Source: Dehalococcoidales bacterium
GTDB lineage: Bacteria > Chloroflexota > Dehalococcoidia > Dehalococcoidales > BS750m-G39
Assembly: GCA_016783245.1 (NCBI GenBank)
Contig: JADHWY010000003.1
Span: 1 to 46,396 of the forward strand
Length of the DNA: 46,396 nt
Reading direction: 5' to 3'
Position 1 is the stretch's first letter. The number at the start of each line of letters is the position of its first letter. The notes beneath the pieces were generated by a model. That model was given only the letters and a program-made list of their open reading frames with translations. It was not told the origin of the DNA and did no database searches. This document shows positions 1 to 46,396 of this stretch, piece by piece. The position numbers and the translations under genes are program-made.

Positions 1-28
1 ACTTTAGTACCAAGATAAGAGGAGAATT

Positions 29-895
29 ATGAGAGAATTTGAATACCTTCGGGCGAATACATTGAAGGAGGCGTGTTCTCTGCTCTCCGAGTATAAGGAG
101 GAAGCCAAAATACTTGCCGGTGGCCAATCTTTACTCACCCTTCTTAAGATGGATATGTTAAGGCCTTCCTACCTAATTGACATCAAGTTTATCCCTGAGC
201 TGAACTATATGGACTTCGATGAGAAAGAGGGTTTGAAGATGGGTGCTTTGACCACCCACCGCGCTGTGGAAAAATCGCCACTGCTCAAAGAAAAATTTCC
301 GGTTCTCCCGGAGACAGAACTGGTCGTGGCCTCAGTTCAAACCCGAAACTGGGGTACTATTGGCGGTACCCTTGTCCATGCTGACCCGATAGGAGATATA
401 GCACCAACGTTAATCGTGTTGGATTCAAAGGCAAAGTTCACCAGTGTAAACGGAGAGAGAACCATATCTCTTACGGAGCTTTTCGTCGACTTCTTCGCGA
501 CCGTTATTGAAGAAGATGAGATACTCTGTGAGATACAGATACCAACCCTACCGGCTCATACCGGCGTTGCCTATCAAAAGTTTAGCACCATCGAAGCCGG
601 CATAAAGATTGCCGGAGCAGCCTCACTGATAAGCCTAGAGGACGGGATATGCAAAGATGCTAAGATAGCACTTAGCGCCGTGGCTCCGGTTCCAATAAGA
701 GCACTAAAGGCAGAGGAAATGCTGAGGGGCAAGCCGGTTGACGATAAGTTGATTGAGCAGGCAGCGCAAATAGCATCAACTGAGGCAGACCCTGTAACTG
801 ATATGCATGCCACCGATGAATACAGAGGAGAATTAGTGAAAGTTCTAGTGCGGCGAGCAACGAAAACGGCCTTAGAAAGAGCTAAGACAACCTAG
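29..895 (+). CDS. Xanthine dehydrogenase family FAD-binding (medium) subunit, CoxM/CutM-like
   Basis: 288 aa; LAGGQSL and RNWGTIGG FAD-binding motifs; RBS GAGGAG; first of an M-S-L gene trio. Confidence 0.93.
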   Translation: MREFEYLRANTLKEACSLLSEYKEEAKILAGGQSLLTLLKMDMLRPSYLIDIKFIPELNYMDFDEKEGLKMGALTTHRAVEKSPLLKEKFPVLPETELVVASVQTRNWGTIGGTLVHADPIGDIAPTLIVLDSKAKFTSVNGERTISLTELFVDFFATVIEEDEILCEIQIPTLPAHTGVAYQKFSTIEAGIKIAGAASLISLEDGICKDAKIALSAVAPVPIRALKAEEMLRGKPVDDKLIEQAAQIASTEADPVTDMHATDEYRGELVKVLVRRATKTALERAKTT

Positions 896-919
896 CATTA
901 AACAGGAGGTAGCACTAGC

Positions 920-1417
920 ATGGAACTCGCAAAAAAACTGATAAAAGTCGCGGTAAATGGAGAATCCCGTGAGCTGTGGATAAAGCAAAACATCACTCTG
1001 CTTGATTTACTGCGTGATTATCTGGGGCTGACGGGAGCTAAGCTGGCTTGCATCAGCAATTCTTGTGGCGCCTGCACCGTCATTGTTGATGACATGGCGG
1101 TCAAGTCGTGTTCAGTACTGGCAATGCAGGTAGATGGGAAGGAAGTCTTCACTGTTGAGGGGTTGGCCAAGGATAATAAGCTTCACCCTCTCCAGCAGGC
1201 TTTCATTGAGCATGTTGCCTTTCAGTGTGGTTTCTGCACCCCGGGGAAACTCATGTCAGCCAAGGCGCTGTTGGACGAGAATCCCAACCCGACCGAGGAG
1301 GAATTGAGGAGAGATATGGAAGGTAACTTATGCCGCTGTACCGGCTATAAAAAGTATATTGAAGCTATAATGGATGTAGCACAACATCCAGAGAAATATA
1401 GCGCAAAGGAAGGTTAA
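920..1417 (+). CDS. Xanthine dehydrogenase family 2x[2Fe-2S] (small) subunit
   Basis: CxxxxCGAC...C and QCGFCTPG...CRC motifs; RBS AGGAGG. Confidence 0.95.
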   Translation: MELAKKLIKVAVNGESRELWIKQNITLLDLLRDYLGLTGAKLACISNSCGACTVIVDDMAVKSCSVLAMQVDGKEVFTVEGLAKDNKLHPLQQAFIEHVAFQCGFCTPGKLMSAKALLDENPNPTEEELRRDMEGNLCRCTGYKKYIEAIMDVAQHPEKYSAKEG

Positions 1418-1419
1418 AA

Positions 1420-3786
1420 ATGGCAGATTATCGTGTTGTCGGTAAAGGGATACCACGAAAGGACAGCATAGAAAAGATTACCGGGCAGGCGAAGTATACT
1501 TTCGATATAGTACTGCCTGAGATGTTGCATGCCAAAATCCTTCGCAGTCTGCATGCCCATGCCAAGATTGTAAACATCGATACCAGTGAGGCAGAGAAGC
1601 TACCTGGAGTCAAGGCAGTAATCACGGGGAAGGATACATGGGGGATGAGATTCGGTTTCGTTGATACCCCGCGTTACCCCTGTGAGCAGCCCGTCATAGC
1701 TGAAGACAAGGTGCGTTTTATCGGTGAGTCGGTAGCAGCGGTAGCTGCTGTTGATGAGAACACGGCTAACGAGGCTTTAGACCTGATTGAAATAGAGTAT
1801 GAACCTATTCCTGCAGTGTTTGACCCTGAAGAGGCAATGAAGGAAGGTGCGCCTCAAATCCACGGGGAACAAATCCCAGCACCGGGCAGGAAGTGTGCCT
1901 GGCAGGATTGGGGGGTGGCTAGGGTAGCACGCTCCTATAATCCGGTAAACAACATCGGTGCTACAGTTAATTTAAGCTACGGTGATAGTGAAAAGGGATT
2001 TGCTGAAGCAGAATATATTAGGGAGGATACTTGGGTTGTTCCTCGGACAAGTCATGCCGCAATGGAACCTCACGGTGCAGTAGCCAGTTACAATCCTCTT
2101 ACCGGGTATCTGGATGTCTGGCTAAGCCACATGGGCTATGAGCTTAAGCGGTATTGGATATCTAAGACTTTAGGAATACCAATAAGTAAGATAAGGGTTC
2201 ATAAAACCTTTATCGGTGGTGCCTTCGGCGGCAAGGCTCAGGTATTTGACCATGAGATAATAGCTTCCTTTCTCTCACGCAAGACCGGTAAACCAGTAAA
2301 ACTAATCCTCACTAGGGATGAGGTGTTTACTTCTACCAATAATAGTATCGCCTTAAAGATTAATGTCAAGAAAGGCGTTAAGAAAGACGGAACCATAGTG
2401 GGGCAGCATGTGAAACTAATCAGTGATATGGGGGCATATCGAGGTAGTGTTCCGGTATGCCTGTTTCTCTGTCATTCCATGCGCGATGCCATATATAACA
2501 TACCTAACCTGACTCATGAGGGTGTGGGAGCCTACACTAATAAGTCAACAACTATGGCTAAGCGAGGGCATGGGTCACAGCAGATGACTACTGCCATTGA
2601 GTCCCAGATGGACTGGATAGCTGAAGACTTGGGGCTGGACCCAGTGGAGTTCAGGTTGAAAAACCTGAGGCAGAAAGGCGATGTTCTTCCCAACAGGGAT
2701 ACGCTGAATAGTTACGGTCTTCCTGATTGTATCAAGAAGATAGTTGAGGCTTCAAACTGGAAGGAAAAGAGAGGGAAGTTGGGCCCTGGCCGTGGCATAG
2801 GCTTAGCGGTGAGTGCCATGTTCAACGGTTCTGGATACTGGCCATTCACTGCTGGCTCTATAGTGAGGATGAACCACGATGGAACCGTTACCCTTTACAT
2901 GGGTCAGGCGGAGTTTGGCCAAGGGCCGACTACGACGACATGCCAGCTAGTTGCCGAAGAGCTAGGACTGAACGTAGAGGATGTAAATCTCGTTGATGGC
3001 GATTCCGAACTCTGCCCACTCGACTACAGCAACTTCCTTAGCGGCGGTATGTTTGTCAGCTGCAAAGCTGGCTTGGTTGCAGCCCAAGATTTGAGGCAGC
3101 AAATACTGAAGGTTGCCGCTGAGATGCTGGAAGAAGATGTTGAGGACCTGGAGACTATGAATCGTCGTGTCTACATCAAGACAGACCCTGAAGAGGGTGT
3201 AGCTTTTGATGAGATACTTAGATATAGCATCCAGAAGCATGCTGGAGATCTTCTTATGGGGAAAGGATTCTGCAAGCCGGTGCCGGAGATAGAGTTCTAC
3301 CCCAGCCTGTCAAAAGGGTCGGGTAGATGGACAGATGCTTACAGTTTCACCGCCTCCATCGCTGAGGTAAGTGTAGATGCTGAGACAGGAAGGACAAAGG
3401 TAGACCATATATGGATAGGCGATGACTGCGGCCGCGAAATAAACACTGCAATATGTGAAGGTCAACTCCAGAGCCAGGCAGTTATGGGAATGGGAGATGC
3501 GCTATTTGAGGAGGTCATGTTTTCCGAGGGGCGAACGATTAATGCTAACTTTGTCGATTACGAAATCCCACGGGCTTTTGATATTCCTGAGATAACAACA
3601 ATTGATGCTTCTGACCCTGACCCTAATGGACCCTTCGGCGCCAAAGAGATTGGAGAGTGCGCTCGTGCAGCAGTGATTGGGTCTATAGTCAATGCTGTCT
3701 ATGATGCAACAAAGGTCAAGATTACGAGTCTCCCCCTACATCCAGAGAAGATTTTCCGAGGGTTAGAGGAGAAGGCAAAGTCGTGA
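1420..3786 (+). CDS. Xanthine dehydrogenase family molybdopterin-binding (large) subunit, 4-hydroxybenzoyl-CoA reductase alpha-like
   Basis: 788 aa; GGAFGGK, RGHG, GQG and GAKEIGE motifs; no AYxCSFR CO-dehydrogenase motif. Confidence 0.9.
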   Translation: MADYRVVGKGIPRKDSIEKITGQAKYTFDIVLPEMLHAKILRSLHAHAKIVNIDTSEAEKLPGVKAVITGKDTWGMRFGFVDTPRYPCEQPVIAEDKVRFIGESVAAVAAVDENTANEALDLIEIEYEPIPAVFDPEEAMKEGAPQIHGEQIPAPGRKCAWQDWGVARVARSYNPVNNIGATVNLSYGDSEKGFAEAEYIREDTWVVPRTSHAAMEPHGAVASYNPLTGYLDVWLSHMGYELKRYWISKTLGIPISKIRVHKTFIGGAFGGKAQVFDHEIIASFLSRKTGKPVKLILTRDEVFTSTNNSIALKINVKKGVKKDGTIVGQHVKLISDMGAYRGSVPVCLFLCHSMRDAIYNIPNLTHEGVGAYTNKSTTMAKRGHGSQQMTTAIESQMDWIAEDLGLDPVEFRLKNLRQKGDVLPNRDTLNSYGLPDCIKKIVEASNWKEKRGKLGPGRGIGLAVSAMFNGSGYWPFTAGSIVRMNHDGTVTLYMGQAEFGQGPTTTTCQLVAEELGLNVEDVNLVDGDSELCPLDYSNFLSGGMFVSCKAGLVAAQDLRQQILKVAAEMLEEDVEDLETMNRRVYIKTDPEEGVAFDEILRYSIQKHAGDLLMGKGFCKPVPEIEFYPSLSKGSGRWTDAYSFTASIAEVSVDAETGRTKVDHIWIGDDCGREINTAICEGQLQSQAVMGMGDALFEEVMFSEGRTINANFVDYEIPRAFDIPEITTIDASDPDPNGPFGAKEIGECARAAVIGSIVNAVYDATKVKITSLPLHPEKIFRGLEEKAKS

Positions 3787-3876
3787 TTTCTTTGAGATTT
3801 CCCTGATTACTGTTTGGAGTAACTCTTGATATCTGAAGGGTAGTCTTCAAAATCACGGAGCATATACCCTAAGCCA

Positions 3877-5268
3877 TCATCTGCCGATAGCCCTGACGAT
3901 TTCCCCATATCTAACTAGACCTGCCAGACCAGTAATCGCCCTCTCGGGAAGGGGATAAGTAGGAATACCGCTATCCTCAAGTGCATTTATCTCAGCATAA
4001 GCTGCTCCACCGGGGGAATCAAGACACACTGCTATCGGCTTTTCCTGGTATCTGGTTATGTCAATCACTGCCCTCATCAGCTCTATATTTGAGCCGTAGA
4101 AGACAGCGGCTACGGCTACCACATCAACACCGTCATCGTCCAAAACAACCCTCAGCATTTCCCGACAGGCATCAAATTCGTTTAATTTCCACGCCAGGTC
4201 AACCGGGTTATCCACAGCATTAAGTGGCGATACTAGCTGCCTAAGCCTGCGCCTTGTCGTTGGTGAAAACTGAGCCAGCCTCAAGCCCAATTGCTGACAT
4301 TTATCAGCCATAATTATTCCCGGACCAGCCTGAGCCGAGAAAATGGCTACCCGGTTACCGACTGATGGTGGTTGAAAGGTCAGCGCCTTGACTATGTCAA
4401 CCAAATCAGTCATATCGCCAACAGTAATTATACCAGCTTGAGTAAAAGCGGCTTTATAGAACTCGTATTTGCCAGCTAAGGCACCGGTGTGCGATAAAGT
4501 AGCCTTATCTATACCCTCACTCCCACCCCCCTTATAGGCTACAATCGGCTTTTGTTTCACCACCTGCCTGGCAGCATTCATAAGTAGTCGGGGTTGTTCT
4601 AAACCTTCCACATATAAAACTATTACCCTGGTCTCATTATCCTGACCCAAGTAGGTTACCACCTCATCAAAATCAAGGTTGCACCTGTTGCCCAACCCCA
4701 TAGCTTTACTAATACCCACATTGTGGTTGTTCAAAGCATGGACTATGTAAACACACATTCCCCCACTTTGAGCAGCTACCCCCACACTGCCAGCCTTAGT
4801 TAAACTGGCAGTTTGCTGAAATGAGGCATTAAGGCCAATCGTGGAATTAACAAATCCCACAGTATTTGGCCCTATAATCTTCATCCCACCTCTATCAGCT
4901 ATATCCCTAAGCTGAGCCTGCAAATCTGAACCAATCTCCGTGCCCACCTCCTTGAAACCACCGCTAATCAGAATAGCCCCCTTTATTCCCTTAGCAATAC
5001 ACTCCTCTATGGTAGATAAAGTGAGCTCGGCGGGAATAGCAACGATAGCTAAATCAACCTCCCCTGGAATAGCTGTAACCGAAGGATATACTCTTAGCCC
5101 AAAAAGCTCAGATAGGCCGGGGTTAACTGGATAAACCCTGCCCCCAAACCCACCTTCGAGCAGGTTGCCGACACACATGAAACCCACCTTCTCTGGATTA
5201 GCTGAGGCACCGACTACAGCAATGCTTCTGGGAGAGAAAATATGGTCTAACTGCTCCACCAAATCCAT
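3877..5268 (-). CDS. ADP-forming acetate/acyl-CoA ligase alpha subunit (CoA-binding)
   Basis: PRSIAVVGAS, IIGPN, QSGG, phospho-His motif SHTGALAG and NPVD; no ATP-grasp domain. Confidence 0.88.
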   Translation of the reverse strand: MDLVEQLDHIFSPRSIAVVGASANPEKVGFMCVGNLLEGGFGGRVYPVNPGLSELFGLRVYPSVTAIPGEVDLAIVAIPAELTLSTIEECIAKGIKGAILISGGFKEVGTEIGSDLQAQLRDIADRGGMKIIGPNTVGFVNSTIGLNASFQQTASLTKAGSVGVAAQSGGMCVYIVHALNNHNVGISKAMGLGNRCNLDFDEVVTYLGQDNETRVIVLYVEGLEQPRLLMNAARQVVKQKPIVAYKGGGSEGIDKATLSHTGALAGKYEFYKAAFTQAGIITVGDMTDLVDIVKALTFQPPSVGNRVAIFSAQAGPGIIMADKCQQLGLRLAQFSPTTRRRLRQLVSPLNAVDNPVDLAWKLNEFDACREMLRVVLDDDGVDVVAVAAVFYGSNIELMRAVIDITRYQEKPIAVCLDSPGGAAYAEINALEDSGIPTYPLPERAITGLAGLVRYGEIVRAIGR

Positions 5269-5270
5269 AA

Positions 5271-6899
5271 CTAATTGACCTCCAAAATCCAGTGAGGCTC
5301 AACCGAGACTTCATTTAGCATAGCGAAACCTAGAGGACTTAGGTCATACCCCTTAATATAGGGCTTGACCAGAAAATAATTCTGTCCAAACCACAAGGGT
5401 AGACAGGCAGCATCCTCAATTAGAAGTTGCTCAGCCTGTTGATATAGTGCCAAGCTCAGGTTATTATCTTGCTCCACCCCTGTCCTCTCCAGCAGAGCAT
5501 CTACCTCAGGGTTGCTATACTCGCTGTAGTTATTATCAGCACCAGTATGAAACAAAACATCCAAAAAATCCTGCGGATGAGGGTAATCGGCAATCCAACC
5601 CATATAGAACATCTCATCCTTCTCCTGCTTAAGGTGATAAAGGAATCTCTGTGGCTCTAATTGCCTGACCTCAACCTCCACCCCCAGGTTGCTTCGCCAC
5701 TCCTGAATGATAGCTTCCAGCTCCTGCGATATTAATCCTCCCCAGCCTATAGTGGTAATGGCGATAGGCGGCAATTGGGATACGTCACCATAACTAGAAT
5801 TGGCAATCAACTCCCTTGCCCCATCTATATCATAGTCCAGCCCAAGAAGCCCCTCATTATAACCAGGCATGCCAGGCGGTAGGATGCCATCTGCCTGCTG
5901 CATCATGCCCTTGAATACCAAGGAAACTAACTTATCCTTATCAATCGCCTGAGAGAAGGCACGGCGGATATTGACATCGTCAAACGGTGGCTTGGTAGTA
6001 TTAAAACCAATGTAGAAAAAGCTCAACTCAGGCGTTATCCTTAAATCTGTGTAAAAGGGACCTGCTTCATCGGTAGCCTTCTCAATATAATCACGGTAAA
6101 CGCTGGTGATATCAATCTTGCCCGTCTCATACATATTCATAGGCACGCCGCCCCACAACTGAAAGACAACAAGATTGACCTTGGCCACCTCTCCATAGTA
6201 AAGCTCGTTCTTCTCTAAAACAAGCAAGCTATTTTCATCCCATTGCTTAAGCTTAAACGGACCGGTGCCATTGGGACTACGCCACCATTCCCCACCCGAC
6301 TCCACATCAGCTCTATCCACCACAAAGGCGGTGGGATAGGTTAACTTGGACAAGAAATAAGATTTGGGGGCATCTATAGTTACCTGAAGAGTATAATCAT
6401 CAATAACCCTGACACCACTAATCTCCTTACTTTCACCAGATAATACTTCCTTCACCCCGACAATATCGCCCAGATAGGTGGCTGCTGTCTGAGACCCAGT
6501 TCCAGGGTCACAGGCCCGCTCCCAGGAATATTTAAAATCCTCAGCTTTAACCTGCCTGCCATTATGAAACATAACATCCTGCCGCAGATAGAAGGTATAG
6601 GTCCTGCCATTATCGCTGACCTGCCACGACTGGGCTATATCAGGCGTTGGCTTCAGGTTATCATCAAGGCTAACCAGCCCGCCAAATAGCTGCGTTACAT
6701 ATTCATGGGAAGTCATCTCACCGGAGACCGCCGGGTCAAGGGTTAGCGGGTCAATACCATACAGGCTAAGAGTATTTTCTCCAGCACCAGGGATTGGCGC
6801 TTCTTCCTGCCCAAACTGGCAGCTAACACCGGGATAGTAGAATACCAGCAGACTACATACCAGTACTACTGAAAGAAAGACATATAAGATTCTTTTCAT
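5271..6899 (-). CDS. Peptide/nickel ABC transporter substrate-binding protein (family 5)
   Basis: Signal peptide with possible lipobox (GVSC); TLDP, YTFYLR, GTGPF, PFDDVNIRRA and WIADYP motifs. Confidence 0.92.
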   Translation of the reverse strand: MKRILYVFLSVVLVCSLLVFYYPGVSCQFGQEEAPIPGAGENTLSLYGIDPLTLDPAVSGEMTSHEYVTQLFGGLVSLDDNLKPTPDIAQSWQVSDNGRTYTFYLRQDVMFHNGRQVKAEDFKYSWERACDPGTGSQTAATYLGDIVGVKEVLSGESKEISGVRVIDDYTLQVTIDAPKSYFLSKLTYPTAFVVDRADVESGGEWWRSPNGTGPFKLKQWDENSLLVLEKNELYYGEVAKVNLVVFQLWGGVPMNMYETGKIDITSVYRDYIEKATDEAGPFYTDLRITPELSFFYIGFNTTKPPFDDVNIRRAFSQAIDKDKLVSLVFKGMMQQADGILPPGMPGYNEGLLGLDYDIDGARELIANSSYGDVSQLPPIAITTIGWGGLISQELEAIIQEWRSNLGVEVEVRQLEPQRFLYHLKQEKDEMFYMGWIADYPHPQDFLDVLFHTGADNNYSEYSNPEVDALLERTGVEQDNNLSLALYQQAEQLLIEDAACLPLWFGQNYFLVKPYIKGYDLSPLGFAMLNEVSVEPHWILEVN

Positions 6900-6932
6900 C
6901 TGAGCTAACTCTCTCCCTATTTTGTAGCTGGT

Positions 6933-7340
6933 TTATACCAAAACGATTCCCCAATCTTTGTAGCCCTGCTGAATAATAGCCAGGTATTCCTTTGAAGGCT
7001 GTGTCTCTTCTGATTGTTCGACCTTGACATAGGTTACAGCTTCCATCCGGTTGCCAAATCCATCTGTCACTATTACATTTACTCTGGTATAAATATCAGG
7101 ATAGCCTTCATACTTATCCAACTGTCTCAAACCTCTTTCTGAAAGTTCGTAAATAGCGCCGATAACTCTCTCTCCCCTAAATGGCTTGATACTGGCAACT
7201 CCACCATGCCACTTTCTTGACCAGCCAGCGAATATCAGCTTGTAATTGGGGAGAGTAGCTACGAATTTTGGCTGGGCATCAGGGCAGCGTTCCGACATCT
7301 GCTTACGACTAAGATTAGAAGCATAGGCAAAATAATACAT
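6933..7340 (-). CDS. Gamma-glutamylcyclotransferase family protein
   Basis: N-terminal YFAYASNL, LDKYEGY catalytic region, PSKEY. Confidence 0.88.
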   Translation of the reverse strand: MYYFAYASNLSRKQMSERCPDAQPKFVATLPNYKLIFAGWSRKWHGGVASIKPFRGERVIGAIYELSERGLRQLDKYEGYPDIYTRVNVIVTDGFGNRMEAVTYVKVEQSEETQPSKEYLAIIQQGYKDWGIVLV

Positions 7341-7367
7341 TCTGCTCTCTCTAAATCCGCCTAATCC

Positions 7368-8060
7368 TTAAAACAGACCTTCCCTTTTCAGGCTCAGGTA
7401 GTTTTTATCACCGATAATGATGTGGTCCAGGACATCTATGCCCACAATCTCCCCAACTTCGGTTAGTCTTTTGGTTAACTTTATGTCATCTTCTGAGGCT
7501 CCAGGGTCGCCTGAGGGGTGATTATGCACAAAAATAACTGAGGTGGCACTGGCAGATATTGCCTCTTTGAATACCTCCCTGGGGTGAACAATACTGGTAT
7601 CTAAGCTGCCGATTGAAATTTCTGACACCCTTATCAGTCGATTCCTGGTATCTAACAAGATTGCCAGAAAGTGTTCCCTCTTTTTACCCTTTAATTTACC
7701 CCTCACCAAGCTCACCACATCTTCAGGGGTCTTAACTATTGGCTTGTCTTCAGCCTCAGAATAACCCTCCAGCCGGCTGGACAATTCGAAAGCCGCCTTA
7801 ATCTGAGATGCCTTGGCAGGTCCAATCCCCTTCACCTGTGATAACTCCTCAACCGAGGCACTGGCGATACCTTTGAGATTGCCAAACTGGCTTAACAGCC
7901 TCTGGGCAGTCACCATCACCGATTCGCCAGCAACGCCGCGACCAAGAATCACAGCCAAAATCTCCTGAGACGATAGAGCTTCCACCCCTAATTTTTGCAG
8001 CCTCTCCCTGGGTCGCTCAGAAAGAGGCAAATCATGAATAGTGAATGATTTCTTTGCCAT
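7368..8060 (-). CDS. radC: RadC-family JAB domain protein
   Basis: ERPRERL, HhH VKGIGPAKA, HPREVF and JAB motif HNHPSG...S..D. Confidence 0.95.
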   Translation of the reverse strand: MAKKSFTIHDLPLSERPRERLQKLGVEALSSQEILAVILGRGVAGESVMVTAQRLLSQFGNLKGIASASVEELSQVKGIGPAKASQIKAAFELSSRLEGYSEAEDKPIVKTPEDVVSLVRGKLKGKKREHFLAILLDTRNRLIRVSEISIGSLDTSIVHPREVFKEAISASATSVIFVHNHPSGDPGASEDDIKLTKRLTEVGEIVGIDVLDHIIIGDKNYLSLKREGLF

Positions 8061-8070
8061 CTCCTCGCTT

Positions 8071-9222
8071 TCAATAGCCAGTAGTCGCTAGTGCAGGGCA
8101 CATCCATTCCTCCGTAGTCGATTGGTATTGCTGAGCGACATAATCCCGCCATAAACTATCCAGACCATCCATATCAAAGCCATAAACCCTTTCCAGGGCT
8201 GCATCGTAACTACTACCCTCCCTGAAGGTATTCAGCAGCTCGAGCATCTTACCCTGTCCATAATTGGCGATAAGAAATTCAACCAGACTATAGCTTTGAG
8301 CATAGGAAAGGTAAGCCTCCCCAGCATAAGCGGAGAAGGGGCTAGATAGGCTCTGCACTGAGATAAGGCTATCCTCAGCTATTGCCCTACTAAGATGACT
8401 GGTAAGTTCTAGGCCCAGCACCCCTTCATTATGCATAGCTAGACCTTCATCAAGCCAGGTAGGCAGGCTATTATAAGGATTAAGGGTCATCTGGTGGATA
8501 ACCAGATGTGTCAGCTCATGGGCGATTGCCCTCTTGCCCCAGTTGATATTACTAGGAGCTATGCCAATAGCTATAATGCCATGCCTGGTAAAGGCTACCC
8601 CACCAGTCCACTCCTGAGGATAAATCATAGCCCCCTTTAAATCCTTGGCGTCGGCGTAGACATAGAGCTTGGCAGATTTCCCTAGATAAGCGCCAGTATC
8701 CTCAGCCAGCCTCTCCAATGCCTCTTGAGCCGCTACCATCAGCTCCCGCGCAAAAGAATCATCCCCTTTATACCAAAAAATAGTTACCTTCCCTTCGGTA
8801 AAACCGCGCCATGAATAGCGAATGTCATCAAGCCGGACTTGAGCTGGAGCAGTTTCCACTCTGTTGCCATTGGTATCCTCTACTTTCCACCAGTATTCCA
8901 TGCTGGAGCCGGGTGGTAGCCCACCAATTTTCACCATTTCCAAAGTCCAGCCGACATCAACAGTAGCACTGGGCATAAATTCAATATAGGCCTCACTGGT
9001 TACCTGAGCAAAGCTTGCTCGGTCAACGGTATAGCAGAGGCGAATATCAATGATATTGACATTGCTCTGGGCTGACAGATTGAAGTTGAGCCTGGAAGGG
9101 AACTCTGCCTGAGCCGAGCTATCCAGTATGGTTAACTCACCTTGGGCTTGAACCAGACCGGGACTCGATATAGCTAATAAGAAGCAAAAAAATAAAGTTA
9201 ACAGGATGGTTTTCTTAATCAT
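8071..9222 (-). CDS. Secreted peptidase MA-family metallohydrolase
   Basis: Signal peptide; HELTH zinc motif followed by WLDEGLA and YAQS. Confidence 0.85.
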   Translation of the reverse strand: MIKKTILLTLFFCFLLAISSPGLVQAQGELTILDSSAQAEFPSRLNFNLSAQSNVNIIDIRLCYTVDRASFAQVTSEAYIEFMPSATVDVGWTLEMVKIGGLPPGSSMEYWWKVEDTNGNRVETAPAQVRLDDIRYSWRGFTEGKVTIFWYKGDDSFARELMVAAQEALERLAEDTGAYLGKSAKLYVYADAKDLKGAMIYPQEWTGGVAFTRHGIIAIGIAPSNINWGKRAIAHELTHLVIHQMTLNPYNSLPTWLDEGLAMHNEGVLGLELTSHLSRAIAEDSLISVQSLSSPFSAYAGEAYLSYAQSYSLVEFLIANYGQGKMLELLNTFREGSSYDAALERVYGFDMDGLDSLWRDYVAQQYQSTTEEWMCPALATTGY

Positions 9223-10311
9223 CCTTCTTCACCTAGATTAGACCGGAGGTAGGCTGTTATCAGACCATCCAGTTCCCCACCTAATACGGCATCTGTATTG
9301 CTGGTTTGGTAATCAGTTCTATGGTCCTTTACCATCTTATAGGGATGGAGGACATAACTTCTAATCTGGTTACCCCAGCCGGCAGCAATACGCTTCCCCT
9401 TGAGCCTGGCCCTCTCTTCAGCTCTCTTGACCAACTCCAAGTCCAAAAGGCGAGAGCGAAGTATCTTTAAGGCGATTTCTTTATTCTGGTGCTGAGAACG
9501 CTCACTCTGACTAGTAACCACCAGCCCCGTGGGTAGATGGGTCAACCTGACAGCACTACTCGTCTTCTGCATATGTTGTCCTCCTGGTCCGCTAGACCGA
9601 AATACATCAACCTTCAAATCATCAGGCTCTATCTTCACATCAACATCTGCTTCAGCTTCAGGCATAACTTCCACCAAGGCAAAGGAGGTATGCCGAGCAT
9701 GGTCAGCATCAAAAGGGGAAAGGCGAACCAGCCGATGAACACCATGCTCTGATTTCAGGTAGCCACAGGCATAATCACCGTTAACCCCGATGACTGCGCT
9801 CTTTATCCCTGCCTCCTCACCTGGCGAAATATCTAATAGCTCAGCTTTATAACCACGGCGCTCAGCCCAGCGAAGGTACATCCTCATTAGCATCTGCGCC
9901 CAATCCTGAGATTCTGTACCCCCAGCCCCGGCATGGATAGACAGAATAGCATTTCTGGAATCATACTCACTGCTAAAAGCTGCCTCCAGTTCCAGCTCAT
10001 CAAGGCGAGAAGCCAACTTCTCCACCTCGGACTGAATCTCCGCTTCGAGCGAGCTGTCCCCCAAGGAGACTAATTCAGCAAGGTCAGCCGCTCTTTCCTC
10101 CAGCTCCCGCCACCGGTTTACCACTTTCCTCTGCTCAGACAAGAGGCGCATAACATTCTGTGCCTTAATCTGGTCTAACCAAAAGTCAGGCTGGGCTGAC
10201 TGCTTCTCTAACCTGGCAATTTCCTCTTCCCTAGCAGCGATGTCAAAGATGCACCATTGCCATAGAGATTCTAGCCTGTAAATCCTTTAATTTGTCCCCT
10301 AACTCTTGCAT
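9219..10311 (-). CDS. prfB: Peptide chain release factor 2, expressed by programmed +1 frameshift (about 363 aa)
   Basis: SPF and GGQ motifs; 22-codon first ORF from ATG 10311 (MQELGDKLKDLQARISMAMVHL) ends CTT-TGA-C, and the +1 frame continues DIAAREEEIARLE...PDFW into the long ORF. Confidence 0.96.
10242..10257 (-). other. RF2 +1 frameshift cassette ATGGTG-CAT-CTT-TGA-C
   Basis: Canonical CTTTGAC slippery site at 10242-10248, read directly. Confidence 0.92.
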
Positions 10312-10315
10312 CTAG

Positions 10316-11035
10316 CTAAAAAACCTCCCTTGATATCCTGCCTTGGGGGTCAGGGGGGTCCCTTTCTCTCCCCAGATTCCCACCGGCTGCCAAATGGGCA
10401 AGCCGAGTAGGCTCAGGTAAACGATAACCACGGCAGCACTCCAGCACCCAGTAGATGGCAGCTTGAAGGTCAACCTTATGACCAATGGAAACATAGATAG
10501 GCTTTGTCCCTAGCTTGGTTCGCAGGGCTGCCCCTATAGTCTCACCCCCATCCACTACTTCAGTGTAGCTCCCAAGCTCATCCCCCGGCTCCCCATGCTG
10601 ACCACAAAGCAGTGATTTAGCACAACCAATCGTCGGCGTATTTAAAAAAAGCCCCAAGTGAGAGGCAAGCCCCATGCGCCTAGGATGAGCAATCCCCTGT
10701 CCATCAACCAGGATAAGGTCAGGAGTAAGAGTAAGTCTTTGGCAAGCAGCCAGGGTTAACGGTGCCTCTCTAAAGGATAAAAGACCCGGAACATAAGGAA
10801 AGCCAAGTTCCCCATTTACTATTTTTGTTTCCACTAGTCTAAGCTCGGGATAGTTTAAGACAACCACTGCCCCTGTAGCCATCCCTTGTGCTCTGTTTAC
10901 CGATATATCTACACCGGCTATAAACCGGGGGGTAGCCACCTCATTACTTCGGGAAACCTGTGATGCCAGCCTAAGCTGTATGTCTAAAGCCTGAGCAGTG
11001 CTAACCTGCCAACTGTGTAATATCTCTACCTTCAC
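10316..11035 (-). CDS. nfi: Endonuclease V (deoxyinosine 3' endonuclease)
   Basis: AGVD, FPYVPGLLSFRE, VDGQGIAHPRRMGLASHLG, GCAK and RLPEPTR motifs. Confidence 0.96.
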   Translation of the reverse strand: MKVEILHSWQVSTAQALDIQLRLASQVSRSNEVATPRFIAGVDISVNRAQGMATGAVVVLNYPELRLVETKIVNGELGFPYVPGLLSFREAPLTLAACQRLTLTPDLILVDGQGIAHPRRMGLASHLGLFLNTPTIGCAKSLLCGQHGEPGDELGSYTEVVDGGETIGAALRTKLGTKPIYVSIGHKVDLQAAIYWVLECCRGYRLPEPTRLAHLAAGGNLGRERDPPDPQGRISREVF

Positions 11036-11041
11036 ACCCTG

Positions 11042-11070
11042 ATTATAGACACAATAGGCTCCGCTGACAA
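11042..11070 (-). promoter_or_regulatory. Sigma70 promoter for the nfi-prfB operon, probably leaderless
   Basis: TTGTCA-N17-TATAAT, 6 nt before the nfi GTG. Confidence 0.7.
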
Positions 11071-11097
11071 CTATTGTTTTAACAAAGTTGTTTGGCG

Positions 11098-11176
11098 ACC
11101 TATCTCCCTGACCCCCCTTCCCCCATTAAGGGAAAGGTGGTGTAAATAAGAAGGGAAGATTAAGGGAGTGAGGTTA
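11098..11176. repeat. Degenerate copy of intergenic G/C-tract palindromic repeat
   Basis: ACCTATCTCCCTGACCCCCCTTCCCCCATTAAGGGAAAGG plus inverted tail GATTAAGGGAGTGAGGTTA; resembles the 15353 and 24284 copies. Confidence 0.55.
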
Positions 11177-11200
11177 GCAAAGAGTCTCTCTTAGCCACCA

Positions 11201-11230
11201 TTGACAAGTCACACAATTATAGCGCATAAT
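11201..11230 (+). promoter_or_regulatory. Putative sigma70 promoter for rpsP-khpA-rimM
   Basis: TTGACA-N18-CATAAT. Confidence 0.5.
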
Positions 11231-11255
11231 AGCCTATAAAGAAGACTGGATAAAA

Positions 11256-11618
11256 TTGGTAAAGATCAGATTACGCCGCGTAGGAGCCAAGAAAAAGCCG
11301 AGTTATCGCCTAGTAGTAGCTGATGCTCGAACTCCCCGGGATGGAGCATTTATTGCCATTATTGGTCACTATAATCCTCTGACCAACCCGGAAACAGTAA
11401 TTATTGATGAGGAAAAAGCACGCCACTGGCTAAGCCAGGGAGCCCAACCCACAGATACCGCCGCCAGGCTGCTGGCTAAAGCCGGCATTATCGAAGAACC
11501 CGAAGCCGGCATCACCGAAAAACCCAAAGCAAGTAAGAAGAAAACCAAGGTTGGTGTCACCGAAAAACCCGAAGCCAGCATTACTGAAGAACCTGAAACA
11601 AGCAAGGAGAAAACATGA
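11256..11618 (+). CDS. rpsP: 30S ribosomal protein S16 with repetitive C-terminal extension
   Basis: [34 protein letters not shown]; TTG start. Confidence 0.97.
11481..11615 (+). repeat. Coding tandem repeat in the S16 tail (four 24-nt units in a 69-nt higher-order duplication)
   Basis: Units encode [32 protein letters not shown], with ASKKKT/TSKEKT spacers. Confidence 0.8.
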
Positions 11619-11842
11619 AAGAACTAATTGAATACATCGCCAAATCCATTGTAAATTCACCTGATGATGTGGTAGTTACCGAGGAGACCGATGAGCAGGG
11701 CACAACGTTCAAATTACAGGTCGCTGATGATGATAAGGGAAGGGTTATCGGCAAGCAAGGTCGTGTAGCTCAAGCCATACGCACCTTGATCAGGGTAAAA
11801 GCAGCTAAACAAGGCACCAGGGCTAGTCTCGAGATTCTCTAA
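11615..11842 (+). CDS. khpA: KH-domain RNA-binding protein KhpA
   Basis: [12 protein letters not shown] motif; ATGA overlap with rpsP; canonical position. Confidence 0.93.
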
Positions 11843-11862
11843 GAATAGCTCAATAACCAGGA

Positions 11863-12378
11863 ATGAAATCGCCTGGGTTGGAATTTATAATCATTGGTCA
11901 AGTTGTAGCCCCACGGGGTATTAAGGGCAAACTAAAGGTAGAGGTAGTAACCGATTTCCCTCAACGCTTTGCCCCTCGTTCCCAGATCTACATTAACCGA
12001 GAGCCTATGACTATTGCCAGCACCGAGTGGCATAAGGGGAAGGCAATAATCAAGCTAGACACCATTGATAGTATTGAAGAGGCTGAAAAGCTGCGGGGGC
12101 AAGCAATAGAAATACACCATAGCCAACTTCAGCCTCTCCCTGAAGGGCAGTATTACCACTTTCAACTCATCGGGTTGGAGGTATGGACAACCCAAGAGGA
12201 ACTGCTGGGAACTGTCACTGAAATCCTAACTGCAGAGAGTAATGATAACTATGTAGTTCGTGGAGCTAAAGGAGAGATTCTTATTCCAGCCATTGAGGAT
12301 GTAGTAAAGTCCGTTGACCTTGATAAAGGGCGTATAACCATTGAAGCTATTGAGGGATTGCTAGGCTTAAATCGTTAG
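11863..12378 (+). CDS. rimM: Ribosome maturation factor RimM
   Basis: GIKGKLKV, YYHFQLIGLEV, ILIPAI; follows rpsP-khpA. Confidence 0.95.
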   Translation: MKSPGLEFIIIGQVVAPRGIKGKLKVEVVTDFPQRFAPRSQIYINREPMTIASTEWHKGKAIIKLDTIDSIEEAEKLRGQAIEIHHSQLQPLPEGQYYHFQLIGLEVWTTQEELLGTVTEILTAESNDNYVVRGAKGEILIPAIEDVVKSVDLDKGRITIEAIEGLLGLNR

Positions 12379-12383
12379 CCAGA

Positions 12384-12803
12384 TTAGACTCCGGGCTTTC
12401 TTTTCCTCCTCCCCACCACCTTGAGGCGGGCAAGAGAGCGACGCAGCGCTGCCTCAGCCTGAGCTGTATCTACCTCAGGAGCATGGCGGCTAAGTAGCTC
12501 CTCAGCTCGGCGCTTTGCCTCCTCAGCTCGAGCTATGTCAATTTCCTCAACCCTCTCAGCAGCATCAGCCAGAACTATAATCCTGTCAGGGCGCACCTCA
12601 AGGAAGCCTCCAGAAATGACTAAGGAGAACTCCTCCCCACCCCTCCTTATCCGAAGCTCACCGGGCAACAACATGGTCATCAGAGGTGCATGATGGGGTA
12701 GGATTCCCAATTGACCCTCAACCCCGGGAGCAACAACCACATCCACATCCTCTGAGAAAACCACTCGCTCCGCAGTAACAATATCAAGCCTTGTAGTAGC
12801 CAT
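12384..12803 (-). CDS. atpC: F1 ATP synthase epsilon subunit
   Basis: [18 protein letters not shown]. Confidence 0.96.
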
Positions 12804-12808
12804 CGACC

Positions 12809-14475
<1,667 letters not shown>

Positions 14476-14490
14476 TAGTAAACCTCCTTT

Positions 14491-15348
14491 CTAAGCTAGA
14501 GCCGCAGCTCCGCCAGTAATGTCTAGGAGTTCTTTAGTTATTGACTCCTGTCGTGCTTTATTATACATGAGGGTTAACTCCTCAATAAGCTCGTTAGCAT
14601 TATCAGTGGCATTCCGCATCGCCACCATCCTGGCTGACTGCTCACTGGCAATGGATTCCAGAATAGCATGATATACTTGCATCTCCACAAATCTTGGTAA
14701 AAGCTCGCCTAATACTACCGCAGGACCTGGTTCATATATATAGTCTACATTCTGTGCCCTGGGTATAGCTGCCGGTTCAACAGGAAGTATCTGCTGCATA
14801 ATTGGTCTCTGGACCATTGTGGAAACGAATTGAGCATAAACTAAGTAGACCAAGTCTATAATGCCACTAGTGTAGTCATCGATAATGATACGAGATATAG
14901 GCAGGGTGTCCAGCAAGCTGGGTCGGTCGCCAAGCGCAGTAAACTCAGCACGAATATCTCGACTATATCGCTTCATAAAATCCCTCCCCTTACGACCGAC
15001 AGTAATAAGGGCAACTGGTATACTCTGCTCCAGGATAAAGCTTGCTGTCCTGCGGCTGATACTAGTATTAAGCCCGCCACACAAACCGCGGTCAGGGGTA
15101 ATATGCACTATAGCGATTTTAGTTACCGCTCTACGCTGCAACAACGGATGCTGTGCTTCACCCTCCCGGGGCAAAGCAGCTAGGTCTGCCATCACCTGGT
15201 GAATCTTCTCAGAATAAGGTCGCCCAGCCAAGCCACGCTCCTGCGCCCGCCTCATCTTCGAGGTGGCAATCATCTCCATAGCCCGGGTAATCTTGGCTGT
15301 AGACTGAATGCCACGTACTCTACGACGAATTAAGCGAATATTAGCCAA
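14491..15348 (-). CDS. atpG: F1 ATP synthase gamma subunit
   Basis: KITRAMEMIA, DRGLCGGLN, NKARQESITKELLDI. Confidence 0.98.
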   Translation of the reverse strand: MANIRLIRRRVRGIQSTAKITRAMEMIATSKMRRAQERGLAGRPYSEKIHQVMADLAALPREGEAQHPLLQRRAVTKIAIVHITPDRGLCGGLNTSISRRTASFILEQSIPVALITVGRKGRDFMKRYSRDIRAEFTALGDRPSLLDTLPISRIIIDDYTSGIIDLVYLVYAQFVSTMVQRPIMQQILPVEPAAIPRAQNVDYIYEPGPAVVLGELLPRFVEMQVYHAILESIASEQSARMVAMRNATDNANELIEELTLMYNKARQESITKELLDITGGAAALA

Positions 15349-15352
15349 TCTT

Positions 15353-15445
15353 TAACCTCTCCCCCTTAATCCCCCTCTCCATAATATGGATATATATTCC
15401 TATCATGGGGGGACATGGTTCTTGAAGGGGCAAAGCCCCTTCAAG
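15353..15445. repeat. Intergenic palindromic repeat between atpA and atpG
   Basis: C-tract head plus perfect hairpin CTTGAAGGGGC-AAA-GCCCCTTCAAG (15421-15445). Confidence 0.75.
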
Positions 15446-16960
15446 CTATCCCGAATAATGGCCCTGTTTAAACTCTGAAATAGCTGCTTTTAATGCCTCT
15501 TCAGTCTCAGGGCTAATATCCTCCTCCCTAGCGATAGTCTCACCTATCTCAGGGTGATTTGCCTCCATAAATCTATGGAAGGCAGTCTCAAAAGCAGTGA
15601 TTTTATCTACAGGTGTATCATCAAGATAACCGTTAATAGCCGCATAAAGAATCATAACCTGCTTTTCCAATGGCATAGGGACATGCTGAGTTTGCTTTAA
15701 GATTTCAGTGATTCGCTGACCACGCTCAAGCTGGGCTCTGGTTGACTTGTCCAGTTCGGTAGCGCCAAATTGAGCAAAGGCAGCTAACTCCCGATATTGA
15801 GCCAGCTCCAGTCTGAGTCTACCCGCCACCTGCTTCATCGCCTTAGTCTGAGCCGCGCTACCAACCCTAGATACTGACAAGCCTACATTTAATGCTGGCC
15901 TGATACCAGCATTAAATAGGTCTGTTTCCAGATAAATCTGACCATCAGTAATAGAGATAACATTAGTTGGGATATAGGCAGATACATCACCGGCCTGTGT
16001 TTCAATAATAGGTAAAGCGGTGAGAGAGCCACCACCATATTCAGGGGCATATTTAGCTGCCCTCTCAAGCAAGCGACTGTGCAGATAGAAAACATCACCA
16101 GGATAAGCCTCCCGCCCAGGTGGACGGCGCAGCAAGAGTGAAAGCTGCCGATAGGCCCAACCATGCTTAGAAAGGTCATCATAGATAACTAAAACATCCC
16201 TTCCCTGCTCCATGAACTCCTCGCCCATAGCGCAACCGGCATAAGGGGCGAGATATTGCATGGCAGCCGAATCAGCGGCATTAGCCACCACTACTATGGT
16301 ATGCTCCATAGCCCCATGAGCCTCTAAGGTAGCTACTACTCGTGCCACCTTGGATGTTTTCTGACCAATGGCAACATAGATACAGATTAAGTCGCCACTC
16401 TTTTGATTGATAATGGTATCAAGGGTAATAACTGTCTTCCCTGTTGAGCGGTCGCCGATAATAAGCTCTCTTTGCCCCCGACCTAAAGGAATCATACTAT
16501 CTATAGCCTTAATACCGGTTTGCACTGGGGTATCCACCGACTTACGCAGCGTAACATTGGGAGCCACCCGCTCCATAGGTCGAGTCTTATCAGTCTTTAC
16601 CAAACCCTTGCCATCCAAGGGACGACCTAAGGAATCAACCACCCTGCCAATAAGGGCTTCACCTACAGGCACCTCTGCTATTCGACCTGTGCAACGCACC
16701 TCATCCCCTTCCCTAATCTCGGTATAATCACTAATGACAATGGCGGCAACACTATCTTCCTCCAAGTTCAGGGCAATCCCCATAATCTCGTTGGGAAATT
16801 GAAGTAGCTCATTATACTTGGCTGCTGCTAGACCATGAATCCTGGCAATACCATCGCCAATCTCAATCACGGTGCCGACATCTACCATGGTTACCGGTGC
16901 ACCAAACTGCTCAATCTGCTGTTTGATAACAGAAACAATGTCCTGCCCTCTTATTGTCAC
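15446..16960 (-). CDS. atpA: F1 ATP synthase alpha subunit
   Basis: [30 protein letters not shown]; GTG 16960 preferred over 16969 (AGGAGG 8 nt upstream). Confidence 0.98.
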
Positions 16961-16985
16961 TTGGGCCACCTCCTTACTAGCTTCC

Positions 16986-17528
16986 TCATCTTACCTCCCC
17001 ACTGGCCAACTCGTTTTTTAACGCCATCAGTTTACTATGGGTACTACCGTCCAGCAACTTGCCACCAATCCTAGCTATAATCCCACCTACTAGGCTAGAG
17101 TCTACTTTAGGCTTGAGCACCACCTTCTTGTCAACCAAAGCCCCAAGATATTCTTCCAACCTCTGCCTATCTTCGTCATCAAGCGGAATAGCGGTAATAA
17201 CCTCAGCCTGTTCTATACCACGATAGCTATCCAATAGACGCTGATACTCGTCAGCAATATCACCTGCCATATCCAGTCTGCCTCTAGTTACTAATAAATA
17301 AGCCAGATTCAACGCTAGGGGGTTTATATCATCCAGTCGTTCGGATAACAGCCTAGCTTTATCCTCAAAATGGACCTTAGGATTCTCCAGTAGAGCAACA
17401 AATGTGGCATCCTCACCCAGACTGGCAATCTTTCTCAGGTCAGACTGCCATCTATCTAACTCATTTCTCTCCAGGGCAATGCTGAACACTGCCCGGGAAT
17501 AGCGCCTAGCATAACTCCTTCTCGCCAC
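16986..17528 (-). CDS. atpH: F1 ATP synthase delta subunit
   Basis: [22 protein letters not shown]. Confidence 0.95.
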
Positions 17529-17578
17529 GCTATCTCCTCAAATAAGATGGCTAACCTTTTTAAGGTTGTTTATCAACC

Positions 17579-18088
17579 TCAACCCTTTTTCAGTTGGGTG
17601 CTTTCTTCCAGCACCCTATCAATAATCTGACGGTGGGCTTTTTTATCTAAAGAACGGTCAATCACCTTCTCCGCCGCCAGTATAGTTAGGTCGGCAAACT
17701 CCTTACGCAACTCACCAATAGCCTCATCTCGCTCTCGCTGAATCTCAGCGCGTGCCTTAGCAATAAGGGATTCGGCTTCCTGTCTAGATTGTTGCTCTGC
17801 CCCCCGTCTAACCTCCTCCCCGGTTCGCATCGCTCGTGCTATTACCTCCTGCCCTTCCTTACTAGCTGCCTCGATCCGCTCTGCTGCCTCCTCCTCGGCA
17901 CGCGCCGCTTGCTGCTTAATAAACTCTGTCCGCTCCATACTCTCCTTGATCTTCCTGGAACGCTCATCCAGCATCCTCATAATCGGCTTATAGGCAACCA
18001 GATATAAAAGACCGAAAAGGATAACAAAGTTTATAATCTGTGCCAGCAGCGTTGGCATGCTTATGCCAAGACTTGCTAGACCTCCCAT
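17579..18088 (-). CDS. atpF: Fo ATP synthase subunit b
   Basis: QIINFVILFGLL TM helix, YKPI...LDER, coiled coil. Confidence 0.95.
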   Translation of the reverse strand: MGGLASLGISMPTLLAQIINFVILFGLLYLVAYKPIMRMLDERSRKIKESMERTEFIKQQAARAEEEAAERIEAASKEGQEVIARAMRTGEEVRRGAEQQSRQEAESLIAKARAEIQRERDEAIGELRKEFADLTILAAEKVIDRSLDKKAHRQIIDRVLEESTQLKKG

Positions 18089-18107
18089 TTTCCACCTCCC
18101 TAGTGCA

Positions 18108-18218
18108 TTATAATGCTAAAAACATCACCGCAATTATTAATCCAATGAGAAACATCGCTCCCACAATCACCCCTACAAATAAAACCGCTATTGACATAGG
18201 TATTCCATTTTGTTCCAT
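18108..18218 (-). CDS. Uncalled 36-aa single-pass membrane microprotein between atpE and atpF
   Basis: RBS GAGGAG then ATG; MEQNGIPMSIAVLFVGVIVGAMFLIGLIIAVMFLAL-stop; below the ORF-track size cutoff. Confidence 0.7.
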   Translation of the reverse strand: MEQNGIPMSIAVLFVGVIVGAMFLIGLIIAVMFLAL

Positions 18219-18240
18219 AATTTCTCTCCTCTTATCCTTA

Positions 18241-18471
18241 CTATACAATCATGGCCAGGATGATGGCTATAATCAGGGCATAAATGCCGATAGCCTCAGC
18301 GAAGGCAGTAACCAGAATCATGTTGGTCATTATAGGACCACTTGCCTCAGGGTTGCGAGCCAACCCTTGCAAAGCCGAATAGCCGATAAGTCCGATGGCC
18401 AATGCTGGTCCCAATAACCCCAGACTAGCCGCCAACCCTACCGCTAATAATTTCATTACTTCTGGTTCCAT
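18241..18471 (-). CDS. atpE: Fo ATP synthase subunit c (H+-type)
   Basis: Two TM helices, ARNPE loop, carboxylate in AEAIGIY. Confidence 0.97.
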   Translation of the reverse strand: MEPEVMKLLAVGLAASLGLLGPALAIGLIGYSALQGLARNPEASGPIMTNMILVTAFAEAIGIYALIIAIILAMIV

Positions 18472-18507
18472 TTTTCTCCTCCTTTCATAATTGGATATGA
18501 AACAGAA

Positions 18508-19467
18508 TTAAGCTGCTTCCCCTCCGTGAGAGGCAACAGCAACGGTAAGAAACACCAGGGTTAACCCACCAAAGATAAGGGCCTGGACAAAGCCGACAAG
18601 TAACTCAAGCCCGTAGAACGGTAAGGCAAATAACCATGGGATAAGGAACATCGCCATCAGAAGCAATATCTCGCCAGCCGTCATATTGCCAAAAAGACGG
18701 AAGGTAAAGCTAACGATACGCACTAATTCGCTCAGCGCCTCCAAAAAACCAACAAAAATGTTGATGGCTCCAGTGATTAATCCACTTAAGCTAGCACGGA
18801 GCCCGCCTCTAAATAGCTGGCCTATACTTCTGAAGAACTGACCTACATTGACAAACTTTCCCAGATAATGAAAACCGCGCGACCTTAGACCAAAGAACTC
18901 GACAAAGACAAAGGACATGAGAGCCAAAGCCAGAGGCATATTGATATCGGTATTGGCACCCCGTAGCAAATGCACCTCACCCTCTGCTGTTTCAACAGTT
19001 ATTGAGCCAAACCCGGGAAGTAGACTCAGCCAGGCATTCAGGGCAACAAAGAGAAAGATAGTAGCCACCACCGGAAAGAATCGGCGCCCATTTTTCTCAC
19101 CGGCGACACTCTGGCAAAAGTTATAGAGCCAACCAAGGAAGGATTCAAAAAGGCTTTGCAATCTGGAGGGGATAAGCTTCATCCGACGAGTAACTGCGTA
19201 TGAAAATCCCACCAAGAAGATAATAGTAAACCAAGCACCGATAACACTATTAGTAATGGGAAAGCCAAACAGGTGGAAAACCACCTCAGCAGGAAGCTCA
19301 GGGTGTGGTTGGTCAACAGCGAGCCAGCTAGGTAGCCCCAAATCGCCAAACATGCTCTTGCCTAAGGGACCTATGGCAAAACCAACTACAAAGAGAACAA
19401 GGAAGACAAGCAAAACCCCAACTATAACAGGGAAAGAGCAACCTAAGCAGCCCTTTTTTTCTGGCAC
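18508..19467 (-). CDS. atpB: Fo ATP synthase subunit a (long form)
   Basis: SFTFRLFGNMTAGE, VGFVQALIF. Confidence 0.95.
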   Translation of the reverse strand: MPEKKGCLGCSFPVIVGVLLVFLVLFVVGFAIGPLGKSMFGDLGLPSWLAVDQPHPELPAEVVFHLFGFPITNSVIGAWFTIIFLVGFSYAVTRRMKLIPSRLQSLFESFLGWLYNFCQSVAGEKNGRRFFPVVATIFLFVALNAWLSLLPGFGSITVETAEGEVHLLRGANTDINMPLALALMSFVFVEFFGLRSRGFHYLGKFVNVGQFFRSIGQLFRGGLRASLSGLITGAINIFVGFLEALSELVRIVSFTFRLFGNMTAGEILLLMAMFLIPWLFALPFYGLELLVGFVQALIFGGLTLVFLTVAVASHGGEAA

Positions 19468-19691
19468 TAGCTATTCTCCTTGTCTCGCTTGTCACGCATG
19501 AGAGGTAGAAGCATCTGATAAACGCCATAGAAAGCAACAATTATGCCTAATAGTAAACCGACAATCACTAAAAAAGGTTCAGTATTAAACTTGCTATCAG
19601 CCCAAAGACCAGCAAATACACCCCCAGCAATTGCACCGCCGATGAAAAAGCCTACACCTGTTAGCCTTAAAGCTGCAACCAACCTGCTCAC
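19467..19691 (-). CDS. AtpZ/AtpI family two-TM protein
   Basis: GLWADSKFNTEP...GLLLG; first gene of the atp operon. Confidence 0.85.
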   Translation of the reverse strand: MSRLVAALRLTGVGFFIGGAIAGGVFAGLWADSKFNTEPFLVIVGLLLGIIVAFYGVYQMLLPLMRDKRDKENS

Positions 19692-19700
19692 GCCTTGAGC

Positions 19701-19729
19701 AGCATATCAAATCTACTACCTTTGGTCAA
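19701..19729 (-). promoter_or_regulatory. Sigma70 promoter of the atp operon
   Basis: TTGACC-N17-TATGCT with extended TG; 9 nt before the first GTG. Confidence 0.65.
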
Positions 19730-19746
19730 GCTCGCCCTTGGTCACT

Positions 19747-19780
19747 AAAAAAGCCCTAGACCTTCTATTCCCAGGGCTCT
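19747..19780 (-). terminator. Putative intrinsic terminator downstream of the DUF151/Zn-ribbon pair
   Basis: GAGCCCTGGG...TCTAGGGCTT stem followed by a T-run on the minus strand. Confidence 0.6.
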
Positions 19781-19803
19781 TTATTATCAAACTCACAGAT
19801 TGC

Positions 19804-20145
19804 CTATTTCCGACTAAAAAGTCGAGAAATGTCTCCACCAAAATCCTTTAAGAAATTATGCATATCTAGCACCTCATCAGCCGTTAGCTTACCCTCATTC
19901 CTGAACTTATCTAATTCCACCTCAGTGAGGTCAGTAATAACCTCAGGCATTCTTCCTTCTCTGATTACTGCTGCCACTAAATACTGGGTATGGCAAGCTG
20001 AACAAAACACCTTCAAAAACCACAAATCTTCCTGGTAACCTAGAACACTAATATTATCTGGCTCATAACACTGCCCGCAAACGCCACACTCCATTGAAGC
20101 CATCACCCTCTTAATAAGACCTTCTTCCATCAATTCAGCCCCCAA
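19804..20145 (-). CDS. Hypothetical protein with CxxC...CxxC zinc ribbon
   Basis: CGVC and CSAC pairs; start may be ATG 20130. Confidence 0.75.
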   Translation of the reverse strand: MGAELMEEGLIKRVMASMECGVCGQCYEPDNISVLGYQEDLWFLKVFCSACHTQYLVAAVIREGRMPEVITDLTEVELDKFRNEGKLTADEVLDMHNFLKDFGGDISRLFSRK

Positions 20146-20173
20146 ACCTGCCTAAGGCGGAAAAAGTCCTGGG

Positions 20174-20728
20174 CTAAGATTTATGCTTATCAAAGTCCTC
20201 TAAATCAAGGGTGTTAATGAAATCATAGAAAGCGGACATCTTTTTTATCTCTTCTTCACTGACCTTCTTGTCTCCGCCACCAGCCTCACCCATTTCCCCC
20301 TCTTGGGAGATAGGTTTACCCGTCTCCTTGTCTAATAAGATGCCTGCTTTATCTAAGACCACCTCCTCAGCATAGATAGGCACATCCGCCCTTACCGCCA
20401 ACGCCAGTGCATCACTGGGGCGAGAGTCGACCTCCATTTGCCCCCCATCTACATTAAGAACAATCTTGGCATAAAAGGTATCATTCTTAAGCTCGCTGAC
20501 GATGATAGAGTTGATAGTAGCCCCTAGGGCATCAATGACCGAGCGCAATAAGTCATGAGTTAAAGGTCTTGGTACAGTAACATCCTGAAGTTTTACTGCG
20601 ATAGCATCTGCTTCCGCCGGACCTATCCAGATAGGTAAGTAACGATCTGCTATCTTTTCTTTCAGAATCACTACCCGTTGATAGTTCATCAGGCTAACCC
20701 TAATACTATCAATAGTCATCTCTATCAT
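20174..20728 (-). CDS. Bifunctional nuclease family protein (DUF151)
   Basis: LPIWIG, RPLTHDLL, DSRPSDALALA; ATG 20728 follows AGGAGGTG. Confidence 0.92.
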   Translation of the reverse strand: MIEMTIDSIRVSLMNYQRVVILKEKIADRYLPIWIGPAEADAIAVKLQDVTVPRPLTHDLLRSVIDALGATINSIIVSELKNDTFYAKIVLNVDGGQMEVDSRPSDALALAVRADVPIYAEEVVLDKAGILLDKETGKPISQEGEMGEAGGGDKKVSEEEIKKMSAFYDFINTLDLEDFDKHKS

Positions 20729-20762
20729 AGTCACACCTCCTCTACTTCTCACCAGCATCTAA

Positions 20763-20791
20763 ATTTTACCCCACATCACCTCCACTGTCAA
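20763..20791 (-). promoter_or_regulatory. Sigma70 promoter for the DUF151 gene
   Basis: TTGACA-N17-TAAAAT. Confidence 0.7.
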
Positions 20792-20844
20792 TAAGAAAGA
20801 CCTCAAGGTTACCCCCTATAGCATTTAGCTAAATCGCCCCATTA

Positions 20845-20853
20845 TGGTATAAT
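20845..20853 (+). promoter_or_regulatory. Extended -10 promoter for ppsA
   Basis: TGG-TATAAT about 115 nt upstream of the GTG; palindrome ATTTAGCTAAAT over the -35 region. Confidence 0.5.
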
Positions 20854-20967
20854 AAACAATAATTATAAAGTAGAAACTTCAATTCGCCCAAGCCAAAAAC
20901 AGTGAACAAAAGCTTGCCATTTGGTTCCCTAATCCCCCATAAAAGATAGGTGTAAGGAGGTATAACT

Positions 20968-23214
20968 GTGCATCAAGGCCAAAAGGCTATCGTTTGGTTC
21001 AATGAGGTCACCAAAAAGGATGTGCCCACCGTCGGTGGCAAAGGAGCAAATCTTGGTGAAATGACTAATGCCAACATACCTGTCCCCACAGGCTTCATTG
21101 TAACCGCAAACGCCTATTTTGACTTCCTGAAAAAGTCGGAGCTTACCGATAAAATTCGCAACCTGCTACAGCCATTAGACCCCGGCAATAGCAAACAGCT
21201 TCAGCAAATTGCTGCTGAGATTAAACAGCTAATTCTAGACGCCGCTATGTCACCGGAATTAGCCAAGGAGATTCAAGAAGCCTATAGTAAGATGGGCAGA
21301 GGTTTAGTTGCAGTGCGCTCCTCAGCTACTGCTGAAGACCTGCCTGAGGCTTCCTTTGCTGGTCAGCAGAGCACTTTCCTCAATGTGCAGGGGGGAAAAG
21401 AAGTAGTAGCTGCCGTCCAAGAGTGCTGGGCATCCCTCTTTGAGGCAAGAGCTATCTTCTATAGGGTGCAACAGGGTTTCGACCACCTCAAGGTTGGCAT
21501 CGCTGTCCCGGTCCAAAAAATGGTGCAATCCGAGGCTTCCGGAGTTATGTTTACTCTAGAACCAGTAACCAGTGACAAAAGCAAGATAGCTATTGAGGCG
21601 GTCCTGGGACTTGGCGAAATGATTGTTTCGGGGGATGTAACCCCTGACACATATATTGTTAGCAAGGATGGGCTAAAAATTAGCAGCAAGAAGATTGCCC
21701 AGCAGGAGTGGAAACTTATAAGGAGCAAGGAGAGTAAAAACAAGGGTGCTAATATTAAAGTGCTCCTCACTCCTGAGGAGCAAGCACAGCAGAAAATAAG
21801 TGATGATGACATAATTACTCTGGCTAAACTGGGAAAACAGCTAGAGGACCACTATCAATTTCCCCAGGATATTGAGTGGGCAAAGGAAGATAAGACAATC
21901 TTTATCGTCCAGACCCGCCCGGTAACTACTATTAAGGAGATAACTGAGGTCGCGCCTGAAATTACTGCCCCGGTACTCCTATCAGGGGCGCCTGCCAGCC
22001 CTGGTATAGCATCGGGACCGGTTAAAATAATACCTGATGCCTCCCAGATAAACAAGGTAAAAGACGGTGACATTCTGGTTGCTGAAATGACTACCCCTGA
22101 CTTTGTACCAGCCATGAAACGGGCAGCAGCTATTGTCACCGACCGTGGCGGTAGGACTGCCCACGCCGCCATTGTCAGCCGAGAGCTTGGTATACCCTGC
22201 GTTGTCGGTGCCGGGCAGGCTACTTCTATCCTGACTGATGGACAGATAATCAGTGTAGATGGTTCAACAGGTAAGATTTACGAAGGCAAGGTAGCTATTA
22301 AGGAAAAGATAACTGATGCTTATAAAGAAAAGATTAAGACCAAGACCAGGGTCTATGTAAATCTGGCTCAACCTGAGCTGGCTGAAATTGTAGCTGCCCG
22401 TAACGTAGATGGAGTGGGCTTGCTGCGAGCCGAGTTCATGATTGCCCAGATTGGTGAGCACCCCCGCTTTATGATTAAGCAAAATAGAGGCAATGAATTT
22501 ATTGATAAGCTCTATGAAGGTATTAATACCTTTGCCAAAGCATTTAACCCACGCCCGGTAGTTTACAGAACTACCGATTTCAAGACCAATGAATATAGAG
22601 AGCTTACTGGCGGTCAGGAATACGAAGAAGTTGAAGAGAATCCTATGATTGGCTATAGAGGAGCCTCCCGATATATTACCGACCTAGATGTATTTAAGCT
22701 GGAAATAGAAGCTATAAAGAGGGTAAGGCAGAAATACCTCAATCTGTGGGTTATGATTCCCTTTGTGCGAACCATTGATGAAATGGCTAGGACAAAGAAG
22801 TTCTTAGAAGCTGAGGGGCTAGAGCGTTCCCCCGACTTCAAGCTGTGGATGATGGTTGAGGTACCATCCAACATCTTTCTTATGGAGAAGTTCCTCGAAC
22901 TTGGCATTGATGGCATATCCATCGGCTCAAATGACCTGACCCAGCTTATCCTGGGCATTGATAGGGATAGCGAAAGGTTAGCAGAGACCTTTGACGAGCG
23001 AAATGAGGCAGTACTTATAGCACTAGAGAGAGCCATCAAAGTATCGAAGGCCATGGGTGTCACCTCCTCTATCTGCGGGCAGGCACCATCAGTATACCCA
23101 GAACTTACCGAAAAGCTGGTAGAATGGGGTATCACCTCGGTTTCAGTAAGTCCGGATATGATTGGCACAACCAGAGAGATAATCGCTAAAGCAGAAGCGA
23201 AATTAGGACTTTAA
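20968..23214 (+). CDS. ppsA: Phosphoenolpyruvate synthase (pyruvate,water dikinase)
   Basis: VGGKGANLGE, VRSSATAED, SFAGQQ, GGRTAHAAIVSRE, SIGSNDLTQ. Confidence 0.96.
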   Translation: MHQGQKAIVWFNEVTKKDVPTVGGKGANLGEMTNANIPVPTGFIVTANAYFDFLKKSELTDKIRNLLQPLDPGNSKQLQQIAAEIKQLILDAAMSPELAKEIQEAYSKMGRGLVAVRSSATAEDLPEASFAGQQSTFLNVQGGKEVVAAVQECWASLFEARAIFYRVQQGFDHLKVGIAVPVQKMVQSEASGVMFTLEPVTSDKSKIAIEAVLGLGEMIVSGDVTPDTYIVSKDGLKISSKKIAQQEWKLIRSKESKNKGANIKVLLTPEEQAQQKISDDDIITLAKLGKQLEDHYQFPQDIEWAKEDKTIFIVQTRPVTTIKEITEVAPEITAPVLLSGAPASPGIASGPVKIIPDASQINKVKDGDILVAEMTTPDFVPAMKRAAAIVTDRGGRTAHAAIVSRELGIPCVVGAGQATSILTDGQIISVDGSTGKIYEGKVAIKEKITDAYKEKIKTKTRVYVNLAQPELAEIVAARNVDGVGLLRAEFMIAQIGEHPRFMIKQNRGNEFIDKLYEGINTFAKAFNPRPVVYRTTDFKTNEYRELTGGQEYEEVEENPMIGYRGASRYITDLDVFKLEIEAIKRVRQKYLNLWVMIPFVRTIDEMARTKKFLEAEGLERSPDFKLWMMVEVPSNIFLMEKFLELGIDGISIGSNDLTQLILGIDRDSERLAETFDERNEAVLIALERAIKVSKAMGVTSSICGQAPSVYPELTEKLVEWGITSVSVSPDMIGTTREIIAKAEAKLGL

Positions 23215-24266
23215 TGATCGGTCAGCTTAATATCCGCCAACTAGCTGAAGAAAGAGAGGAGAGCCTTTCCCCTTATGCCGTGAAAAGTAAGTTTTCGCGG
23301 GGCAGGCTTAAACACGAAGAGCCCTGCCCGGTTCGCACTGCCTTTCAGCATGACCGTGACCGCATCATCCACTGCAAATCCTTTCGTCGGCTCAAGCATA
23401 AGACGCAGGTCTTCATTGCACCCTTAGGTGACCACTATGTAACACGGCTTACCCATACACTGGAGGTTTCTCAAATAGCCCGCACTATTGCTCGTGCCCT
23501 GAACCTCAATGAGGATTTGACTGAGGCAATTGCCTTAGGTCACGACTTGGGTCATACCCCTTTCGGTCATGTTGGCGAGGATGTCCTAAATGAGCTCTAC
23601 CACGAGGGCTTTAAACATAATGAGCAAAGCCTGCGCGTCGTTGACCTTCTGGAGAACAATGGTCAGGGACTCAATCTCACCTGGGAGGTGAGAGACGGTA
23701 TCTTGAATCACTCTAAGACAAGGGCAGATATCCTGGGAGAGTACTCAGGAAAAGCAAACACCTTGGAGGGCGAGGTGTGTCAAATTGCCGATGCTATTGC
23801 CTATATCAACCATGATATTGATGACGCTGTAAGAGCCAGCATGATTGTCGAGGGCGATTTACCCCTCTCAGCCATTGCCAAATTAGGTAATTCCCGCTCT
23901 CTTCGTATCAATACTATGGTTTGTGATATCATTGAGCACTCATGGGCAGTAAGGGGTCACAACAAAGAAAATCCTACTATAGGTATGAGCCCTCAGATTC
24001 TGGAGGCAACTAATACCTTGCGTGAATTTCTCTTTGAGCGGGTGTACAACATACGCTCAGCACAGGAGGAAGCAGAAAGGGCAAGAGAAGTGGTTCGCTC
24101 ACTATATGAATACTTCAATGAGCATGGGGACCAGCTACCACCAGAGTATCGTTTTTACAGTGATGAAATAGAACGAAGGGTGGTTGACTATATCGCCGGC
24201 ATGAGCGACCAATATGCCCTGAGGCTTGCTGAAGAGCTGTCATTAACAAAAGGCAAGACTAAATAA
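23214..24266 (+). CDS. dgt: Deoxyguanosinetriphosphate triphosphohydrolase-like HD protein
   Basis: FRRLKHKTQV, RLTHTLEV, HDLGHTPFGH, DYIAGMSD. Confidence 0.94.
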   Translation: MIGQLNIRQLAEEREESLSPYAVKSKFSRGRLKHEEPCPVRTAFQHDRDRIIHCKSFRRLKHKTQVFIAPLGDHYVTRLTHTLEVSQIARTIARALNLNEDLTEAIALGHDLGHTPFGHVGEDVLNELYHEGFKHNEQSLRVVDLLENNGQGLNLTWEVRDGILNHSKTRADILGEYSGKANTLEGEVCQIADAIAYINHDIDDAVRASMIVEGDLPLSAIAKLGNSRSLRINTMVCDIIEHSWAVRGHNKENPTIGMSPQILEATNTLREFLFERVYNIRSAQEEAERAREVVRSLYEYFNEHGDQLPPEYRFYSDEIERRVVDYIAGMSDQYALRLAEELSLTKGKTK

Positions 24267-24283
24267 CAAATTATTAAGGGAAG

Positions 24284-24365
24284 CTTAGAGGGGCTATGCC
24301 CCTCTAAGAAACAATCTTTCCCCTTCCCCTTAATAAGGGGAAGGGGATAAAGGGGATAGGGTTAC
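24284..24365. repeat. Intergenic double-hairpin palindromic repeat between dgt and dnaG
   Basis: CTTAGAGGGGC-TAT-GCCCCTCTAAG (24284-24308) and TCCCCTTCCCCTTA-A-TAAGGGGAAGGGGA (24319-24347). Confidence 0.85.
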
Positions 24366-24376
24366 AAAATAACAAG

Positions 24377-26164
24377 ATGGGCGTTATTGACGAGGTAAAA
24401 CAGAGGACAGATATCGTAGATGTGGTCGGCCAGTATGTTACCCTAACTAAAGCTGGGAGAACCTTCAGGGCGCTATGTCCGTTCCATAGTGAAAAGCATC
24501 CATCCTTCTTTGTCTATCCTGAGCAGCAGAGCTGGCACTGCTTTGGCGCCTGCAACACAGGTGGAGATGTCTTCTCTTTCATTATGAAAAAACAGGGTAT
24601 TGATTTTGGAGAAGCGCTGCGCCTTCTTGCCCAAAGGGCAGGGGTCAGCATCCCATCAAGATTTGAACCAGAGGCTGAAGGCAAGGAGAGACAAAGGTTA
24701 TACCAGGCTAACGAGGCGGCTGCTCTATATTTCCACAATCTGCTGCTTGACTCTTCGGCTGGAGAAAAGGCACGAAGTTATGTCATAGGACGAGGTTTCT
24801 CACCGAAAACCATTGCCGACTTCCAACTGGGCTTTAGCCCCAATAGCTGGGAAGGACTAAAGCAATACCTTACGGATAGAGGCTATTCCGAGAGCGAACT
24901 GCTGAACGCCGGTTTAATAATAGAGGCAGAGACAGGGAAAACCCATGACCGATTTCGCAATCGGTTAATGTTCCCCATACGCGATGCCAGAGGGCATGTT
25001 ACCGGATTTGGGGCAAGGGCACTGGATGATTCATTGCCTAAATACATTAATTCGCCACAGACGCCAATCTTTGATAAAAGCAGCAGCCTGTATGGCATAA
25101 ACCTGGCTATGGCGGCGATTAGACAGCAAAACCTAGCAGTGATTGCAGAGGGGTACATGGATGTTATCACTGCCCACCAAAATGGTTTCCACAATGCAGT
25201 TGCCTCTATGGGAACCTCAGTTACCGAGAAACAGGTGAGCACACTAAAAAGGCTAACCAAAAACATAACTTTAGCGCTCGATGCCGACGCTGCCGGAGAG
25301 GAGGCTATGCTACGGGGTGTGAGCTTTGAAAATACCCTTGGTGCTGAGGTAAAGGTTATCATCTTGCCCAGAGGCAAAGACCCCGACGATGTTATTAAAG
25401 AAGATGCAAAAAGCTGGCAAAAGCTGGTAGAGGAGGCATTGCCTGTAGTTGATTACAAATTCAATGTGGTTACCTCTGAGCTTGACCTGACTACAGCCAA
25501 GGGCAAATCTGCAGCCGCAGATGAACTTCTGCCCATCATCGCTGAGATAAAGGACACGGTACGCCAAGCTCACTATTTACAAAAACTGGCTCACCTGCTC
25601 AAGGTTAGCGAGCACAGTATAGAAGCTGCTGTAACAAGAATCAGACCTAGGCAAGGTAGAGGCAGGGCTGAAGAACCAAAACAAGAGGTTGCGACACATC
25701 TGCACCCACTTTTGTCCAGCCCCATCGAGGAATACTGCTTGGCTCTATTGCTGCAGCACCCAGAGCTCAAGGATAAACATGAAGAGCTCTCGCCTGAATA
25801 CTTTGAAAATAGCGAAAATCGTGAAATCTTTATCGCTTGGCAACGGAGCGATAAAATAGAATCACTCAAAGAGGAGCTTGAGCCTGCAACTCATGAGCAC
25901 CTTGATTCCCTATTAACTAGGAACTTATTAAATACCAAAATAGAGCAAAAATATGCTGAGTGTGTTCTTCGGCTGCGGGAAAAATCCCTCCGCAGTCTGG
26001 CGACAAAAATAGAGGCAGTATTAGCCCTGGAAGCTCAGTCAGGGGGCAGGGCTGCCGACTTGGCTAAACTTAATGAGCAAGGGATAGAGGTCAATATCCA
26101 ATTGGGCAAGGTTTTCGCTCAAAAAAGCCAGAGGAGGTTGGAGCAAAGGGGGGTGAGGAAATGA
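24377..26164 (+). CDS. dnaG: DNA primase
   Basis: CPFH...CFGAC zinc finger, KYINSP, EGYMDV, DAD Toprim motif. Confidence 0.97.
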
Positions 26165-27711
26165 GCTTAGAAAACAGCGAGGATAATATACGCTTCCCGC
26201 CACAAAATAAGGACGAAGAGAAAATGCCCTTAAATGAGAAGCTGAATGCCGAATCGGAAGGGCCAAGTGGTTTACATGCCCTCTTCCCCGAACCTGCGGA
26301 GGAAACGGAGACTGAAGACGTAATTGAGCCAAGTCCACTATGGCACGAGGCAAGACACCTTGAGATTGAGAAACCGGAGTCCACATTAGATTTGGAGCTA
26401 GAACCGCCTTTAGAGCACATGGAGGAGCAGGAGGTAGTAGATGACCCAGTTCGCATGTACCTTCATGAAATTGGCAGAGTGCACCTTCTCACCGCTTTGG
26501 AGGAAAAGGATTTGGCCAGAAAGATGGAGGAGGGTAGACGCATCAGAGAGATTAAACAAGGCTACCTACAGAGATATGGGAGAGCCCCATCTGCAACTGA
26601 AATAACAATTACTATACTTCAGGAGGTGTCTCAGGCTTCCCACACCGTCCATCTCCTCCAAAAACAGCTCCACCTAACACCTGCTGCCAGCTTTATAGAG
26701 AACATCTCCAACGCTAAATTGCGAGAAAGCATTGATAGCATGATAAGCCCGCAACTAATCCTGGCTATTGCTCAACAGACACATAAATCTCTGCCTGAAG
26801 CAGAACAGCTTCTTACAAAGCTGTCACTAAACATCAACCTGTTGCCAAAGGAAGTCCTCGATGCTATCGGAGACAGCGCCTCTCTGGCTGATATAGAGAC
26901 TCTGGTGACAAAGCCTGATTTCATCAATTCCATTCAGGCTTATGAGAGGCAGCTCCAAGCTTACCTAGAGAATATCGAGCGTGAGGCAGAAAGAGCAGTG
27001 AACCATCTTATTGAAGCCAATCTGCGTTTAGTGGTCAGCGTAGCCAAGAAACATATTGGACGAGGCATGTCGCTCCTCGACCTTGTTCAGGAGGGGAATA
27101 TCGGGCTAATTAGAGCCGTGGAGAAATTCGATTACCGTAAAGGTTATAAATTCAGCACCTATGCCACTTGGTGGATTCGTCAAGCTATTACTCGAGCTAT
27201 AGCTGATCAGGCTCGCACTATTCGCATCCCAGTTCACATGGTTGAGACTATTAATAAACTGCTGCGGATAAGCCGCCGTTTGGCTCAGGAATATGGGCGA
27301 GAGCCTACCGCCAAGGAAATCGGCAAAGAAATGGAAATACCTTCGGAAAAGGTCGGGGAGATAGTCAAGGTATCACAACTAACAATATCGCTGGAGTCAC
27401 CGATGGGTGAGGAGGAAGACAGCCACTTGGGTGACTTTATAGAGGACCGTAGTGCTTTGCCACCTGCTGATGCCGCCTCCAAGCAGCTGCTTAAGGAGCA
27501 AATTGATGCTGTGCTGTCCACCCTCAGCCCTCGTGAGCAACGGGTGCTCCAACTCAGGTTTGGTCTTGAGGATGGGCGAAGCCGTACCTTGGAAGAAGTG
27601 GGGAAGGAGTTTAACGTAACCAGAGAGCGAATTCGCCAAATTGAAGCCAAGGCACTTCGTAAACTACGCCATCCCACCCGAAGCCGCAGATTAAAGGATT
27701 ACCTGGAGTGA
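26161..27711 (+). CDS. rpoD: RNA polymerase primary sigma factor
   Basis: [46 protein letters not shown]. Confidence 0.96.
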
Positions 27712-27717
27712 TAAAAA

Positions 27718-29046
27718 CTACTTAAGCATCCCCATAAAATTGTGGGGCAGTTTACCTCCAATACCCATCTTCATCAGCTTTTGCATCTGACGAAACTGGT
27801 TAAGAAGTTGATTAATATCCTGTGGCTTTACCCCGCTCCCCTGAGCAATGCGACGTCGTCGGCTACCATCAATAATATTTGGATTATGCCTCTCCTCAGA
27901 GGTCATAGAAAGTATCATAGCCTCAACCTTCTTTAGCTGCTTCTCTTCCATGCCAGCAGGCAATCGCCCGGCCAACTGCGATACACCTGGCAGCATCTCT
28001 ACTAGCTGGGCTACAGACCCCATCTTTTTGATATCTCTTAGCTGAAATAGAAAGTCGTCTAAATTGAAGCTGGCAGTTCGCACCTTCTTCTCCAGCTCTT
28101 TGACCCGCTGCTCATCGAAGGTCTTTTCAGCCTTCTCGATAAAGGTCAGCACATCACCCATACCCAGGATACGTGATGCCAAACGGTCAGGGTAAAAAGG
28201 CTCAAAGGCATCAATCTTCTCACCGATACCTATAAACTTGATAGGTACCCCACTAACCCACCTTATAGAAAGAGCTGCACCACCACGAGCATCCCCATCC
28301 ATCTTGGTCAGAATAAGCCCGGTCAAGCCCAACCTAGAATTAAACTCCTCAGCCATCCGCACCGCATCCTGCCCAGTCATGGCATCGACCACCAGCAGTG
28401 CCTCACCAGGCTTTAGCTCCTTTTTAACCCGAGCTAGCTCTTCCATCATCGGCTCATCTATATGGAAACGACCGGCAGTATCAACTATAACCCAGGTAAC
28501 GGCAAGCTCCCTGGCTTTGCTCAAAGCATGAGCACAAACCTCCTTACTCTCAGCGCCAGCAGCCTCCCTATAAACTGGAATGTCAAGTTGCTCGCCCAGG
28601 GTAACTAGCTGCTCTATAGCTGCCGGTCGGCGGTTATCGGCTGCCACTAGCAACGGGCGCTGCCCTGAATGCTTCAGATGAAGGGCTAACTTGGCAGCGG
28701 TGGTAGTCTTACCACAACCCTGCAACCCCACCAGCATGGCTATAGAAGGAAGATGAGACGATGCTCCCAGGCGACTCTGCCCCCCACCCAGGGTAGCAAT
28801 AAGCTCCTCATTGACAATTTTGATTATCTGCTGGGCTGGGGTTAGGCTTCGCAGTACTTCCGCACTAAGAGAGCGCTCCCTCACCCTGGTGGTAAAATCC
28901 TTAACCACCTTAAAATTTACATCTGCTTCCAGAAGGGCTAACCGCACCTGGCGCAGGGCATCATCTATATCCTTCTCCCCGAGTTTGCCTTTGCTGCTCA
29001 GCCCACGAAATACCTTGCCTAACTTATCACTAAGAATCTCAAACAT
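27718..29046 (-). CDS. ffh: Signal recognition particle protein
   Basis: GLQGCGKTT, DTAGR, TKMDGDARGG, M domain SRRRRIAQGSG. Confidence 0.97.
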   Translation of the reverse strand: MFEILSDKLGKVFRGLSSKGKLGEKDIDDALRQVRLALLEADVNFKVVKDFTTRVRERSLSAEVLRSLTPAQQIIKIVNEELIATLGGGQSRLGASSHLPSIAMLVGLQGCGKTTTAAKLALHLKHSGQRPLLVAADNRRPAAIEQLVTLGEQLDIPVYREAAGAESKEVCAHALSKARELAVTWVIVDTAGRFHIDEPMMEELARVKKELKPGEALLVVDAMTGQDAVRMAEEFNSRLGLTGLILTKMDGDARGGAALSIRWVSGVPIKFIGIGEKIDAFEPFYPDRLASRILGMGDVLTFIEKAEKTFDEQRVKELEKKVRTASFNLDDFLFQLRDIKKMGSVAQLVEMLPGVSQLAGRLPAGMEEKQLKKVEAMILSMTSEERHNPNIIDGSRRRRIAQGSGVKPQDINQLLNQFRQMQKLMKMGIGGKLPHNFMGMLK

Positions 29047-29055
29047 AGCAATTTC

Positions 29056-29085
29056 ATTCTAATTGGGTGGAGCCTTAACCGTCAA
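29056..29085 (-). promoter_or_regulatory. Sigma70 promoter for ffh, near-leaderless
   Basis: TTGACG-N18-TAGAAT, 9 nt before ATG; no SD. Confidence 0.6.
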
Positions 29086-29189
29086 GCTAAAATCCTGTCC
29101 TTGTTGCCTCAGAATCAGTGGGAGTATCGCCTGAGTTTACCATTGAGCTGAACAAACCGCTAGTTTGTGTTCCCCACATTGGATAGGAT

Positions 29190-30179
29190 ATGATTGGAAG
29201 CCTAATATGGCAAATAAGCTCAATATCTGCTATTATGAATCAAAACTCTCCAGTAATACATTACCATGAGGAACTGAGATTGACTGAACTGAGTTACGTC
29301 AGGACATCCAAAGATTTAGTCACTCCTATTGATGTGACTCAATCTGGTTTTCTTCAACAGGCCCTCCGCAAGACAAAAGAAGCTAGTCCCTATGTCGACC
29401 GTGCGAAGCAGCTTCTTGATAAGTTGCAGATGGCTCTCGAACCTCAAGAGCTGATAGATATCGAGGAAATTCGTGATGATCTTATTACGGCTGCTGGTTT
29501 CTCAGATAAAGCAACCAGCTATTTCTCCTCCTCCGAACTTGAAAATGCACTGTTAGAGGTATTAGAACAGATTGAGAAGAAAGCTGGCCCCGACTGGCGA
29601 ACAGAGATTATATATCGTTTCCTACTCACTAGGGGAGACACTCTTGGTGGTGTTATGCGTAATATAATGGGTGCAGAGGCCAAAGCCAAGTTTACGGAAG
29701 TCATTTTGAAAGCGCTACAAAACAAGGATATATTGCCCAGTATCATCCACTCGAAGGCTAATATCGATAAGGTGCAACAGATCTCATGGCCTGACCGAAT
29801 ATTGCTTTTTGATAAAAAGCCAAAGCTCATTGGTGGCAAGAACGTTGATGTAATCCTACTGCGTCAATCTGAAAGCCACGTGTCAGTGACTGCACTATTG
29901 GATAGAAAGGATAACTATCTAGTTTGTGGGGAGGTTAAAGGTGGCATAGACCCGGCAGGTGCTGACGAACACTGGAAAACTGCATATGGAGCGCTAGCCA
30001 GAATACGTGAGAAATTCCAAGAAGGGCAACCTAAACTATTCTTTGTTGGTGCAGCCATTGAAAACTCTATGGCTGATGAAATCTTCTCGCAGCTGCAATC
30101 CGGGCTATTAAATCACGCTGCAAATCTTAATGTATCTCAACAAGTTTCTGATTTAGCTGCGTGGTTAGTCTCTTTTTGA
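29190..30179 (+). CDS. Type II restriction endonuclease, AvaI/BsoBI family (predicted site CYCGRG)
   Basis: Family signature GEVKGGIDPAGADEHWKTA and YRFLLTRGDTLGG; true start may be TTG 29280 after GAGGA. Confidence 0.88.
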   Translation: MIGSLIWQISSISAIMNQNSPVIHYHEELRLTELSYVRTSKDLVTPIDVTQSGFLQQALRKTKEASPYVDRAKQLLDKLQMALEPQELIDIEEIRDDLITAAGFSDKATSYFSSSELENALLEVLEQIEKKAGPDWRTEIIYRFLLTRGDTLGGVMRNIMGAEAKAKFTEVILKALQNKDILPSIIHSKANIDKVQQISWPDRILLFDKKPKLIGGKNVDVILLRQSESHVSVTALLDRKDNYLVCGEVKGGIDPAGADEHWKTAYGALARIREKFQEGQPKLFFVGAAIENSMADEIFSQLQSGLLNHAANLNVSQQVSDLAAWLVSF

Positions 30180-31588
30180 CGACTCCAGACGTAAACACAC
30201 TTCCGTAGTTCCTCGCGCCCGTGTATCCGCATTTGCTGACTGCTGTTACCTTTCCCAATTGGCAGAGCCCATATTACCTGAGTGTCAAAGCCTGCTCGCT
30301 GCGCGATCTCCGATAATATCAAATCAACAGGGATATGTATTCCCTGGTACCTAACGTTGTCATTTACCATAACAAAGCGTGCCCCTGGTTTCAACAACCT
30401 GGCACATTCAAAAATCACGACTGTGAGCTCTTTAAAGTAATTGCGCACCATACGTGGTATTCCGTTATTATTCAACAATCCTTCATTACGACATAGGTCT
30501 AGATACTTGAGTATGAGTCCTAGCAATTCTTGAGACTCAAAAGCCTTGGTAGAATTACTTAGGCGAACTAGGTCAGTTTTTTTGCCCAAGTCCGCTTTCT
30601 CGCGATTCTCCACAGTACAACTTAACATAGCTTGACGGAGAGCTCGGATTTCCTCTTCGCCGATTCCCATCATGGCAAGTTCAAGGGCATAGGTGCGAGT
30701 GTAATCGTATCGGTTACAGTATGGTGGCGACGTAATAATCCCATCGAAGGACTCGTTCTCCAAAGTTGGCAGTATGTCTAGGCAGGAACCCTTAAGCAGT
30801 TGCACTTCACCCGATCTCTGTTCTCCAAATAGATCTGCAAATCTCAGTTGGTCTCCATATATATCTCCCGCAATCTGGTCAAGTTTTGCACATATTGCCG
30901 GGGTAAAGGACTTTATTGTTCCCTTGTGAAACGGCTTCTTTCCTACTCTCCTTCCGGAGCGGTAGTCCCATCGTAGATATTGCCCGTCTTTTCTCGTATA
31001 ACTGACATCCTCAAGTATGCACAAAGTGGCGAAGAATAGAATGCGCCTGAGGCTCTCTTCGTTTACCCTTTCTACCTCATACAAGTAACGACCCAGCTCC
31101 ACTTCTGTCTGCAATGGGAAGGCTCCCCTAGTGATGCGAATATGGGGGAAGTTTTTGCTCTCCCCTGGTCTCTGCCATATGAGGCTTTCCCTGAATCGTC
31201 GAATTCTCTCAGCCATCTGGCTGGCCTCTGCCATTCGCAGTATCTGTCGTACTTCAATAATCTCTGCACTACTTGGCAGCAATTCAATACCCACAGAATC
31301 AACACCAAGTTCGCTTGCGGTGAAAAGGGCAGCACCACAGCCAGCAAATGGGTCAAGAATACGGCCAGAATCTAAAGCGAATCTACGTATAACATAGCGG
31401 ACAAGGTCCGACGAGAATCCCTCCTTATATTTGTACCATCTATGACCATTCTTGGTTTTATTGGCCTGGAAACTTACTAGAGTACGGTCCAAATCATAGT
31501 TAACTCGCAGTTTCTCTCCAAATTTGGCGTGAAGTCTATCGTCGGCTGCTTTTATTTCTTCTAGAATCTTCGTATGGTCACTAGTCAT
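30137..31588 (-). CDS. N4-cytosine DNA methyltransferase, cognate of the AvaI/BsoBI-like REase
   Basis: SAM motif LDPFAGCG precedes catalytic TSPPY (alpha order); 483 aa. Confidence 0.9.
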   Translation of the reverse strand: MTSDHTKILEEIKAADDRLHAKFGEKLRVNYDLDRTLVSFQANKTKNGHRWYKYKEGFSSDLVRYVIRRFALDSGRILDPFAGCGAALFTASELGVDSVGIELLPSSAEIIEVRQILRMAEASQMAERIRRFRESLIWQRPGESKNFPHIRITRGAFPLQTEVELGRYLYEVERVNEESLRRILFFATLCILEDVSYTRKDGQYLRWDYRSGRRVGKKPFHKGTIKSFTPAICAKLDQIAGDIYGDQLRFADLFGEQRSGEVQLLKGSCLDILPTLENESFDGIITSPPYCNRYDYTRTYALELAMMGIGEEEIRALRQAMLSCTVENREKADLGKKTDLVRLSNSTKAFESQELLGLILKYLDLCRNEGLLNNNGIPRMVRNYFKELTVVIFECARLLKPGARFVMVNDNVRYQGIHIPVDLILSEIAQRAGFDTQVIWALPIGKGNSSQQMRIHGREELRKCVYVWSRQKETNHAAKSETC

Positions 31589-31678
31589 TGTCTCTCGTCT
31601 CCGATGGGTTATTCGACATGATTTGCCCTAATAAAGTTTCTAGCTCGTGACGGTCATACAGCCGGTAGTTGTTCACAG

Positions 31679-31876
31679 CTACCGCCTCCTCTTTGATTTT
31701 CTAGGTGCTTTCTTTTTGCCGGCCTGCTCTGCAACTGAATACTCGCCCAAGCTCTCAGAAATCAACATAGCAACGTAGTCCTGCATAGAGGTATCTTTAT
31801 ATACGCATTTCACCTTCAGTTTCTTGTATATTTCTTCTGGTATTCTCACATGGAGCTGTTTTTCTTCATTACTCAT
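31679..31876 (-). CDS. Ribbon-helix-helix (ParG/Arc/CopG-like) DNA-binding protein, 65 aa
   Basis: KQLHVRIPEEIYKKLKVKC...SMQDYVAMLI; ATG 31876 preferred because the promoter lies inside the longer ORF call. Confidence 0.8.
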   Translation of the reverse strand: MSNEEKQLHVRIPEEIYKKLKVKCVYKDTSMQDYVAMLISESLGEYSVAEQAGKKKAPRKSKRRR

Positions 31877-31890
31877 ATCTTTACTTCGTC

Positions 31891-31942
31891 TGGTAGAAAT
31901 ATACTTTGGTATAAATATACCATAATATCCTAAAAATGTCAA
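31891..31942 (-). promoter_or_regulatory. Promoter of the RHH-MTase unit with two tandem 16-bp operators
   Basis: TTGACA-N17-TATATT (extended TG); TGGTATAAATATACCA (31907-31922, palindromic) and TGGTAGAAATATACTT (31891-31906). Confidence 0.75.
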
Positions 31943-32021
31943 TAGGTTTATTGCCAAAAATAAGATACGTGATAAATAATCCTCTAATTTATGCTAAAAT
32001 AGGCAAAACGGAGCTTCACAA

Positions 32022-34592
32022 ATGATTCCCATTAAATTAGCATTGCACAACTTTATGTGCTATCGGGATAATGTGCCGCCACTTCATTTTGATGGTATCC
32101 ATACCGCCTGTATTAGTGGCGATAATGGCAATGGCAAATCAGCTCTAATTGATGCTATGACCTGGGCGCTGTGGGGCAAAACCAGGGCTAAGAGCGATGA
32201 TGACCTCATTCATTCAGGGCAGACTGAAATGGAGGTGGAGTTTGACTTCGCCGTAGGGCAACAACCATATCGCATTATACGCAAGCACTCTAAGCCCAAG
32301 CAGCGACGGCGCTCAGGACAAACCCTCTTGGAGTTTCAGGTAGCCGCCGACGACAGTTTCAGGTCAATTACAGGCGACAGTATTACCCAGACACAGCAGA
32401 AAATTATCGACACCCTGCACATGGACTACCCCACATTTATTAATAGCGCCCTTTTGCTGCAAGGTCATGCCGATGAGTTCGCTATCAAGCGACCAGTCGA
32501 GCGCAAGCAGGTGCTAGCTGATATTCTGGGGCTTTCCTTCTACGATGAACTTGAAGAACAGGCTAAAGACCTGGCTAAACAGCAGGAAACAGAAAAATCG
32601 CAACTTGAAAGCGCTATCAAAGATATCAGCGATGAATTAGCCCAAAAGCCAATCTATGAGGCTGAGCTGGAACAGGCGCAGACTGGACTCTCCCAAATAG
32701 AAAAAATAATAACAGAGCAAGAGTCCAGGCTCAACAGGCTGCGACAGGAAAAGGAATCCCTGGAAAATAAGAAGACACAACTAACTCAGTTAGAGGAGCA
32801 TGTAGCAGCCACCAAAAGAGAGTTAGACCGCCGAGACGAAGAAATTAAACAACACCACGCCCGGCTCAAAGAGTACGAAGGGGTAATAGCCCGGCGTTTC
32901 ACTATAGAAGAGGGCTATGCCCAATTAATTAAAGCCCGAAGACAAAATGATGAGCTAAACCAAAAGCTAGGGTTACTGGTTAAATTAAGGGATAGTAAGA
33001 GCCAGTTAGAGATGAGTATAGAGCGGGCACAGGCAGCTCTAATTACGGAGCATAAATTAGCTCAAAGCAGAATCACAGAGTTGGAAGCTATCTCACAGAG
33101 ACTGCCCCTACTTAAAAATGAGCTACAGCAGGTAGAAGTTCAATTGCACCAGTTGGCTGAACAGGAAGAGATGCTAAGCAGAAAAAAGCAGACCAGCCAA
33201 GAGCTAAGAATGCAGGTTCACTATCTAGAATCTAGCAAAACCAGACTAGAACAGGAAATAAAGGAGCTACAAGAAAAGCTCAGCCTCCTGTCAACCCAGA
33301 GCGATGCTACATGCCCCTTATGTGAAACTGAGGTGGGTAGAGATGGTTTAAAACGAATTGAAGTGAAATACACAACTGATAGGGACAGCAAAGCTGACTC
33401 CCTAAAGTCAAATCAAGCCGAGCTAGCCAGTAAGAAAATAGAGCTTGAGTCGCTGGAAAGCGAAATATCACAGCTAGAAGCAAAGCTAAATAAAGATAAA
33501 GCCTCGGCACAGAGTAAAGTCAGCATCCTCAGCAAAGACATTGGTGAAGCCGAAGCGGCAGATAACCAGCTAAACGAGGAAGGAAAACAACTGACTGAGA
33601 TTGAACAGCGCCTAGCCATGAAGGATTTTGCCACTATGGAGCAACAAGCGTTAGCACAACTTGAGGAGGAATTAGCCAAGCTTGATTACGATTCACAGCA
33701 GCATGAGCAAGCCCGCTATCGCCTGACCGAATTAGAACAATATGAAAGCCCCAAGCGAAAACTTGAAGAAGCCGATAGGCTCATCAACCAAGAGAAAGAG
33801 GCTGCTCATAAAGCTGCGGAAGCTAGCCAAGAGCTACGACAGAGGCTGGAGATTGACAATCAAAAAAGGCAAGACCTAAGTGAAGAACTCGGCGCATTCC
33901 CCCGGCTAATCGGTGATTTAACCCAGGCTGAAACCGATTACCAGGCGCTAGCCGCCCAAGAAAAGCAAGCCCAGGAGCTAATGTGGAGCGTGAAGTCAAA
34001 GCTAGAGCGCTGCTCTGAGATGGAGATAAGAAAGAGGGAAAAGGAAAGTCTAATGGGTCAAGCATCACGGGAGGAGAAAATCTATAAAGACCTCGCTCAA
34101 GCCTTCGGCAAAAAAGGGATACAAGCCTTGCTCATTGAGATGGCACTTCCTGAAATTGAAGCAGAAGCCAATAGACTGCTGGGACGGATGACAGATAATA
34201 GAATGCATGTGAAAATTGAAACCCAGCGGGAAACCAAAAAGGGAGATGTTATTGAAACCCTGGATATTAACATTGCTGACGAGCTAGGAACACGAAATTA
34301 TGAAATGTTCAGTGGTGGTGAAGCCTTTCGCATTAACTTCGCCGTTCGTATTGCCCTGTCCAAGCTGTTAGCCAGACGAGCCGGGGCACCACTACCCACT
34401 CTAGTCATTGATGAAGGCTTTGGCACCCAAGATAGCACCGGCATTGAAAAACTTAAAGAGGCAATAAACTCTATTCAAGACGATTTTGACAAGATACTGG
34501 TTATCACTCATATTGAGGAACTTAGAGACGCCTTCCCCACCCGGATTGATGTAATCAAAACCGCTGAAGGCTCAACGCTGGAAGTTAGCTAA
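32022..34592 (+). CDS. sbcC: SMC-family ATPase SbcC/Rad50
   Basis: Walker A GDNGNGKS, long coiled coil with CPLC zinc hook, FSGGE signature, Walker B LVIDE. Confidence 0.92.
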   Translation: MIPIKLALHNFMCYRDNVPPLHFDGIHTACISGDNGNGKSALIDAMTWALWGKTRAKSDDDLIHSGQTEMEVEFDFAVGQQPYRIIRKHSKPKQRRRSGQTLLEFQVAADDSFRSITGDSITQTQQKIIDTLHMDYPTFINSALLLQGHADEFAIKRPVERKQVLADILGLSFYDELEEQAKDLAKQQETEKSQLESAIKDISDELAQKPIYEAELEQAQTGLSQIEKIITEQESRLNRLRQEKESLENKKTQLTQLEEHVAATKRELDRRDEEIKQHHARLKEYEGVIARRFTIEEGYAQLIKARRQNDELNQKLGLLVKLRDSKSQLEMSIERAQAALITEHKLAQSRITELEAISQRLPLLKNELQQVEVQLHQLAEQEEMLSRKKQTSQELRMQVHYLESSKTRLEQEIKELQEKLSLLSTQSDATCPLCETEVGRDGLKRIEVKYTTDRDSKADSLKSNQAELASKKIELESLESEISQLEAKLNKDKASAQSKVSILSKDIGEAEAADNQLNEEGKQLTEIEQRLAMKDFATMEQQALAQLEEELAKLDYDSQQHEQARYRLTELEQYESPKRKLEEADRLINQEKEAAHKAAEASQELRQRLEIDNQKRQDLSEELGAFPRLIGDLTQAETDYQALAAQEKQAQELMWSVKSKLERCSEMEIRKREKESLMGQASREEKIYKDLAQAFGKKGIQALLIEMALPEIEAEANRLLGRMTDNRMHVKIETQRETKKGDVIETLDINIADELGTRNYEMFSGGEAFRINFAVRIALSKLLARRAGAPLPTLVIDEGFGTQDSTGIEKLKEAINSIQDDFDKILVITHIEELRDAFPTRIDVIKTAEGSTLEVS

Positions 34593-34663
34593 TTTACAAC
34601 CCAAGGTCATCGGCAATCCCTTTCATTGCCTTCAGTCCAACAATTTGAATTCATAATGGGTGC

Positions 34664-35053
34664 CTACTGAGATTTCCGGCTTTGTGCTTGCTTATTGAGC
34701 TTCTTTATCACTATACCGGCGGCTATGCATGCCAGACCCGGCAGTAACATAACGAATACCCCCCAATACTTATATGGTTCATCAAGACCCATACCATAAC
34801 CGTAGAACGATGAAATATAGGCAACTCCAACTACTATGGACCCTATCCAGAAGTATTTTGTTCTGGTGATGAATCCCCCGATAAGTGCCAGTAATGCGCC
34901 GACAGCACCTGCGCACAATGTAACAAAATACCCAGCACCAGACCCCAATGTCCCCGTACTAACCCATGTCCAAGAAGATGAGAAGGATAGTGGTAAACCT
35001 AGTGCTATAACCAGCAGTCCAAACCAGGCGATAATTATTAATGTCACTCTCAT
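34664..35053 (-). CDS. Hypothetical four-TM membrane protein
   Basis: Four hydrophobic segments and a basic C-terminus. Confidence 0.7.
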   Translation of the reverse strand: MRVTLIIIAWFGLLVIALGLPLSFSSSWTWVSTGTLGSGAGYFVTLCAGAVGALLALIGGFITRTKYFWIGSIVVGVAYISSFYGYGMGLDEPYKYWGVFVMLLPGLACIAAGIVIKKLNKQAQSRKSQ

Positions 35054-35172
35054 CTCACATCCGACTCTTTAGTGATATGTCTCAATACTAACATAACCCT
35101 CAAGGGTAGGCCAATAGCAGGCGACCAGTGAATCCCACAAAAAGGCTCAACCATTGAAGTAAGCTAGCTGGC

Positions 35173-35724
35173 TTAGAGACCTAATTCACCGGCAATCTCC
35201 TTCATCGCCTCCAGCCCCAGCTCAATAAATTCGTCAAGCTCAAGCCCGATTTTAGCGCATTGAGAGATTTGCTCTCTATTCACCCCAGCAGCAAAGCTCT
35301 TCTCCTTAAACCTCTTCCTCACCGACCTAGCTTCAACTCCAGCCAGCTTTTTATCCGGGCGAACCAGAGCAGCAGCAATTATTAAGCCCGTTAGCGGGTC
35401 AACACAAAACAGAGCTTTATCAAGCTTTGTCTCCAAGGGAATGCCATGGGCTGGGTTATGACATAGTATAGCATGAGCCACGGGCTCACTTGCTCCCAGC
35501 TCCCTTGACAGGTCAGCCCCCAGCCTACTATGGGTGTTCATATCTCCTTCAGTGAGCTCCATGTCTATATCATGCAGCAGCCCAGTAAGCCCCCACTCCT
35601 CCTCACCCTCATCAAGACGCCTGGCTAGAGCCCGCATAATAGCCTCAGTAGCCAACATGTGTTTGATTAGATTTTCATTCTCAATATTAGCTTTAATAGA
35701 GTCAAGTGCTTCTTCTCGGGTCAC
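35173..35724 (-). CDS. HDIG domain metal-dependent phosphohydrolase
   Basis: LIKHMLATE, GLLHDID, FAAGVNRE; GTG 35724 preferred. Confidence 0.88.
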   Translation of the reverse strand: MTREEALDSIKANIENENLIKHMLATEAIMRALARRLDEGEEEWGLTGLLHDIDMELTEGDMNTHSRLGADLSRELGASEPVAHAILCHNPAHGIPLETKLDKALFCVDPLTGLIIAAALVRPDKKLAGVEARSVRKRFKEKSFAAGVNREQISQCAKIGLELDEFIELGLEAMKEIAGELGL

Positions 35725-36955
35725 TTTCACCCCCTTTCCCAACATGCGGTTTTAACAGTGATGCCAGTATAATACCTAAAATACCACCTGCAACGCAAAC
35801 CAAGAAGGCTAACTGGTAGCTACCAGTTACATCAAATATGTGACCAGCCAAGATGGGACCAGTAGCACCCCCGATTGCACCGATAAACATAAGACTCCCC
35901 AGGATTACACCGTGGGAACTCAGCCCAAATAGCTCAGCTACTATCGGCGACATCAGTACCGGTATACCACCACCGGCAAAGCCAAGGATAGCGGCAAATA
36001 AGTAAAGCCTCCATACCTCTGTGCCTAATTGCAGCCAGAATAAAGCAACTGACATCAGAATAAAGCAGCTAATAAGAGTTAACCTATTGCCAATTCTATC
36101 ACCAGCACTACCCATTATAATCATGCCGGCCATAGTTAGCCCCCCCATAACAGCTAGAATATTGGCGGCAGTGGTTGCTGGGATTCCTAGCTCGATGGCA
36201 TGTGGGACAATATGCACCATGATAGTTTCGGCACCAAATAGAAAGCAGCACAATATGGCACCAAGCACCCAAAATTGCCTGGTATGAACTGCCTGCTGAA
36301 AGGAAAACCCTTCGGTTTCCGAACTTAAGCTATTTTCCTTCACTCCATTCTCACCGTATGGCAACTGCCCCATTTGACTTGGGTCACGCCTTAGAAATTG
36401 CGCAGCCAAAATAACTAATATCAAGGTTATGATACCTACAATAATATAGGAGGTGCGCCAGCCATAGTCAGAGATGAGACGACTAGCTACCGGGGATACA
36501 ATCATTGTGCCTAAACCCATACCTGAAGCAACGATGCCTGTCATCATCCCCCGCCTCTTGACAAACCACCTGGCTACCGTAGATACCAAGGGAGTAAAAC
36601 TACCACCCATGCCAATAGCTATTATCACCCCATAGAACAGGTACAGTTGCCAGATAGCACTAATCTGTGACATCAATAAATAGCCTAATCCCAAAAAGAA
36701 GCCGCAGGCTACCATAACTATCCTGGGACCAAACCTGTCGGTTAGTTTCCCCATAGTAATAGTAAGAAAACCATTTAAAACAATACATAACGAGAAGGCA
36801 CCTGAGGTCATCGCCCTCGTCCAGCCAAACTCAGTTAGCACTGGTTTAAAAAATATCCCAAAGGTCCTAAATGTCCCCCAGATTACTATCATAATACAGA
36901 TAGCAGCTAAAACTACGATGTAGCCATAAAAGAACCCTGGCTTTTTCGTTTTCAA
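35702..36955 (-). CDS. MFS transporter (OFA/MCT-like)
   Basis: About 12 TM; motif A GKLTDRFGPR; WFVKRRG. Confidence 0.93.
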   Translation of the reverse strand: MKTKKPGFFYGYIVVLAAICIMIVIWGTFRTFGIFFKPVLTEFGWTRAMTSGAFSLCIVLNGFLTITMGKLTDRFGPRIVMVACGFFLGLGYLLMSQISAIWQLYLFYGVIIAIGMGGSFTPLVSTVARWFVKRRGMMTGIVASGMGLGTMIVSPVASRLISDYGWRTSYIIVGIITLILVILAAQFLRRDPSQMGQLPYGENGVKENSLSSETEGFSFQQAVHTRQFWVLGAILCCFLFGAETIMVHIVPHAIELGIPATTAANILAVMGGLTMAGMIIMGSAGDRIGNRLTLISCFILMSVALFWLQLGTEVWRLYLFAAILGFAGGGIPVLMSPIVAELFGLSSHGVILGSLMFIGAIGGATGPILAGHIFDVTGSYQLAFLVCVAGGILGIILASLLKPHVGKGGESDPRRST

Positions 36956-36978
36956 ATCCGAATCCCTTCTCCTAGCCC

Positions 36979-38235
36979 TTAATTTTCCCCTCGCCTACCG
37001 ATTGGTCTTAAAAGAGAGGCCAGCATAATACCTATAACACTGGTTGCAGCAAGGATAATGAAACCAAGCTGATAGCTGCTAGTTACATCAAATATGTAAC
37101 CAGCCATAACCGGACCGATAGTGCCTCCAACTGTACCGATGAAGGTAACAGTGCCAAAGATTACGCCATGTGAACTCAGCCCGAATAGCTCAGCCACTAT
37201 TGGTGAAATCAGTGTAAATAAACTCCCATGGGCGAAGCCATATAGAGCGGCAAAAGTATATAACATCCATGCCTCTTTGGCTACAAGTAGCCAAAATAAA
37301 GCTACACCTAGCATGGCAAGGGTAACAATCAGTGTCAGCTTATTCCCAACTCTATCGCTAGCACTACCCATGATAAATCTACCGGCAATACTGGCTCCCC
37401 CAATAGTAGCCAGAATATTGGCAGCAGTTGCCTCCGCAATTCCAAGGTCGACTACATGCGGGTAAATATGAGTTATAAGCGTGTGTGCGCATAAAACAAA
37501 AAGGAAGTATATTGCACTAAGTATCCAGAATTGCCTTGTATGAATTGCTTTCTTAAGAGAAAATCTGGTGGCTTCTAAATTCAGGTTTTTTCCCTCTGCC
37601 TTGTCCCCATCAGGTAACAGCCCCTTTTGACCCGGGTCACGCCTTAGAAATTGGGCAGCTAATACGCTGAATACCAAAACAACAAAACCGATAACAATAT
37701 AGGAGGTGCGCCAGTCATAGTTAGAGACAAGCCAGTTTGCCACCAAAGGCATAATCAACATGCCCATACCTGCACCAGCTTTGATAATACCGGTCATCAT
37801 TCCCCTCTTCTTAACAAACCATCTGGCTAGCGTGGACAACAGTGAGATATCAGAACCACTCATGCCTAAAGCAATTACCACCCCATAGAACAAATAAAAA
37901 TGCCAAATATCCTCGACCTGAGACATCAGCAGATAACCTAAACCTAAAAAGAGGCCACAGACTGTCATAACCAGCCGTGGCCCAAACCTATCGTTTAGTC
38001 TCCCCACAATAATACCAACCAGACCTATTAGAAGGAAACACAGGGAGCGGGGGCCTGAGGTCATTGCCCTTGTCCATCCAAACTCTGAAGACATTGGTTT
38101 GAAAAAGACGCCAAAGGTGTTGTATGTTCCCCACACTAATAGCTGGATAAGGAATGCGGCCACACCTACAATGTAGCCGTAGAAAAACCGAGGCTTCTCG
38201 CCTGCACCTAAATTCAGAACTTTCTGATTAGACAC
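36979..38235 (-). CDS. MFS transporter (OFA/MCT-like), tandem paralog
   Basis: Motif A GRLNDRFGPR; shares blocks such as EFGWTRAMTSG, AAQFLRRDP and AELFGLSSHGVI with its neighbour. Confidence 0.93.
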   Translation of the reverse strand: MSNQKVLNLGAGEKPRFFYGYIVGVAAFLIQLLVWGTYNTFGVFFKPMSSEFGWTRAMTSGPRSLCFLLIGLVGIIVGRLNDRFGPRLVMTVCGLFLGLGYLLMSQVEDIWHFYLFYGVVIALGMSGSDISLLSTLARWFVKKRGMMTGIIKAGAGMGMLIMPLVANWLVSNYDWRTSYIVIGFVVLVFSVLAAQFLRRDPGQKGLLPDGDKAEGKNLNLEATRFSLKKAIHTRQFWILSAIYFLFVLCAHTLITHIYPHVVDLGIAEATAANILATIGGASIAGRFIMGSASDRVGNKLTLIVTLAMLGVALFWLLVAKEAWMLYTFAALYGFAHGSLFTLISPIVAELFGLSSHGVIFGTVTFIGTVGGTIGPVMAGYIFDVTSSYQLGFIILAATSVIGIMLASLLRPIGRRGEN

Positions 38236-38344
38236 GATAAGCTACCTTTCATGATGTATCCAGCACAAAAAGATAAGAGAAACTGCTTGAATCTCCATTA
38301 AATACTGGCTGCAAAGATAGAAATGGTATTAACCTAGGTAATAG

Positions 38345-41200
38345 TCAACTGGTCAAAGCATACTCAATATCCTTGCCCAGTACCCGACCCAAATACTGAC
38401 CAGTGGCTGAAGATTTCTCATGAGCTATTTCCTCAGGTGTGCCTGTGGCTACAATATAGCCACCCTGCTCACCGGCTCCTGGCCCAAGGTCAATTATCCA
38501 GTCGGCATTCTTAATCACATCCAGGTGATGCTCAATGACAACCACCGTATTACCAGCATCAACTAGACGCTGCAGCACCTGTAGTAGAGCTGCCACATCC
38601 TCAAAGGAGAGACCAGTAGTTGGTTCATCAAGGATATAAAGAGTCCTGCCAGTAGAACGCCGCGATAGCTCGGTGGCAAGCTTCACCCTCTGCGCCTCGC
38701 CACCAGAGAGGGTGGGCGCTGGCTGACCGAGACGAATATAGCCCAGCCCTACATCACATAGTGTCTGCAGCTTACTCTTTATCCTGGGGAAGTGCTCAAA
38801 GAAGGACAAGGCTTGCTCCACAGTCATGTCTAATACCTCAGCAATGTTCTTATCCTTAAATCTAATCTCTAGAGCCTCACGGTTATAGCGCTTACCCTTG
38901 CACACCTCACAGGGAACGGTCACATCAGGCAAGAACTGCATCTCTATCTGAATAAACCCTTCCCCACGACAGGCTTCACAGCGTCCACCCTTAACATTAA
39001 ACGAAAATCGCCCCGGAGCGTAGCCCCTCATCCGAGCCTCAGGAACAGTGGCAAAAAGCTCACGGATAGGGGTAAAAATTCCGGTGTAGGTGGCTGGATT
39101 ACTACGAGGGGTGCGCCCAATAGGAGACTGGTCAATATTGACTACCTTATCAATAAGCTCAACACCAATGATACCACCACAGTCGCCCGCCCTCTCCCTT
39201 GACCGATAGAAGAGCTGTGACAGCTTCTTATACAAAATCTGGTCAATAAGGGTGCTCTTACCACTGCCTGAAACTCCGGTAATACAAACAAACTTGCCCA
39301 GCGGGATATGGGCATCTATATTCTTGAGGTTATTCTGTCTAGCCCCCTTTATTACTATCTCCTCGCCTGAGCCGGGGCGGCGCTTATGGGGCAGAGGAAT
39401 CTGCTTGGCACCACTGAGATACTGACCGGTTATTGATTCCTTGCAACTCATAATATCAGTTAGATTTCCTGTGGTTACAATCCAGCCCCCATGCTCCCCA
39501 GCCCCAGGTCCCATATCAATAATGTGGTCAGCCGCTCTCATCATGGCTTCATCATGCTCAACAACCAATATGGTATTACCCAGGTCTCTCAACCGCTTCA
39601 AGGTCTCAATCAAACGAAAGTCGTCGGCTGGGTGCAGACCTATTGTCGGTTCATCACAGATATAAAGCACACCCATAAGCCCACTGCCAATCTGGGTTGC
39701 CAGGCGAATTCGCTGTGCCTCACCAGCAGAAAGGGTAGCTGAGGTACGCTCAAGGGTAAGATAGTCCAGACCTACATCCTTGAGGAAACCCAGGCGGGCT
39801 TGAATCTCCTTAATAATTTGGTGGGCTATCATCTGCTCCCGCTCACTAAGCACAGCCTTCTTACCATCACCAATAGCAGCGACCCACTCCAGTGCCTGAG
39901 TAACTGACATTGAGCTAACCTCAACAATGTTTCTGCCACCAATGGTCACAGCTAATGACTCTGGCTTAAGCCTCTTACCCTGGCAAACAGGGCATGGTTG
40001 GGAGACCATATAACGCTCTATATAAGCGCGGGAGTACTCCGACTCAGTGTCCCGGTATAGTCGCTCCAACCGAGGAATTACCCCTTCGTAACCGGCAAAA
40101 TACTGCCTCACCCGCCCGAAGCGATTACGGTAACTTACTAGCTCCCCCCTTTCCCCATAGAGTATCAGCTTCAGTTGCAATTCGCTTAAGTCCTTAACCG
40201 GCGTATTAAAGGAAAAGTCATAGTGCCTGGTCAAATTATCAAGTTGGTCAAAATACCAGAGCTGTTTTTGGTAGGGATGGATTGCTCCTTGAGCTATAGA
40301 AAGTTCCTTATTGGGGATAACCAGCTCAGCGTCTATCTCCAGCTTGACCCCTAAGCCGGTACAGGCGGGGCAGGCACCGTGAGGACTATTAAAGCTAAAT
40401 GTTCTGGGGGCGATCTCACCCAGGCTGATACCACAGTGCACACAGGCAAAATGCTCCGAGAACAACAATTCCTCACCGTCAACAATAGATACCAGCACCA
40501 CCCCAGCCCCGAGCTTGAGGGCAGTTTCCACCGAGTCAGCAATGCGACTCTGGCTTCCAGATTGCCCGATTACCAATCTATCCACCACTACCTCAATAGA
40601 GTGCTTCTTGTTCTTATCCAGTTGGAACTCCTCAGCCAGGTCATAGATATGTCCATCAACCCGAACCCTGGCATAGCCTGCCTTGCGCAAATCATCAAAC
40701 ACCACCTGATACTCACCCTTACGGTCTCTAATCAGTGGTGCCAGAACCATAATACGGCTATTTTCAGGGATATTTTGAATAGCATCCACAATCTGCTGCA
40801 CCGTCTGCACAGTGATTTCTCGCCCGCACTTAGGGCAATGTGGGTGTCCAACGCGAGCAAAAAGCAGCCTCAGGTAATCATAGGTCTCGGTTACAGTGCC
40901 CACTGTAGACCGTGGATTCTTGCTGGGACCCTTCTGGTCAATAGAGATGGCTGGGCTCAGCCCTTCAATATAATCAACCTCGGGCTTCTCCATCCTGCCT
41001 AAAAACTGGCGAGCATAGGCAGACAGAGATTCCACATAACGGCGTTGCCCCTCAGCATAGATAGTATCAAATGCCAATGAACTCTTACCCGAGCCGGAGA
41101 CACCAGTGATAACTACCAGCTTATCACGAGGGATAACCACATCTATATTCTTGAGGTTATGCTCCCTAGCCCCTTTGACAACTATAGCCTGTAATGGCAT
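38345..41200 (-). CDS. uvrA: Excinuclease ABC subunit A
   Basis: GAREHNLKN, two GVSGSGKS Walker A motifs, zinc fingers, LSGGEAQR. Confidence 0.98.
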
Positions 41201-41230
41201 GCACTTATACCCTTTCTATAATCAAATTTT

Positions 41231-41259
41231 ATTGTAGCACTAGACCTAAAGCACAACAA
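41231..41259 (-). promoter_or_regulatory. Sigma70 promoter for uvrA
   Basis: TTGTTG-N17-TACAAT with extended TG. Confidence 0.55.
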
Positions 41260-41336
41260 GGGCACAAAAGCTAGCATTAGTAAAATCTTTTGTGCTAAAA
41301 TAAAAAGCTTTAAGTTAGAAGGGGGTAAATTGAAAA

Positions 41337-41417
41337 GTGACTGTATCAGAGATGCTAACCAGAAATAGACGAATGTATCCCGATGATACAGCGCTTATTG
41401 AACTAAAACCCATTTGA
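41337..41417 (+). pseudogene. Possible 5' remnant of an AMP-binding acyl-CoA synthetase gene (26 codons)
   Basis: VTVSEMLTRNRRMYPDDTALIELKPI-stop resembles ANL-family N-termini (L.RNA..YP...AL); preceded by TGC-TAAAAT and AGGGGGT. Confidence 0.5.
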
Positions 41418-41495
41418 CAAGGTGCCACGAAATCCCACTGGTAAGATTGAAAAACCAAAACTAAGACAAAAATACGCTCATCTAGGAGGAGTAAG

Positions 41496-44400
41496 TTGAA
41501 AGAATTAACCATCAGTTCCGACGCACCAGGGGAAAGACTCTTTATGCTCGGCAATGAGGCAATAGCCAGAGGGGTTATTGAGGCTGGGGCTCAGGTGGTG
41601 GCTGCCTACCCTGGTACCCCCTCCAGCGAAATAATGGAAACCCTAGCCGGAGTAGCCAAGAAACTTGACATGTATGTCGAGTGGTCAACCAACGAGAAGG
41701 TAGCCTTTGAAGTAGCTCTAGCCGCCTCACTCTCCGGGTTAAGAGCTATGGCGTCAATGAAGCATGTTGGGGTAAATGTAGCCCATGACCCATTAATGTC
41801 AGCTAGCTATATAGGCGTAATCGGCGGCTTGGTTCTACTCTCTGCAGATGACCCCTGGGCATGGAGCTCACAGGTGGAGCAGGATAACCGGTTTATTGCC
41901 GAGCAGGGTTATATCCCCATCCTTGAGCCCTCTCATGCCGAGGAAGCCAAGAATATGGTGGCTGACGCCTTTGCCCTCTCTGAAGAATTTGGGCATCTCT
42001 TTATGGTCAGGTCAGTAACCAGGATAGGTCATGCCCGCAGCGATGTAACCCTGGGAGAGATATCAAGGGAAAAAAGGAAGGGCTTGTTTAAGAAAGACCG
42101 CTTCCGGTGGGTGCAAACCCCGACTGGCGCCAGGAAAAACCGACCACTTATGATTAAGCGGTTTGAGGAAATAAAGGAACGGGTAAATACACTCCCCTAT
42201 AACCAGCTAAAGCTAGTTAGTGGAGCCAAGCTGGGTATAATCGCCTCGGGAGTACCCTACAGTTATGCCAGGGAGGCAATAAACTGGCTGGGGCTTGACG
42301 ACAAGGTTTCGGTGCTCAAGATTGGAACGCCCCACCCTCTTCCCGAGGAACTGGTAACCAAGCTACTAAGTTCGGTGAGCGAGGTGCTGGTGGTAGAAGA
42401 ACTAGAGCCATTTGTGGAGACTCACGTTAAAGCCTTTGCCCAGGAAGCGAGTATCACGGTCAAAATCCATGGCAAGGATTTGCTTCCGGTAATAGGCGAG
42501 CTATCTACCAGCAAGGTTACCGAGGCTATTGCCAAGTTAACCAACTCCAAACTCCCGGTTAATTTTAGGGAGATAGAAAAACTCTGGGAAGAGACAGCTC
42601 CGCTATTGCCACTACGACCACCAGCCCTGTGCGCCGGTTGCCCGCACCGAGCCTCTTTCTATGCCATTACGATAGCAGCAAGAAAAGTGGCTAGAGACTA
42701 TGGTAAAGATGTACTGCCTATCTATCCAGGTGATATTGGCTGCTATACCCTGGGCTACATCCCTCCGCTAGAAGCTGAGGATGTCACTATCTGTATGGGA
42801 GCCAGCTTTGGTTTGGCCAATGGTTTTGCCCATGCCCAAGATGCACCAGTAATAGCCCACCTGGGTGACTCAACCTTCTTCCATGCCGGCATACCACCAC
42901 TAATAAATGCTGTCTACAATAAGGCAAACATAACTATGGTAGTGCTGGATAACGGGACTACGGCTATGACTGGTTTCCAACCTGATGCCGGCTCAGGCAA
43001 AACTGCTACTGGCGATGAGGCCATACAGCTAAAACCGGAAGAGATAGCCAAAGCATGTGGCGTAAAGTTCATCAAGGTTGTAGACCCCTTTGACCTGAAA
43101 ACAACCACCGATACCATAGAAAAGGCAATAAGGTTTGATGGACCCTCACTGATAGTTTCCCGAAGGCTCTGCGCCCGGATAGCAGAAAGGGAAAAGCGAA
43201 AGCTGGGAGAGAAAGTAGTCCTTTATTATATAGACCAAGAGAAATGCGTTAAATCTAAGAACAAAATAATGCCCTGTGCTGCTACTTGCCCCGCCGGTAA
43301 TGATATACCGGGTTTCACTAATCTGGTCAAGCAGGGAAAAATCAAGGAGGGGCTAGAGTTAATCAAGCAGACTAACCCACTGCCTGCTGTCCTAGGAAGA
43401 GTTTGCTATCATCCCTGTGAGACAGAATGTAACCGTGCTCAACATGATGAGGCAATCGCCATCCATAAGATAGAAAGACTCCTGGGAGACTATGAAATTA
43501 CCCTCCCCAGCGAAGAGGAGGTAAAAGCTAAGCGAGAGGATAAGGTAGCTATTATTGGCTCTGGACCAGCCGGCCTCAGTTGCGGTTACTACTTAGCCAA
43601 GATAGGATATCCGGTGACTATCTTCGAAGCTCTATCCGTGCCCGGTGGAATGTTGGCAGTGGGCATTCCTGAATATCGGCTACCCAAGGACGTGCTGAGG
43701 ACAGAGATTAAGAGAATTGAAGACCTGGGTGTTGAAATCCGCCTTAACACCCCCGTTGGCTCCGATGACGACCTCCTGCAGCAAGGATATAAAGCAGCTT
43801 TCATCGCTGTAGGCGCTCATAAAAGCATGAAGCTGGGTGCGCCAGGGGAGGAGCAGGAAGGAGTCGTTTCAGCCTTGAGCTTTCTCCGCGAGGTTAATCT
43901 AGGTAAGCAAGTAAGTGTCGGAGAGAAGACTGTCATTATTGGTGGCGGTAACGTGGCTATAGATGCCGCCCGCGTCGCTCTCAGACAAGGGGCAAAACAG
44001 GTATCTATCATCTACCGTCGCTCCAGAGCTGAAATGCCGGCTAGCGATGAGGAAATCGAGGCTGCCGAGGAAGAGGGTGTTAATGTTACCTACCTGGCTG
44101 CTCCGACCAAGGTTTTAGGTAACGGTAAAGTTAGCGGGGTAGAATGCATTCGGATGAAGCTAGGCGAGCCAGATGCCAGTGGGCGCCGGCGCCCCATCCC
44201 AATCAAGGGCTCCGAGTTTACTGTTGATGTTGACACAGTAATATCGGCTATTGGCCAGGCACCGGAACTCCCCTTTACTGATAACCAGCTTAAAGTTTCC
44301 CCCCAGGGCACCTTGATAGCTGATGCCAGCACTCTCGCCACTGGCAAACCGGGTATCTTCGCCGGTGGCGACATGGTTACTGGCCCAGCAACAGTGGCTG

Positions 44401-44798
44401 ATGCCATTGGTGCTGGTAGAAAAGCAGCAAACTCTATTGATAGATACCTGAGGGGAGAGGCTCTTGCCATAACCGAGGAGAAAATCCCCACTATCAGCTA
44501 CGAGGAGCTCTCTTTGGCTTGTATCGAGCCAGTACCGAGGGCAAAAGCTAGCAAACTACCTGTAGCTAAGCGGCTGGAGGGGTTCGCCGAGGTTGAAAGC
44601 GGTCTCAGCCAAGAGATAGCTACTGCTGAGGCTAAGCGCTGCCTTAGCTGTGGTGTGGGCAGTGAAAAGTGTATTATGCTGCTAGGCTGTCCAGCAATAT
44701 GGAGAGACGACGGCAAAACCATGGTCGATACCTCCATGTGTGATGGTTGTGCAATTTGTGCCCAAATTTGCCCCTACAAAGCTATAGTGCAGGAGTGA
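41496..44798 (+). CDS. iorA: Indolepyruvate:ferredoxin oxidoreductase alpha subunit with inserted GltD/NfnB-like FAD/NAD(P)H oxidoreductase module
   Basis: GNEAIARG, YPGTP, NEKVA, CAGCP, GDIGCY, TPP motif GDSTFF...LDN; then PCAATCP, GSGPAG, GGGNVA, YRR, AGGD; C-terminal ferredoxin Cys motifs. Confidence 0.92.
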   Translation: MKELTISSDAPGERLFMLGNEAIARGVIEAGAQVVAAYPGTPSSEIMETLAGVAKKLDMYVEWSTNEKVAFEVALAASLSGLRAMASMKHVGVNVAHDPLMSASYIGVIGGLVLLSADDPWAWSSQVEQDNRFIAEQGYIPILEPSHAEEAKNMVADAFALSEEFGHLFMVRSVTRIGHARSDVTLGEISREKRKGLFKKDRFRWVQTPTGARKNRPLMIKRFEEIKERVNTLPYNQLKLVSGAKLGIIASGVPYSYAREAINWLGLDDKVSVLKIGTPHPLPEELVTKLLSSVSEVLVVEELEPFVETHVKAFAQEASITVKIHGKDLLPVIGELSTSKVTEAIAKLTNSKLPVNFREIEKLWEETAPLLPLRPPALCAGCPHRASFYAITIAARKVARDYGKDVLPIYPGDIGCYTLGYIPPLEAEDVTICMGASFGLANGFAHAQDAPVIAHLGDSTFFHAGIPPLINAVYNKANITMVVLDNGTTAMTGFQPDAGSGKTATGDEAIQLKPEEIAKACGVKFIKVVDPFDLKTTTDTIEKAIRFDGPSLIVSRRLCARIAEREKRKLGEKVVLYYIDQEKCVKSKNKIMPCAATCPAGNDIPGFTNLVKQGKIKEGLELIKQTNPLPAVLGRVCYHPCETECNRAQHDEAIAIHKIERLLGDYEITLPSEEEVKAKREDKVAIIGSGPAGLSCGYYLAKIGYPVTIFEALSVPGGMLAVGIPEYRLPKDVLRTEIKRIEDLGVEIRLNTPVGSDDDLLQQGYKAAFIAVGAHKSMKLGAPGEEQEGVVSALSFLREVNLGKQVSVGEKTVIIGGGNVAIDAARVALRQGAKQVSIIYRRSRAEMPASDEEIEAAEEEGVNVTYLAAPTKVLGNGKVSGVECIRMKLGEPDASGRRRPIPIKGSEFTVDVDTVISAIGQAPELPFTDNQLKVSPQGTLIADASTLATGKPGIFAGGDMVTGPATVADAIGAGRKAANSIDRYLRGEALAITEEKIPTISYEELSLACIEPVPRAKASKLPVAKRLEGFAEVESGLSQEIATAEAKRCLSCGVGSEKCIMLLGCPAIWRDDGKTMVDTSMCDGCAICAQICPYKAIVQE

Positions 44799-44803
44799 AA
44801 GAA

Positions 44804-45409
44804 ATGATAAAAGAATTCAATGTACTAATCTCTGGAGTTGGTGGACAGGGTGTAATCTTGATGTCAGAGCTTCTGGGGAACGCAGCAGTTAAAGATGGAC
44901 TGCGGGTTAGGGGCTCTGAAGTGCTGGGGATGGCAGTTAGAGGCGGTTCGGTATTCAGCAGTATCAGAATGGGAAGCGATGTATACGGGCCACTACCTCC
45001 CCTGGGAAAGTGCGACATCATAGTTGCACTGGAGCCATCAGAAGCACTACAAAACATTACCTTTCTGTCCAAGTCTAGCGTGGTCATACTCAACACCGCT
45101 ATAGTAATTCCATTCACCGTTTCCCTAGGACAAAGTAAGTACCCTAGCCTGGAAGCAATGCTGGAAAAACTAGGTAAGGCCTCAAGCAAAATAATTAAAC
45201 TGGATGCCTCCCAACTCGCCAGAGAGGCAGGAAACCTGCTAACAACTAATATTGTGATGCTGGGAGCATTATTCGGCACCAATCAGCTTCCGATAAAAAT
45301 AGAAACGGTGAAGGAATCCATCGAGGACCGCTTCCCAGCCAAGGTAATCCCGGTTAACTTTAAAGCCTTTGACCTCGGTTATCAGGCATGCCAAGAGGCA
45401 CTTAAATAA
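44804..45409 (+). CDS. iorB: Indolepyruvate oxidoreductase beta subunit
   Basis: GVGGQG, EVLGMAVRGGSV, NIVMLGA; ATG 44804 downstream of AGGAG. Confidence 0.93.
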   Translation: MIKEFNVLISGVGGQGVILMSELLGNAAVKDGLRVRGSEVLGMAVRGGSVFSSIRMGSDVYGPLPPLGKCDIIVALEPSEALQNITFLSKSSVVILNTAIVIPFTVSLGQSKYPSLEAMLEKLGKASSKIIKLDASQLAREAGNLLTTNIVMLGALFGTNQLPIKIETVKESIEDRFPAKVIPVNFKAFDLGYQACQEALK

Positions 45410-45429
45410 TTCGGGGTAAAGTTGTAAAG

Positions 45430-45460
45430 AGCGAGGCTAGCTTCAAGAGCTAGCCTCGCT
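45430..45460. terminator. Hairpin between convergent genes, possible bidirectional terminator
   Basis: 13-bp perfect stem AGCGAGGCTAGCT-TCAAG-AGCTAGCCTCGCT; U-tracts are weak. Confidence 0.6.
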
Positions 45461-45493
45461 ACCAGTGCAAGCTTACGGCTTAACCGCTTCTAC

Positions 45494-46396
45494 CTACTGC
45501 AAAAGCTCCATAATATGCATTACCTTTACTGGCAGCTTGTCCCGTATAGTACTGTCAATCAACTGAATTTCACATCCCGGACAGCTACTAACTACAATAT
45601 CAGCCCCGGTTGACTCAATTGCTTCCACCTTCTTATCGGCAATCTTCTTGGACAGGTCATAGTAATAAATGCTAAACGTGCCTGCCATACCACAGCACCT
45701 GTCGGCGTTAGGCATCTCAACATATTCTACACCAGGTATTGACTTTATAATCTGCCGCGGCTGGTCTTTTATCCCCAGATGTCGGACAAGATGACACGGG
45801 TCGTGCCAGGTAACCTTCTTACCCTTAACCTCGGACGCAGGCTGGTAAGCTGACGACGGTAGCTTCAATACATCAACCAGAAACTCAGAAATGTCCTTTA
45901 CCCTTTCGCCGAACTTGGTATAAGCCTCTTTCCGCTCTGAGGTATCAGCCAAAAACTTCACATAGTCCTTCAACGCCGAGGTACAGGTAGCGCAGTCTGA
46001 AACGATGTAATCTACCCCCCCAAAGGCTTTTACATTAGTGTCAGCTAATCTTCTCCCTGTATCAAAATCACCAGCCCCCAGAAACACCGGTGCTCCGCAG
46101 CAGCCTTGTTCCTCGGGCACCACTACCTCTACGCCGTTCCTGGTCAGGAAATCGACTATATGCTTACCCAGTTCAGGAAAGACGAAATCAGTCATGCAGC
46201 CAGTAAAATAGCCCACCTTCATCCTGGTGGCAACACCAGCCGGGGGCTTATTTACTACCGGGACTATCTGCCGTAGAAACTTGGGGGCAATTTCAGGTAT
46301 CTGTCTCCCCTTACCCAGAGCCGACAGGAACATGGATAAATGCCTGATTGTGCCCTCGGTCTTGGGCAGGAAAATCCCCTGAAACCAGGAGGCAAA
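45494..46396 (-). CDS. CCG-domain Fe-S oxidoreductase (GlcF/HdrD-like), 5' truncated by the window edge
   Basis: YFTGC...CCG...CATC and HDPCH...CCG...CPGC. Confidence 0.9.
   Translation of the reverse strand, partial: FASWFQGIFLPKTEGTIRHLSMFLSALGKGRQIPEIAPKFLRQIVPVVNKPPAGVATRMKVGYFTGCMTDFVFPELGKHIVDFLTRNGVEVVVPEEQGCCGAPVFLGAGDFDTGRRLADTNVKAFGGVDYIVSDCATCTSALKDYVKFLADTSERKEAYTKFGERVKDISEFLVDVLKLPSSAYQPASEVKGKKVTWHDPCHLVRHLGIKDQPRQIIKSIPGVEYVEMPNADRCCGMAGTFSIYYYDLSKKIADKKVEAIESTGADIVVSSCPGCEIQLIDSTIRDKLPVKVMHIMELLQ

Follow-up and report, generated by a model that had tools for sequence, protein, structure and literature searches.

The window, i.e. the whole stretch of 46,396 nucleotides analysed here, harbors, in one open frame of 1100 amino acids, a gene for an indolepyruvate-type oxidoreductase alpha subunit (IorA) whose C-terminal ferredoxin motif is interrupted by a flavoprotein module. 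Together with the product of the adjacent iorB gene this protein (denoted IorA*B) probably constitutes an indolepyruvate-type 2-oxoacid oxidoreductase in which a built-in NADP(H):Fe-S flavoprotein module prolongs the Fe-S wire, and arylpyruvate:NADP+ oxidoreductase is the function its sequence most likely indicates. 2-Oxoacid:ferredoxin oxidoreductases (OFORs) hold a key place in the anaerobic metabolism of amino acids and carbon, and free ferredoxin is usually assumed to be indispensable to them. If the assignment is right, a widespread, self-contained NADP+-reducing form would change models of electron flow and NADPH supply in uncultured Dehalococcoidia, organisms with small genomes that are abundant in marine and subsurface sediments. 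A literature search yielded neither a paper on an IorA-flavoprotein fusion nor a characterised enzyme with this architecture, and an IorA with a built-in NADPH flavoprotein module is apparently unstudied so far. The features are as follows:

41496-44798, + strand: complete fused iorA gene (1100 aa) from a TTG start through the stop codon
41496-43247, + strand: IorA core, aa 1-584, with POR_N, the TPP-binding domain and the initial Cys of the ferredoxin motif (Cys584)
43248-44669, + strand: inserted, circularly permuted GltD/NfnB-type module, aa 585-1058, absent from the unfused orthologue (PDB alignments, Foldseek)
43254-43256, + strand: codon of Ser587, second-Cys position of the ferredoxin CxxC...C motif
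43275-43475, + strand: predicted module Fe-S ligands of the N-terminal side, Cys594, 598, 637, 641, 645 and Glu660
43542-44417, + strand: FAD and NADP(H) Rossmann domains (Pyr_redox_2), predicted from sequence motifs
44628-44651, + strand: EAKRCLSC, aa 1045-1052, with the permuted Cys pair Cys1049/Cys1052, putatively of the FAD-distal cluster
44670-44795, + strand: resumed IorA ferredoxin domain, aa 1059-1100
44804-45409, + strand: iorB, IOR beta subunit (TIGR03334 220.9 bits, cut-off 205.8; Pfam POR 3e-42)

Both halves of the protein exceed curated cut-offs within the one frame. With the NCBIfam model TIGR03336 (IOR_alpha) the protein reaches 763 bits (cut-off 650.9), the match falling into two stretches (profile 2-570 and, in the resumed ferredoxin domain, 536-595), and NF009410 ('NAD(P)-binding protein', NCBIfam) covers aa 579-1097 with 543.8 bits against a cut-off of 516. 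Pfam assigns POR_N (26-190), TPP_enzyme_C (413-554), Fer4_20 (582-667, E 2.8e-22), Pyr_redox_2 (683-974, E 7.8e-33) and Fer4 (1077-1097). The segment delineated in the earlier note begins at 43224, corresponding to aa 577 (YYIDQEKC), and its end at 44798 takes in the stop codon. The anatomy proposed there, namely an IorA core followed by an inserted NfnB/GltD-type module, a resumed ferredoxin domain and a normal iorB, is reproduced by Pfam, NCBIfam and the alignments.

The IorA core is 82% identical to the unfused IorA of genome G001 and carries the TPP-binding motif GDSTFFH (aa 457-463). Cys379, Cys382, Cys416 and Cys559, which are invariant in an alignment of 40 fused sequences, are the presumed ligands of the proximal [4Fe-4S] cluster. 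The resumed ferredoxin domain contributes Cys1059, Cys1065-Pro and Cys1082/1085/1088/1092-Pro, located in the motifs GSEKC (1055-1059), GCPAI (1064-1068) and CDGCAICAQICP (1082-1093). A contiguous eight-Cys 2x[4Fe-4S] ferredoxin domain is absent, being split by 474 aa with seven Cys left. Canonical IorAB (TIGR03336/TIGR03334) likewise has a TPP core, proximal-cluster Cys, a C-terminal ferredoxin tail and an IorB partner. The present protein departs from it in the module that splits the first ferredoxin Cys motif, in the loss of one of the eight Cys and in the predicted acceptor, NADP+ instead of ferredoxin. Mai and Adams reportedly gave the first account of an indolepyruvate:ferredoxin oxidoreductase in 1994, for Pyrococcus furiosus.

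Measured against the unfused G001 orthologue the insert comprises 474 aa, matching the approximately 475 aa estimated beforehand. Over its full length it can be aligned with 9bov_A, 8oh5_C, 9n5u_A and NfnB 4ylf_B (E 1e-100 to 1e-123), the aligned ranges being 103-568 of 9bov_A, 103-568 of 8oh5_C and 45-462 plus 15-43 of 4ylf_B. The first three are also the best Foldseek matches of an AF2 model (mean pLDDT 81.7, pTM 0.54). Residues 45-462 of NfnB correspond to aa 592-988 and residues 15-43 to aa 1025-1053, hence the order is permuted: RCLSC follows the flavin domains here, while in NfnB RCxxC directly precedes PCxxxCP. Accordingly EAKRCLSC, listed in the earlier note among the GltD/NfnB-like motifs, is present but is not a mere GltD-like tail; it corresponds to the permuted N-terminal Cys pair of NfnB. 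By these alignments the module is a circularly permuted cassette, extending from PCxxxCP to RCLxC, which is already known from solved structures; its permutation relative to NfnB is a new observation on the IorA-inserted module.

Alignment predicts ligands for two [4Fe-4S] clusters in the module, namely Cys594 and Cys598 (PCAATCP, aa 593-599), Cys637, Cys641 and Cys645 (GRVCYHPCETEC, aa 634-645), Cys1049 and Cys1052 as well as Glu660, which aligns with a Glu of NfnB and with Lys170 of StnC. Their distribution over the individual clusters presumably follows DPD/NfnB. All 18 predicted Cys ligands present in the protein, Cys1049 and Cys1052 included, show no variation in the alignment of 40 fused proteins. 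Both module ends adjoin the putative FAD-distal cluster, at 9 residues from Cys584 and 6 from Cys1059 of the host ferredoxin motif, and the splice position would thus suit electron transfer. The Rossmann domains display GSGPAG (688-693), Arg728, GGGNVA (816-821), YRRS (840-843) and AGGD (956-959). As had been anticipated for an NADPH-type motif, GSGPAG, GGGNVA and YRRS have aligned counterparts in the NADPH-binding proteins NfnB, StnC and NfnA of Thermococcus sibiricus (PMC10482914) and are therefore predicted FAD/NADPH sites; a YRR[ST]..EMPA stretch is common to the module and all four NADPH-binding homologues.

Closest in structure are StnC and NfnA of the Stn or NfnABC transhydrogenases (8oh5_C, 9n5u_A, 9bov_A), in which the permuted cassette likewise resides inside a larger Fe-S protein (33-40% identity in Foldseek alignments, E ~1e-104 to 1e-123). 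According to PMC10482914 and PMC12018979, their GltD domain feeds a linear, non-bifurcating cluster chain and contains two [4Fe-4S] clusters along with FAD and a site for NADPH; for StnC the first of these sources places FAD, NADPH and both clusters within aa 102-565. Unlike the NuoG-like or FdhF-like hosts of those systems the host here is an OFOR, the direction is likely reversed, towards NADP+, and Glu660 takes the place of the Lys170 described as strictly conserved in StnC in PMC10482914. NfnB/NfnL of NfnAB (4ylf_B, 5jca_L; 40-44% identity, target-normalised TM-score 0.78-0.79 by Foldseek with the AF2 model) agrees with the module in its Glu ligand, in an Arg close to FAD and in the NADPH motif, but is not permuted, whereas the module here has the RCLxC pair after the flavin domains and is embedded covalently in IorA with no NfnA partner nearby.

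NAD(P)-linked OFORs are known from Euglena and Cryptosporidium, where a CPR-like domain is fused to the end of pyruvate:NADP+ oxidoreductase (PNO). A 2-oxoglutarate:NADP+ oxidoreductase has reportedly been found in Azoarcus evansii. Phenylglyoxylate dehydrogenase PadE-I (NCBIfam NF045762) represents another NAD(P)-linked 2-oxoacid oxidoreductase, its flavoprotein being a separate subunit. In common with the present protein these enzymes are OFORs that reduce pyridine nucleotide via a bound flavin and not via free ferredoxin; they differ from it in the flavin module and in how it is attached, and to our knowledge an IorA whose ferredoxin motif encloses such a module is not among them.

With an NADPH-binding flavoprotein unit inside the Fe-S wire, electrons would probably pass straight to NADP+. 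The following route is proposed on the basis of the observed architecture, conservation, ligand inventory and homology to NADPH-binding modules. Arylpyruvate would be decarboxylated on TPP with acylation of CoA, and two electrons would leave one at a time via the proximal [4Fe-4S] cluster into the split ferredoxin domain. From there they may proceed to the FAD-distal cluster of the module (Cys1049, Cys1052, Cys594, Cys645) and on to the FAD-proximal one (Cys598, Cys637, Cys641, Glu660), until FAD collects them and reduces NADP+ by hydride transfer. The net reaction would be arylpyruvate + CoA + NADP+ -> arylacetyl-CoA + CO2 + NADPH, without free ferredoxin. The cluster order and the direction of flow are part of this proposal; NADP+ is preferred over NAD+ by motif similarity, and the arylpyruvate substrate is suggested by the equivalog model. 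At the splice site only three Cys (Cys584, Cys1059 and Cys1092) would hold the ferredoxin cluster, both in the window protein and in the relatives closest to it.

A second ferredoxin cluster (Cys1065/1082/1085/1088) is complete, with Cys1092-Pro closing the motif and its Cys invariant in the alignment, and runs counter to an exit at NADP+ only. Its retention would leave a way out to free ferredoxin, and it is conceivable, though unlikely, that the split ferredoxin domain forms a branch point from which either free ferredoxin or NADP+ is reduced. With the same reservation the enzyme might also act as an NADPH:ferredoxin oxidoreductase balancing both pools. The tail is identical in 31 of 43 residues (own count) to that of the ferredoxin-reducing unfused G001 orthologue, and relatives G005 and G009 each carry a fused and an unfused form, which suggests that the two differ in role and that one does not simply replace the other. 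Against a branched route, linear arrangements such as that of StnC have a single chain comprising all clusters, and no ferredoxin docking site is seen in the sequence.

The fused family comprises two different junction designs. Among 121 fused proteins (the matches listed plus the window protein) the module lies between the first and second Cys of the ferredoxin motif in 108, with the second Cys kept on the C-terminal side of the module, and after the second Cys position in 13, to which the window protein belongs. The lack of the second Cys reported in the earlier note is confirmed for this protein (Ser587) but is not general: among the matches listed it is lacking in none of the 108 proteins of the major type, while the window-type junction has Ser, Thr or Ala there in 7/13 and Cys in 5/13. 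By this comparison the missing Cys is a trait of a small lineage. With three Cys only, the ferredoxin cluster at the splice would be either of the [3Fe-4S] type or of the [4Fe-4S] type with one ligand other than Cys. Ser587 is an unlikely substitute ligand, since relatives have Ser, Thr or Ala at this place, as is Cys1009, which is replaced by Gly in G019. The designs also differ at the FAD-proximal ligand position, with Glu in 13/13 window-type proteins and, in 104 scored proteins of the major type, a Stn-like Lys (102) or His (2).

Unfused orthologues with 69-82% identity over aa 1-585 occur in 9 of the 30 other genomes searched; the module has been gained or lost repeatedly in IorA. In a free module tree the two module lineages are apart with other hosts in between, yet one joint clade is not rejected by the AU test (64 rows, p = 0.171, delta lnL 36.2), so that independent capture of the two is not demonstrated and is backed by the junction positions and the Glu/Lys difference only. 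Improbable as a whole is a composite history in which two or more insertions placed the cassette in the CxxCxxC motif of IorA, before the second Cys in one case and after it in another, and repeated losses left natural enzyme pairs of ~80% identity with and without it. In this scenario the window lineage, which has one cluster with the Glu ligand of the NfnB type and a junction cluster with three Cys that may be [3Fe-4S], would be a new bifurcating or confurcating 2-oxoacid oxidoreductase and not a simple NADP+ reductase. Orthologues of ~80% identity with and without a 474-aa redox cassette amount to a natural experiment. The two junction designs differ in having Glu or Lys as a cluster ligand and three or four Cys, and comparison of fused/unfused pairs and of both designs would show how modular Fe-S wires are rewired and would probe the basis of bifurcation by NfnB-type flavins.

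That the NfnB-type FAD carries out electron bifurcation or confurcation is considered improbable. Such a process could be a reductive carboxylation of arylacetyl-CoA driven by NADPH and coupled to an acceptor of high potential, or an NADP+ reduction needing a second donor. Oxidation of 2-oxoacids proceeds near -500 mV, a potential at which NADP+ reduction needs no coupling. Moreover, a single cluster chain leaves the FAD, and an NfnA-like partner ([2Fe-2S], second FAD, NAD site) is absent beside the gene. The invariant Glu of the window type, shared with bifurcating NfnB, does speak against a linear non-bifurcating route, for which the StnC precedent has Lys; in PMC10482914 this ligand is tied to a very low-potential cluster beside a bifurcating FAD. 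Arg728 corresponds to the Arg that contacts FAD N5 in NfnB, but the same Arg is described for non-bifurcating StnC and is therefore no discriminator.

An assembly chimera or a decaying gene, conceivable for a window from a 71-contig, 78%-complete metagenome-type assembly, is practically excluded by a frame open over 1100 aa with all cluster ligands conserved, by the identical Pfam set in 120/120 relatives from several sources among the matches listed (coverage 98-100% save for one contig-cut protein with 89%), by synteny in G019, where the same gene adjoins uvrA, and by contigs bridging both junctions in three independent studies. The fused gene is thus real and conserved, and the architecture and junction-coverage checks suggested beforehand came out in favor of the fusion. 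In run X5 one contig of 2419 nt spans 43102-45100 across both junctions, and contigs of runs X8 and X12 bridge each junction; none of these three studies is flagged as a possible source of the window DNA. Contigs of RNA run X17 cover 43419-43690 and 44406-44772, the rest being partly uncovered, and may stem from DNA carry-over.

The cassette is not restricted to IorA. As suggested by the mention of HdrL in the earlier note, the same module with the same boundaries is found in the 1120-aa HdrA-like protein of this genome, with ~52% identical copies in most relatives; unlike in IorA it precedes an intact Cys motif and has Lys at the ligand position. HdrA with an inserted NfnB-like module is what we take 'HdrL' to denote, and the literature search returned no paper joining HdrL and NfnB. 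The cassette is also present in a 763-aa Fe-S protein adjoining another OFOR alpha subunit and is attached elsewhere to a dihydroorotate-dehydrogenase-like domain, an old-yellow-enzyme-type flavoprotein, a POR gamma subunit and a NuoF-like protein. No RnfC homologue scores above its cut-off in this genome, a result of little weight given the 78% completeness. The fused gene is flanked by iorB and, on the opposite strand, by uvrA and a gene for a CCG-domain protein. The window further contains an ADP-forming acyl-CoA-synthetase-like gene and genes for a peptide-binding protein and a peptidase, a gene content that fits peptide fermentation weakly.

The fused iorA and its neighbor iorB comprise the following features, with Pfam domains in the residue numbering of the protein:

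41496..44798, + strand, fused iorA, uninterrupted frame encoding 1100 aa, start codon TTG
aa 26-190, POR_N (Pfam)
aa 413-554, TPP_enzyme_C (Pfam)
aa 582-667, Fer4_20 (Pfam)
aa 683-974, Pyr_redox_2 (Pfam)
aa 1077-1097, terminal Fer4 (Pfam)
44804..45409, iorB, the next gene after fused iorA (TIGR03334, 220.9 bits, cut-off 205.8)

The NCBIfam equivalog TIGR03336 (IOR_alpha) matches the protein with 763 bits (cut-off 650.9) in two stretches, profile positions 2-570 falling on nucleotides 41535-43295 and positions 536-595 on 44592-44786, while the NCBIfam model NF009410 ('NAD(P)-binding protein', 543.8 bits, cut-off 516) covers aa 579-1097. The reading frame together with the Pfam and NCBIfam matches confirms the earlier note, which had proposed an IorA with an inserted flavoprotein module followed by a normal iorB; all motifs named there are found where they had been placed. 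Convergent with iorB, a gene cut by the window end (45494..46396, - strand) has a product that carries two CCG Cys-rich domains (HdrD/GlcF-like), for which no evidence of membership in the IOR system was found.

The site of insertion is best seen by comparison with the unfused IorA of the related genome G001 (632 aa, iorB next, 82% identical over aa 1-586), which reads ...HIDQDKC-SEK-C-EA-C-IKLLGCPAI... and ends with CPYKAIVQE. The fused IorA reads ...YIDQEKC-(474 aa)-C-IMLLGCPAI... and continues into the same tail, with 31/43 residues identical by manual count. Among 121 fused proteins (ours and the 120 relatives listed among the homology matches) two junction types are found. In the major type (108/121) one cysteine precedes the module and RCxxC-x-C-xx-C follows it, so that the motif is split between Cys1 and Cys2 and the full ligand set is kept. 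Our type (13/121) shows RCxxC-x6-C after the module; reading its Cys2 states by hand, C-xx-C is kept before the module in five of the 13, with the split between Cys2 and Cys3, one has a cysteine at a different spacing, and seven carry Ser, Thr or Ala at this position, namely ours (Ser587), P0003 to P0007 and P0102. The absence of the second cysteine noticed earlier is thus real, but it is restricted to these seven and is derived, marking a small lineage. The junction cluster of the fused IorA is left with Cys584, Cys1059 and Cys1092; loss of the middle cysteine from CxxCxxC is the classical [3Fe-4S] signature.

The insert (aa 585-1058) aligns end to end with the solved chains 9bov_A (103-568), 8oh5_C (103-568) and 9n5u_A (104-505 and 550-595), and also with NfnB of Thermotoga maritima (4ylf_B, 45-462). 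In NfnB a stretch ending in RCLQC (residues 15-43) directly precedes PCxxxCP. Its counterpart in the fused IorA, a short match that is weak on its own and ends in EAKRCLSC (aa 1045-1052), is located after the flavin domains, which argues that the module is a circularly permuted NfnB/GltD unit starting at PCxxxCP and ending at RCLxC, with both ends predicted to lie at the FAD-distal cluster. An AF2 model of the fused IorA (40 sequences, mean pLDDT 81.7, pTM 0.54) retrieves the same three chains as best Foldseek matches, followed by NfnB/NfnL and GltD with target-normalised TM-scores of 0.76-0.79. The module corresponds to the same region as the GltD-like domain of StnC (aa 102-565), which is described (PMC10482914) as binding FAD, NADPH and a pair of [4Fe-4S] clusters and as relaying electrons linearly from cluster to cluster, with no bifurcation. 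For Thermococcus sibiricus the equivalent domain is termed an inserted NfnL-like domain (PMC12018979).

The non-cysteine ligand position of the FAD-proximal cluster is occupied by Glu in NfnB and by a strictly conserved Lys170 in StnC (PMC10482914). All 13 proteins of our type carry Glu (Glu660 here), whereas the major type has Lys in 102 and His in two of 104 scored proteins, four being unscored. Modules in other hosts have Lys in 63/76 scored cases and Glu in eight; seven of the latter are P0243, a cut copy of our type, and proteins near our type in the module tree, and the eighth, P0275, is placed elsewhere in that tree.

A single polypeptide carries the TPP site, the presumed proximal-cluster cysteines Cys379, Cys382, Cys416 and Cys559 (invariant in an alignment of 40 fused proteins), the split ferredoxin domain, the module cluster motifs and FAD and NADPH-type sites, and the module termini are 9 and 6 residues away from host ligands. 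Judged from this composition, fused IorA and IorB fairly probably constitute an arylpyruvate:NADP+ oxidoreductase, in which electrons would travel from TPP via the proximal cluster, the split ferredoxin domain and the two module clusters to FAD and NADP+. NADP+ is predicted as acceptor in preference to NAD+ on the basis of the YRR[ST]..EMPA stretch, which four NADPH-binding homologues have in common with the fused IorA. A branched enzyme that serves ferredoxin as well is rather unlikely. Bifurcation or confurcation appears very unlikely; the Glu ligand of the FAD-proximal cluster speaks for it, and the absence of an NfnA-like partner gene close by speaks against it. Three genes of the window fit a peptide-fermenting lifestyle:

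3877..5268, - strand, ADP-forming acyl-CoA-synthetase-like (TIGR02717 429.9 bits, under the cut-off of 567; CoA_binding and Succ_CoA_lig)
5271..6899, - strand, family-5 peptide-binding protein
8071..9222, - strand, MA-type peptidase

The product of the first could convert arylacetyl-CoA with formation of ATP.

NAD(P)-linked OFORs are known, namely PNO, the Azoarcus 2-oxoglutarate:NADP+ enzyme and phenylglyoxylate dehydrogenase, and inserted GltD cassettes have precedents in Stn, NfnABC and HdrA-type proteins. The literature searched contains no IorA whose ferredoxin motif encloses the cassette.

The Pfam set of the fused IorA is common to all 120 listed relatives, which were drawn from NCBI, JGI, ENA and Logan assemblies and comprise 1078-1127 aa except for one contig-cut protein of 991 aa, with identities of 53-97% and coverages of 98-100% (89% for the contig-cut protein). 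Those bearing a name are annotated as 'indolepyruvate ferredoxin oxidoreductase subunit alpha' and originate from Dehalococcoidales, Dehalococcoidia or Chloroflexota MAGs. In the related genome G019 the same gene (1095+ aa) adjoins a divergent uvrA, matching the arrangement of the window. Near-identical DNA (at least half of the sampled words) is present in 16 sequencing runs, four of which were compared with window positions 42900-45100. Both junctions, whose coverage the earlier note had proposed to inspect, are bridged in X5 by a single contig of 2419 nt over 43102-45100, in X8 by contigs over 42900-44252 and 44229-45100, and in X12 by contig pieces at each junction; these runs stem from three different studies, and none of them carries a flag as a possible source of the window DNA. 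The fused iorA is a real gene, and the chance of an artefact is negligible. Contigs of the metatranscriptome X17 over 43419-43690 and 44406-44772 give no more than a hint of its expression.

In the IorA core tree (71 rows) a single starred clade unites the complete set of fused proteins with six close unfused IorAs, which are interspersed among them. A single clade of all 35 fused cores, a group named post hoc after the tree was seen, is rejected by the AU test (p = 0.0008, delta lnL 102); gain or loss of the module has thus occurred more than once. The two junction types are not sisters in the module tree (120 rows), and one joint clade of both is not rejected (p = 0.171); junction position and Glu versus Lys suggest two separate module captures. 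Among 31 family and order genomes the fused form of our type is found in four (complete in our genome G000 and in G019, cut at contig ends in G009 and G005) and a complete unfused IorA (69-82% identical) in nine, G005 and G009 having both. A contig from an RNA run joins position 42953 to 44755 with 397 other letters intervening, and a DNA contig switches to an unfused-type motif immediately behind the codon for Cys584; fused and unfused forms hence coexist in the same habitats.

The cassette is not confined to IorA, and G000 harbors three further copies:

G000:C4, locus L010, 517..3879, - strand, 1120-aa HdrA-like protein, cassette inserted with the same boundaries, Lys at the cluster-ligand position
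G000:C52, locus L011, 85..3744, - strand, locus with a 763-aa protein that has an Fe-S region at its N-terminus and the cassette behind it, ending in RCLKC
plain NfnB/GltD-like gene, 467-aa frame

HdrA-like copies (frames of 1116-1137 aa, about 52% identical to our module) occur in most of 30 relatives; beside the one in G000 lies an HdrC-like Cys-rich gene fragment. The gene for the 763-aa protein is situated downstream of an acyl-CoA-ligase-like gene and directly upstream of one for a 361-aa 2-oxoacid:acceptor oxidoreductase alpha subunit. This locus may encode another NADP(H)-linked OFOR, in which the flavoprotein would be a subunit of its own. When aa 575-1100 were searched against the whole library, 27,900 matches were obtained at E<=1e-3, of which 5,519 reach E<=1e-30, in host proteins of 422 to 1504 aa. 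Ten of these were scanned with Pfam: two contain a dihydroorotate-dehydrogenase-like domain, two an old-yellow-enzyme-type flavoprotein, one a POR gamma subunit and one a NuoF-like protein, two are IorA (one complete, one cut) and two are stand-alone or cut forms. The stand-alone P0253 (546 aa) is a split IorA-like ferredoxin domain enclosing the module, in agreement with what NF009410 models. P0250 (755 aa), which the module tree places with the closest relatives of our module, combines, in this order, a Pfam POR gamma-subunit domain, a Glu-type cassette and a complete dicluster ferredoxin, and thus resembles a gamma-delta subunit of an OFOR that carries the same NADPH module.

Elsewhere in the window, genes of a xanthine-dehydrogenase-family molybdoenzyme are located at 29..3786 (+ strand; FAD subunit and 788-aa molybdopterin subunit, with a 165-aa ORF between them), and the stretch 29190..31588 holds a gene for a BsoBI-type restriction endonuclease (Pfam 4.2e-79) and, on the opposite strand, one with a DNA-methylase domain.
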